Source: Malacoraja senta (taxonomy: Eukaryota). Taken from it: 62,000 bases of DNA. Below, in pieces: positions 1 through 62,000 of this stretch. The notes under the pieces were generated by a model. That model saw only the letters and a program-made list of their open reading frames with translations, was not told the DNA's origin and ran no database searches. The stretch is taken from contig CM075990.1 of NCBI GenBank assembly GCA_038087875.1, forward strand, positions 1,240,001-1,302,000, given 5' to 3'. A program made the position numbers and the translations under genes. The first letter of the stretch is position 1. Each line of letters begins with the position of its first letter.

Positions 1-113
1 AGGGAGGAGAAACCCACGTTTTAACCCCACCCCCCCTTAAAGGCGCCAAAATCGCGCACACGGCCAGTGGCAGAATTACAGCGCGACTGAAGGTAAGTTT
101 TGTAACATACCTA
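1..113. mobile_element. Right end of a TIR DNA transposon, same family as 4341-6159 (runs off the window start)
   Basis: Ends ...ttttgtaacataccta (reverse complement taggtatgttacaaaa), matching the termini at 4341 and 6159; the preceding ~90 bp also resemble 6065-6159. Confidence 0.65.
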
Positions 114-310
114 CTAAATACGGGCACTGCAGTGTAGCTGATCATAGACACCCCCTAAACACTGGGGCACTGCAGTGTAGCTGACCACGGACATCCCTTA
201 AACACTGGGGCACTGCAGTGTAGCTGATCATAGACACCCGCTAAACACTAGGGGGAATGACAGTGTAGCTGACCGTAGATACCCACTAAACACTGGGCCA
301 CTGCAGCGTA
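114..310. repeat. Minisatellite, ~43-bp unit, ~4.5 copies
   Basis: Recurrent ctaaacactggggcactgcagtgtagctgatcatagacaccc; one more partial unit near 1238-1260. Confidence 0.85.
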
Positions 311-315
311 ATGAA

Positions 316-583
316 GGGTAGCACAGCTAGCGGAGTTGCTGCTGCACAGAATTAGGGACCCAGCCTCAACCCTGACTTTGCGAGCTGTCAGTGTAGAGTT
401 TGCACATTCTCCTGCATCCCAAAGACATGCAGGTTTAAACGTCATTTGGCCCTCCGTAAATTGCCCCTAGTGTGCAGGAAGTGGATTGGAAAGTGGGATA
501 ACATAGAACTAATGTGATTGGGTGATTGATGGTCGGTGTGGACTCAGTGGGCTGAAGGTCCTGTTTCCATGCTGTATCTCTAA
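316..583 (+). mobile_element. tRNA-derived V-SINE/HE1-like SINE (degenerate)
   Basis: V-domain-like gtgtagagtttgcacattctcc...cccaaagacatgcagg, then taaattgcccctagtgtg and the CR1-type tail gggctgaaggtcctgtttccatgctgtatctctaaa. Confidence 0.7.
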
Positions 584-1240
584 ATACAATACAATATAAT
601 ACAATAATACTTTATTAGCCAAGTATGATTTGCAACATATGAGGAATTTCATTTACCAAGTTAGTCATACAAATAAAACGCAACAGAACACACAAAATAC
701 ATTTTAACATAAACATCCACCACAGTGACTCCTCCACATTCCTCACTGTGATGGAAGGCGAAAAAAAGTTCAAAATCTTCCCTTCTTTGTTCTCCCGCGG
801 TCGGGGGCCTTGAGCCTCCTTTGACGGGACAGTCTTATTCCTGTTGCCGGCGGTCGGGCCCTACACGTCGGGCAGATCAACCTCTCGCATCGGGGGATCT
901 CAGTTCCCCCGCGCCGGCGATCGGACTCTGGGTTGGGGCTCGTCGAACCTTCTGCGTCGTTGGAGCTCCCGACATCTATGGTCTCTACCCAAGACTGCGA
1001 GCTCTCGATAGTAAGGTCCGCAGGCCGTGGTTGGAACAATCCAAGGCAAAGGATTGGCTCCGATAGTAAGTCCACACCCCACGGGGTGGGGGTGGGGGGC
1101 TCAAAGTATTTCCCGAGTGAGGCCTCCAGCTCCATGATGTCAATGACCCGGAAAACAACCGCATCTCCGGCAACGTAAGAAATTGAGAAAAACTTCCCCC
1201 TGACACCCTCCCCCTCCCCCACATACAAGAAACCACAGAA
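584..1240 (-). repeat. Unclassified interspersed repeat with a microsatellite tail; related copy at 50834-51505
   Basis: Blocks shared with 50834-51505 (cactgtgatggaa, tcttc..ttgttc..cc.g.ggtcgg, cgcatctccg, ccccacata); on the minus strand it ends in aataaa plus an (attgt)n tail. Confidence 0.55.
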
Positions 1241-1358
1241 ACACTGGGGCACTACAGCGTTTAATTAACGAACGCATGGCTTGTTTGGCCGTGTCACCAA
1301 CCTCTCCCATAGTGAGTCTGTTATTTTATTATGTTCTTGTGCTTTTTACTGTGGACAG

Positions 1359-1505
1359 GAAGGTAACATTTACCTGGCAGACTATAAGATCATGGATGGA
1401 GTTCCTGCCAACGCTACTGACCCCTGCACCATGCAGTACCTGACAGCACCCATCTGCTTGTTGTACAATAACTTAAGGAAGAAGCTGGTTCCCATCGCAA
1501 TCCAG
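1359..1505 (+). CDS. ALOX5: Arachidonate 5-lipoxygenase, exon equivalent to human exon 7 (147 bp)
   Basis: cag|GAA...CAG|gtaat; encodes EGNIYLADYKIMDGVPANATDPCTMQYLTAPICLLYNNLRKKLVPIAIQ. Confidence 0.95.
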
Positions 1506-2154
1506 GTAATCAGGAATGCAGCCCAGGAGAACAAGGAGCTGCTGCAATTAGGCAGGCACTGCCAGTGTCTGCTGATTGGATTGGTGAGCCAAGGGGGCCA
1601 ACGATGCATGTGAAAGGTGGTATGAAAGGGGGAGTTGGAACCAGGCCCCGCAATGGTGAGGGAACCGTTCAAGCAGCAGCTCAGTAAAACCCATTGTGAT
1701 AGAGTTCTCCATTAATCTCACTGCACTGGCTCTTCCCCTGTTGTCCTGTAAATCCTCTCTCTAGTGGAGTGTTTACCTGGTCCCATGTTGAAAGCTACCG
1801 TTAAATTCACTTCTAACTTTACAATTAAATCAAGCTGGGTAAAGTGTGAGCAGTGTAGAGGATGGCGTTGGATTTGAACAGATTGAGGTTGAGGTCAAAT
1901 ACGTAGCAGATACAGTTTGATGAGGATAAATGTGGGGTTATCCACATTAGGGGCAATAGTAGGAAGGCAAATTATTATTTGAGTGTCGATACACTGGTAA
2001 AGGGGAGATACAAAACGTGTACCAGTTACAGAAGGGAAGCATGCAAGAGGCTAGAAAGGCCACTAGCATCTGGTGTACAGGGACACCTGGATATCATTGT
2101 ACCACCCGCTTTCCTAGGCTATCGTTATTCATAGCGAGAGGATTCCGGTTTTGG

Positions 2155-2410
2155 ATGGCACAGTAGAGCTGCTGCCTCAAAGCGCCAGATCCTGACCTCG
2201 AGTGCTGTCTGTGCGGAGTTTGGACATTCTCTCTGACCCCGTGCGATTCCTCCCTTATAGGTTTGTAGGTTAAGTTGCCTCTGTAAATTGCCCCTAGTGT
2301 GTAGGAAGTGGATGCAGAAGTAGAATAACATAGAACTAGTGTGAACAGGGGATGAATGGTGGGTATGGTTGCAGTAGGCCAAAGTGCCTGTTTCTATGCT
2401 GTATCTTCCA
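2155..2410 (+). mobile_element. V-SINE/HE1-like SINE
   Basis: ggcacagtagagctgctgcctca...gtgcggagtttgga...taaattgcccctagtgtgtagg...cctgtttctatgctgtatc. Confidence 0.65.
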
Positions 2411-2771
2411 ATTCAGTTCAAAAACAAAACGCTAGAACACTCAGTAGGTTAGGCATTATTAGACCAGCATGGACCTGCCTCTCGCATCAATTATCAGCAT
2501 ACTCAATGGATCGAAGGGCCTGTTTTCATGCTGTATCTCTAAGCTAAATTAATAACCTTGCAGCTGCCTGCCCTTTCGTGCCAGGATCCCACAGCCCACC
2601 CCTCTGTCCTGTATCTCACTTTTATCCTCCCCTATTTTGTTTCCTCAATTTATGCAAAGCTGTTCCCTATGCCGCCAGGTTTAGTAGTGGTTTAACACAT
2701 TTGATTTCCATGTTGTGAAGATTATGGATACAATCTCTCATTACTAATAACACATGAAACTTTTCCCACAG

Positions 2772-2975
2772 TTGAAACAGGAACCTGGCCCTGAAAACCC
2801 AATCTTTCTCCCCACTGATGCAAAGTATGATTGGTTACTGGCCAAAATCTGGGTGAGATCATCTGACTTCCACGTACATCAGACTGTAACCCATCTCCTG
2901 CGGACGCACCTTATCTCTGAAGTGTTTGGTATAGCTATGTTTCGCCAGCTCCCAGCCGTCCACCCGCTCTTTAAG
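2772..2975 (+). CDS. ALOX5: ALOX5 exon 8 equivalent (204 bp), contains the first two iron-ligand His residues
   Basis: cag|TTG...AAG|gtaag; [68 protein letters not shown]. Confidence 0.97.
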
Positions 2976-3318
2976 GTAAGTCCACCCTCAGGTCTGGAGC
3001 CTCCGTTGTACAATGTGATCTATCTGCTGCTTGCTCATCTTCACCCACTCCTCATGAACCACACTAACCTGCCTTAGCCATCGCCTGTCACTGGGATGCA
3101 GGGTTAACCACCGTCTCTACCCCACTCTGCCCCACCTTGGGAATACTCATGGGACAGTGCAGAGGGAGCTCATTTGGAAGGAGCTGGCTGTTTGATTACT
3201 TTGAAATGGATACAGCACGCAGGAAGAACAAAGCAGTGGGATTAGTTTTGATATTTCAGTTGTTCTTTGTAACCAGTTATTTCTGAGCTCAATACTTCCC
3301 CTCTGTCTCTGTTACCAG

Positions 3319-3405
3319 TTGTTGCTGCCTCACATCCGATATACGATTGCGATCAACACAAAAGCGAGGGAGCAGCTGATTTGTGAGTGTGGTCTCTTTG
3401 ACAAG
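3319..3405 (+). CDS. ALOX5: ALOX5 exon 9 equivalent (87 bp)
   Basis: cag|TTG...AAG|gtagg; [29 protein letters not shown]. Confidence 0.95.
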
Positions 3406-4340
3406 GTAGGTGTGCTAATCTCTGGGCACCAGGACCCTGGTGTGTGTTGGAACTTAGGGGGTTAATGAGAATGTGGGGAGGATATAAGAAAATTAAGGTG
3501 GAATTAATATGAATGGTCGGTGTTGACTCGGTGGATTGAAGGGCCTATTTCCATGCTGCGCGGCTCGATGTCTCTGTGTACACCAATGTTGATTCAAGAT
3601 TAGGATATTTTACCGCTTGGTCCACTGCTGTTACTTTGAGATTTTGTTCTCCACGACTCTGTTGATTTATTCACTGAATAATTTCAGGAGAGAGAGATAA
3701 CCTTGGGGCACGAGGGCACCAGATTGTTTCATTACACCAGATGCTGCCATTCCAAATCACAGAACTACCAGGGTCAGGTCAATAATAAATGCAGATCCAA
3801 GTGCCCAAGGTCATCTCTCTCAAAGTGGAGCAAATGTGGGAGGTGTTGCATTTTGGGAAATCAAACCAGGGCAGGACCTTCACAGTGAATGGCAGTGCCC
3901 TGGGGAGTGTGGTTGAACAGAGGGATATAGGAATGCAGCGACATAGTTCCTTGAAAGTGGCATCACAGTAGATAGGGTGGCCGAGAAGGCTTTTGGCACA
4001 TTGGTCTTCATCAGTCAGGGTATTGAGTATAGACGTTGGGATGTTATGTTATAGTTGTACAAGACATTGGTGAGGCCATATTTGGAGTATTGTGTTAAGC
4101 TTTGGTAAGCTTGCTATTAGAAGGATGTTTTAAGCTGGAAAAAGTGCAGAGAAGATTTACAAAGATGTTGCCAGGCCTTGAGAGAGTGTGAGCTATAATG
4201 AGAGGCTGGGCAGGCAGGGATTTTTGTTCCATGGAGTACAGGATGATGAGGGGTGATCTTGTAGAGGTGTATAAGATCATGAGGGAATAGATCGGGGCGA
4301 ATGCACAAAGTATTTTACCCAGAATATGGGATTCGTGTAT

Positions 4341-6159
4341 TAGGAATGTTACAAAATTTTGAGATTAAAAAAAAAGAACATTTTTATAGCATTTGATACC
4401 TAATTCACTTTCATATCTTCAGTATTAAAAAAGTTATGGCCATTTTCATACTCGGAAATTAGCATCTTGTCCCCTATTGCTTTTCCATTGACTTAACACA
4501 AAAGCTGTGATCGAGGACAGTCAAAAGCCCATAACTTTCTTAAAAATTAAGAGAACTGAATGAAATTTTCAGTTATTATAGATTGAAGCATTCTGAAACA
4601 AATATAAACAATCTTACTTGGATGACCTGAAGTTAAAGTAGCTAATTACAAAATTGACCGTTGTGACGGAAATAGTAAGAAACACCCAGACTGCCTTGAA
4701 AATTCAAAAATGTGATATTCTCAAGATCAGAACTTTAATATTATTGTATTACATGCTGTAAGTCCGTAACAGACAGGTAAAGAAATTACAATTTCTAGCA
4801 AAAGACCAAGTCTTTATGGAGAAGATCAGTTGCTAGCTGGTACATTGGCATATCATAATCAGTAGCATCATCATACTCCTCAGATTGTAACCAATAAGCA
4901 ACTCTGTACACTTAGTTTTTCCGCAACTTATCAATTTTGGCATTGTAAATTACAAGTTTTTGGTTTTCAAACCACGCATGGCATGCCTTTCTGCCCACTA
5001 CTTTCCCATTAAGAATGTCCTGTAGATCATCACCTTTGGAGTAGTCCAAATTCAGATAATCTCGGTGAATACTGTCTAAATCAGTCTCTTTTGCTGGGCA
5101 TTTGGATTGACAATTTCGAGATCTGTTTAAAATGTAAAAGAAAAAAAACACTGAACAGCATTAACAGTAGCAAGTTATTATTTGCAGTTTTAGAAAAAAA
5201 GTCGAAATGAGAAAGTAAAACGCTAAAACAAATAATAAATGCCCAACAAAAAATTAATATTCATCAGTTTCATCAAATCAATTAAATTAATCTAATGAAT
5301 TAAATTTATCTAAATTCAATTACTAGATCGAAACATCTATCCATTTCTTAAGAAAAGGCTAAACATTTTAAATAGCCTCAGTATCCAAATAACAAACTGA
5401 TCCCATTCACACAAGAATTCACAGATAACATGATTTTTAAATCTCACTTTGTCATGAATTTAAATGCCAAATGGAGGGAATTTAATGTTTAATTCTCATA
5501 AATTAATCCAGAAACATCCACTCTCAAGATAATCAAAATAATTATTTTTTGCACAATACATCTGACTAAAAATGGACTGTGGATATTTAGTATGAAAATA
5601 TTGATGATGGATGGACAATAACACAAAATATAGATGATTTAGATGTTCTTATGACATGATTGTGCAAAAGAATAATTAATTTGATTATCTTGAGAGTGGA
5701 TGTTTCTGGAATGTGATCGATTGGAATGTTGCCATTGCCATAAATTTAAGCCCATATCGGCAGGCACGACATGGCCGATTCGTATGTGGGCCTAAATAAC
5801 ATTTTTCGCATCATAAGATTAAAATGAAGCCACACCAAAAAGCAAAATAACATGTTAAATAAACGACATACCTTTTGTTTTGTCCTGATATTGCGATCCG
5901 TGATGTTGAAGGCGATGAATGCATTTTTAGTCGCGTTTAAGTTCAATCCAGCAACACAATGGTCCAGCAAATCTTTTGTTTAAACCGGGAAGGGAAGCGC
6001 GTATGATTTTTCTTCATCTGCTAGCAGCCCGAGGAAATCCCTCTCTGACAACCAATGCAAACCTGCACCCCCCCCCACTCCCCCAAAGCCTCCGGAGTCG
6101 CATGCACAGGCAGTGGCAGAGCTGGAGTGCCGCTGATGGTAGATTTTGTAACAACGCTA
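4341..6159 (-). mobile_element. 1.8-kb non-autonomous TIR DNA transposon (hAT-like, 7-bp TSD)
   Basis: Termini taggaatgttacaaaa / ttttgtaacaacgcta; flanks cgtgtat (4334-4340) and catgtat (6160-6166); AT-rich interior; cleanly interrupts a CR1. Confidence 0.75.
4795..5924 (-). pseudogene. Two-exon ORF inside the TIR element (exon 1 5924-5872, exon 2 5122-4795), 126 codons with one in-frame TAA; Tudor/Spindlin-like C-terminal part
   Basis: aaaaATG start, donor AAG|gtatgt, acceptor ttttaaacag|, phases compatible; ...DILNGKVVGRKACHAWFENQKLVIYNAKIDKLRKN*VYRVAYWLQSEEYDDATDYDMPMYQLATDLLHKDLVFC*. Confidence 0.55.
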
Positions 6160-6664
6160 CATGTATCAGAGGACATAGATTTAAGATGAGAGGAGAAAGA
6201 TTAAATAGGAACTTGAAAGGCAACAATTTCGCACAGGTGGGTATATGGAACGAGCTTCCAGAGTAGTTGAAGCAGATACTATAACATTTAAAACACATTT
6301 AGCCAGGTATATGGATAGCAATAGTTAAGAGGGATTATGGGCCAAACGTGGGTAAGTTGGGGCTTGGTCGGCATTGGCAAGTTGGGCCAACGGGCCAGTT
6401 TTGCCCTGTATGACACTATAACTGAGTAAGAGGGGAGACTATTAAAGCTACAGGGAATGTGGGGAGGGTCATGGGAATATTTGTGATGGGCTGAGTCTAA
6501 GGGGGCCATGAGGAGAGGTTGTAGAGTTCGTACAGTCTATGGGTTAATGGGGGAGGTTAGTGAGGAAATCATGGGACATGGAAGGGAATGTGGGGCTTTG
6601 AGATGTGCCAAATAGGTCAGACCATGCGAATAAAGAGGGAGAAACTGAGTCAGTATCACACATA

Positions 6665-6905
6665 CAAAACAGAAAGTGCCAGAGGAATCCAGTGGGTCAG
6701 GCAGCATCTGTGGGGGGAAATGGACAGCTGATGTTTCGTGTCGGCACCCTTCTTCAGACTGAAGAAAGTCTGATCTTCAGGGCTGAAGAAGGGTTCTGAC
6801 CCCGAAACTATCCATTTCCCTCCTCAGATGTTGCCTGACTCCTGAGTTCCTCCAGCACTTTGTGTTTATCTCAGGATTCCAGCATCTGCAGTTCCTTGTG
6901 TCTCC
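6665..6905. mobile_element. Head-to-head pair of Penelope-like terminal fragments
   Basis: Minus copy (aagtgccagagga...cccttcttcag) abuts plus copy (ctgaagaagggtt...ccagcactttgtg...cagcatctgcagttcc). Confidence 0.6.
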
Positions 6906-6919
6906 AATATCACAAATAG

Positions 6920-7313
6920 ACAATAGACCATAGACAAGAGGTACAGGAGTAGGCCATTCGGCCCTTCAAGACAGCACTGCCATTTACTGTGATCATGGCT
7001 GATCATCCACAATCAGTACCCCGTTCCTGCCTTCTCCCCATATCCCTTGACTCCGCTATCTTCAAGAACTCTATCTAACTCTCTCTTGAAAGCCTCCAGA
7101 GAATTGGCCTCCACTGCCTTCTGAGGCACAGAATTCCACAGATTCACAACTCTCTGTGTGAAAACGTTTTTTCTCATCTCTGTTCTAAATGGCTTACCCC
7201 TTATTCTTAAACAGTGGCCCCTGGTTCTGGACTTTCCCAACATTTGGAAAATGTTTCCTGCCTCTAGCGTGTTCAAACCCTTAATAATCTTATGTTTCAA
7301 TAAGATCCCCTCT
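6920..7313 (-). mobile_element. CR1 LINE 3' end
   Basis: ORF 7013-7300 ...TRGHCLRIRGKPFRTEMRKNVFTQRVVNLWNSVP...GYGEKAGTGY followed by the CR1 3' UTR. Confidence 0.9.
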
Positions 7314-10300
7314 CATAGAAACATAGAAACAGAGAAAATAGGTGTAGGAGTAGGCCATTCGGCCCTTCGAGCCTGCACCGCCATTCGATATGATCATGGC
7401 TGATCATCCAACTCAGTATCCTGTACCTGCCTTCTCTCCATACCCCCTGATCCCTTTAGCCACGAGGGCCACATCTAACTCCCTCTTAAATATAGCCAAT
7501 GAACTGGCCTCAACTACCTTCTGTGGCAGAGAGTTCCAGAGATTCACCACTCTGTGTGTGAAAAGTAGGTCACACAGAGAGTCATCCTTCTAAATTCCAG
7601 AGTATACAAGCCCAACTCCTCCATTCTATCAACATATGATAGTCCTACCATCCGGGGAATAAACCTCATGAACATACGTTGCACTCCCTCAATAGCAAGA
7701 ATGTCCTTCCTCAAATTTGGAGACCAAAATTGCACATAATACTTCAGGTGTGGTCTCACTAGTGCCCTGTACAACTGCAGGACTTTTGTGCTCCTATACT
7801 CAACTCCTCTTGTTAGGAAGGCCAACATGCCATTCGCTTTCGTCACTGCCTGCTGTACCTGCATGCTTACTATCAGTGACTGATGAACAAGGACCTCCAG
7901 ATCTTGCTGTACTACCCCTTTTCCCAATTTGACACCATTCAGATAATAATCTTCCTTCCTGTTTTTGCCACCAAAGTGGATAACCCCACGTTTATCCGCA
8001 TTAAACTGCATCTGCCATGCATCTGCCCCTCACCCAACCTGTCCAATTCACCCTGCATCCTCATAGCATCCTCCTCACAGTTCACCCTGCCACCCAGCTT
8101 TGTGTCATCTGCAAATTTGCTAATGTTACTTTTAATCCCTTCATCTAAATCATTAATGTATATTGTAAATAGCTGTGGTCTGAGCACCGAGCCTTGCCAT
8201 ACCTCCATTGTCACTGCCTGCCATTCTGAAAGGGACTCGTTAATCCTACTCTTTGTTTCCTGTCTGCCAACCAATTATCTATCCATGTCAGTACCCTACC
8301 CCCAATACCATGTGCTCTAATTTTGCCTACTAATCTGCTATGTGGGAACTTATCAAATGCTTTCTGAAAGTCCAGGTACACTACATCCACTGGCTCTCCC
8401 TTGCCCATTTTCATAGTTACATCCTCAAAAAATTCCAGAAGATTAGACAAGCATGATTTCCCCTTTGTAAATCCATGCTGACTCGCTATTTGATATTTTA
8501 TAATTGACTCCAGCATCTTCCCCACCACCGATGTCAGGCTAACTGGTCTATAATTCGTTTTTAAGAAGGAACTGCAGATGCTGGAAAATCGAAGGTACAC
8601 AAAAATGCTGGAGAAACTCAGCGGGTGCAGCAGCATCTATGGAGCGAAGGAAATAGGCAATATTTCGGGCCAAAACCCTTCTTCAGACTGATGGGGCGTG
8701 GGGAGAAGAAAGGAAAAAGGCAGAGGAGGAGCCCGAGGGCTGAGGGATTGGAGGAGACAGCCCGAGGGCTGAGGAAGGGGAGGAGACAGCAAGGGCTAAC
8801 AAAATTGGGAGAATTCAATGTTCATGCCCCCAGGATGCAGACTCCCAAAGCGGAATATGAGGCGCTGTTCCTCCAATTTCCGGTGTTGCTCACTCTGGCC
8901 ATGGAGGAGACCCAGGACAGAGAGGTCGGATACGGAATGGGAGGGGGAGTTGAAGTGCTGAGCCACCGGGAGGTCAGGTTGGTTATTGCGGACTGAGTGG
9001 AGGTGTTCGGCGAAACGATCGCCAAGCCTCCGCTTGGTCTCACCGATGTAGATCAGCTGACATCTAGAGCAGCGGATGCAATAGATGAGGTTGGAGGAGA
9101 TGCACCTGGAACGACTGCTTGGGTCCTTGAATGGAGTTGAGGGGGGAGGTGAAGGGACAAGTGTTGCATCTCTTGCGGTTGCAAGGGAAAGTGCCCGGGG
9201 AGGGGGTGGTACGGGAGGGAAGGGAAGAATTGACAAGGGAGTTACGGAGGGAGCGGTCTTTGCGGAAGGCAGACATGGGGAGAGATGGGAAGATGTGGCG
9301 AGTGGTGGGGTCACGTTGGAGGTGGCGAAACTGACGGAGGATTACTTGTTGTATGTGACGGCTGGTGGGGTGAAAGGTGAGGACTAGGGGGACTCTGCCC
9401 TTGTTGCGAGTGGGGGGATGGGGAGAGAGAGCAGTGTTGCGGGGTATGGAAGAGACCCTGGTGCGAGCCTCATCTATGGTGGAGGAGGGGAACCCCCGTT
9501 CCCTGAAGAATGAGGACATTTCAGATGCCCTGGTGTGAAACGCCTCATCCTGGGAGCAGATGCGACGTAGACGGAGGAATTGGGAATAGGGGATGGAGTC
9601 CTTACAGGAAGCAGGGTGGGAAGAAGTGTAGTCCAGATAGCCATGGGAGTCAGTAGGTTTATCGTGGTTGTTGGTCAGAAGTCTATCACCTGCGATGGAG
9701 ATAGTGAGGTCAAGGAATGGTAGGGAAGTGTCGGAAATGGTCCAGGTGTATTTGAGTGCCGGATGGAAGTTAGTGGTGAAGTGGATGAAGTCAGTCAGTT
9801 GTGTGTGGGTGCAGGAGGTGGCACCCACACACAACTGACTGACTTCATCCACTTCACCACTAAGCAGTCATCGATGTAGCGGAGGTAGAGGTCGGGGATG
9901 GGGCCCTGGTACGTATTGAACAAGGATTGTTCGACGTACCCGACAAAGAGGCAGGCGTAGCTGGGGCCCTTGCGTGTGCCCATAGCTACGCCTTGTATTT
10001 GGAGGGAATGGGAGGAGTCAAACGAGAAGTTATTGAGGGTAAGGACCAGCTCCGCTAGGCAGAGGAGGGTGTCAGTGGCCGGGTATAGGTTGCTTCTCTG
10101 GTCGAGTAAGAACCGGAGGGCTTTGAGACCATCCTGGTGGGGGATGGAGGTGTAGAGTGACTGGACGACCATGGTGAAGATGAGGGGGTGAGGGCCTAGA
10201 GAATGGAATGCGCGGAGATGACGGAGAGTGTCTGAGGTGTCTTGAACATAGGTAGGGAGGGATTTAACCAAGGGGGATAGGATGGAGTCAAGGTAGGTGG

Positions 10301-11340
10301 AAATGAGTTCGGTGGGGCACGAACAGGCAGAGACAATGGGTCTACCGGGACAGTCAGGTTTGTGGATTTTGGGGAGAAGGTAAAATCGGGCCGTGCGGGG
10401 CTGGGGAACGATGAGGTCGGAGGCTCGGTCGGGCAGGGCGTGGGAGTTGAAGAAGTCGGTGATGGTGCTGGAGATGGTGGCCTGGTGCTCGTCAGTGGGG
10501 TCATGGTCCAGGGGTAAGTAGGAGGAGGTGTCCGAGAGTTGTCGCGTGGCCTCAGCTTTGTAGAGATCGACGCGCCAGACTACCACGGCACCTCCCATGT
10601 CGGCGGGTTTGATAACCCAATCTGGGTTGTGACAGGGGAGTGGAGAAGTTGAGGCGGTTGATGTCACGACGGCAGTTTTTGATAAAGAGTTCTAAAGCCG
10701 GAAGGCCACGAGTGGGGTTTCACGAGGAGGGGGTGCATTGGAGACGGGAAAAGGGGTCATCAATGGGGGTCGAGGACTCCTTCCCATGGAAGAATGCTGT
10801 GAGGCGGAGGCGGCGGTAGAAGAGTTCCAAGTCATGGTGGGCGCGGAACTCATTGAGGTGGGGACGGAGGGGGACAAAGGTAAGACCTCTACTGAGGTCT
10901 ATAATTCCCTGTTTTCACTCTCCCGCCTTTTTAAAAAAGTGGGATAACATTAGCTACCCTCCAATCCACAGGAACTGATCCTGAATCTATAGAACATTGG
11001 AAAATGATCACCAATGCGTCCACGATTTCTAGAGTCACTTCCTTAAGTACCCTGGGATGCACACCATCAGGCCCTGGGGATTTATCAGCCTTCAATTCAA
11101 TCAGTCTGCCCAACACCATTTCCTGCCTAATGTGAATTTCCTTCAGTTCCTCCATCACCCTAGATCCTCTGGCCACTAGTACATCAGGGAGATTTTTTGT
11201 TTCTTCCTTAGTGAAGACTGAGCCAAAGTACCTGTTCAACTCATCTGCCATTTCCTTGTTCCCCATAATAAAATCACCTTTTTCAGTCTTCAAGGGTCCA
11301 ACATTGATCTTAACTAATTGTTTCTTCTTCACATACCTAA
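7314..11340 (-). mobile_element. 5'-truncated CR1 LINE (RT region, frameshifted), interrupted by the Penelope-like element at 8557-10895
   Basis: [39 protein letters not shown] at 7314-8556 and KSPGPDG, WRVANV at 10896-11340; both parts share the junction ggtctataattc. Confidence 0.9.
8557..10895 (-). mobile_element. Penelope-like retroelement (RT + GIY-YIG endonuclease), 5'-truncated, 12-bp TSD
   Basis: RT motifs KPADMG, FYLLPKIHK, GRPIVS, GVAMGT, YIDD; GIY-YIG NLIYCIRCSRCQLIYIGETKRRLGDRFAEH; TSD ggtctataattc at 8545-8556 and 10896-10907. Confidence 0.92.
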
Positions 11341-11518
11341 ATGGATGACTTCCAGCAGAAATGGCCAATTTTGGCACCGATGGAGAGATGGACAGAACAG
11401 ATGGAAGAGGGGTGCTCCCTCATTTATTGTTATAGTTTTATTTACTATTGTTGCATGCATCTATTAGATCAAAGGGAGGATGGAGCAGTGATGGTCAGAG
11501 GAGGATAGGACCTGCGTA

Positions 11519-14109
11519 CAGTGCCCTCCATAATGTTTGGGACAAAGACCCATCATTTATTCATTTGCCTCTGTACTTCACAATTTGAGATTTGTAATAG
11601 AAAATATCACATGTGGTTAAAGTGCGCATTGTCAGATTTTAATAAAGGGTATTTTTATATATTTCCATTTCACCATGTAGAAATTACAGCAGTGTTTATA
11701 CATAGTCCCCCATTTCAGGGCACCCTAATGTTTGGGACACAGCAATGTCATGTAAATGAAAGTAGTCATGTTTAGAATTTTGTTGTATATCCTTTCCATG
11801 CAATGACTGCTTGAAGTCTGCGATTCATGGACATCACCAGTTGCTGAGTGTCTTCTCTGCTGAGCTCTGCCAGGCCTGTATTTGCAGCCATCTTTAACTT
11901 ATGCTTGTTTTGGGGGCTAGTTCCCTTCAGTTTTCTCTTCAGCATATAAAAGGCATGTTCAATTGGGTTCAGATCGGGTGATTGACTTGGCCACTCAAGA
12001 ATTGACCATTTTTTAGCTTTGATAAACTCCTTTGTTGCTTTAGCAGTATGTTTGGAATCATTGTCTTGCTGTAAAATGAACCGCCGGCCAATGAGTTTTG
12101 AGGCATTTGTTCGAACTTGAGCAGATAGGATATGTCTATACACTTCAGAATTGATTATGCCACTACCACCAGCAGTTGTATCACCAATGAAGTGAGCCAG
12201 TACCTTCAGCAGCCATACATGCCTAGGCCATAACACCCCCAGCACCGTGTTTCACAGATGAGGTGGTGTGCTTTGGATCATGGGCAGTTCCTTCTCTCCT
12301 CTATACTTTGCTCTTGCCATCACTCTGATATAATTTAATCTCTGTATCATCTGTCCAAAATACCTTTTTTTCCAGAACTGTGGTTGCTCTTTTAAGTACT
12401 TCTTGGCAAACTGTAACCTGGCCATCGTATTTTTGTGGCGAAACAGTGGTTTGCATCTTTCAGTGTAGCCTCTGTATTTCTGTTCATGAAGTCTTCTGCG
12501 GACAGTGGTCATTGACAAATCCATACCTGACTCCTGAAGAGTGTTTCTGATCTGTCGGACAGGTGTTTGGGGATTTTTCTTTATTATAGAGAGAATTCTT
12601 CTGTCATCAGCTGTGGAGGTCTTCCTTGGCCTGCCAGTCCCTTTGCGATTAGTAAGCTCACCAGTGCTCTCTTCTTAATCCAAGATTCAAGATTCAAGAG
12701 AGTTTATTGTCATGTGTCCCAGATAGGACAATGAAATTCTTGCTTTGTTTCAGCACAACAGAATATAGAATGCATGAATACAGAACAGATCAGTGTGTCC
12801 ATATACCATTGTATAAATATATACACACATGAATAAATAAAACAGATAAAGTGAAAATAAACAGATAATGGGCTATTAATGTTCAGATTTTTGTTTGAGT
12901 TGAGTTCAATAGCCTGATGGTTGTGGGGAAGGAACTGTTTCTGAACCTGGACGTTGCAGTCTTCAGGCTCCTGTACCTTCTACCTGAAGGTAGCGGGGAG
13001 ATGAGTGTGTGGCCAGGATGGTGTGGGTCCTTGATGATGCTGCCAGCCTTTTTGAGGCAGCGACTGCGATAGATCCCCTTGATGGTAGGGTGGTCAGGGC
13101 CGATGATGGACTGGGCAGTGTTTACTACTTTTTGTAGTCTTTTCCATTCCTGGGCGCTCAAGTTGCCGAACCAAGCTACGATGCAACCGGTCAGCATGCT
13201 CTCTACTGTGCACCTGTAGAAGTTAGAGAGAGTCCTCCTTGACATACCGACTCCCCGTAATCTTCTCAGGAAGTAGAGGCGCTGATGTGCTTTCTTTATG
13301 ATTGCATCAGTGTTCTCGGACCAAGAGAGATCTTTAGAGATGTGCACGCCCAGAAATTTGAAGCTCTTGACCCTTTCCACCATCGACCCATTGATATAAA
13401 CGGGACTGTGGGTCCCCATCCTACGTCTTCCAAAGTCCACAATCAGTTCCTTGGTTTTGCTGGTTATTGTGCTGGCACCATTTGGTCAGTCGGTCGATCT
13501 CTCTTCTGTACTCTGACTCGTCTCCATCAGTGATACGTCCCACAACAGTGGTGTCGTCAGCGAACTTGATGATGGTGTTCGCACTATGACCGGCTACGCA
13601 GTCATGAGTATAGAGTGAGTACAGCAGGGTGTTCCAAACAGTTGATTTTGGTAAGCTTAAGGTTTGTCTGATGTCTCGAACAGTTTTATTCTTCTTTCTT
13701 AGTCTCATAATGGCTTCTTTGACTTTCATTGGCACAACTTTGGTCCTCATGTTGATAAACAGCAATAAAAGTTTCCAAAGGTGATGGAAAGACTGGAAGA
13801 AAGACTAGGTGCTGAGAGCTCTCTTACACCTGCATTAAGGAGGCATTGATACACACCTGAGCAATCACAAACGCATGTGAAGCCATGTGTCCCAAACATG
13901 ATGGTGCCCTGAAATGGGGGGACTATGAATAAACACAGCTGTAATTTCTACATGGAAAAACCAAAATGTATAAAAATGGCCTTTAATAAAATCTGACAAT
14001 GTGCACTTTAACCACATGTGAATTTTTCTATTGCAACTCTCAAACTGTGGAGTATAGAGGCAAATAAATAAATGATGGGTCTTTGTCCCAAACATTATGG
14101 AGGACACTG
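11519..14109 (-). mobile_element. Tc1/mariner (DD34E) transposon with ~220-bp TIRs and TA TSD; transposase disrupted
   Basis: ta|cagtgccctccataatgtttgggacaaag ... ctttgtcccaaacattatggaggacactg|ta; QQDNDSKH...SPDLNPIE has 34 residues between D and E; N-terminal HTH near 13630-13750. Confidence 0.93.
12680..13628 (-). mobile_element. Rex1/Babar-type LINE 3' fragment inserted in the Tc1 transposase
   Basis: LLYSLYTHDC...KFADDTTVVG, KKAHQRLYFLRRL, FYRCTVES, SGRRYRS; (tcttgaa)n tail at 12680-12700. Confidence 0.85.
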
Positions 14110-14326
14110 TACACTGTTGTACAGACACTGGAGATGCGCCATCCAGTGTGTGAGGCTAGATGATAAAACAGAAGTCCACTGATGGGGCTTGGATGTGTGA
14201 AGCAGGGGTTACATCGCGGTGGTGTACCCGCACATGTTGAATGGTGCCAATACGACACGGGAGATGCCCCTGCATCCCAGTCCCCCACCCCAGAACTTTC
14301 ACCGCATGTCCTTTCACCCCAAACAG

Positions 14327-14505
14327 GCGAACGGCACGGGGGGCGGCGGTCATGTCCGCCTGGTGCAGCGTGCCATGGAGGACCTCACGTTCCAGTCACT
14401 CTGCTTTCCTGAGGCCATCAAGATGCGGGGAGTTGAGAGCAGGGAGAGTCTGCCGTACTACCACTACAGGGATGATGCACTGTTGGTCTGGGATGCTGTG
14501 TTGGG
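14327..14505 (+). CDS. ALOX5: ALOX5 exon 10 equivalent (179 bp)
   Basis: cag|GCG...GG|gtaag; [59 protein letters not shown]. Confidence 0.95.
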
Positions 14506-15809
14506 GTAAGTTAATGCTGGACTACGTTGTCCAGGGTATGTTGTGTTGTTCCCCAATGTTCAGTGGTGGTACCTGAGGACTGGAGGATCACTCATTATGC
14601 ACCCTTTTTAAGATGAGAGGGGCAAGATTTAATAGCCAGCTGAGGGGCAGGTTTTCACTCAGAGGGTGGTGGACACGCCAGAGGAGATAATTAGGCAGGT
14701 ACTATAACAGAGACACTTCCACAGGTACATGGATGGAAAAGGTTCAGAGAGATATGGGCCAAATGCAGGCAAACGGCTCAGATGGGGCAACTCGGTCGCC
14801 GTGGACGAGTTGGGCTGAAGTTAGTCTAGAATTAGAGGATCATCAGGGTCAGAATTAGCAATCACCTGGGCAAGTGGGCATTCATTGGTAAAAGCCGGCA
14901 TGCAATTATTTGTTATTCAAAAGATTTTTATCAAAATTATCTGAGCTGTCACTAAACTAAACTTGAACACAAGCTTTTTGGAATTCAATTTCCACATTAA
15001 GCACATTTCTTCATTAAATCATCAAAAATTAAAAAAAAATCTGTAAAGATAGGAAGTCACGCAATAAAAAGGTTTGTAAAATCCTGGGCAGAATGACTTG
15101 GAAACAGGGAACAATGAATGAGAGGGGAAAATTATCTTGAAGGGCAGCGTTCGCTTGCAGGGGAATGTGGCTGGGACATGACTTTCCCCAGTCCAAGTTA
15201 TTTCTAGGACTTCAATATGCAGGACACCGTGATTCTCAAATTCTCCGACAGCACACTGCCTGGATGGTGGAAGACCTCAAACCCTATGTACCTCTGACGC
15301 CACACCTCAGGCCTCGTAGAGTGTACAGAGAGGTTCACTGAAAGCATTCTTGGAAGGGAGACTGCTGTTGTTGGGGAGACTGGAGAATCCGGGGTTGTTC
15401 CCTATGGAACAGAGGAGGCCATGAGGGGATCTGATAGAGAGATTGGGAGTGGAGTGGGGGAAATGGAGTGGGGTTGGGAGATTGGAAGGGAAGTAGGATT
15501 GGGCTAGAATGTAGGATTAGGTGTCCTGGGCAGATTGGGAGTACGAGGGAGATTGAGAGTGAGGGGGAGATCAGGTGGAGGGAGATTGGGAGTTGGGGGG
15601 AGATGGGGAGTGGATGGATTTGGGGAGGCAACTGGGAACGAGGGGGAAGACTGGGACTAATGGAAAGAAGCCGGTGTTGTGTGCAGACAGCGAACAAGGG
15701 TGAATGGAGCAGCATTAAATGTGTTGGCAGGTGTTTTTGCCTTTTGGTCTTTCACCATATGTTCCTCATGGTGCTGTATTATTTAGGAATGTCAACTTGT
15801 TACCAACAG

Positions 15810-15931
15810 CTTTGTCACAGAGATAGTCAACATATATTACGATGATGATGCAACTGTTCAGACAGACACTGAGCTGCAGGCCTTTGTGAAGGACGTGTTT
15901 GTCTATGGGCTGAAAGACAATAAACGTTCAG
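15810..15931 (+). CDS. ALOX5: ALOX5 exon 11 equivalent (122 bp)
   Basis: cag|C...G|gtaac; [40 protein letters not shown]; phases 2/1 fit the neighbouring exons. Confidence 0.93.
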
Positions 15932-16317
15932 GTAACTCATGGCGCTCGACCTGTGTTCTACGTTCGACAACCGTGACGCAAATAAGGAGAGAAGGGTAGA
16001 AGAGGCAAGAAATGTGAAAAGCCAGAGGAAGGAATATACTGTAGGTGGAAGGAGATGGTGGGAGGGGGAGAGGGGGGATGGAGGGGCAGTGGGAGGGAGA
16101 ATTGGATGTGTATCCAGGTAGGGAACAGGGTAGAAAGAGGGATAAAGTGGGAGTGGTGTTTGTACGTCAGTTACTTAAAATTGGAGAAATCAGTGTTTAT
16201 ATTGTTGGGTTCTAAGCTACTCAAGTGAAATACGAATTATGACTGATACATCTTTGCCAAGATTTTAGTGTCTTTACATTTTGCCAGTTAACATAATTAT
16301 TAATTTTCCAACCGCAG

Positions 16318-16418
16318 GATTCCCTAAATCAGTGAAGACGATTCGGAAGCTCATCGAGTACCTGACCGTGATAATGTTCACCACTTCCTGCCAGCATGCT
16401 GCAGTCAATTTTGGCCAG
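16318..16418 (+). CDS. ALOX5: ALOX5 exon 12 equivalent (101 bp), iron ligands His/Asn
   Basis: cag|GA...CAG|gtacg; [33 protein letters not shown]. Confidence 0.95.
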
Positions 16419-16421
16419 GTA

Positions 16422-17520
16422 CGTTTTAAAGCTGGAAAGGGTTTACGAGGATGTTGCCAGGAGGAAAGGGCCTGAACTGTAGAGTAATGTTGAGAAGGCT
16501 GGGACTTTATTCCTTCGACCGCTGGAGGATATGGGGTGATTTTATAGATCTTGACTGGCTGGGTAGGTGAGCTGAGGAATGGTTGATGGAATTTAATTCA
16601 AAGAAATGTGAGGTGTTGCATTTTGGGAAGTCTAACAAGCGCAGGACCTACACAGCGAATGGCAGGGCTCTGGGGAGTGTTGTAGAGCAGAGGGATCTAT
16701 GTGCAGGTACATAGTAGCTTCTAAAAAGTGGCCTCACAGGTAGATAGGGTGGTCAAGATGGCTATTGGCGAATGGGCCTCCATCAGTTGGAGTATTGAGT
16801 ATAGAAACATAAAACATAGAAAGTGGGTGTAGGAATAGGCCTTTCGGTCCTTCAAGCCAGCACCACCATGCAATATGATCATGGCTGATCATCCAGAAAC
16901 AGTGCCCCGTTCCTATTTATTCCCCCATATCCCTTGATACCGTTAGCCCCCAAGAGCTATATCTAACTCTCTTGAATACATCCAGTGAATTGGCCTCCAC
17001 TGCCTTCTGCGGCAGAGAATTCCACAACTCTCTGGATGAAAAAGGTTTTCCTTATCTCAATCCTAAATGGCCTACTCCCTTATTCTTAAACTGCGACCCC
17101 TGGTTCTGGACTCCCCCAACATGAGGAACATTTTTCCTGCATCTAGCACGTAATAATTTTACATGTTTCTACAAGATCCCCTCTCATCCTAAATTCCAGT
17201 GAATATAAGCCCAGTCGGTCCATTCTTTCATCATATGTCAGTCCTGCCATCTCAGGAATTAACCTGGTGAACCTACTGTCTGTACAGAGTTTGTACATTC
17301 TCCCTGTGACCTGCGTGGGTTTTCTACGAGATCTTTGATTTCTTCACACACTCCAAAGGCGTGCGGGTTTGTACGTTAATCAGCCTCTGTAAATTGCCCC
17401 TAATGTGTAGGGAATGGATGAGAAAGTGGGATAACATAGAACTAGTGTGAACAGGTGATCGATGATAGGCATGGACATGGTGGGCTGAAGGGCCTGTTTC
17501 CATGCTGTATCACTAAACTG
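16422..17520. mobile_element. Cluster of CR1 fragments (+ ~16422-16805, - ~16806-17275) and a partial SINE (+ ~17278-17520)
   Basis: Decayed KCEVLHFG coding remnants, the CR1 3' UTR catagaaa...gatcatggctgatcatcc, and a V-SINE core plus tail. Confidence 0.6.
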
Positions 17521-17845
17521 AAGTAAATTGCAGCATCTGCATTCTCCCGTGTCTCCATCATGCAGTGGCATATCTGCCCATCCCCAGATCCAGTTACTTG
17601 TTTCAAGAAGGTGCCCAGTGGATTGCAGCTCCTGGCCCTGTAGGTTTAGCCACTGAAGCATATTCAACAGCACCTATAAAAGGGAGAGACACTGATGTGA
17701 GGTGTCACAGGTCATAGAATCATCCCCACCCAAGCACACGTCGGACTCTTGCAGCAACTAGACATCACCTTCTGTAACTGAACGGTCGAGAAAGAGGAAA
17801 CTAATTTGAGTGTACATTCCTCAACTGAATGTTCTGTGTTCATAG

Positions 17846-18016
17846 TACGACTGGTGTTCCTGGATCCCGAACGCCCCACCTACAATGCGGCGTCCTCCAC
17901 CCTCGGAGAAGGAGGTTGTGGACGTGGAGTACATCATAGAGAGTTTACCAGACAGGGGGCGGTCATGTTGGCATCTGGGCGCAGTGTGGGCACTCAGCCA
18001 GTTCCAGGACAACGAG
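17846..18016 (+). CDS. ALOX5: ALOX5 exon 13 equivalent (171 bp)
   Basis: tag|TAC...GAG|gtaag; [57 protein letters not shown]. Confidence 0.96.
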
Positions 18017-18939
18017 GTAAGTCACATTCAGAGAGATGTACGTCACTGAAACAGGCTGAGGGTCCAACCATCCAAACAGGTTCATCTGCCTGTGTGTTTT
18101 CGGCATGTTTGGAGCGCACGATGAATCAATAATTGAGAGAATAAAGATCAAGCTCTACCCTGAAGCCTTTAGTTTTCCTCACCTTCCCTCTTTTCTCCAC
18201 TGCCTCTCATCCCACCTCCTCCCAATCTCTTCCATTTAATTATTCCCCCTTTTTACAGTCAATGTTCTCCACAGTTCTGTCCCTCCTGTGGGCAGCCCAC
18301 ACCACATTTCTTTTGTTATCGATACCACCTCCACTGGAAGCTCTGAAGCATTTTCCTGCTCGGGCAAGGGCTGGTGGGTGGGGAATCTACCCACCCATTC
18401 CTCACTCCAGCGACTGTCCCAGTGACAACATTGTACCTAGATCACAATCTGATTCCTCTTAGTATTTAAATATGAAGAGCATCTGAGTTTTGATCATGAT
18501 TAAACAATGGTTTGGTTGTAACTTTGTCACCTTGGTACATAGATCTCTCCATGACCCTACCCATGCCAGTGTCCGGATTCACTTCCAACCCTCTCACCCT
18601 TCTTAATGGATTAACTTAGATGGGGCATCTTGGTCGGCACAAGAGTTGGGCTGAAGGGCCTGTTTCTATGCTGTATAACTCTATGATTCTTACCTTCAAA
18701 CATTTCCACGTTACGAGGTACTCTCAAAACAATCACTGCCCCTTCAGAGGCGATGTTTTCAACCAGACTCTGGTATTCCCTTTGCAACCTCCCTGTGTAT
18801 CTCTCACACTGTAAAGATCCTTCATCGACCCATCCTTGTCCACCTGTCCGAGTAACTCCTCACGTGACTCAGTGACACTTTGCTGAGCAGTGTCTGAGGC
18901 CATTTCACTGCGTTATAAAATGCTGTATAAGTAAAAGAA

Positions 18940-20350
18940 CATCCATCCCTTTACACCATTTCCCATAAGGAAGGTCTCAAGGCCCTCTGGTTCTTCCTCA
19001 AACAGAGACCCAACCACTTTCACCCTACTAACACTTCTCCTCCTGGCAGAACTTGTCCTCACCCTCAACAATGTCTCATTTGACTCCTCTCACATTATCC
19101 AAGTTAAAGGTGTAGCATGGGCCCCAGCCTTTTGTTGGGTAAGTTGAACAGTACATGTTCCAGGCATACACTAGCACCATCCCCCGACTCTTTCTCTGCT
19201 GCATCGATGCTTACTGCACCCTTGTAGAACTCATAGGCTTTAATAACTTCACCACTAACTTCAATCCTACCCTCAAAATTACCTGAACTATCCCTGACAC
19301 CTCATTCCCCTTTCATGTTCTCTCTGTCTCCATCACAAGGGTAGAAGATTGACTGTGTTATCCTGCAACATTTCCATCACCACCAACGTGATCCCACAAC
19401 CAGTCACATCTTCCCATCTACACCCTTTCAGCCTTCCACAGAGACCACTCACTCTGCAACTCCTTGGTTGACTCATCACTTCCCACCCAAACCACTCAGT
19501 CCCCAGGTACTTTCATATGCAACCACAGGAGATGTAACACCTGTCCTTATACCTCCTCCATCGCCTCCATCCAGGGATCCCAGCTGTCCTTCCAGGTGAG
19601 ATAAAGGTTCATGTGCACATCCTCTAACCTCATCTACTGCGTACAGTGTTTCTGATGTGGCCTCCTGTATGTCGGCGAGTCCAAGCGTAGACTCAGCGAC
19701 TGTTGCGCTCGGTCTGCCAAGGCCTACTAGATCTCCCAGTTGCTAACCATTTTAACTCCCCTTCCCATTCCCATATTGAGCTTTCTGTCCTAGGCCTCCT
19801 CCATTGCCAGAGTTAGGCCACATGCAAACTGGAGGAACAGCACCTCATATTCTCAACACCTCATGTTGCTTACAATCTAACAGTATGAACATTGAGTTCT
19901 CCAAATGTAGGTAACCTCTAACAATCCCCTCCTTCCCCTCCCTATTCTGCACCACACCCCCTATCTTTACCCCCCTGCCTTATCCCCAACCTAGACTTGC
20001 ACTTATTTCTCCGCCTGCCCCCACCCCCACCTGCATTCCATCCTTTAGCTTCACAATTTGCAACTCTGCAATCCTTTTTTCTCTAGCCTTTGTCCAACAA
20101 TCTTCTTATCAAACTCCCCCAGTGCCTGTTTTGACCTATTACCTGCCATGCTTTGTCATGTCCCTCCTCTAGTCTAGCTTTTTCCACCCCAGCACCCCCA
20201 CCCCACCCCCACACTTCACTACAATCAGTCTGAAGAAGAGTCCAGACCAAAAATATTGTCTATCCATGTTCCACAGGGATGCTCCCTGACCCACTGTTAC
20301 ACCAGCGCCTTATTTTTTTGGTAAACCAACATCTGCAATTCCTTATTTCT
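18940..20350 (+). mobile_element. Degenerate Penelope-like element
   Basis: Decayed RT (LAELVLTLNN) and GIY-YIG (NLIYC...YVGESKR) homologous to 8557-10895, ending in the ctgaagaag...cagcatctgca tail. Confidence 0.75.
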
Positions 20351-20419
20351 ACTGTATAAATACATACAGGTTCTGTTCATTGATTTGTATTTCAATATTT
20401 CGATTGTTTATTTCTGCAG

Positions 20420-20599
20420 CTATTTCTTGGAACATATCCTGATGAACATTTCATAGAGCAGCCTGTCAAGGAGGCCATGGAACATTTCCAGAAGAATCTC
20501 CAAAAAATTTCAAATCGCATTGCAGAAAGAAACAAGGATAAGAAGCTGCCTTATTATTATGCATCTCCAGACAGAACCCCCAACAGTATTGCGGTGTAG
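20420..20599 (+). CDS. ALOX5: ALOX5 terminal coding exon (exon 14 equivalent, 180 bp including TAG)
   Basis: cag|[62 protein letters not shown]. Confidence 0.96.
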
Positions 20600-21399
20600 G
20601 CGTTGGGGGCAGGGAGGTCCTTTCTGGTGCTCTGGAACTAGTGCTCTGTCTGCTTGGTCCATGTGTGCTGCCCGCTCTGTTTGTTTGCCCTCAGTCAGCA
20701 ACCTGTGATGACATTCTTCATCGAGATCTTTGAACTGCCTTCTGCTCGAATCTTGCTGAGGAGATGTGATGGTGGATCCAGCAGTGCCAGCCTCTGGCGG
20801 ACTGGACCAGACCTTCTTCAACTCACCAGACCAGCAAACGCCTCAGCTCAGCTTGTTCCAGTCTTGTTGCCATTTCATAACTTGTTCACATTTGCTTTTT
20901 TCACTTAGAATGTAACCACTGCTGGCAAGGCAGCAATTAAACCCCATCCAAAATATCTCAAGTAGTTGGTGGTAAAATGCTGTGAAGTTCTTCCTATGCT
21001 GTTGGATGGAGAATTGCATCATCTTGAAGGAGTTACAGGTTAATATCAGCATTGTAAGACTACCGATCGTTATCACAACCCATCTGGTTTGGAAGGGAAC
21101 CTGCCGTTCATGAAGAAACGAGGAACTGCAGGTGCTGGTTTACAGAAAAAAGACACAAAGTGCTGGAGTAACTTGGGGTCAAACAGCAGGGATAAATGTT
21201 CTGCAGAGATGGTGCCTGACCCACTGAGTTACTCCAGCACTTTGTGACTTAACCTGCTGTCCATGCCCTGTCTGGCCCTTGTGATCCGGGCCCATCAATG
21301 TGGGGCTGCCTCACAACTTGCCCAGTGAGTCAGTTGAAGGACAATTATGGATGGGCTTTAAATGCCAACCTTGCCTGTGACACCAGCGTCCTGTGAAGG

Positions 21400-21405
21400 A
21401 ATAAA
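21400..21405 (+). terminator. Candidate ALOX5 polyadenylation signal
   Basis: First AATAAA I found after the stop codon (~800-nt 3' UTR); no transcript evidence. Confidence 0.4.
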
Positions 21406-24051
21406 TTAACATTTAATATGGAAGAGTCAAGATTATTTAATTATCATATGTATATAGAACATGGAACAGCACAGGAACCACTTCAACCACTCTATCTATT
21501 CGTGTTGCCACTTTCAGGGAGCTATGGATTGGACTCAAAGATCCTGCTGCACATCAATGTTGTTAAGGGCCTTGCCATTAACTACTCTCTCCTTGCATCC
21601 GACCTTCCAAAGTGTAACATATTGTACTTCCTCAGATTAAACTCCATCTGCCATTTCTCCACACATTTATGTATTTGATCTAAATCCCACTTTATACATT
21701 GACAATTTTCTTCACTGTCCGCAACTCCATCAGTTTTGATGCCCTCTTCAAAGTTATTAACCAACTCATCTACATTTATGTCTAAAGAAGTCTAAAAAAA
21801 AGGAATCAGAGGAAGTCCCGACCCAAATTATCACTTTTTCATATTCTCCAGGTATGCTGCCTGACCCGCTGAGCTAGTCCAGCACTTTGTGTCTTTTTAA
21901 AAAACATTTATGTCCAAATTGTTTATGTACATCACAAACAACAAGGTCACAGCACAAATCCCTGCAGAACTTGGCATCATGTACGGCACAAACATTGTGG
22001 GCCGAAGGGCACGTTTCTTTGCTGCACTATTCTATGTTCTAACTCCACTGGTCACGGACTCTTTAATTAAAATAACACTCTTCCACCACAACCCTCTGTC
22101 TTCTATAAGTGAGCCGGTTCTCATCAGTTTTAATGATAACTTCTCAATCCATATCTATACGTGGCACTCAATACCATATCCTCAAACACCCAGGAACGAA
22201 AGAGACAATGGAGAGTGGTGCATACTGCCCGGTCCATCACAGCTACTGACTTCCCCACCATCAAAGGTACAGGAGGCACTGCCTCCAAAAGGCCCACACC
22301 ACCCCTCTAAACCTAGTTGTGATGCCAATCCAATGGGCAGCTTTATTCTGGAGTCAGAGAGCCATACAGCACAGGAACAGGGTCGGGGCCCACCATGTCC
22401 ATGCCTACTCTCAAGTATCCTCAATGCAATCCCATTTACCAACACTTCGTCTATAGCCCTTTATGCCTTGGTGATTCAGGAACTCGTCCATTGCTTCCTA
22501 ATGTGAGAGTTTCTGCCTCCATTACTTTCTCAGGCAGTGTATTCCAAACTCCAGCCAGCCTCTGGGAGAAAAATAATCCTTAACGTGTCGTTGCAACCTC
22601 TAACTTCATATCTTCAACCCATGCCTTCTAGTGATGACACCTGTACTATTGGAAATGTTTACCACCAACTATCCTGGTTCTCGTATTGTTGTACACCTCC
22701 ATCTGGTCACCCTTCAGCCTTCTCCATTCCAAGAAAAACAAACCCAGTATAACCAGTCACCCATCTTAACCCAACGGTCCATTCCAAGTCCCAGTGAATC
22801 TCCTTTGCTCACTCTTCAGAACATGCTTCCCATCCCCAGGTGACAGAACTGCACACAATATTCTAGAGATAGCATCTGAAGAAGGGTCCTGACCCAAAAC
22901 ATCACCTATCCTTTTGCTCCAGAGATGTTGCCTGACCTGCCGAGTTATTCCAGCATTATGTGTCCATCTTTGGTGTAAACCAGCATTTGCAGTTCTCGGT
23001 TTCTATGCAATTTTTTTCAGCTGTACCTGCTCTTATATTCCCTGTACCAGCTAATGAAGACCACCATCCTGTGTTCCTTCTTCACCGCCTATGTGGCATC
23101 TGTGTTGCCACTTTCAGGAATGTTTGTACTTGTACACCAATGTCTCTGTTCCTCAGTACTCCCTGGGACCCTGCCATTCATTGTGTATGTCCTACTCTTA
23201 TTTGTCCTCCAAATTATCACCTCACATTAATGGGATTAAAATCCATCTGCCATTGCTCTGCCCAATTCATTGGCTAATCAGTATCATTATGTTAACCTGG
23301 GACTATCCTCATTATCCATAATCCCATCAAAGTTCTTGGATGATGTTGGGCTTCCTGAGAGTTGGAGCGAAACGCATCCGTGCGAGCATCCCACTTTGCA
23401 CTTGCCTGTGCCCTGTAGGTGGTGGAAAGCTTCAAAACGTTGTCATGAATGGAAATGAACATTGTGCGATCATCAGCGACTGGCCCCATTATGAACCTTA
23501 TGATGTAAGGACGTTGATGACACTGCTAAACATAGTTGGTCAAGGAACACTACCCCGAAGAACCCGCAGAATGTCAAGGAGTTGAGATAAATGGCTTCCG
23601 ACCCGGGCAATTGGTGCTCTGAGGGAAGATCCATAGAGTTCTCCACGGTGCAGGTATGCAGGGCTTCCCCTGTAGCAACGCTGGGGATGCCCATCTAAGC
23701 TTGTCCCATTTACGGCCTTTGGCCCCAATCCCTCTAAACCTTTCCTAATCCATGTACATATCCAATGTCGTTATTGTAACAACCCAACTACCCCTCGCAG
23801 CTTGTTACAGTATAGAGATACAGCATGGAAGCAGCCCCGTTGAGTTAAAGATAGATTATATTTGATGGAGATATTGAGAAAGGTTTACTGAGGCCTTTTA
23901 TGGAACCACACAACAGGAGGAAGGTCAGACCCGGTCCTGAGTACCATGCCCTAGACATCTAGGCCGGGTCCAGCACCTCACAGCCACACACCGGCACTCA
24001 CACTCACACTCACACTCACACTCAACCTCCAGTGCCTTAAGGAAAACAGTT

Positions 24052-24357
24052 TAGGTGAGTTTAGATTTACAGCGCGGAAACAGGTCCTTCGGCCCACCGA
24101 GTCCGTGCCGACCAGCGATCCCTGCACACTAATGCTATCCTACACTAGGGGCAAAGTTTACATTTATTCCAAGCCAATTAACTTACAAACCTGTATGTCT
24201 TTTGGAGTGTGGGAGGAAACCAAAGTTCTTGGAGAAAACCCACGCAGGTCATGGGGAGAAAGTACAAACTCCGTACAGACAGCACTGTAGTCAGGATCGA
24301 ACCCGGGTCTCTGGCGCTGTAAGGCAGCAACTCAATCGCTGCGCCACTGTGCCGCCC
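24052..24357 (-). mobile_element. V-SINE/HE1-like SINE, near full length
   Basis: Reverse complement of gggcggcacagtggcgcagcg...ggttcgatcctgact (A/B boxes), V-domain and CR1-type tail. Confidence 0.8.
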
Positions 24358-24859
24358 CTTTGTACATGAAGAATTGAGCAGGAGATTGGTGATGGGTAGG
24401 AAAATGATGTTGGTTGAGCGGGAATGGTGTCAGAGACTCACACAGCACGGAAACAGGCCCAACCTGACCATGCTGGCCAAGATGCCCCATATGAGCTAGT
24501 CCCATTTGTCCACTGAAGCAAGGCAGTGCCCACAAACATGTGGTTTCTGCTCTATGTGTTATTCCAAACCACAATGCTCACATTTCCCACCCTCCTGGGA
24601 GGAGTTGCACTGATAAAGTATTTGGAAACTATTTGGAAGGAAGGCAAGGTGTGAAATTTAACCCAGCACAAGGGTGTTACCCTGGAATAATGTGTGGGAG
24701 GGGAGGGACATCTCGTGCTGGAGAGGGTGGAGATGTGGCAGGAAGAGGCTGGGGTGTGAGGTCTACATTACATGGGGATGCAAACACTATGGGCTGTCTA
24801 TGGCCTTGGTACCTGTGCTCAAGGCCTGATCCTCCACATGCTCTGCGCAGGGTACCACC

Positions 24860-25035
24860 TCACTCTCTCTCTCCTGCCCTCTCCCTTTCTCTCCCTCCCT
24901 CTCTCTACCCATCTCTCCCTCTCCGTCCCTCTCCCGCTCTGTCACTCGCTCTGTCCGTCTCTCTCTCTCCCTCCCTATCCCCTCTCTATCTCACCCTCTC
25001 TCCCTTTCCCTCTCCTCTCTCCCCCGCTCTCTCCG
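24860..25035. repeat. CT-rich low-complexity tract
   Basis: Almost purely pyrimidine (ctct/ccct) sequence. Confidence 0.9.
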
Positions 25036-25834
25036 ATGGTGGTGTTCAGGTCTCACCACAGTCTCAGGCTCTCAGACAGAGGCCGGAAGCGGCAGGAAGC
25101 TAACTCTTGTTTACAAGTCTGTTTCCTGTCGACCCCCCTGAGAGCCGAGTTAATGAGGGCAAGCCCAGACAGGGTGGGTAAGAGATTCATCTATCATTCC
25201 TCACCCCATAGACCCCACTGATGGATCCCTCACCCACGTCTCTTCTGTGTCCCGCAGCTCTGCTCTTGCTCCCGCTCGCCCCAGATGCAACAAGAGTTCC
25301 CCTGGTCCTCATCTTTCACCCCACCAGCCTCCGCATCCGACAAATCCTCCTCCGACATTTCAATCACCTTCTACATGATCCCACCACTAATAACATCTTC
25401 CCATCACCACAGAGACCGCTCCCTCCACAACTGCCTGGTTAACTCATCCCTTCCCACCCCTCCCACCCCCTCCCCAGGTACCTTCCCCTGCAACCGCAGG
25501 AGATGTAACATCCATCCCTATACCTCCTCCCTCACCTCCATTCAGGGACCCAACAGTCCTTCCAGGTGAGGCAGAGGTTCATGTGCACCTCCTCTAACCT
25601 CATCTACTGCATCCAGTGTTGCTGATGTGGCCTCCTGTACATCGGCGAGACCAAGTGCAGACTCAGAGACCATTTCGCTGAACACTTGCTCTCAATCCGC
25701 CAAGGCCTGATGGATCTCCCGGTTGCTAACCATTTTAATTCCCCTTCCCATTCTCACACTATCCTTTCTGTCCTGGGCCTCCTTCATTGCCAATGTGAGG
25801 CCACACGGAAACTGGAGGAATAGCACTTCAAATT

Positions 25835-26038
25835 TGTAGATGAGATATGCATGTGCCTTTAACATAGTGACCTCATACCTACTAACCACTCCCCATATCA
25901 CAAGTATAACTACAACCTCCCCACCCACAGATCGCTCTCTAGTTCCTGTGACAGACCACGTACAGCTAGTGCAATGTATAATGATCCAGTATGAATAAAG
26001 ATAGTAAAGTAACGATGCCTCGTTATCAATCCTTTACA
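25835..26038 (+). repeat. Gypsy 5' LTR (204 bp)
   Basis: tgtagatgag...cctttaca; no difference from the 3' LTR found by eye; contains aataaa. Confidence 0.95.
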
Positions 26039-26130
26039 TGGTGCCAAATAACTTACCTTGCGCCTCCTGTTTATCGGTTTATCATTTAATTTTGACCCAG
26101 TTTTTTGTTTCCCCCGACCTGTTTCTTGTT

Positions 26131-27276
26131 ATGGCCTCTTCTGCCCGTAAGCCTGATGTGCTCGTTTTTGATTTCGACATCGCCCTTCGATGGGACATAT
26201 TCAAACGTGACTTTGAACACTATTTCACGATTGCCCATCCTGGCGCCACCCCCGCTCTCAAAGCCTCCCTGCTTCTCAACTTGGCTGGTCCCGACGCCTT
26301 GACTCGCTCTGACTTCTTCGTCTACGCTGCTGGAGAAACAGCTCGGGACCCGGTATGTCTGTTGGCTAAGTTTGACGCTATTTGTGACATTCCGACTAAT
26401 TGCATCTTAGAACGTTTTAAACTGTTAGCGCGGCGTCAGCTCCCTGGGGAATCTGCTGAGAACTATGTCATTGCGCTGCGGGACCTGGGCAGGCGCTGCC
26501 GCCTCGACACGTGGACCCCCGATAATGTCATCAGGGACCTACTGGTTTACGGTCTCCGTGATGAGAAGCTCAGGTCCGAACTTCTTCGCAAGCCGGATCT
26601 GACCTTGGCCGATGCCATGCACGCTACTCGCTTAGCTGACGCTGTTTCCTCGGCGGCGCCGCCGGCTGAGCAGGCGATCAACTTTGCCAGCACTCCTAGT
26701 TATCTCATGAACACACCCCAGTCGCGACCCCCGGGGTCGCTCGCTGCTCGAGGGGGACGCGCCCCGGGGTTCGGTGCTGCTACAAGGGGAGGTACCCAGC
26801 AAAGGTGCCCTAATTGCAACTTCACAACTCATCAGTTCAATGTATGCCCTGCTTTAGGTAAGACTTGCAATGCCTGCAATAAGTTGAACCATTTTGCTGC
26901 AGCTTGTCGTTCCCGTGGGAAGCCTGTCGCTGCTCGAAGGCAAAATTTAAACAACCTTCTACAGTCTGATAATGAGCTCAGCTCCCAGTACTATTCCGAT
27001 GAACATTCTGTTCCTACATCTAACTCATCTCAGGGGGAGACCAGCTTGTTTACCGTGTTGGACGCACCTGCTATGATAACGGATCCTTCTGTGCAAGTCA
27101 CTGTGAACAACTTGACCTTCACTGCCAAAATCGACACTGGGGCGGTAACCAATGTTATGTCAACATCCCTTTTCAACCAGATAAGAACTAATGAGCAGAT
27201 ATTTTCTCAGCTCAAACCTGCATGCCTACGGTGGGGAGATCCTTACTCCTGTGGGCAAGGCCACACTACACTGTAA
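26131..27276 (+). CDS. Gypsy gag plus N-terminal half of the aspartic protease
   Basis: MASSARKP...; zinc knuckles CPNC..H..CPA and CNACNKLNHFAAAC; protease motif KIDTGA. Confidence 0.9.
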   Translation: MASSARKPDVLVFDFDIALRWDIFKRDFEHYFTIAHPGATPALKASLLLNLAGPDALTRSDFFVYAAGETARDPVCLLAKFDAICDIPTNCILERFKLLARRQLPGESAENYVIALRDLGRRCRLDTWTPDNVIRDLLVYGLRDEKLRSELLRKPDLTLADAMHATRLADAVSSAAPPAEQAINFASTPSYLMNTPQSRPPGSLAARGGRAPGFGAATRGGTQQRCPNCNFTTHQFNVCPALGKTCNACNKLNHFAAACRSRGKPVAARRQNLNNLLQSDNELSSQYYSDEHSVPTSNSSQGETSLFTVLDAPAMITDPSVQVTVNNLTFTAKIDTGAVTNVMSTSLFNQIRTNEQIFSQLKPACLRWGDPYSCGQGHTTL

Positions 27277-30200
27277 GATACTGGAGACCACTCGGCCCCT
27301 CACCTTCTTTCTCCTCAATCGAAAATGCATTCCCCTGCTGGGGATCCAGGCATGCCAGGAAATGGGACTCGTGTCCTTCCACCGGGACATCCACCAGGTG
27401 CAGGCTCTTATGGACCCGCTGGCCGATTATCCCGACCGCTTTGATGATAAGCTAGGCAAACTACCCTGCAGCTACAAGATTGAAGTGGACCATAAGATCG
27501 TTCCTGTGGTCCATGCTCCTCACCGTATCTCCTTCGCCATGAGGGACAAAGTGGAGGCGACCCTACACAGTATGGTACAAATGGGCGTCCTAAAGGCGGT
27601 CGTCGAGCCCACCAGCTGGGTCTCTTCCATGGTTGTTGCTGCTAAAAAGGACATGAGTGAGATACGCATCTGCATCAACCCCAGAGACCTCAACCTGGCC
27701 ATTCGTCGCCCTCACTACCCTATGAGAACGGTGGAAGACGTCGCTGCACAGGTTGGTCCAGCAACGGTTTTTTCGGTCCTCGATGCCAAAAGCTCATTCT
27801 GGCAGATACCACTGGACGAGCGGTCGTCCATTTTGACAACTTTCGCCACCCCCTACGGAAGGTTTCGGTTCCTCCGAATGCCCTTCGGAATCAACTCTGC
27901 CAGCGAGGTATTCCAGCGAACCATGGAACAGTTGTTTTCAGATCTGCCTTGCGCCATAATTGTTGACGACATCCTCGTTTACGGTAAGGACGTTGCCGAA
28001 CACGATGTCAACCTCCGCCTGATCCTGGACCGGGCCAGGCAAATCAACTTGAAACTGAACCCCAAGAAGTGCCGATTCCGCGTCTCGGAGGTCACCTATG
28101 TTGGACATGTATTCACCGCTGAGGGGCTAAAGCCAGACCCGCAGAAAACGGCTGCCATCTCAGGGATGCCCCCTCCTACTAACGTGGCAGGCCTGCAACG
28201 CTTCCTCGGCTTGGTAAACTACCTGGGGAAGTTCATCCCCGACCTCAGTGAGCTCAGCGCTCCCCTGAGGGATCTGATCAAAAAAGACACGTCCTGGCTT
28301 TGGTTACCCAATCATCAGAAGGCATTTGACATTCTTAAGTCTAAACTGATCAGCACACCCACGCTCAAGTTCTTTGACCTGCAGCGTCCCATTGTCCTCA
28401 CCTGCGACGCCTCTCAATTCGGACTCGGTGCCGCCTGCCTCCAGGTCCATGACGGCCTGCAGCTGCCTGTCTCCTTCGCGTCCCGCACCATGACCGCCAC
28501 CGAACAGCACTACGCGCAGATTGAGAAGGAGCTACTGGCCGTGGTGTTTGCCTGCTCCAAATTCCGGGACTACATCGTGGGCAACACTTTCACCGTTGAA
28601 ACTGACCATCAACCACTTGTCACCATCCTCAACAAACCGATCCATGTGGCCTCATCACGTCTGCAGCGCATGCTGCTGCAGCTCCAGCGTTTCACGTTCA
28701 CGGTGGTTTATCGTAAGGGCAAGGACATGTTCGTAGCCGACACGTTGTCTCGCGCCCCGCTGACGTCCACTGCTCGCCACCAATACGAAATGTCTGAGTT
28801 ACTGGTACTACGATTGAACTTCGTCCCCTCGCCACAGATGAAGTCCCTGGTTGAACACACTACCAACGACCCTGCCCTGCAACAGCTGTCTGCCGTCATC
28901 CGGCAGGGCTGGCCTGACCGTCGCTCGGCACTGCCGGCTGGGGCCGTGCCCTACTTCCTGATTCGGGACGAGCTCGTCTTGCACGACGGCGTGGTGGTGA
29001 AGGGTCACAAAGTGGTCGTGCCCGCGGCGCTGCACGACCAATATTTTCAAGTCGCACACCGCGGTCACACTGGGGCCGAAGCCACTGTGTCTCTCGCCAA
29101 GAGCCAGTTCTATTGGCCGGATATGGCCAAGTACATCCGGGAGAGGGTCTCCTCGTGTTCCACCTGCAACAGCCGCGCCCCCCATCAGCAGCGTCAGCCG
29201 CTTCTACAGCAGCCCGTGCCCGGACTGCCCTGGATGGCGCTCGCCACAGACATTTTCGAGTGGCGGGGCAAACATTTCCTGGTACTCGTTGACTCCTACT
29301 CCAGCTGGTTTGTGGTTGACCGGCTGCCTTCCGTGACCTCTTCGGCCGTCATCGACAGGTTGTACCCTCACTTTAGCACTTTTGGCCCCCCGGCAAGCTT
29401 GCAGTCGGACAATGGCAGCCAGTTCACGAGCTCCGAGTTTAAAGCGTTCGCTTCCATATGGAACTTTCGCCATTTCACCAGCAGCCCGGAGTACCCGCAA
29501 AGCAACGGTTTGGCCGAGCGCGCGGTCCGCAGTGCTAAGCACTTGTTGGAACAGTGTGGTGGCATTAACTCCGACTTCCACCTGGCCCTCCTCAGCCTTC
29601 GGAACATTTCCCGCGACTCTGCCATGGGTTCACCTGCTCAGCGGCTCCTGTCTCGCGCTACCAGACTCCCGCTCCCTGTGGCCCAGCGCTCCCTCATACC
29701 CTCGATCCTCCCACCTGCGGCGGTTCAGAAACGCATTGCCTTCAGGCACGACGTCCAAAAGCGTTCCCATGACAGGTCCTGCCACCCGCTGCCGCGCCTC
29801 TTCCCCTGTCAAGTAGTCCATATGCAGACCACTCCCGGTCACTCCAAGCTCGCCACTGTCGTCGGCTCTGCGGGGTCGCCCAGGTCCTATTTCGTCGACT
29901 GCGCTGGGGCAATTTACCGACGGTCCCGCCAGCACCTTCGGCTCGTCAATGAGCCGCGTCCTCCTGCCGCCGATCCCTTTGCTCCCCCGCTGCCTGTTTC
30001 GCGTCCGGCCGTTGCTCTGCCCGTGATTCCTGACATGCCTCGCTCTGCTCCTCCTTCGCCCCTTCCGCTGCATCACACTCCGACTAGTCCTCGCTCGCCC
30101 GCCCGCGCTCTTCCCGGTCCCGGCCCCGCATCCCCTCCGGGTTCGGTGCCGCGGTCTCTTCCGTTTCCTCCCGTTTCTCCCTTTCAGGTTCGTCCTTCCC

Positions 30201-30301
30201 CGCCGGTGCCTCTTCCTCCTGCAGGAAGGGTGGATGGCGAGACGCGGACCCGGGCGGGACGTCTTGTCAAACCGCCTGACCGCTATGGCGATGTTGCTTA
30301 G
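27191..30301 (+). CDS. Gypsy pol (protease C-terminal half, RT, RNase H, integrase), uninterrupted for 1036 codons
   Basis: LDAKSSFWQ, RMPFG, IVDDIL; CDASQFGLG, YAQIEKELLA, TDHQPL, ADTLSR; HRGH..CSTC, ATDIF, SDNGSQF, NGLAER; C-terminal TRAGRLVKPPDRY. Confidence 0.95.
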   Translation: MSRYFLSSNLHAYGGEILTPVGKATLHCKILETTRPLTFFLLNRKCIPLLGIQACQEMGLVSFHRDIHQVQALMDPLADYPDRFDDKLGKLPCSYKIEVDHKIVPVVHAPHRISFAMRDKVEATLHSMVQMGVLKAVVEPTSWVSSMVVAAKKDMSEIRICINPRDLNLAIRRPHYPMRTVEDVAAQVGPATVFSVLDAKSSFWQIPLDERSSILTTFATPYGRFRFLRMPFGINSASEVFQRTMEQLFSDLPCAIIVDDILVYGKDVAEHDVNLRLILDRARQINLKLNPKKCRFRVSEVTYVGHVFTAEGLKPDPQKTAAISGMPPPTNVAGLQRFLGLVNYLGKFIPDLSELSAPLRDLIKKDTSWLWLPNHQKAFDILKSKLISTPTLKFFDLQRPIVLTCDASQFGLGAACLQVHDGLQLPVSFASRTMTATEQHYAQIEKELLAVVFACSKFRDYIVGNTFTVETDHQPLVTILNKPIHVASSRLQRMLLQLQRFTFTVVYRKGKDMFVADTLSRAPLTSTARHQYEMSELLVLRLNFVPSPQMKSLVEHTTNDPALQQLSAVIRQGWPDRRSALPAGAVPYFLIRDELVLHDGVVVKGHKVVVPAALHDQYFQVAHRGHTGAEATVSLAKSQFYWPDMAKYIRERVSSCSTCNSRAPHQQRQPLLQQPVPGLPWMALATDIFEWRGKHFLVLVDSYSSWFVVDRLPSVTSSAVIDRLYPHFSTFGPPASLQSDNGSQFTSSEFKAFASIWNFRHFTSSPEYPQSNGLAERAVRSAKHLLEQCGGINSDFHLALLSLRNISRDSAMGSPAQRLLSRATRLPLPVAQRSLIPSILPPAAVQKRIAFRHDVQKRSHDRSCHPLPRLFPCQVVHMQTTPGHSKLATVVGSAGSPRSYFVDCAGAIYRRSRQHLRLVNEPRPPAADPFAPPLPVSRPAVALPVIPDMPRSAPPSPLPLHHTPTSPRSPARALPGPGPASPPGSVPRSLPFPPVSPFQVRPSPPVPLPPAGRVDGETRTRAGRLVKPPDRYGDVA

Positions 30302-30370
30302 CTATCCTAGCGCATGAGCCGTGGTCGCCATGTCACCATTGTATTTGCCTGTCGTTTCGGAGAGGAAGGA

Positions 30371-30574
30371 TGTAGATGAGATATGCATGTGCCTTTAACA
30401 TAGTGACCTCATACCTACTAACCACTCCCCATATCACAAGTATAACTACAACCTCCCCACCCACAGATCGCTCTCTAGTTCCTGTGACAGACCACGTACA
30501 GCTAGTGCAATGTATAATGATCCAGTATGAATAAAGATAGTAAAGTAACGATGCCTCGTTATCAATCCTTTACA
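30371..30574 (+). repeat. Gypsy 3' LTR (204 bp)
   Basis: Direct repeat of 25835-26038. Confidence 0.95.
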
Positions 30575-31149
30575 AAATTCCACTTGGGCAGCTTTCAACG
30601 CCGAGGTATGAACAGTATCAATGGCATTTTAGGTACTGTAACTAGCCTGCAAACTAGAACCCCCCCATTCCACCCTCCACCCTCCCCACCCCTTTCTTCT
30701 CTGTCTCCCACCTGGACCCACACCTGTTTCACCCCTCCCCCCTCTCATTCCATCTATATTCCTTCCTCTGGCTTCACCATTCACTCTTCTATCCTTATCT
30801 CACACTTTTTGTCTTTTCATCTCTGGCCTTTCTCCAGCCATCTACCTATCAAACCACCCTCTTTACTTGTATCCTCCTATCACTCAACAGGCTTTGTCTG
30901 TCCCCCTTCTCTTCCATCTTCTGCCCTCTCGCCCTACAGTCAGTCTGAAGAAGGTCTTGACCTGAAATGTCATTTATCCATGTTCTCAGATGCTGCCTAA
31001 ACCCACTGAGTTACTCCAGCACTCTGTGTACATATTTGTGGGTTAATTGAGCTCTGTAAAGTATATTAAATGGCGACAACATGGAGAGAATAATGTTGGA
31101 TTACATTAATGAGGGATTAGTGTACATGGGTTTAATTTTTAAAATTTAA

Positions 31150-31837
31150 TTTAGAGATACAGCATTTAAGACCTTCGGCCCACCATGCCAACAAATCGAT
31201 CACCCATTCAAACTAGGTAGACAAAAATGCTGGAGAAACTCAGCAGGTGAGGCAGCATCTATGGAGCGAAGGAAATAGGAGACTTTTCGATTTGAGACCC
31301 TTCTTCAGAGTCAGACTGATGTGAGGGTGGGGGGGGGGGAAGAAGAAAGGAAGAGGCGGAGACAGTGGGCTGAGGAAGAGCTGGGAAGGGGAGGAGAAAA
31401 GCAGGGACTACATGAAATTAGAGAAGTCAATGTTCGTACCGCTGGGTGTAAACTGCCCAAGCGAAATATGAGGTGCTGCTCCTCCAAATTACGGTGGGCC
31501 TCACTCTGGCCACGGAGGAGTCCCAGGACATAAAGGTCTGATTAAGAATGGGAGGGAGTGTTGAAGTGCTGAGTGCTAGTATTACCCATTCATACTAGTT
31601 CTATGTTATCCCACTTTCTCATCCATTAACTGCACATGACGGGCAACTTACAGAGGGACAATTAACCTACAAACCCGCACGTCTTTGGGATGTGGGACGG
31701 AACCGGAGCACCCGGAGGAAACCCACATGGTCACAGGGAGAATGTACAAGCTCCACACAGACAGCACCCGAGGTCAGGAACGAACCTGAGTTCTCTGGCG
31801 CTGTGAGGCAGCGGTTCTACCAGCTCTGCGTGCCGCC
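31150..31837 (-). mobile_element. V-SINE/HE1-like SINE interrupted by a Penelope-like 3' fragment (31217-31583) with a 15-bp TSD
   Basis: acccattca(a/t)actag is duplicated at 31202-31216 and 31584-31598; the insert matches 8590-8960. Confidence 0.7.
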
Positions 31838-32249
31838 AATTGTGGATGGTCAGGGTGGACTTGGTGGGTTGAAGGGCCTGTTTCTGTGCCGTATCTCTCT
31901 ATAATGTTCCAGTTACGTGACTGAATTGAAGTTGTCCCAGTGGGATCACTTTAAAGGAGAGTCCACATTCAGGTCGTGCCAGGCTTATAGAAATATTTCA
32001 GTACAGCATGAGAACAGGCCCTTGGGCCCACGATGTCCGTGCTGAACATGATGTTGGGTTTACCTAATCCCCCCTGTGACCCACTATCCCCCCGTCTCCC
32101 TGTATCCGTGTGCCTGTACAGAGCCAGCAGTGCCGAGCTCTGGCCGTGTGGACGATGTGGGCCCCGCACGATCCCCACACGGGGCAGGAGATCCCGGCAT
32201 AGGAGCAGCGGGCAGCACAGAGGCACAGTGAGCAGCACAGTGGAGCAGC

Positions 32250-32537
32250 GGGCAGCACAGTGGAGCAGCGGTAGAGTTGATGCCTCACAGTGCCAGAGGC
32301 CCGGGTTCAATCCTGACTATGGGTGCTGTCAGAGTATGTACGTCCCCCCTGTGATCGCGTGGGTTTTCTCCGGGTGCTCCGGTTTCCTCCCACAGTCCAA
32401 AGACGTGAATGTTTGTAGGTTAATTCAGTAAAAATGTAAATTGTTCCCAGTGTGTGTAGGATAGTGATAATGAATCGCTGGTCGGCGTGGGCTCGGAGGG
32501 CTGAAGGGCCTGTTACCGTGCTGTATCTCTAAACTAA
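32250..32537 (+). mobile_element. V-SINE/HE1-like SINE, preceded by short tandem copies of its 5' end (32203-32250)
   Basis: gggcagcacagtggagcagcggtagag...ggttcaatcctgact...gggttttctccgggtgctccggtttcctccca...ctgtatctctaaactaa. Confidence 0.8.
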
Positions 32538-32849
32538 CCTGACGTGAACATTCACCGGGCCCCACTCTCCCAGGCCCCTCAGTGTGAAACAGACCCAATG
32601 ATGCCCCTCACAGCCATTGGGTCAGACCTGGGACAAGCCAACCCGGAGACGCTGACCCCCATCCCCATCCCCCAGAGACTGGACAAGACCACGGCCACTT
32701 CACAACACGGCTTTATTGTTCCACTACTGACTTCCTCATCCGTGGCGTGACCTGAATGTGGCACTCACCCCCTGCACCCTGCCTGGGGGAAGGGACTGGG
32801 GCAGGCACAGGGGATGTGGTGATTCAACGGGGGACCGACGGACCGATGG

Positions 32850-33225
32850 AGGGAGGGAGGAAAGCGGGAGGAGGTGGGGAGGGGGTGAAGGGGAAGAGTG
32901 CGGTAGTGGGAGGGAAGACCAGGAAGGGGGTGAAGGGGAAGGTAGATGAAGGAGCGTGTGGGGAAGGAGAGGAATAGAAGGGGTGGGGGGAGGGGAAGGG
33001 GGGGGAGGAGGGGGGAGGAAAGGTTTATGGGGGTGGGTGGAGGAGGTGCAGCCACCTCAGTGAAGGCCAGTGGAGTGCTGAGGAGTGGAGAGGGTGGGTG
33101 AAGGGGGGGAGTGGGGAGATGAGGGTGGAGGGGGTGAAGGGTTTGGGCGGAGGGAAAGGGCAGGGTAGAGTGTGAGGAGGGTGGAGAGAAGGGGGAGGGG
33201 AGGGTGGAAGGAGGGGGAGGGCGGC
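32850..33225. repeat. G/A-rich low-complexity tract
   Basis: Runs of ggag/gggg/gagg. Confidence 0.85.
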
Positions 33226-33511
33226 TTTAACCAGTCCCAGCTGGTCCCGGTCTGTGTGCACATCCCGTACCATGCAATAAATATCATCACTGACCCTGTT
33301 TTGTTTTCCTTCTCCCAGACGCAGCCGGGCGTGGGTCATGCCGACATGTGGGAACGTGCAGAGGGTGATTGGGAGAGTCTGTTTGCAGGGACAGTTGGCA
33401 TTAGGAGGCTCTCCAAAATGAGGTAGCAAGGGGCAGCATGCTCCTGTTGGGCTGAAGGGCCAGGCTGTCAAATCTATGGATCTCTGGGGGATAAAAAATG
33501 TTTAGGCTATG

Positions 33512-33639
33512 ACATAGAAAAATACATAATAGGTGCAGGATAAGGCCATTCGGCCCTTTGAGCCTGCACCACCATTCAATATAATCATGGCTGATCATCC
33601 AACTCAGTATCCTGTCCCTGCCTTCTCTCCATACCCCCT
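33512..33639 (-). mobile_element. 3' end of the CR1 LINE that hosts the BEL/Pao insertion (its body continues at 45820)
   Basis: CR1 3' UTR ending ...ctctccataccccct; the uninterrupted CR1 at 7430-7460 continues gatccctttagccac, which is found at 45825. Confidence 0.85.
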
Positions 33640-33646
33640 TGTAACT

Positions 33647-35427
33647 GAGGGAGAGGGAAAATGGGGAATTACAGACCAGTTAGTCTAACATCGGTAGTGG
33701 GGAAACTGCTAGAGACAGTTATTAAAGATGGAATAGCAGCACATTTGGAAAGTGGTGAATTCATTGGACAAAGTCAGCATGGATTTACGAAAGGTAAATC
33801 ATGTCTGATGAATCTTATAGAATTTTTCGAGGATGTAACTAGTAGAGTGGATAAGGGAGAACCAATGGATGTGTTATATCTGGACTTTCAGAAGGCTTTC
33901 AACAATGTTCTACATAAGAGATTAGTATACAAACTTAATGCACACGGTATTGGGGGTTCAGTATTGATGTGGATAGAGAACTGGCTGGCAGACAGGAAGC
34001 AAAGAGTAAGAGTAAACGGGTCCTTTTCAGACTGGCAGGCAGTGACTAGTGGGGTACCGCAAGGCTCAGCGCTGGGACCCCAGCTATTTACAATATATAT
34101 TAATGATTTGGACGAGGGAATTGAATTGAATCTCCAAGTTTGCGGATGACATGAAGCTGGGGGGCAGTGTTAGCTGTCAGGAGGATGCTAGGAGGTTGCA
34201 AGGTGACTTGGATAGGCTGGGTGAATGGGAAAATGCATGGCAGATGCAGTATAATGTGGATAAATGTGAGGTTATCCACTTTGGTGGCAAAAACAGGAAA
34301 GTAGACTATTATCCGAATGGCGGCGGTTTAGGAAAAGGGGAGATGCAACGAGACCTGGGTGTCATGGTACACCAGTCATTGAAAGTAGGCATGCAGGTGC
34401 AGCAGGCAATGAATAAAGCGAATGGTATGTTAGCATTCATAGCAAAAGGATTTGAGTATAGGAGCAGGGAGGTTCTACTGCAGTTGTACAGGGTCTTGGT
34501 GAGACCACACCTGGAGTATTGCGTACAGTTTTGGTCTCCAAATCTGAGGAAACACATTCTTACCATAGAGGGAGTACAGAGAAGGTTCACCAAACTGATT
34601 CCTGGGATGTCAGGACTTTCATATGAAGAAAGACTGGATAGACTCGGCTTGTACTCGCTAGAATTTAGAACATTGAGGGGGGATCTTATAGAAACTTACA
34701 AAATTCTTAAGGGGTTGGACAGGCTAGAATCAGGAAGATTATTCCCGATGTTGGGGAAGTCCAGAACAAGGGGTCACAGTTTAAGGATAAGGGTGAAGTC
34801 TTTTAGGACCGAGATGAGAAAATCATTTTTTATGTAGAGAGTGGTGAATCTGTGGAATTCTCTGCCACAGAAGGTAGTTGAGGCCAGTTCATTGGCTATA
34901 TTTAAGAGGGAGTTAGATGTGGCCCTTGTGGCTAAAGGGATCAGGGGTGTAGCTCCCAAGTAGTACACGAGGCCCGAGATCGTGGTTAAATATCGGGTTT
35001 AATTTCGGCTCCAACCAACCCCGTATTTAACCACGATCTCGGGCCTCGTGTACTATTTGGGAGCCACAGTGAGAACTCGTCCACTGCTTACTACTTAAGA
35101 GGTATTTCTTGGTTTCTTCTTAGTCATGCTTCTGTCTTTCTTTATGATCTTACTTATTGAACATTTAACTTATTTTGGCGGTGGATCCCCTTTGTGTTGC
35201 TTCCCTTTTCTTTGCTGCCCTCCAAGGTGCGCCCACAACCGTGCCCCCCCGGAAACTAAGTTGGCAATTTAGTTCTGCCCTTAGGAACGCCACTATTTCA
35301 GGTAGGAACCAAAAACCGTGAGGTTCAGAATTTAACTAACTGCCGATGTGGGGCAGTTACACTCCCACCAAATCACATGTGATTTCTTAGAACAACTTAA
35401 AGAGACATACATACTGCATATAAACAT
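33647..35427. repeat. Left arm of a ~1.78-kb inverted duplication (partner 45340-47117): CR1 body + BEL 3' LTR + PPT region
   Basis: Reverse complement of 45340-47117, sharing private CR1 lesions ([11 protein letters not shown] frameshift, EWENAW, YYPNG) and the same LTR/CR1 junction. Confidence 0.93.
34948..35361 (-). repeat. BEL/Pao 3' LTR, inverted duplicate (414 bp)
   Basis: Reverse complement tgtaactgcccc...gggagctaca, preceded by the PPT-like tttggtgggag. Confidence 0.9.
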
Positions 35428-35428
35428 G

Positions 35429-36203
35429 GTCTGGATGTGATTTTTGAGTTGCCTTGAGAACGAGCAGAGGACTGGGAGGATTTGGTGCGGTGAGATTTGA
35501 TCCTCGTCTTATCTGAGGCTGCAGACTTGAACACAGATTCTGTATCTTTAACACCTTGTTCTTCATCCACTTAACATTCACTCTTTCCCATGTTTAGATA
35601 ACCTCTTGCAGTTTTGATTATCTTCTTTGTTACTGCTTCACAGGTGTCTACTCTGCGACCTGTGTCATGATCTAGAATGTCGATGTGTCTCAGCTCTTCA
35701 TAAACAGCTTTCAGATTCCTTGAAGCATTGCTTACCTTGGTGATGTGTTCATTCAGCAGGTTGTTTGAGTATTGACTGCTCAGCGCCACTTTGGCGTCCT
35801 TAATGACAGCCTTCCACTTCTCGTAGCTCACACTGAAATGGTGTGCAACCTTTCTTACTTGCTCATTGTGCAGTTCTTGGCCCTTTTCCGTTAGCTTGCG
35901 GACTCTTTGGCCTCTTTGTGGCTCTTGTGAGGAAGTGTGGATATCATCTCCAGTGCCTTTGGTCGTTTGTGCCTTTGGGCAGTGCTGTTTCGTGTCATCA
36001 CCTTCATCATCTTCTCTGTCACTTTCAGGGGATAGCTCAAACTCTGACATTTTACTTGGTTTACTTTAGTTTGGTTTAAATCTAATATTTTCTTATGTTG
36101 AGTAAGTACCTAATTAATTAATAATTTTTATAGTGTTATCAACTTAAATCACTATGAGTGATAATTAAACAAATAAAGGTATCAACTCTTCCACAGGTAA
36201 GTT
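35429..36203 (-). pseudogene. Duplicated BEL leader and gag N-terminus (no DIRS insertion in this copy)
   Basis: ORF 35571-36050 (MSEFELSPESDRED...) is nearly identical to the start of 37459-39195. Confidence 0.9.
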
Positions 36204-38084
36204 GGGTCTTTCTTTCTTAAACGGCAGTGGCATCTCATAGTGATCCTCCTCCTTGAGCCTGATGCCTTTTTCCATCCTTGATAGGAATCGGAGGTCTTCT
36301 TGAGAGATGTTGCCTTCCTCTGAAATTCTTTCCACAAAGTCAGCTTCCAGCACCTTGATGACAGCTGCAGGTGAGACTACTTCCTTGATCTGTGTTCTAT
36401 AGACATAATGCACTTCGCTTGTGAGGTTTGAAGAGGACTGAATACCTGATATCACTTGCTTCACGACAACCTGGTGACTCACTCCAATAGCATCTCCATA
36501 ATCGAGACATAGGTTGCCATAGCCAACTACTCTCCAGCCCAAGTCGGTTCTCAGTGCAAAGGGCTGATTTTCTTCACCAGGTAGCACTTGTCTTGGGACG
36601 AGAGCTTGAGGACAGTTGTAGCCAATTAGTAAGCCGACGTCGCAGCTTTGATGTGGAGCTATGTCATCTGCGATGTGTTCGAGATGAGGCCATGCCTTTG
36701 CAGTCTCTGGTGAGGGAATATGATCTCTATTTGTAGGTATAAATTCTCTTGTGTAGGTCGCTGGCAGCTGGATTATCTTGTCTGAGTAAAATCCTCTTAC
36801 TTGTAGACCAGTCAGTTTCCTACAGGACACAACTGTGTTTCTTGAAGTCATTGTGGAGAGCTTTAGCTGAACTGGTTCGTTCTTCACGTGTAGAGCCTTT
36901 GCAGTGTCTTCTCGGAGAAAGGTTGTGTCACTCTGTGTATCCAGAAGTGCATACACAAGAACTTCACGATTAGGCTCACTTGTGGCTGACACCCACACTT
37001 GGATGATGGTGGACGTATGGGTGTCTTTGACGTGCTGGATGACTCTATTGGATGTTGCCTCAGGTGAGGTTCTTGTTGTCTTATCTTGTGATCGGTTCAT
37101 CTTGCCTTCCATTGACCGCTCACGGTCTCTTGCTTCATCAGGCCTTGTTAACATCCTTCCTTCCTTGGTGCGATTGTCGTGGAGGCAAGTTGGATGTCTC
37201 CTTTCACATGTATTGCAGATCATTCTGTTTTCACATTCCTTTGAGCGATGGCCGGACTTCAGACAGCCAAGGCACAACTTCCTTTCTTGAACAAACTTGA
37301 CTCGCTCAGAGACCGTCTCATCCATGAATTTATAACACTTGTGTAGACTGTGACCTTCCCTCTCACAGAACACACAGCTTGTGGCGACAGCCTTCTCATC
37401 AGAGTTTGTTACCAATACCTTTGCTCCAGGACCTCTGTTCATTGAAGCCTTGCTCTTCTCAACTTCCCTTGGTTTTAGAGCGTAGAGGGACGTTATTGGG
37501 TTGCAAGCAATTTTTTGCTTCACGTGTGAGGAACTTGACGAATTGGCTGAAGCTTGGGCACTTGTGACTTTGTTCTTCCACTTCTATGACTTTCCTGTTC
37601 CATCTTGAGGTCAGCCAGTCTGGAAGTTTAGCAAGCATTTTCTGATTCTCGTTGCAGTCATTGAGTACCTCAAGACCTCTAATCTGAGACATGGCGGCCT
37701 CACAGCTGCGAAGGAAGTCAGTGAGTTCTTGAAGTTCTAAACTGCCTTTGGAGCTTATCTTGGGCCATGAATCAAGCTTGTCTCTGAAGGCTTTGGCGAT
37801 GAGGAATGGATTGCCATATCTCTCTTCTAGGATGGTCCACGCTGCATGATAGGCGGACTCTGTGCCTAGCAGAAAGTAACTCTCTATGGCCTTCTTGGCA
37901 GCTCCACCCACATACCTTCGCAGATAATATATCCTTTCTTCACCTGGTAGGGTTTTCTTGTCAATTAATGTCTGAAAGCAAACCTTCCAGTCATTGAATC
38001 TGAGTGGGTCGCCATTGAACGTTGACGGTTCCGGTATAGGAAGACGACTCGCACTGATGGACTCTGCAAACACTCTCACAAGAG

Positions 38085-38114
38085 CTGAAGAAGGGTTTCG
38101 GCCCGAAACGTTAC
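38085..38114 (+). ncRNA. Minimal type I hammerhead ribozyme motif (best-preserved copy in the window)
   Basis: CTGAAGA, stem II GGGT-TTCG-GCCC, GAAA, palindromic AACGTT, then A; stem I is poorly formed in this truncated copy. Confidence 0.55.
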
Positions 38115-38177
38115 CTATTTCCTTCGCTCCATAGATGCTGCTGCACCCGCTGAGTTTCTCCAGCATTTTTGTGTACC
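38088..38177 (+). mobile_element. 90-bp Penelope-like terminal fragment inserted in BEL gag, 15-bp TSD
   Basis: ctctcacaagagctg at 38073-38087 and 38178-38192; the insert matches the reverse complement of 8594-8688. Confidence 0.9.
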
Positions 38178-39686
38178 CTCTCACAAGAGCTGCTGTGCTA
38201 TCTTCTTGTTTTGGAAGTGTCATAGCTTGTGGTTGAGGGTGATGCTTCGACAGGTTACTTTCTGGGTTGACTTCCTTCTTCTCCTTCAGAGAGACGTGTT
38301 GATAGAGCAGCTTGTCTATTTCATCGTCTGAGCATTCACTCTGTTTATATACTTGCTGTCGTGCCTTGGCAGCCTTTAGCTTCCCTATTTTCTTCAATCG
38401 CTTTATTTGCCTGCGTTTGGCCTCTAGCACCCTTTTTCTCTCTGCATCTTCCGCTTCAAGTCTTTCAAGTTCTATAATATGCTGTTCTTGCTCTAGCAGC
38501 ACTTGTAATGTGGCTTCATTGGCTGCAACTTCAGCAGCGGCTTCTAGTCTGTGTGCAGAAGACTGGCTTGAACGTCTGGATGTGATTTTTGAGTTGCCTT
38601 GAGAACGAGCAGAGGACTGGGAGGATTTGGTGCGGTGAGATTTGATGCTCGTCTTATCTGAGGCCGCAGACTTGAACACAGATTCTGTATCTTTAACACC
38701 TTGTTCTACATCCACTTGACATTCACTCTTTCCCGTGTTTAGATAACCTCTTGCAGTTTTGATTATCTTCTTTGTTACTACTTCACAGGTGTCTACTCTG
38801 CGACCTGTGTCATGATCTAGAATGTCGATGTGTCTCAGCTCTTCATAAACAGCTTTCAGATTCCTTGAAGCATTGCTTACCTTGGTGATGTGTTCATTCA
38901 GCAGGTTGTTTGAGCATTGACCACTCAGCGCCCCTTTGGCGTCCTTAATGACAGCCTTCCACTTCTCGTAGCTCACACTGAAACGGTGTGCAACCTTTCT
39001 TACTTGCTCATCGTGCAGTTCTTGGCCCTTTTCCGTTAGCTTACGGAATCTTTGGCCTCTTTGTGGCTCTTGTGAGGAAGTGTGGATATCATCTCCAGTG
39101 CCTTTGGTCGTTTGTGCCTTTGGGCAGTGCTGTTTTGTGTCATCACCTGCATCATCTTCTCTGTCACTTTCAGGGGATAGCTCAAACTCTGACATTTTAC
39201 TTGGTTTACTTTACTTTGGTTTAAATCTAATATTTTCTTATGTTGAGTAAGTACCTAATTAATAAATAATTTTTATAGTGTTATCAACTTAAATCACTAT
39301 GTGATAATAGTAAGATTAAACGAGAACTTACCAGTTTGAAGTATGATCTGTATTTTATGAGGAGTTACGATGAGGGATTACGTGAAGAACCCGCTCAGTG
39401 CGCAGGCGCGGCATACTTCCAAGCAGCGGTGTGGAATCACAGATAGACACAGGTATTTGAAGTAAACATAGTAAAGAAAAGGAGACATCAATTTATTAGT
39501 TTGATCCATATAATGAGGGTGGGAGCGGAGGGCACGTAATCCCTCATCGTAACTCCTCATAAAATACAGATCAAACTTCAAACTGGTAAGTTCTCGTTTA
39601 ATCTTACTATTTTACTTCGGAGTCACGTGAGTGACTACGTAAAGATTTCAAAGCTCTGTGATTTCAAACCGTGTAACAGTTTTATT

Positions 39687-40560
39687 TCACTCACTGCCGA
39701 AGTTCTTGAGGGAGGAAGTGCTATCGTAATCAACCGGTACGTCCATTCTCTCGGCCGTTGATGTAGATGCTGCCCTAGTGGAATGAGATTTAAATGTATT
39801 AGTATCTATTCCGGCAGCCTTCAGTACCTGTTTGAGCCATCTTGAAATGGTTTGGCTCATTACCCGGCCATGAGGTTTCTTGTGGCTGACCCATAAAGCT
39901 TTTTCACTCCCTCTGATATTGTGGGTTGTGTCTATATAATGTTGTAGATGGGTCACGACACACAACCGTGGCTCTTGTGGGTAGGCCCGGAATACCACCG
40001 GTGGATTAGCTGTTCCTGGCCTTCTTTGCTTCACCAGACCCTGTATGATGAATGTGATCTGATCTGGGGTGGTCACCATGTTGTCCAGCCTTACCTTGTG
40101 TAGTGACTGGACCCTCTGAGCGGATACGAGTGCCATCAACATGAGCGTCTTTAGTGTAGATTGCTCGAGGCTGAGGGATCTGGCTGGTGGCCATTCCCTG
40201 AGGTATGTCAGGACCACACTGATATCCCAAATATGGGTATACCTGGGTTTAGGGGGCTTGATATTATAAATGCCCTTCATCAGTTTTACCACCAGTGGAT
40301 GGGATCCCATTGCCTGTTGTCCTGCTGGTTTGAGATAAGCAGAAAGAGCACTCGCGCTGTGTTGATGGCACTGTAACTGATCCCTTCATCATGGTGTAGA
40401 TGGGCCAGGAACTCCAGTACATTGGTGGCTGTGGCTGTTGCATATGTTGTCCCTGTTTCCTGGCAGTACTTCTCCCATTTTCTTATGCTGATTAACTACT
40501 GCCTCTTGGTGGATGTTCGAAGGGATGCCGACATGGTGGTGATGGTTCGTTCGGACAATC
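39687..40560 (-). pseudogene. DIRS tyrosine recombinase, disrupted; C-terminal W...Y catalytic segment missing
   Basis: HPLVVKLMKG, MALVSAQRVQSL, LCVV, TISRWLK, HSTRAAS; no GW...TF..Y follows. Confidence 0.85.
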
Positions 40561-40581
40561 CCAGTTCCAGGTAAGGTCTAT

Positions 40582-41127
40582 TCAAAACCTGCAACCCAGG
40601 AGATTAATTTTCTCATGGCATGGGTGGCTTATGCCTGATACTGGGTGAGTTAATGATCCTGGATCACTGGGAAAGACCATTGGTGACTCAACCACCATGT
40701 CATGTAGAACCGGGATCCATGGCTGTGTAGGCCAGTCGGGCACCATCAAAATTCCAGAAGCAGAGTCCATCTGTATTTTGCGAAGTACCCGACTGATGAG
40801 GCAGAAGGGAGGGAAAGCATAGAAGAAGAAATTTCCCCCATCCAGCGTGAAGGCATCTACCGCTGCTGCCTCTAGGTCTGGTTCCCAAGCGACATACATA
40901 GGTAACTGGTGATTTAGTCGTGATGCAAATAAATCGATATCTGGCATTCCATACTGTTTAATAACTTTAGCAAATACTTTAGGGTTTAACATACATTCGA
41001 TGTTATCATTGAATTTGCGTGACCTGGTGTCTGCCACTGTGTTTAGCTTACCTGGTAGATAAGTAGCTGATAGCCAAATATGTCTGTCGACACACCTAGC
41101 CAAATCACGTTGACAAATTTGTTGCAT
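40582..41127 (-). pseudogene. DIRS RNase H C-terminus + Dam-like adenine methyltransferase domain
   Basis: YLPGKLNTVADTRSR, PDIDLFASRLN, VDAFT, FYAFPPF, PDWPTQPW. Confidence 0.85.
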
Positions 41128-42506
41128 GATAATGATTTTATGCCGCCCTTATGGTTAATATAAGCCACCACCGTAGTATTATCAATCTGTAACCGAACAT
41201 GCAAGTGCTGCATATTAGATACATATGCTTTTAAACCATAAAAGGCACCCAACATCTCTAGATAGTTAATGCCCAGTGTCAGTAGTAATGAAGACTCTAG
41301 GTTAGTCCATCTACCACCTGTGCTGGATATGGAGTTAGTTGCTCCCCAGCCTTGAGCACTAGCATCTGTTTGAAGAACTAAAGTAGGGTTAGTGATGATG
41401 AAACTATGCCAAATATTTTCTGCCCACCACTGTAGCTCTGATATTGCTTCAGTGGGTAATTTCATGACACGATCATAGTGACCTGTATGTCGTTTTAGTG
41501 CCTGTACCTTTGCTCTTTGTAAATTTGGATAGTGCAAAGGTCCGAATTGTGTAGCCGGAAATGCTGCTACCATTTTCCCAATCACTCTTGCTACTTGTCG
41601 AATAGTTGGTCGTTTGTTGACCATTAAATTGTTGCATGATTGTGCTAATGCAACCATTTTTTCCTTTGGCAAGGTAACAGTCATATGGACTGAGTTAATT
41701 GTGAAGCCCAGGTAGTCCATGATAGTGGATGGCTTCAACTTAGATTTATCTGGATGTAGGACGAACCCCAGAGTTTCGAGGAGCTGTTTTGTAGCTGATA
41801 CTGCTGCCACAGCCAATTCCATCATTTTCACTACTATCAGAATATCATCCAGGTACGCCATGACAATAAGTTTTTGTTTTCTTAGTATTGCCATGGCTAT
41901 TATCAATATTTTGGTGAATAATCTTGGGGCTGAAGTTAGCCCATTGGGCAATACTTTGTACTGCCACAGCTGCCCCAACCAGATAAATTTTAGGTATCTG
42001 CAATGATCCTTGTGTATGGGTATTAGATAGTAAGCATCTTTAAGATCAATGCTTGCCATGAAGTATCCTTTGGAAATCAGTTGTTTGGCAGTAACAAATG
42101 TCTCCATTTTGAAATGTATATACTTAACAAACTTATTTAGTGATGTTAAGTCAACGATGATGCGACATCCACCATCTTTTTTGGTTTTAGTGAATATATT
42201 TGATACAAATTCCAAAGGTTCATGTTTGGTCTTTTGGATGACCCCCTTTTTGATAAGTCTCACCAGTTCAGCTTGTCCCTCATGTTTCTCTTTGACGGAG
42301 GGAGAAAATACCCTTTGGGGCCAATGTTGAACTGGCGGCGATTTTTCTGACATGAACTGAATTTTATATCCACTAATGCTGTTGAGTATATACTTGTCAC
42401 CCGTGACAGTAACCCATGCTTCTTTAAACAAGTGTAATCTCCCCCCTGTTAGTAAAGCACCCTTATTCTCTATATGCTGGCAGGAACCAGACCCACCTAC
42501 CTCCAT
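41043..42506 (-). pseudogene. DIRS reverse transcriptase/RNase H (frameshift near 41100)
   Basis: IDLKDAYY, LPNGLTSAPRLFTK, YLDDIL, TDASAQGWG, INYLEM, IDNTTVVAYIN. Confidence 0.9.
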
Positions 42507-42508
42507 GG

Positions 42509-43600
42509 TTATTGGCGTTTCTTTTGTTTCCTCATGTTCTTGTAGGCTTTGCTGGCGATGTTGGGGGGTGGCGCATTTTCCATGGTGTCCGCTCTGGGCC
42601 CTGATCTAAAAAAGATCTTTGGGGATAAAATGCGGTCCCCATATTGAGGACGTCGACTGGTGGATGCCGTGGGGTGCTGCCGCTTGGGTATTGTAGGTCT
42701 TGGTTTGCTCGTCCCGGGGCCTGCCCTCATGAGGCCGAAAGTTTTCGCTGCTTCCTCCATGTCCCTCAGTTTCTTGTTGAGGTCTTTCCCAAATAATAGA
42801 GCATCCGTTTCTGCAGCTGGGGCTCTGCACAACCCAGCAAATTTGGGATTGAGGGCAGGTCTTATGTTTTCCCGCCGGAGATTATTGATCTCAAATTGAC
42901 GAATGTGTGACCCCACGTGCCCCCAGATCTGGCTGTTCATACTCTTGACTCTGAGGGCCTCACAGTTCTCTGGTGCTGTGTAGAGTTCTAGCGCCTCAAG
43001 AAGCACCTTCTCCTGCAAGAGCTTATTTGAAAGATGATTGATGCTGGCCGCCATTTTCGGTTCCAGCGGTCTTCCGGCACGTGGGGTTGCTACATAGCGG
43101 TCCACCACACCCAGCAGCTCTTCCTGCTCCTGCACCCCTTGCGTACTCCCGAGCTCGTCCGCCAGCCCCTGTTCCAGACCAGCCCAACCCTGGTCACCAA
43201 TGCTAGCCTCCAGTAATGAGGGAGCAGAGGGCAGTGCACAAGACACTGTGGAGGAGGTGCCTGACCTTCCTCCGCGAGAACGCTCTTTCTGCGTATCCCG
43301 CTGGAGCATCTGCTCCAAGAGCTGTTGTAAGCTCAGGCGGCTGTCTCTCCTCCGTTTAGGTGGAGACATGCCCCCATCCGACGAATCGGAAATTACCGGC
43401 CGGTTAGTTTTTCTGGTGGATTTTCTCCCTGTCCGCTGTTCAGGCATTAGCGGGACTGCGCTTGGCTCGGTCTCGGGGATAGCGGAGCGCTCTATGAGCA
43501 TTCCTGCCGCCTGTTGCTGCCCCCCTGAGATTGAACGCTCCTCTGGTGGAGTTGAGCTGGGGGCAGTTCTCTTCGATAGTCTTTTCCTGAGTGTACTCAT
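42509..43600 (-). CDS. DIRS ORF1 (gag-like), probably internally deleted
   Basis: Long ORF upstream of RT with PENC..L.V..N.QIW, RRENIRPALN and LLFG motifs. Confidence 0.75.
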   Translation of the reverse strand: MSTLRKRLSKRTAPSSTPPEERSISGGQQQAAGMLIERSAIPETEPSAVPLMPEQRTGRKSTRKTNRPVISDSSDGGMSPPKRRRDSRLSLQQLLEQMLQRDTQKERSRGGRSGTSSTVSCALPSAPSLLEASIGDQGWAGLEQGLADELGSTQGVQEQEELLGVVDRYVATPRAGRPLEPKMAASINHLSNKLLQEKVLLEALELYTAPENCEALRVKSMNSQIWGHVGSHIRQFEINNLRRENIRPALNPKFAGLCRAPAAETDALLFGKDLNKKLRDMEEAAKTFGLMRAGPGTSKPRPTIPKRQHPTASTSRRPQYGDRILSPKIFFRSGPRADTMENAPPPNIASKAYKNMRKQKKRQ

Positions 43601-44283
43601 TTTTGTATAGAACACACCACACAACGACTCTCCTTCTCCGTTAGATCTTCCACTACTTCAGTATACTTACCTAACGGTCCGTTTTTTAAATTGCAGCCGG
43701 AGAGCCTAACTCCAGCTGCCGCCGCTGTTGCACTGCTGGCGTAATGCCGCGCCTGCGCACTGAGCCGGTTCTTCACGTAGTCACTCACGTGACTCCGAAG
43801 TAAAATTAGACAAATAAAGGTATCAACTCTTCCACAGGTAAGTTACATATGCATTAAACACTTGTTAAGTAACAGAAATGCACCTTTAAATTACTGCTTG
43901 TTTTAACAGGATTTTTACAGTGTAACCATTAATAAACAAATTCTCAATATCAACACAGTGTGAGTATCAATGGTCTTCAATAAGGAAAGGTAAGTAAACA
44001 ACATAACTGAAATGCACATTATATCTCACTCTTGTGCAAAACACTTAAAGTCCTTTAGTTGTAGAAAATAACAACATCAACTTATTAAATGAAAATGTAG
44101 ATAATATATCAGTCTCTTGTGCAAAACACGAGTCTTTTTCCCTGTGGGCTTGCTCTTCTTGTGTTTCGGCGTAGGTGGTGGTAGAAGATACACACGCAGC
44201 ATGGATATGGTCCGTCGCTTCTCGGCTGCTGCCGTCTGGTGACGTCCTCCTCGGCTACTCATGCAGAGCAGTCGAGTTCTCAC

Positions 44284-44341
44284 TGTAGCTCCCAAGTAGT
44301 ACACGAGGCCCGAGATCGTGGTTAAATACGGTGTTTATTTC
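44284..44341 (-). repeat. Remnant 3' end (U5 side) of the BEL 5' LTR
   Basis: Minus strand gaaataaacaccgtatttaaccacgatctcgggcctcgtgtactacttgggagctaca, followed by the leader that runs toward gag. Confidence 0.8.
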
Positions 44342-45272
44342 CACTTACTGCGGGGTGGATTGCTTTGGACCATTCCACATCAAAGAAGGAAGGAAAGAGC
44401 TAAAGCGTTATGGACTATTACTTACCTGCATGTGTTCCAGAGCAGTACACATCGAAATGCTCGATAGCTTGACCACAGATGCCTTCATTAACGCCCTGCG
44501 TTCATTCATCGCCATTCGTGGAATGGTACGGCAAATAAAATGTGATCAAGGGACGAACTTTATTGGTGCAAGGCGTGAGTTTGTTGAAGCACTGAGAGAG
44601 ATGGATCAAGAGGAACTCAAGGAGCTGGGATGTGAGTTCATCATGAACACCCCAGCTTCAAGTCACATGGGTGGCGTTTGGGAAAGACAAATCTGCACCA
44701 TCAGAAGTGTCTTAATGGCTATTCTAGACCAGTCAGCCCAACAACTCGACTGCTCCTCTCTACGAACGTTCCTATACAAAGTCATGGCGGTCGTGAATAG
44801 CAGACCTCTAACTACTGATAACATAAATGATACATCCAGTCCAGAGCCCTTGACACCAAACCACATCCTGACCATGAAGTCTACGATCATATCCCCTCCT
44901 CCTGGGAAGTTCGTCAAGGAAGATCTTTACCTCCGCAAGAGATGGCGTCGAGTTCAACTCCTAGCCAACAACTTCTGGTCACGATGGAAAAAAGAGTATC
45001 TCTTAAATCTTCAGCACAGACAGAAGTGGACCAAAGACTACAGAAACGCAAAGGTCAATGACATTGTTCTGCTAAAGGATGATGCGACACCACGGAATCA
45101 GTGGAAGTTGGCAAGGATCAGTGAAGTTCATCCCGGGAAGGATGGAAAAGTGAGAAGAATCCAGTTGCTGATAGGTGACTCAACTCTCGATGATAATGGA
45201 AAGCGCACCTCCAAACCGGTTCACCTGGAGAGACCCATTCAGAAGATAGTAACACTGGTGGAAACAGACTGA
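44342..45272 (+). pseudogene. BEL/Pao integrase core + DUF5641-like C-terminus (N-terminus lost)
   Basis: TYCGVDCFGPF, CDQGTNF, HMGGVWERQI, VNSRPL, RWRRVQLLANNFWSRWKKEYL, RPIQKIV. Confidence 0.92.
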
Positions 45273-45405
45273 AGTCTCCAGTATCTTACGCTCACCTTAA
45301 GTCTATTAGTGGCCCATAGTTAGATAGTATTTTGAAATAATGTTTATATGCAGTATGTATGTCTCTTTAAGTTGTTCTAAGAAATCACATGTGATTTGGT
45401 GGGAG

Positions 45406-45819
45406 TGTAACTGCCCCACATCGGCAGTTAGTTAAATTCTGAACCTCACGATTTTTGGTTCCTACCTGAAATAGTGGCGTTCCTAAGGGCGGAACTAAAT
45501 TGCCGACTTAGTTTCCAGGGGGGCATGGTTGTGGGCGCACCTTGGAGGGCAGCAAAGAAAAGGGAAGCAGCACAAAGGGGATACACCGCCAAAATAAGTT
45601 AAATATTAAATAAGTAAGATCATAAAGAAAGACAGAAGCATGACTAAGAAGAAACCAAGATATACCTCTTAAGTAGTAAGCAGTGGACGAGTTCTCACTG
45701 TAGCTCCCAAGTAGTACACGAGGCCCAAGATCGTGGTTAAATTCGGGGTTGGTTGGAGCCGAAAATTAACCCCGTATTTAACCACGATCTCGGGCCTCGT
45801 GTACTACTTGGGAGCTACA
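45406..45819 (+). repeat. BEL/Pao 3' LTR (414 bp) with terminal 52-bp hairpin
   Basis: tttggtgggag|tgtaactg...gggagctaca|cccct; arms 45699-45750 and 45768-45819 match at 50/52 positions. Confidence 0.92.
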
Positions 45820-47500
45820 CCCCTGATCCCTTTAGCCACAAGGGCCACATCTAACTCCCTCTTAAATATAGCCAATGAACTGGCCTCAACTACCTTTTGT
45901 GGCAGAGAATTCCACAGATTCACCACTCTCTGCACAAAAAATGATTTTCTCATCTCGGTCCTAAAAGACTTCACCCTTATCCTTAAACTGTGACCCCTTG
46001 TTCTGGACTTCCCCAACATCGGGAATAATCTTCCTGATTCTAGCCTGTCCAACCCCTTAAGAATTTTGTAAGTTTCTATAAGATCCCCCCTCAATCTTCT
46101 AAATTCTAGCGAGTACAAGCCGAGTCTATCCAGTCTTTCTTCATATGAAAGTCCTGACATCCCAGGATTCAGTTTGGTGAACCTTCTCTGCACTCCCTCC
46201 ATGGCAAGAATGTGTTTCCTCAGATTTGGAGACCAAAACTGTACGCAATACTCCAGGTGTGGTCTCACCAAGACCCTGTACAACTGCAGTAGAACCTTCC
46301 TGCTCCTATACTCAAATCCTTTTGCTATGAATGCTAACATACCATTCGCTTTCCTCATTGCTTGCTGCACCTGCATGCCTACTTTCAATGACTGGTGTAC
46401 CATGACACCCAGGTCTCGTTGCATCTCCCCTTTTACTAATCGGCCGCCATTTGGATAATAGTCTACTTTCCTGTTTTTGCCACCAAAGTGGATAACCTCA
46501 CATTTATCCACATTATACTGCATCTGCCATGCATTTTCCCACTCACCCAGCCTATCCAAGTCACCTTGCAGCCTCCTAGCATCCTCCTGACAGTTAACAC
46601 TGCCCCCCAGCTTCATGTCATCCGCAAACTTGGAGATTCAATTCAATTCCCTCGTCCAAATCATTAATATATATTGTAAATAGCTGGGGTCCCAGCGCTG
46701 AGCCTTGCGGTACCCCACTAGTCACTGCCTGCCATTCTGAAAAGGACCCGTTTACTCCTACTCTTTGCTTCCTGTCTGCCAGCCAGTTCTCTATCCACAT
46801 CAATACTGAACCCCCAATACCGTGTGCATTAAGTTTGTATACTAATCACTTATGTAGAACCTTATCGAAAGCCTTCTGAAAGTCCAGATATAACACATCC
46901 ATTGGTTCTCCCTTATCCACTCTACTAGTTACATCCTCGAAAATTCTATAAGATTCGTCAGACATGATTTACCTTTCGTAAATCCATGCTGACTTTGTCC
47001 AATGATTTCACCACTTTCCAAATGTGCTGCTATTCCATCTTTAATAACTGACTAGCAGTTTCCCCACTACCGATGTTAGACTAACTGGTCTGTAATTCCC
47101 CGTTTTCTCTCTCCCTCCCTTTTTAAAAAGTGGGGTTACATTAGCTACCCTCCAATCCTCAGGAACTACTCCAGAATCTAAAGAGTTTTGAAAAATTATC
47201 ACTAATCCATCCACTATTTCTGGGGCTTCTTCCTTAAGTACTCTGGGATGCAGCCTATCTGGCCCTGGGGATTATTGGCCTTTAATCCATTCAATTTACC
47301 TAACACCACTTCCCGGCTAACCTGGATTTCACTCAGTTCCGCCATCTCATTTGACCCCCGGTCCCCTGCTATTTCCGGCAGATTATTTATGTCTTCCTTA
47401 GTGAAGACAGAACCAAAGTAGTTATTCAATTGGTCTGCCATGTCCTTGCTCCCCATGATCAATTCACCTGTTCCTGACTGAAAGGGACCTACATTTGACC
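45820..47500 (-). mobile_element. CR1 LINE body (RT region), 5'-truncated
   Basis: ORFs 45804-46616, 46618-46803 and 47214-47500 with [33 protein letters not shown]. Confidence 0.92.
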
Positions 47501-48904
47501 TACATGACCAGGGAACAGGAGGCACATCTCCAGAGAGAAGGAATGGGTGATGTTTCGGGTCGAGACCCTTTAGTATGGTCAGTATAATAATCTTTGTGGA
47601 GAGGAACAAGAGATGCGGGGAGATATCAAATGAATATTTTCATGAAGGAAAGAACTGCAAATGCTGGTTTATACCGAATATAGACACAAAGTGCTGGAGT
47701 AGCTCAGCAGGTCAGGCACTTTTTGTCTATCAAATAAATATTTCTCATCTACATTTACTAAGAAGATTGTTGAAGCCAAGAAAATGAGGCATTGTTGTGA
47801 TGCCTTGGCCCATATACGAATTACCAGGGAGATATTGGTGCTTTAAAGTGTACTAAATGTGGATAAATCCCCAGGGCCTGAACAAGTGCAATCTTAGACT
47901 TTGTGGGAGGCAAGGGAGGGAATTGAAGGGGCTCTTGCTGCGATATTTGCATCATCTTTAGCCATGGGTGTAGATCTGTATGACTGGAGGGTGGCTAATG
48001 TTGTGCCAAGGACAAGCAAGGCAACTACAGTCTGCCATCAATGGTGGGGAAGTTGTTGGAGGGGGTTCTGAAGGACAGGTTTGATCCTGACTATGGGTGC
48101 TGTCTGTATGGAGTTTGTACGTTCTCCCCGTGAAAAGTACAAAGTGAATTTAAAGAAAATTCTGCTTTAAGTGTCGAATAGGTCAGGAAGACACATAGAC
48201 ATACAAAGCTGGAGTTGGTTAGTAAACCAGCAGCTGCAGTTCCTTCCTACACATTTTGACAATGAAACACTGTTGACTTCGTTTACCAGCCCTTGGTTTG
48301 TGTGTGTGAGTGTACTGCTGAGTGCTCTGTGGTTACCACCATGTCACTCCTTTTAAATAAAATTATATTCTGCTTCACAGGAACTCAAACCCTCTACTGC
48401 TTGTCATTGACAACCCTGTTTATGTTATAAGCACCTTGCATTCACCATCACCTGCACCACTGAGATGGCTTCCGACCTTAGTTTGATTTAGTTTATTATT
48501 ATTGCCACGTGTACTGAGGTACAGTGAAAAGCTTTTTGTTGCGCGTCAGTTAAAAGACCGTACATGATTTTAATCATGCCGTCCACAGTGTGCAGATACA
48601 GGATAAAGGGAATAACGTTTAATACAAGATAAAGTCCGATTAAAGATAGCCCGAGGGTTTCCAATGAGGTGGATGGGAGGTCAGGACCGCTCTCTAGTTG
48701 TTGTTAGGATGGTTCAGTTGCCTGATAACAGCTGGGAAGAAACTCTCCCTGAATCTGGAGGTGTGCGTTTTCACATTTCTGTACCTCTTGCCTGATGGGA
48801 GAGGGGAGAAGAGTGGTGAGGGGGGTGAGACTTTTATCCATTTACAATATGGTTTTATTCTGGCTGGAGGTCTGTGAACAGTGGAGTTCTCAAGGGATCT
48901 TTTT

Positions 48905-49207
48905 AAAGTTTAGTTTAGAGATACATTGCAGACACAGGCCCTTCTGCACACCGAGTCTGCGCCGACCAGCGATCCCCACACACTTACACTGTCCAACACA
49001 CACCAGGGACAATTTAAATTTTTACCAAGCCAATTAACCTACAAACCTGTACGTCTTTGGAATGTGGGTGGAAACCGGAGCACGCAGAGAAAACCCGTGT
49101 GGTCACATGGAGAATGCACAAACTCCGTACAGACAAAACCCGTAGTCAGGATCAAAGCTGGGTCTCTAGCGCTGTGAGGCAGTGACTCTGCCGCTGCGCT
49201 ACCGTGC
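48905..49207 (-). mobile_element. V-SINE/HE1-like SINE
   Basis: Reverse complement of gcacggtagcgcagcggcagag...tttgatcctgact...gagtttgtgcattctcc plus tail. Confidence 0.7.
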
Positions 49208-50242
49208 TGTTCTGGGACCTGGGCCCAAATTTCCACAATGGGATGGCATGTGACTGGAAGGGGAGCTGGTGGGGTTGGTCTTCATAGACCTGACCCCCTT
49301 GGTGATGGCCTTGGATTTGGGAGCTGTTCCTGAAGCAGCCAAGGTTGTACTGTCTACACTGGGTACACACTGTGCACCTGTGGTGGAGAAACAATTTGTA
49401 AGACAGTCAATGAGCGTTTGGCTGGTGTCAAGCCTCTTGAGAACTTTGATGTTGCATTAATCCAGGCAAGTGGTGGGAGGTCCACCATAGTCCGGGTAGA
49501 TCTTGGTCCTTTGTAGATGTTGGGCAGGATGTGGGATGTCAGGAGGTGAGACAACTGCCTGTGACCTGCTCTTGCAACCAAGATATTTATGTGACAGGTT
49601 CAGTTCAATTTCTGATCAATGGTGACTCCCGATATTGATGGTGGCGGCCTTGACAATGTAAAACCATCAATATAGAACATAGAACATAGAACAGTACAGA
49701 AGATAGACACAACATGTTGGAGTAACTCAGCGGGACAAGCAGCATCTCTGGAGTGAAGGAATGGGTGGTGTTTTGGGTCGAGACCCTTCTTCATTTTCAG
49801 GTCCCTTCTCGACCTGTGACCTTCTCGACGCATCACCAATTCCTTATCTCCAGAGATGCTGCCTGTCCCACTGAGTTACTCCAGCATTTTGTGTCTATCT
49901 TCAATTTAAACTATGTAGTTCCTTCCTACATAGGACACTACAGCACAGGAACACGCCCTTTTTTCCACAATGTCTTTGCCGAACATGATGCCAAGAAAAA
50001 ATAATCTCATCTGCCTGCAGGTGATCCATCTCTCTCCGTTCTCTGCATACCCTATCCTAGCTAAAAAGCCACTATTCTCTCTGCCTCCACCACCACCCCT
50101 GGCAGCATAATCCAAGCACCCACACACTCTGTATAAAAACCTTCACTGCACATCCCTTTTAAATTTTGCCCATCTCACCTTAAAGTTATGCTCAACCAGC
50201 GTTAGACATTCTGACCGTCTACTGTACCTATGACTCCTATTC

Positions 50243-50830
50243 ATAGACTACAGCTCTGCCTTTAACACCATTATACCGTCCAAGCTCATCACCAAACTAG
50301 TGGGACTTAATGTCAGCACTCACCTCTGCAACTGGATCCTCGACCAACAGACCCCAATCAGTGAGGATAGGGGACAAATCATCCTCCACGATAATCCTCA
50401 ATACAGTGGGCTCCGCAAGGATGTGTTCTCAGCCCCTTCTTTACCCCTTGTACACCCACCACTGTGCAGCCATGTACAAATCTAATTCCATTTGTAAATT
50501 CACCGACGACACCACCATTGTGGGCCGGATATCAAATAATGATGAGACGGAGTACGGGAAGGAGATTGAGAACCTCATGTCTTGGTGTTGAGACAACAAC
50601 CTTTCTCTCAATGTCAGCAAGATAGTGATGGACTTCAGGAAGTGAAGCGATACACATGCCCCAGTTTGTATTGACGGTGCCGAAGTTGAGATGGTTGAAA
50701 ACAAATTTCAAGGAGTCAATATCACCAACAACTTCTCCTGGACCTCCCATACTGAAGCAACGACCAAGAAAGCACACCAACGCCTTTACTTCCTGAGAAG
50801 ACTTAGGAAGTTTGGCATGTCCCCTACAAC
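50243..50830 (+). mobile_element. Rex1/Babar-type LINE RT fragment
   Basis: [48 protein letters not shown]. Confidence 0.8.
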
Positions 50831-50833
50831 TCA

Positions 50834-51505
50834 AGTTCAAGTTCAAGTTCACATTTATTGTCACATGCACCAATCGGTACAGTGTAATTTGTGTTACCAT
50901 ACAGCCATACTAATAAAATGAACACAATACTCAATAGAAATTAACATAAACATTAACAATGAACATTTCTCACTGTGATGGAAATCAATAAAGTTTAGTC
51001 AATCTTCCTCCTTTTGTTCACCTGTGGTCGGAGCCTAGAACCTTCCGCAGTCGCCGCTACGGACGGCCCGATGTACAGGCCCTCTCGTCCGGATGATCGA
51101 AACTCCGGCGTCGGAACGAATCGGAACACACCGCGGCTGGAGTTTCCGAATCGGCCGCTTCTTACCGGAGAACGTGGCTTCCGAAGTCCACAGGCCCTGC
51201 TGGACAGAGCTCCAACACTGGCGATCCTCGACAGGACCCCAGGCTCCACGATGGTAATTCCACGTAGCGCCTGCTGCTGAAGCTCTGGGCTCTGGGCCAG
51301 TCTCCGGTCGGAAAGGCCGCGCCAATCCAATTGGTAGACGCAAGGGGGTCGAAGTTGCGACACGGAGAAAAGACGCATCTCCGTCCAGGTAAGTGATTGA
51401 AAAACGGTTCCCCCCTATTCCGCCCCCCCCCCCCACCACCCCCCACATAAGACATACTGAGAAACATTAAAACATACATTTCGATGCACTAAAAATAACA
51501 AAAAA
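50834..51505 (-). repeat. Unclassified interspersed repeat related to 584-1240
   Basis: Shared blocks as for 584-1240; aataaa plus (tgaact)n tail on the minus strand. Confidence 0.55.
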
Positions 51506-53012
51506 AGCTATTTAGATTCTTAGATCACTGGGATCTGTTTTGGGGTAAGGGGGAACTGTACAAAAGGGATGGATTGCATCTTAACAGGTGTGGGACCAGC
51601 ATTCTGGCAGGCAGGTTTGCCACTGCTACACGGGTGGTTTTAAACAAGGATATGGCGGACCAATTGAATAACTACTTTGGTTCCGTCTTCACTATGGAAG
51701 ACATAAATAATCTGCCAGAAATAGCAGGGGACCACGGGTCAAAGGAGTTGGAGGAATTGAGTGAAATCCAGGTTAGTCGGGAAGTGGTGTTGGGTAAATT
51801 GAATGGATTAAAGGCCGATAAATCCCCAGGGCCAGATAGACTGCATCCCAGAGTACTTAAGGAAGTAGCTCCAGAAATAGTGGATGCATTAGTAATAATC
51901 TTTCAAAACTCTTTAGATTCTGGAGTAGTTCCTGCGGATTGGCGGGTAGCAAACGTAACCCCACTTTTTAAGAAGGGAGGGAGAGAGAAAACAAGGAATT
52001 ACAGACCAGTTAGTCTAACATCAGTAGTGGGGAAACTGCTAGAGTCAGTTATTAAAGATGGGATAGCAGCACATTTGGAAAGTGGTGAAATCATTGGACA
52101 AAGTCAGCATGGATTTACGAAAGGTAAATCATGTCTGACGAATCTTATAGAATTTTTCGAGGATGTAACTACTAGCGTGGATAGGGGAGAACCAGTGGAT
52201 GTGGTGTATCTGGACTTCCAGAAGGCTTTCGACAAGGTCCCACATAAGAGATTAGTATACAAACTTAAAGCACATGGCATTGGGGGTTCAGTATTGATGT
52301 GGATAGAGAACTGGCTGGCAAACAGGAAGCAAAGAGTAGGAGTAAACGGGTCCTTTTCACAATGGCAGGCAGTGACTAGTGGGGTACCGCAAAAGGATTT
52401 GAGTATAGGAGCAGGGAGGTTCTACTGCAGTTGTACAGGGTCTTGGTGAGACCACACCTGGAGTATTGCGTACAGTTTTGGTCTCCAAATCTGAGGAAGG
52501 ACATTATTGCCATAGAGGGAGTGCAGAGAAGGTTCACCAGACTGATTCTTGGGATGTCAGGACTGTGTTATGAAGAAAGACTGGATAGACTTGGTTTATA
52601 CTCTCTAGAATTTAGGTGATTGAGAGGGGATCTTATAGAAACTTACAAAATTCTCAAGGGGTTGGACAGGCTAGATGCAGGAAGATTGCTCCCGATGTTG
52701 GGGAAGTCCAGGACAAGAGGTCACAGCTTAAGGATAAGGTGGAAATCCTTTAAAACCGAGATGAGAATAACCTTTTTCACACAGAGAGTGGTGAATCTCT
52801 GGAACTCTCTGCCACAGAGGGTAGTCGAGGCCAGTTCATTGGCTATATTTAAGAGGGAGTTAGATGTGGCCCTTGTGGCTAAAGGGATCAGAGGGTATGG
52901 AGAGAAGGCGGGTACGGGATACTGAGTTGGATGATCAGCCATGATCATATTGAATGGCTCGAAGGGTCGAATGGCCTACTCCTGCACCTAATTTCTATGT
53001 TTCTATGTTTCT
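51506..53012 (+). mobile_element. CR1 LINE with two internal deletions; SGNH-esterase ORF1 end fused in frame to ORF2
   Basis: LDHWDLFWG...DGLHLN (esterase) joins KDMADQLNNYF at ~51645; GVPQ joins the ORF2 C-terminal region at ~52392; intact 3' tail (ttctatgt)n. Confidence 0.88.
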
Positions 53013-53168
53013 AAAGTGCTGGCGAGGCAGCCACTGCGGTGGCGCCACCCGATGGTGGGTGGTTTCTCACCAACTTCTGCAGATGCTCCCTCTTAAATAT
53101 AGCCAATGAACTCTTGGTCTATACCTTGATCGGACTTTACTGGCTTTACTTTGCACTAAATGTTATTA

Positions 53169-54385
53169 CATAGAAACATAGAAATTAAATGCAGGAGTAG
53201 GCCATTCGGCCGTTCGAGCCAGCGCCGCCATTCAATATGATCATGGCTGATTATCCAAAATCAGTAACCTGTTCCTGATTGTTCCACATATTCCTTGATT
53301 CCACTAGCACCAAGAGCTAAATCTAACTCTCACTTGAAAACATCCAGTGAATTGGTCTCCACTGCCTTGTGTGGCAGAGAATTCTACAGATTCACAACTC
53401 TCTGGGTGAAAATGTTTTTCCTCATCTCAGTCCTAAATGGCCTACCCCTTACTCTTAAACTGTGACCCCTGGTTCTGGACTCCCCCAACATTGGGAACAT
53501 TTTTTCTGCATCTACACTGTTTAATTGCTTAAGAATTTTATATATTTCTATAAGATTCCCTCCCATCCTACTAAATTCAAGTGAATACAAGCCCAGTCAA
53601 CACATTTTTCCATCATCTATCAGTCCCGCCATCCCAGGAATTAACCTGGTGAACCTACGCTGCACTCCCTCAAAAGTAAGAATGTCCTTTCTCAAATTAG
53701 GAGACCAAAACTGTACACAATCCTCCAGGTGTCGTCTCACCAGGGCCCTGTATAACTGCAGTCGGACAACCTTGCTCCTAAATCCAAATCCTCTCGCAAT
53801 GAATGCCATTTGCTATCTTTATTGCTTGCTGTACCTGCATGCTTACTTTCAGTGACTGATGTACAAGGACCCCCAGGTCTCGTTGCACCTCCCCCTTTTT
53901 CTAATGACACCATTCAGATAATAATCTGACTTCATGTTCTTGCCATGAAAGTGAATAACTCACATTTATCCACATTATCCTGCATCTGCCATGCATTTGC
54001 CCACTCAACCAACCTATCCAAATCACCCTGCAGCCTCATAGCATCCTTCTTGCAGCTCACACTGCCACCCAGCTTTGTGTTATCTGCAAACTTGGAGATG
54101 TTACATTTAATTCCCTCGTCTAAATCGTTAATATATATTGTAAACAACTGGGGTTCCAACACTGAGCCTTGCGGCACCCCAATAGTCACTGCCTGCCACT
54201 CTGAAAAGGACCCGTTAATTCCTACTCTTTGCTTCCTGTCTGCCAACCAGTTCTCTATCCATGTCAATACCCTACCCAACACAATACCATGTGCTCTAAT
54301 TTTGCACACTAATCTCTTGTGTGGGACCTTGTCAAAGGCTTTTTGAAAGTCCAGATACACCACCTACTGGTTCTCCCTTATCCAT
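53169..54385 (-). mobile_element. CR1 LINE 3' fragment
   Basis: [39 protein letters not shown]; (catagaaa)n tail. Confidence 0.9.
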
Positions 54386-54618
54386 CCTTATCATGAGTCA
54401 CTGTAAATGGCTCAATTGTAATCATGTATTGTCTTTCCGCTGACTGGTTAGCACGCAATAAAAGCTTTCCCGTGTACCTCGTACACGTGACAATAAACTA
54501 AACTGTAACTATGCCTCTCATAATTTTATATTCTTCTATCTCTGCCTCTCACAACTTTATAGACTTCTATCAGGTCTCCCCTCCATCACTGCCACTCCGG
54601 AGACAACAATCAATCACA

Positions 54619-54935
54619 GGGCAGTCACGGTGGGTGGCGCAGCGGTCAAGTTGCTGCCTTATAGCGAATGCAGCGCCAAGACCCTGGTTCGATCCTGACT
54701 ACGGATGCTGTCTGTACGGAGTGTGCCCGCGTAGGATTTCTCCGGGAACCCTGGTTTCCTCCCCTGGTTTTCTCCGGGAACCCTGGTTTCCTCCCCCACT
54801 CCAGATGTGCAGGTTTGTTGGTTAATTGGCTTCGGTAGAATTGTAAATTGTCCCTAGTGTTCGTGTGTGGGGATTGCTGGGTGGCGCGGACTCGAAGGGC
54901 CTGTTTCCGTGCTGTATCTCTAAACTAAACTAAAA
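54619..54935 (+). mobile_element. V-SINE/HE1-like SINE
   Basis: gggcagtcacgg..ggcgcagcgg...ggttcgatcctgact...cctgtttccgtgctgtatctctaaactaaac. Confidence 0.7.
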
Positions 54936-56867
54936 GTAAAGTGCGTCCAACCTTTCCATGCAGCTAATACCATTTATTCAGGATGCATCACAGGATGGTT
55001 TGGGAACAGCTACATTCAACACCACAAGAAATCCCAAAGAGTCATGGACAAAGCCCAGACCATCACGCAAATCAGTCTGAAGAAGGGTCTCGATCCAAAA
55101 CGTCATCTATTCCTTCTGTTCCACTGAGTTACTCCAGCATTTTGTGTCTATCCTTGGTTTAAACCAGCATCTGCAGTTCCTTCCTACGCAAATCAACCTT
55201 CCTTCTATGGACTCCATCTACACTTCATGGCAAGGCCAGCAGCATGATCAAGGACCAGTCTCACCCCGGCCATTTCCTCTTCTCCCCTCTCTCATCAGGC
55301 AAGAGTTACAGAAGTGTGAAAACGCACACCACCAGATTCAGTGATTAATCCTGACCTCCCATCTATTTAAAAGACACAAAGTGCTTGAGTAACTCAGCGC
55401 GTCAGGCAGTATCTCTGGAGAAAAAGGATGGGTGACCCTTCTTCATAGATTGGGTTCCTTCTTCAAACTGAAAGTTGAGTGGGGGAGCGGGGGGCAACTA
55501 GAAGTAGGAAACTACTTCTTTGGAGACCCTCAGACTATCTTTCATCAGACTTTAGCAAACTTTATCCTGCCACTAAACGTTGTTCCTTTGATAAATCATC
55601 AGGTCATGAGTGATGGGAACAGAATTAGGCCATTTGGCCCTTTAAGTCTGCTCTGCCATTCAATCATAGCTTATCTATCACTCCCTCCTAAGCCCATTCA
55701 CCTGCCTTCTCCCCATAACCCTGACACCTGTACTAATCCAGAATCCTGATGCTGTATCAAGCCTGTGGACGGCTTGACTGTAATCATGTAGTATTTTCTT
55801 TGACTGGATAGCACGCAACAAAATTGTTCACTGTACCTTGGTACACATGACAGTAATAAACTGAACAAAAACGTATTCTGAAGAAGCGTCTCGACACGAA
55901 ATGTCACCGATTCCTTTTCTCCAGAGATGCTGCCTGACCTGTTGTGTTACCCCAGCACTTTGTGTCTCCCTAAACTGACGCAGGCAGCAATCTCATAATC
56001 CTCTTCTACACCCTGTCCAAAGCCGAGCTTAAAGGCAGCATGCATCCCTCTGTACAGTGTGGTCACCACACCGCAGGGAGGACAGCAGCACACTGCAGGA
56101 TACAGAGACACTACAGGACATCGCCCAAGCTGGGTGTTTTGGAAGAGCACGGAGCAGAGATCTAATCACAGTCAGTGAAATGACATGAGGCTGAAATGAA
56201 GCTATGGTACGCTTGGCTTCATTGAGCAGTGAGCATTGAATTTTTGAATTAAAAAGGTCGTGTGGCAGCTTTATAATGCTCTGGTGCTGCATTTGGAGTA
56301 TTCTTTAGTCAGAGGGTGGTGAATCCGTGGAACTCATTGCCACAGAGGGCTGTGGAGGCCATCAGCGGATATTTTTAACACCGAGAAAGACAATTCTTGA
56401 TTAGAACAGGTGTCAGGAGTTATGGGGAGAACGCAGGAAGATGGGTTTAGGGGGCAGAGATCAGCCATGTTGAATGGTGGAGTAGACATGATGGGCCAAA
56501 CTGCCTCATCTAACCCTATAACTTGTGAGTATTGCATGCAGTTCTGATTGCCCCACTACAGGAAGGATGTGGAGACTTTGTAGAGGGTACACAGGTTTAC
56601 CAGAATGATGGACACATAGAGCTGGAGTAACTCAGCAGGTCGGGCAGTATCTCTGGAGAAAAAGGATGGGTGACATTTCTGGTCAGGACCCTTCTTCAGA
56701 CTGAAAGTAGAGGGGGATGGGGAGAGGGGGCCAGCAACAGATGACCAAGGAAGAGTGGACCTCATTATGGTCCATTGTTGGCTGGGGAAGAGGTGAAACA
56801 AAGGGATAAGAAGTGAACAGTGGAACTGGTAGGATGACTGGGAGGAGGGAGAGAGAGGAAATGCAAG

Positions 56868-57187
56868 TTTAGTTTAGTTTAGGAATATAGAGCGGAAACA
56901 GCCCCTTCGACCCACCGGCTCCGCACCGACAAGCGATCCCTGCACATTAACACTTTCCTACTCACACTGGGGAAAATGTTTACATTTACCAAGCTAATTA
57001 ACCTACAAACCTGTATGTCTTTGGAGCGTGGGAGGAAACCGAAGAGCTCGGAGAAATCCCACGTGGTCACAGGGAGAACGTACAAACTCCGTACAGACAG
57101 CACCGGTAGTCGGGATCGAACCCGGGTCTCCGGCGCTGCATTCACTGTAAGGCAGCAATTCTACCATTGGGCAACCGTGACTGCCCT
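56868..57187 (-). mobile_element. V-SINE/HE1-like SINE
   Basis: Reverse complement of gggcagtcacggttgccc...gggttcgatcccgact...ggagtttgtacgttctccc plus (ctaaa)n tail. Confidence 0.75.
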
Positions 57188-57576
57188 TACTTGGAATTAG
57201 AGAAGTCAATGTCCATACCACTGGGGTGTAAACTACCCAAGCGAAATATGAGATGCTGTTCCTCCAGGACAGAAAGGTCAGTGTGGAATGGGAGGGGGAG
57301 TTGAAGTGGCTGGGGGAGTTGAAGTGGCTCAAGATGGCTGCTGTTGCTGCGTGAGGGTTTGACACAAGCTCTAGTCTGCAGGCTCAACTATTTGTCTATT
57401 GGTGGCGTTCTGAGATTCCTTCTACACTCTAACTCTCCTGGTGTCAATGAACAATTTTTGGTGAATCTAAAAAGCAAGGTAGAACAACTTTAGCATTAAA
57501 AATAACTAATTACTAATTACTGGACTATCTTCTACCTTCTACTATTCAGTGGAGTGAAAAGACTATTGGTCTTACA

Positions 57577-58315
57577 ATGGGCGAGCCAGTTACCCTCCAA
57601 AGTGTCTTGGATAACATGCAGCAAATGCAGCTCAACATGATATTACATATGGACAGTAAAATTGATCCAATTGGAGCAAGCCTGACTAACATTGAAGGTT
57701 CACTTCAAACGCTTGGAGAGCACGTAACAGAGCTTGATCATAGTTAGCTCCAACGAGGATAATATAATAGACCTGGTTGGACGTGTAACATCACTTGAAA
57801 AAGAAAACGCTGACCTGAAAACTTGGGCAGATGACGCTGAGAACAGAAGCAGATGTTCCAACTTACGTTTCGTCGGCATCCCCGAGAGGATTGAGTCCAA
57901 AGATATCTCCGGATTCATGGGCCGTCTGATACCGCAGCTTTTTGGTGAGGCAAATTTCCCCACTCCTCTAGTGATTGAGCGTTGTCACCGTGCTGGTCGC
58001 AAGGATAACTCCAGAGCCAAGGGTCCGAGGCCTATCCTGGTGAAGTTCCACTATTTCCAGGATAAGCTGAGGATAATGAAGCTCTCCCGGGAGAAAAATG
58101 TGCCCCTTGAGTACAATGGAGCTCGGGTTCATGTCTACCCGGACTTCAGCGCTGCTCTTGTCCAGAGACGCCGGGAGTATGATGCGGCTAAGAAGAAGTT
58201 ACGCGACCGTGACATTAAATATGCATTGATCTTTCCTTGCACACTGAGAGTTGTCTACGCTGGCAAGACACAGTTCTTTCGCACTCCTGATGAAGTTGAG
58301 ACATTTTTTTGGTGA
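57577..58315 (+). pseudogene. LINE ORF1, L1/transposase-22-like (coiled coil, RRM, CTD), one frameshift near 57742
   Basis: MGEPVTLQ... then ENRSRCSNLRFVGIPE, IERCHR, PRPILVKF, VYPDFS, LIFPCTLRV. Confidence 0.85.
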
Positions 58316-58944
58316 GCTCTCCTCCATTAACTCCTCCATGGACTCTGATATAACAGCCTAATGTTGGGTGGCCAGTGGCTGGTGATAGCGTTAGCACAAT
58401 AATGCTGTTGCCTATGAACTTTGTGTTTAGCTGGTTTTTGGTTGTATTTTTCTTGATTTTGATAAAATGATGCCAGCGGCTCCTCTTGTAATTATATAAC
58501 CGCTGGACCAGCATTGATTTTTCTGTCTTATTTGCAAAGTTGAAGCTGGCATGAGAGTTGTTATGATTGATGCTGCTTTACTACTGTTGCCGTAAAAAGT
58601 GTCGCAATTGCCGTAAACGTTGTAAAACTAAGAGTTGTTATTTTGGGCTTCATAATGCCCCATTAATTTAAACATAAATGGTGCAGGACCTCATACTTTG
58701 ATCTATTTGCATAAATATGAGCTATGCAGACTGAGGTGTGTATGCTCACTTTGTTCTTCTTTTTCTCTCTCTCTCTCCTCTCTCAATGACGCAGCCTGAT
58801 CTTGTGTGCTTTTGTCTGTCCTGTCTTTTGTGTGTGTGTGTCTGTGTCAATCTGTGTATGTGGCTCTCTCGTCCCCTTTCTCATGCTATTTCCCTGCCTC
58901 ATCCCCCGACCTTATCTACACCCAATTGATCCACAATTGATACA

Positions 58945-61742
58945 GCTAAAGGTCTAAAAATCATCCATTTGAACATTAGGAGTCTTCTTCCAAAGATAGA
59001 TTTAATTAGAGTTTGGATTGCACAGAATAAACCTGACATAATAACATTTTCAGAAACATGGTTACATAGTGAAATTTGTGATAATGATATTCATATTGAT
59101 AATTTTGTATTATATAGAGCAGATAGGCCTACGAGAGCTGGAGGTGTGGCTTGTTATGTGTCAACTTGCTTTATATCTGAACCTGCCATCCCTAAAGCAA
59201 CCTCATTCCTCTTGAAAGCCTTTCTATTAGGTTAAAACTTCATGAGAATAAACATCTAATTATCGGCACTATCTATCGACCCCCCCTGTTCATCCTGACT
59301 CAACTAAGTCCTAATTTCCACTCTCACCTCTACTGAACACCCATGTGAATTAGTGCTTCTTGGTGACTTCAATAAAAACTGGCTCGATCACTCCTCTTCT
59401 AACGACAAACACTTGCTTAAAAGTATAAACCTGACCCAGTTAATCAACGAACCTACCAGAGTTCATGGCAATTCTACATCACTATTTAGATTGGATTCTT
59501 GTTACCCATCCTGACCGAATCTTAACATCTGGTGTTTTGTCAGATTGCTTTAGCGATCATTCTGCTATTTTCTGTGTGTGGAAGATTAAACCTTCCCGTC
59601 TCCCTCCTAAACATATTCGTGTTAGACAATGTAGAAAATTTAATTATGATAATTACATGCATGACCTGATTGCAATAAACTGGGACAGGTTTCAACTTAT
59701 ACCAACTGTCGAGGATGCCTGGAATTATTTATACACTGAAGTCACAAGAGTTATCGATAAGCATGCCCCCTGGAGAGAAATAAAAGTCAAGGGAAAACAT
59801 TTACCATGGATTAGTGCTGATTTGATCAACCTTTTTAATGAGCGGGCTAAAGTCTGGAAGACTTTCAGGGAAACAAAGGACCCTGCTGATTGGGAAAAAT
59901 ATAGGTCCTTAAGGAATCAGTGTACGACAAAAACACGTAATGCTAAATCAAGTCATTTTAAAAAACATCTTTCTGAAGACATGCATAATCCAAAAAAGTT
60001 TTGGAAAAGATTAAACAATGTTCTTAATAACTCAAATCAAAATATCAGCACTCAGATTCGGGTCAATAATGACATCATTCAGGACCCTGCTGTTATATCC
60101 AATGCTTTCAACCAGCACTTCTCCACTGTATGTAGCTCTACTGTATTTGATTCATCTATTATATGTGACTTTCCAGCTACCTCTACAAGTAGAAGCTCGT
60201 TTTCTTTAAAAAAAATTAAACCTGTTGACGTTCAACATGTTATTAATGAATTAAAGGATGATTGTGGATCTGGACCAGCTGGTATTGAGACTAAATTCAT
60301 TAAGTTAGGAGCTAATATTTTAATGTACCCACTATGCGACCTGTTTAATTTGTCCTTCTCAACTTGTACACTCCCTTCCGCATGGAAGTGTGCCAATGTT
60401 ACTCCACTGCATAAGGGAGGCGACCCACAAGATATTAACAATTACCGCCCCATCTCAATTATCAACTCGGTGGCTAAAATCCTCGAGAAACTAGTGTTCA
60501 ACCAGCTATCACATTATGTCTCAACTTTCAATATTCTATCTCCATGCCAGTCTGGGTTCAGACCTAAACACTCCACAACTACAGCTCTGTTTACCAGCGA
60601 TGTGTTCACTGCTTCCGAGGATGGTAAACTCACCGGTGCCATCTTTCTTGATCTAACCAAGGCCTTTGATGTTGTTGACCACTACCTACTGCTTGATAAA
60701 CTTTACTCTATTGGTCTTTCTCAAAACAATCTACTGTGGTTTAACTCATACCTTCATAACAGACGCCAATGTGTCACCATTAATGGAAGTCAATCCAATT
60801 CCTTAATTGTTGAGAAGGGGGTCCCGCAAGGTTCGTCCTTGGGACCACTCCTTTTCTCTATTTTCATAAACGACCTCCCTAATATCTGTTCTGACTGTCA
60901 AATACAACTATATGCCGATGATGCGGTGCTATATACATCTAGTACAAACAAGTCTGAAATTGAAAGAACCCTTCAATCAGATCTTATTTCTGTTATTATT
61001 TAACAAATTAATTTTAAATAAAAATAAATCATGCAGTATGTTATTTGGTACCAGACAAGGCCTTGGTAATTCTGTAGATCTGACTATATCATTTAATGAA
61101 GGATCACCATTAGAACAAGTATTGAACTTCAAATATCTTGGTGTTTGGCTTGACCCAACGCTTTCATTTACGCAGCATAGTGAGACGATTACTAAAGAAC
61201 TTAGCTGTAATCTAGCTATTCTTTACCGCCATATAAATTGTTTCACCTTTCAGATGAGAAAAAGAATTGTCTCTCAACTACTACTACCAACACTGGATTA
61301 TGCTGATATTGTCTATCAGAATACATTTGATATACATCTTCAACCCCTTAATGTAGTTTATAATAGTCTTTGCAGATTTATTTTAAGGTGTCCATATATA
61401 ACTCACCACTGTTCTATGTACGAAACTCTAAACTGGTTATCCCCCCACGCTCGAAGATGCTACCACTGGTTCCAGTTCATCTTTAAATGCATCCACCTCA
61501 ATTACCCTTCTTATTTAACACAAGACCTATTACCATACACACCCTCATATTCACTAAGACATATTCAGCAACCCTTCTTTTTCATTCCAAGAACTAACAA
61601 AGAAATTGGGAGATGTGCATTTAAATACAAAGCTCCTTCTGACTGGAACACTCTGCCTAGTACCATAAGAACTATTAGTTCATTTCGTCTATTTAAAAAT
61701 ACACTTTTACCTTTCCTTATAAAACCATGTACCTGTTTCTAG
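58945..61742 (+). pseudogene. LINE ORF2 (AP endonuclease + RT), about three frameshifts
   Basis: HLNIRSL, SETWL, GDFN, SDH; NYRPISI, QSGFRPKHST, DLTKAFD, GVPQGSSLGPLLF, YADD; C-terminal AFKYKAPSDWNTLP. Confidence 0.9.
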
Positions 61743-62000
61743 TATTAGAGTCTTCGAGCTCCTTTATCTAGCTTGCTCTGAGTGTGATCATTTGGCATAA
61801 TTATTGTATATGCATGGCCATTACACTTATGTATTATTGTATTGCATAGTGTAACAAGGTCTTATATTGTATTATGTCACAATATCATGAAATAATATAT
61901 TATGTAATAATGTTGATAGTATGTATTAACGTACGATGTATGATAGGTGGTATATGGTATTATGCACTAACATTATGCTGTAACACATAACTTTTGTTAT

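Follow-up and report, generated by a model that had tools for sequence, protein, structure and literature searches.

LTR elements have been described as using three types of primer, namely a whole tRNA, a half tRNA and a self primer (accessible part of PMC6317226). The Belpaoviridae are assigned in the ICTV description an 18-nt primer-binding site (PBS) for a host tRNA-Arg or tRNA-Gly (PMC8742986). Self-priming is described, in the accessible portions of PMC7175516 and PMC4600332, for Tf1, in which the initial 11 bases from the element's own RNA act as primer and RNase H cuts between bases 11 and 12. In the plant Ty1/copia elements of the TAR lineage (Houba, Osr-1), self-priming has been predicted from complementarity between the PBS and the LTR (PMC6317226, same portion). 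No report of self-priming or of a splice-built primer in BEL/Pao elements was found in the literature within reach, which comprises parts of several sources and excludes Repbase, GyDB and subscription journals that may mention the PBSs described here: the terms PBS, primer, tRNA and intron do not occur in PMC3118150, nor do PBS, priming and tRNA in PMC554778, and the accessible portions of PMC3601003, PMC10886601 and PMC11042837 hold nothing on BEL/Pao priming.

The rearranged locus and its hairpin LTR

The window, i.e. the whole 62,000-nucleotide stretch of Malacoraja senta DNA that was analyzed, contains a BEL/Pao element that belongs to the Belpaoviridae by its domains: Pfam recognizes DUF1759 and DUF5641 in the window, and Peptidase_A17, RVT_1 (below the cut-off) and DUF5641 in other copies and relatives, with no protease domain named. 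The locus is a heavily rearranged, broken copy from which the RT/RNase H region is missing. On the minus strand, gag (DUF1759) and the start of pol occupy 36196-39308, with a short insertion at 38085-38180, and the 5' leader occupies 43804-44272, where it is broken at ~43806 by a DIRS-type retroelement. The latter (39306-43806, minus strand), which has an RT, a tyrosine recombinase and terminal repeats, lies outside the priming system; its end sequence also cuts short the 3' LTR in a copy of an unrelated BEL family (L057). The C-terminal part of the integrase (DUF5641; 44342-45272, plus strand) has the opposite orientation to the leader and gag. On the same strand lies a polypurine tract (PPT; 45393-45405), which adjoins the 5' side of a 414-bp 3' LTR (45406-45819). 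A second LTR of this type (34948-35361, minus strand), identical to the first at 396/414 positions, lies within an inverted duplication (33647-35427 / 45340-47117) that takes in host flank, and hence the two LTRs represent a single insertion end that was duplicated. Elsewhere in the window, a gag-pol of Ty3/gypsy type at 26008-30301 (plus strand), with RT, RNase H and integrase, is unrelated to the BEL/Pao finding.

The LTR at 45406-45819 ends in a hairpin with a 17-nt loop (45751-45767), in which 50 of the 52 positions of one arm (45699-45750) are matched in the other (45768-45819). Its RNA fold is computed at -99.9 kcal/mol (z -17.9), and beyond a 3-nt bulge the pairing goes on for six further bases (AGCAGT with ACTGCT); RNA folding allows a 63-bp helix to form in this variant. 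Directly 5' of the hairpin is the 11-mer CGAGTTCTCAC (45688-45698, plus strand), which recurs at 44273-44283 (plus) and 35069-35079 (minus), giving three occurrences in the window against 0.03 expected. Read on the minus strand, 44273-44283 constitutes the PBS GTGAGAACTCG, which directly follows the terminal CA of a 5' LTR remnant (44284-44342, minus strand) and lacks a TGG. This remnant comprises only the 3' arm and a few loop bases; it stops where the loop would be, much as a hairpin 5' LTR broken at its tip would. The poly(A)-type hexamers are AATAAA at 44334-44339 (minus), ATTAAA in the 34948-35361 copy and ATTAAC in the 45406-45819 copy. The arm comparison and the above readings bear out the description in the first-pass annotation of the hairpin, of the exact complementarity between the 11-mer and the sequence after the remnant, of the missing TGG and of all three hexamers.

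Ordinary copies and the split 11-mer

A search of the same genome with the window LTR gave 35 scored candidates, and 30 loci were fetched; most copies match only bases 1-284 and 339-412 of the LTR. In this census, which contains about 5 likely duplicate pairs, 26 of the 30 loci carry a splice donor, three are of the hairpin type and one was unread. The donor, GTATG, follows ...GGACGAG in all 26 donor-type loci; 23 of them keep an acceptor 107-113 nt further on, behind a pyrimidine tract, with the AG itself present in 22. The 11-mer is split in these ordinary copies into CGAG in exon 1 and TTCTCAC in exon 2, and the full 11 bp with the PBS can be obtained only from the spliced junction. The ordinary LTRs are 475-525 bp long, run from TG to CA, are accompanied by a PPT and have a stem of merely 5 bp after the primer; intact pairs are flanked by 5-bp target duplications. 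The PBS GTGAGAACTC follows each of the ten 5' LTRs read, the eleventh base being G in seven, and a TGG of the tRNA type is found at none of the ten. The split 11-mer of the ordinary copies, taken together with the recurrence of the PBS, indicates that the PBS is genuine and that the hairpin is a derived form. The reading of the PBS as a rearrangement product was rejected, as the same site follows 10/10 5' LTRs. An older subgroup of the family (L240, L241, L238/L239), sharing large internal deletions and a 46-bp duplication in U3, constitutes a non-autonomous subfamily that has kept both the intron and the PBS.

Placed on this layout, the window LTR is a rare variant without the intron and with an inverted copy of U5. 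The last part of exon 1 occupies 45676-45691 and the exon-exon junction falls at 45691/45692, where ordinary copies continue with the donor GTATGT; the 11-mer consists of 4 nt of exon 1 and 7 nt of exon 2 and would form the 3' end of the primer. The 5' arm is the reverse complement of U5, i.e. the sequence of minus-strand strong-stop DNA, and is missing in ordinary copies. The loop consists of the R sequence that normally follows the primer and leads into the poly(A) hexamer, and the 3' arm is the ordinary R-U5 end of the LTR. As the hairpin variant has lost the intron, the latter is not visible from the window copy. Each of the three hairpin LTRs is a 3' LTR preceded by a PPT; they lie at two rearranged loci that both contain inversions (internal in the second, L235/L236) and have no intact 5' LTR within the ranges fetched. 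The hairpin was found in no other family among the BEL/Pao families examined.

These observations bear on the structure originally proposed, in which transcription starts near 45688 with the 11-mer as its first bases, and a stem of ~63 bp is the R-U5 structure of the family and natively primes reverse transcription. The presence of the hairpin variant at two separate loci and the capacity to form the long helix are in its favor, but the hairpin is seen in just 3/30 loci and, within the ranges fetched, in no element with two intact LTRs, and the ordinary copies lack both the additional arm and a contiguous 11-mer. Moreover, some relatives have clear TATA boxes 111-130 nt upstream of the donor (-130 in L082 and -111 in L086; of the nine families examined, these two have a clear box and two others a weaker one). 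Neither the long stem as a family feature nor the proposed start is supported by this comparison; the transcript probably does not begin with the 11-mer, and the structure as originally drawn is hardly credible.

Co-variation and intron loss among BEL/Pao families

Relatives came from the same genome, with 33-51% integrase identity, and from 78 metagenome loci; two scans of viral contig collections found none. About half of the 40 own-genome stretches gave no clear LTR pair, and most of the 78 metagenome loci have no LTR-PBS junction and were left out of the resulting count of 23 families. Also excluded were chance matches inside coding sequence (L125, L137, L140, L147), additional members of counted families (L087, L115, L118, L122, L082, L083), two loci with acceptor and PBS whose donor lies off the contig (L076, L094), and loci with a candidate PBS that lack the needed part of the LTR (L080, L098, L100, L108, L121, L132, L142). 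The search regions of L081, L086, L099, L113 and L136 are approximate spans rather than exact LTR limits.

In 14 of the 23 families scored, the complement of the PBS is interrupted by a GT-AG intron, which is 90-1321 nt in length. The spliced junction in these 14 forms 10-14 bp with the element's own PBS (11 in nine of them), as against 5-9 bp unspliced, and is made of 5-7 nt of exon 2 and 4-7 nt of exon 1 in perfect pairs; the pairing starts with the very base that follows the LTR, which is where the end of a primer has to lie. Unspliced pairing amounts to just 5-6 bp in six of the 14, and in these the matching donor is the unique best fit to a donor consensus scored without regard to the PBS. 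In the other eight the acceptor's own AG gives 8-9 bp unspliced, and splicing is perhaps unneeded there. Three of the 23 families reach at least 10 bp contiguously, without splicing. When PBSs were swapped among families, each being allowed to pair with any uninterrupted site or across any GT-AG intron, at least 10 bp was reached with the own LTR in 17/23 families, a figure biased upward by the recovery of the metagenome families through a GTNARA-type PBS motif, and with a foreign PBS in 11/506 swaps; none of 100,000 permutations reached the own total. A subgroup of family C has gained one T in exon 2 and one A in the PBS (L049, the same as L194). Thus, the PBS and the element's own LTR junction co-vary across families, the very check that had been suggested for the 11-mer.

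The six families below 10 bp comprise family D with 7 (11 of 12 with one mismatch), L090 and L093 with 9 each, and three families of a separate branch whose PBS starts with TTAA or TTAG and which show just 3-5 bp of own pairing. L066, L040 and L032 form a well-supported branch with 4-5 extra bases (TTAA, TTTAA, TTAG) after the LTR; in L066 and L040 a 7-8-nt complement is present in the LTR when read from the extra-base offset. L128 (4309-4780) has a contiguous 11-nt complement, one base further on a donor-like GTATGT, and then 460 nt of LTR; its intron is possibly placed after the primer. In the L045 and L031 families the LTR termini depart from the usual TG...CA, the LTRs of family C beginning with TA and those of family B ending with TA. 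Family E LTRs (L060, L061, L062) are unusually long (~1176 bp) and hold a TGG-starting segment, which we take to resemble a tRNA-type PBS, as if a piece of another LTR element had been captured in U3.

It might be argued that the junction-PBS pairing is structural or regulatory, serving packaging, dimerization or splice sensing, and that a fragment of host RNA is the actual primer, in keeping with the ICTV description of the Belpaoviridae as tRNA-primed (PMC8742986). Our tRNA comparison, which covered 23 distinct genes of seven isotypes with no Arg or Gly, showed CCA ends pairing with the PBS over at most 2 nt and best internal matches of 4-6 nt. Further, the PBS changes from family to family along with the element's own LTR, and the pairing starts exactly at the first post-LTR base; a host RNA primer is hence very improbable. 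The lack of a tRNA-type site, the genuine nature of the PBS and its co-variation with the own LTR together make self-priming of the window family likely. This part of the first-pass proposal is upheld, whereas its 63-bp stem and its placement of the 11-mer at the very start of the RNA are unsupported.

Copies that have lost the intron provide a record of splicing. In family C, the GT-AG segment is precisely missing from both LTRs of two separate elements (L229, L230), one of the four LTRs having a one-base change at the joint, and L082 is an intron-less twin of L081; precise loss of this kind was seen in 0/27 family-B loci. The existence in two families of copies missing exactly the intron shows that the LTR intron is spliced. 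In an integrase tree of unnamed loci only, in which hairpin locus L067 stands for the window family and the root is not known, the contiguous forms need four changes and fall at no fewer than four places among intron-bearing branches, a distribution that fits repeated intron loss. In addition, a contig from a relative follows the element precisely as far as the family-B donor, beyond which its sequence is foreign, though this is a single contig whose RNA status is a guess. The spliced LTR junction is absent from the RNA reads recovered (22 for family A and four for family B, from ~6% of one run), a depth too low to show or exclude either the junction or a start site. The 22 family-A reads are all sense and cover the intron; eight of the 12 at the acceptor derive from a copy in which AG has changed to AC, and the other four are unspliced with the acceptor intact.

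A candidate splice-assembled primer and its relation to known systems

Given the above observations, we consider it fairly probable that the element uses Tf1-like self-priming by an internal primer that is assembled by splicing and cut just after the 11 paired bases. Transcription would start ~80-105 nt upstream of the donor, and the intron of the 5' LTR would be spliced out, upon which the junction could pair over 10-14 bp with the PBS located on that RNA, next to a short stem in R and a poly(A) signal. The RNA would then be cut after ...AC, leaving the capped 5' piece as primer, and the strong-stop DNA would cover only the post-primer R-U5 before jumping to the 3' LTR, in which the intron is usually unspliced. 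Under such a scheme daughter elements would keep the intron, and splicing of the 3' copy would give rise to intron-less lineages. Stems of 4-9 bp begin 0-1 nt after the primer across families, with a summed score of 122 against a shuffle mean of 101 (reached in 0/300), although individually they are weak, only 12 of 22 families being in the top fifth relative to shuffles. The base after ...AC is G in 18/22 families, and a poly(A)-type hexamer occurs within 50 nt after the primer in 17/22. A point against the model is that it requires splicing to act on this intron in the 5' LTR but to spare it in the 3' LTR, which is unexplained; the question raised is how a single RNA could lose the intron at its 5' end and retain it at its 3' end.

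The hairpin LTR is probably an aberrant product of reverse transcription that marks the cut site. Its 121-nt tail, which comes after the 7 bases of exon 2, can be read as 47-52 nt of minus strand followed by post-primer sequence from base 1-6, a description that fits 118, 116 and 117 of the 121 positions in the three hairpin copies. Strong-stop DNA, of a predicted 74 nt and with the spliced primer still attached, would fold back on its own GGGTT/AACCC stem, with its 3' end at the return point of the hairpin, be extended through U5 and the primer, and then jump to exon 1 of the 3' LTR; this series of steps would reproduce the exact sequence of the hairpin LTR, including the absence of the intron. 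The fold-back has little stability (-5.7 kcal/mol in total), the junction is ambiguous over 5 nt, and the U3 tree fits one origin of the hairpin LTRs or several alike. An alternative account, of the hairpin only, is that two DNA-level template switches at CGAG and GGGTT homologies in a 5' LTR produced it, in which case it would be no record of priming. The reverse complement of PBS plus U5 consists of the same letters as the spliced primer plus strong-stop DNA, and the rearranged state of both hairpin loci also speaks for this account. Nevertheless, such a double switch needs a PBS beside the LTR, and the three hairpin LTRs, all 3' LTRs behind a PPT, have no adjacent PBS that could template the junction at the DNA level, such that an event in a 5' LTR would call for an extra transfer; both switch points would also have to fall on the donor and the predicted cut site. 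We therefore regard this account as rather unlikely. Read as a reverse-transcription product, the hairpin variant would supply sequence-level evidence on where the template ended, which is beyond the reach of co-variation alone.

The same geometry is the only, and indirect, evidence in this analysis on whether the primer acts in cis or in trans. In a trans scheme, a separate short spliced LTR transcript, trimmed after ...AC, would act like a tRNA on unspliced genomic RNA. This would explain the retention of the intron without differential splicing of the two LTRs; the hexamers that closely follow the primer in most families mean that short spliced RNAs could form, and an unspliced contig running from intron to leader (X4) exists, its RNA status being a guess. 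Against this, the return point of the hairpin lies on the first 1-6 post-primer bases, as if the template ended there, and the families with contiguous complements share the geometry and would pair in cis. Priming in trans is accordingly quite improbable, and the cis-acting spliced primer is the form favored here. We see about an even chance for the broadest version of this model, in which tRNA priming has given way, in a widespread BEL/Pao lineage of animals, to a spliceosome-assembled two-exon LTR primer; replication would then depend on splicing of the 5' intron and retention of its 3' twin, and the hairpin would be a fossil of the intermediate in which primer and strong-stop DNA are joined, marking the cut site. 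A splice-made primer, if real, would be a new route tying reverse transcription to nuclear RNA processing, would break with the rule of unspliced packaging of retroelement genomes, and would explain the missing PBS calls in BEL/Pao annotation.

On the whole, the families considered here resemble described Belpaoviridae (Semotivirus) in the gag-RT-RH-IN order of DUF1759, RT, Peptidase_A17, integrase and DUF5641, in LTRs within 0.2-1.2 kb, and in the PPT and short (5-bp) target duplications, but the 18-nt PBS for tRNA-Arg or tRNA-Gly of the ICTV description is absent from them. The TAR lineage is comparable as a case of predicted self-priming outside the Tf1 clade; it belongs to another superfamily and kingdom, and the accessible part of its description does not mention an intron-split primer. 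A close likeness is to Tf1/Tf2 of Schizosaccharomyces pombe, Tj1, the Tf1/sushi group and Tcn1 of Ty3/gypsy, which share a PBS adjoining the 5' LTR, an own-LTR complement of ~11 nt, the lack of a tRNA and, less surely, a short stem after the primer. The element is not itself a member of the Tf1/sushi group, since its domains are those of BEL/Pao and not a chromovirus-type Ty3/gypsy pol; only the proposed mechanism is Tf1-like. The Tf1 complement comprises the first 11 nt of the RNA and its primer is released by an RNase H cut, whereas here the complement is assembled across an intron and probably lies ~90-110 nt inside the RNA, with the putative cut placed by the hairpin junction. It is this proposed splice-assembled, internal nature of the primer that differs from known self-priming.
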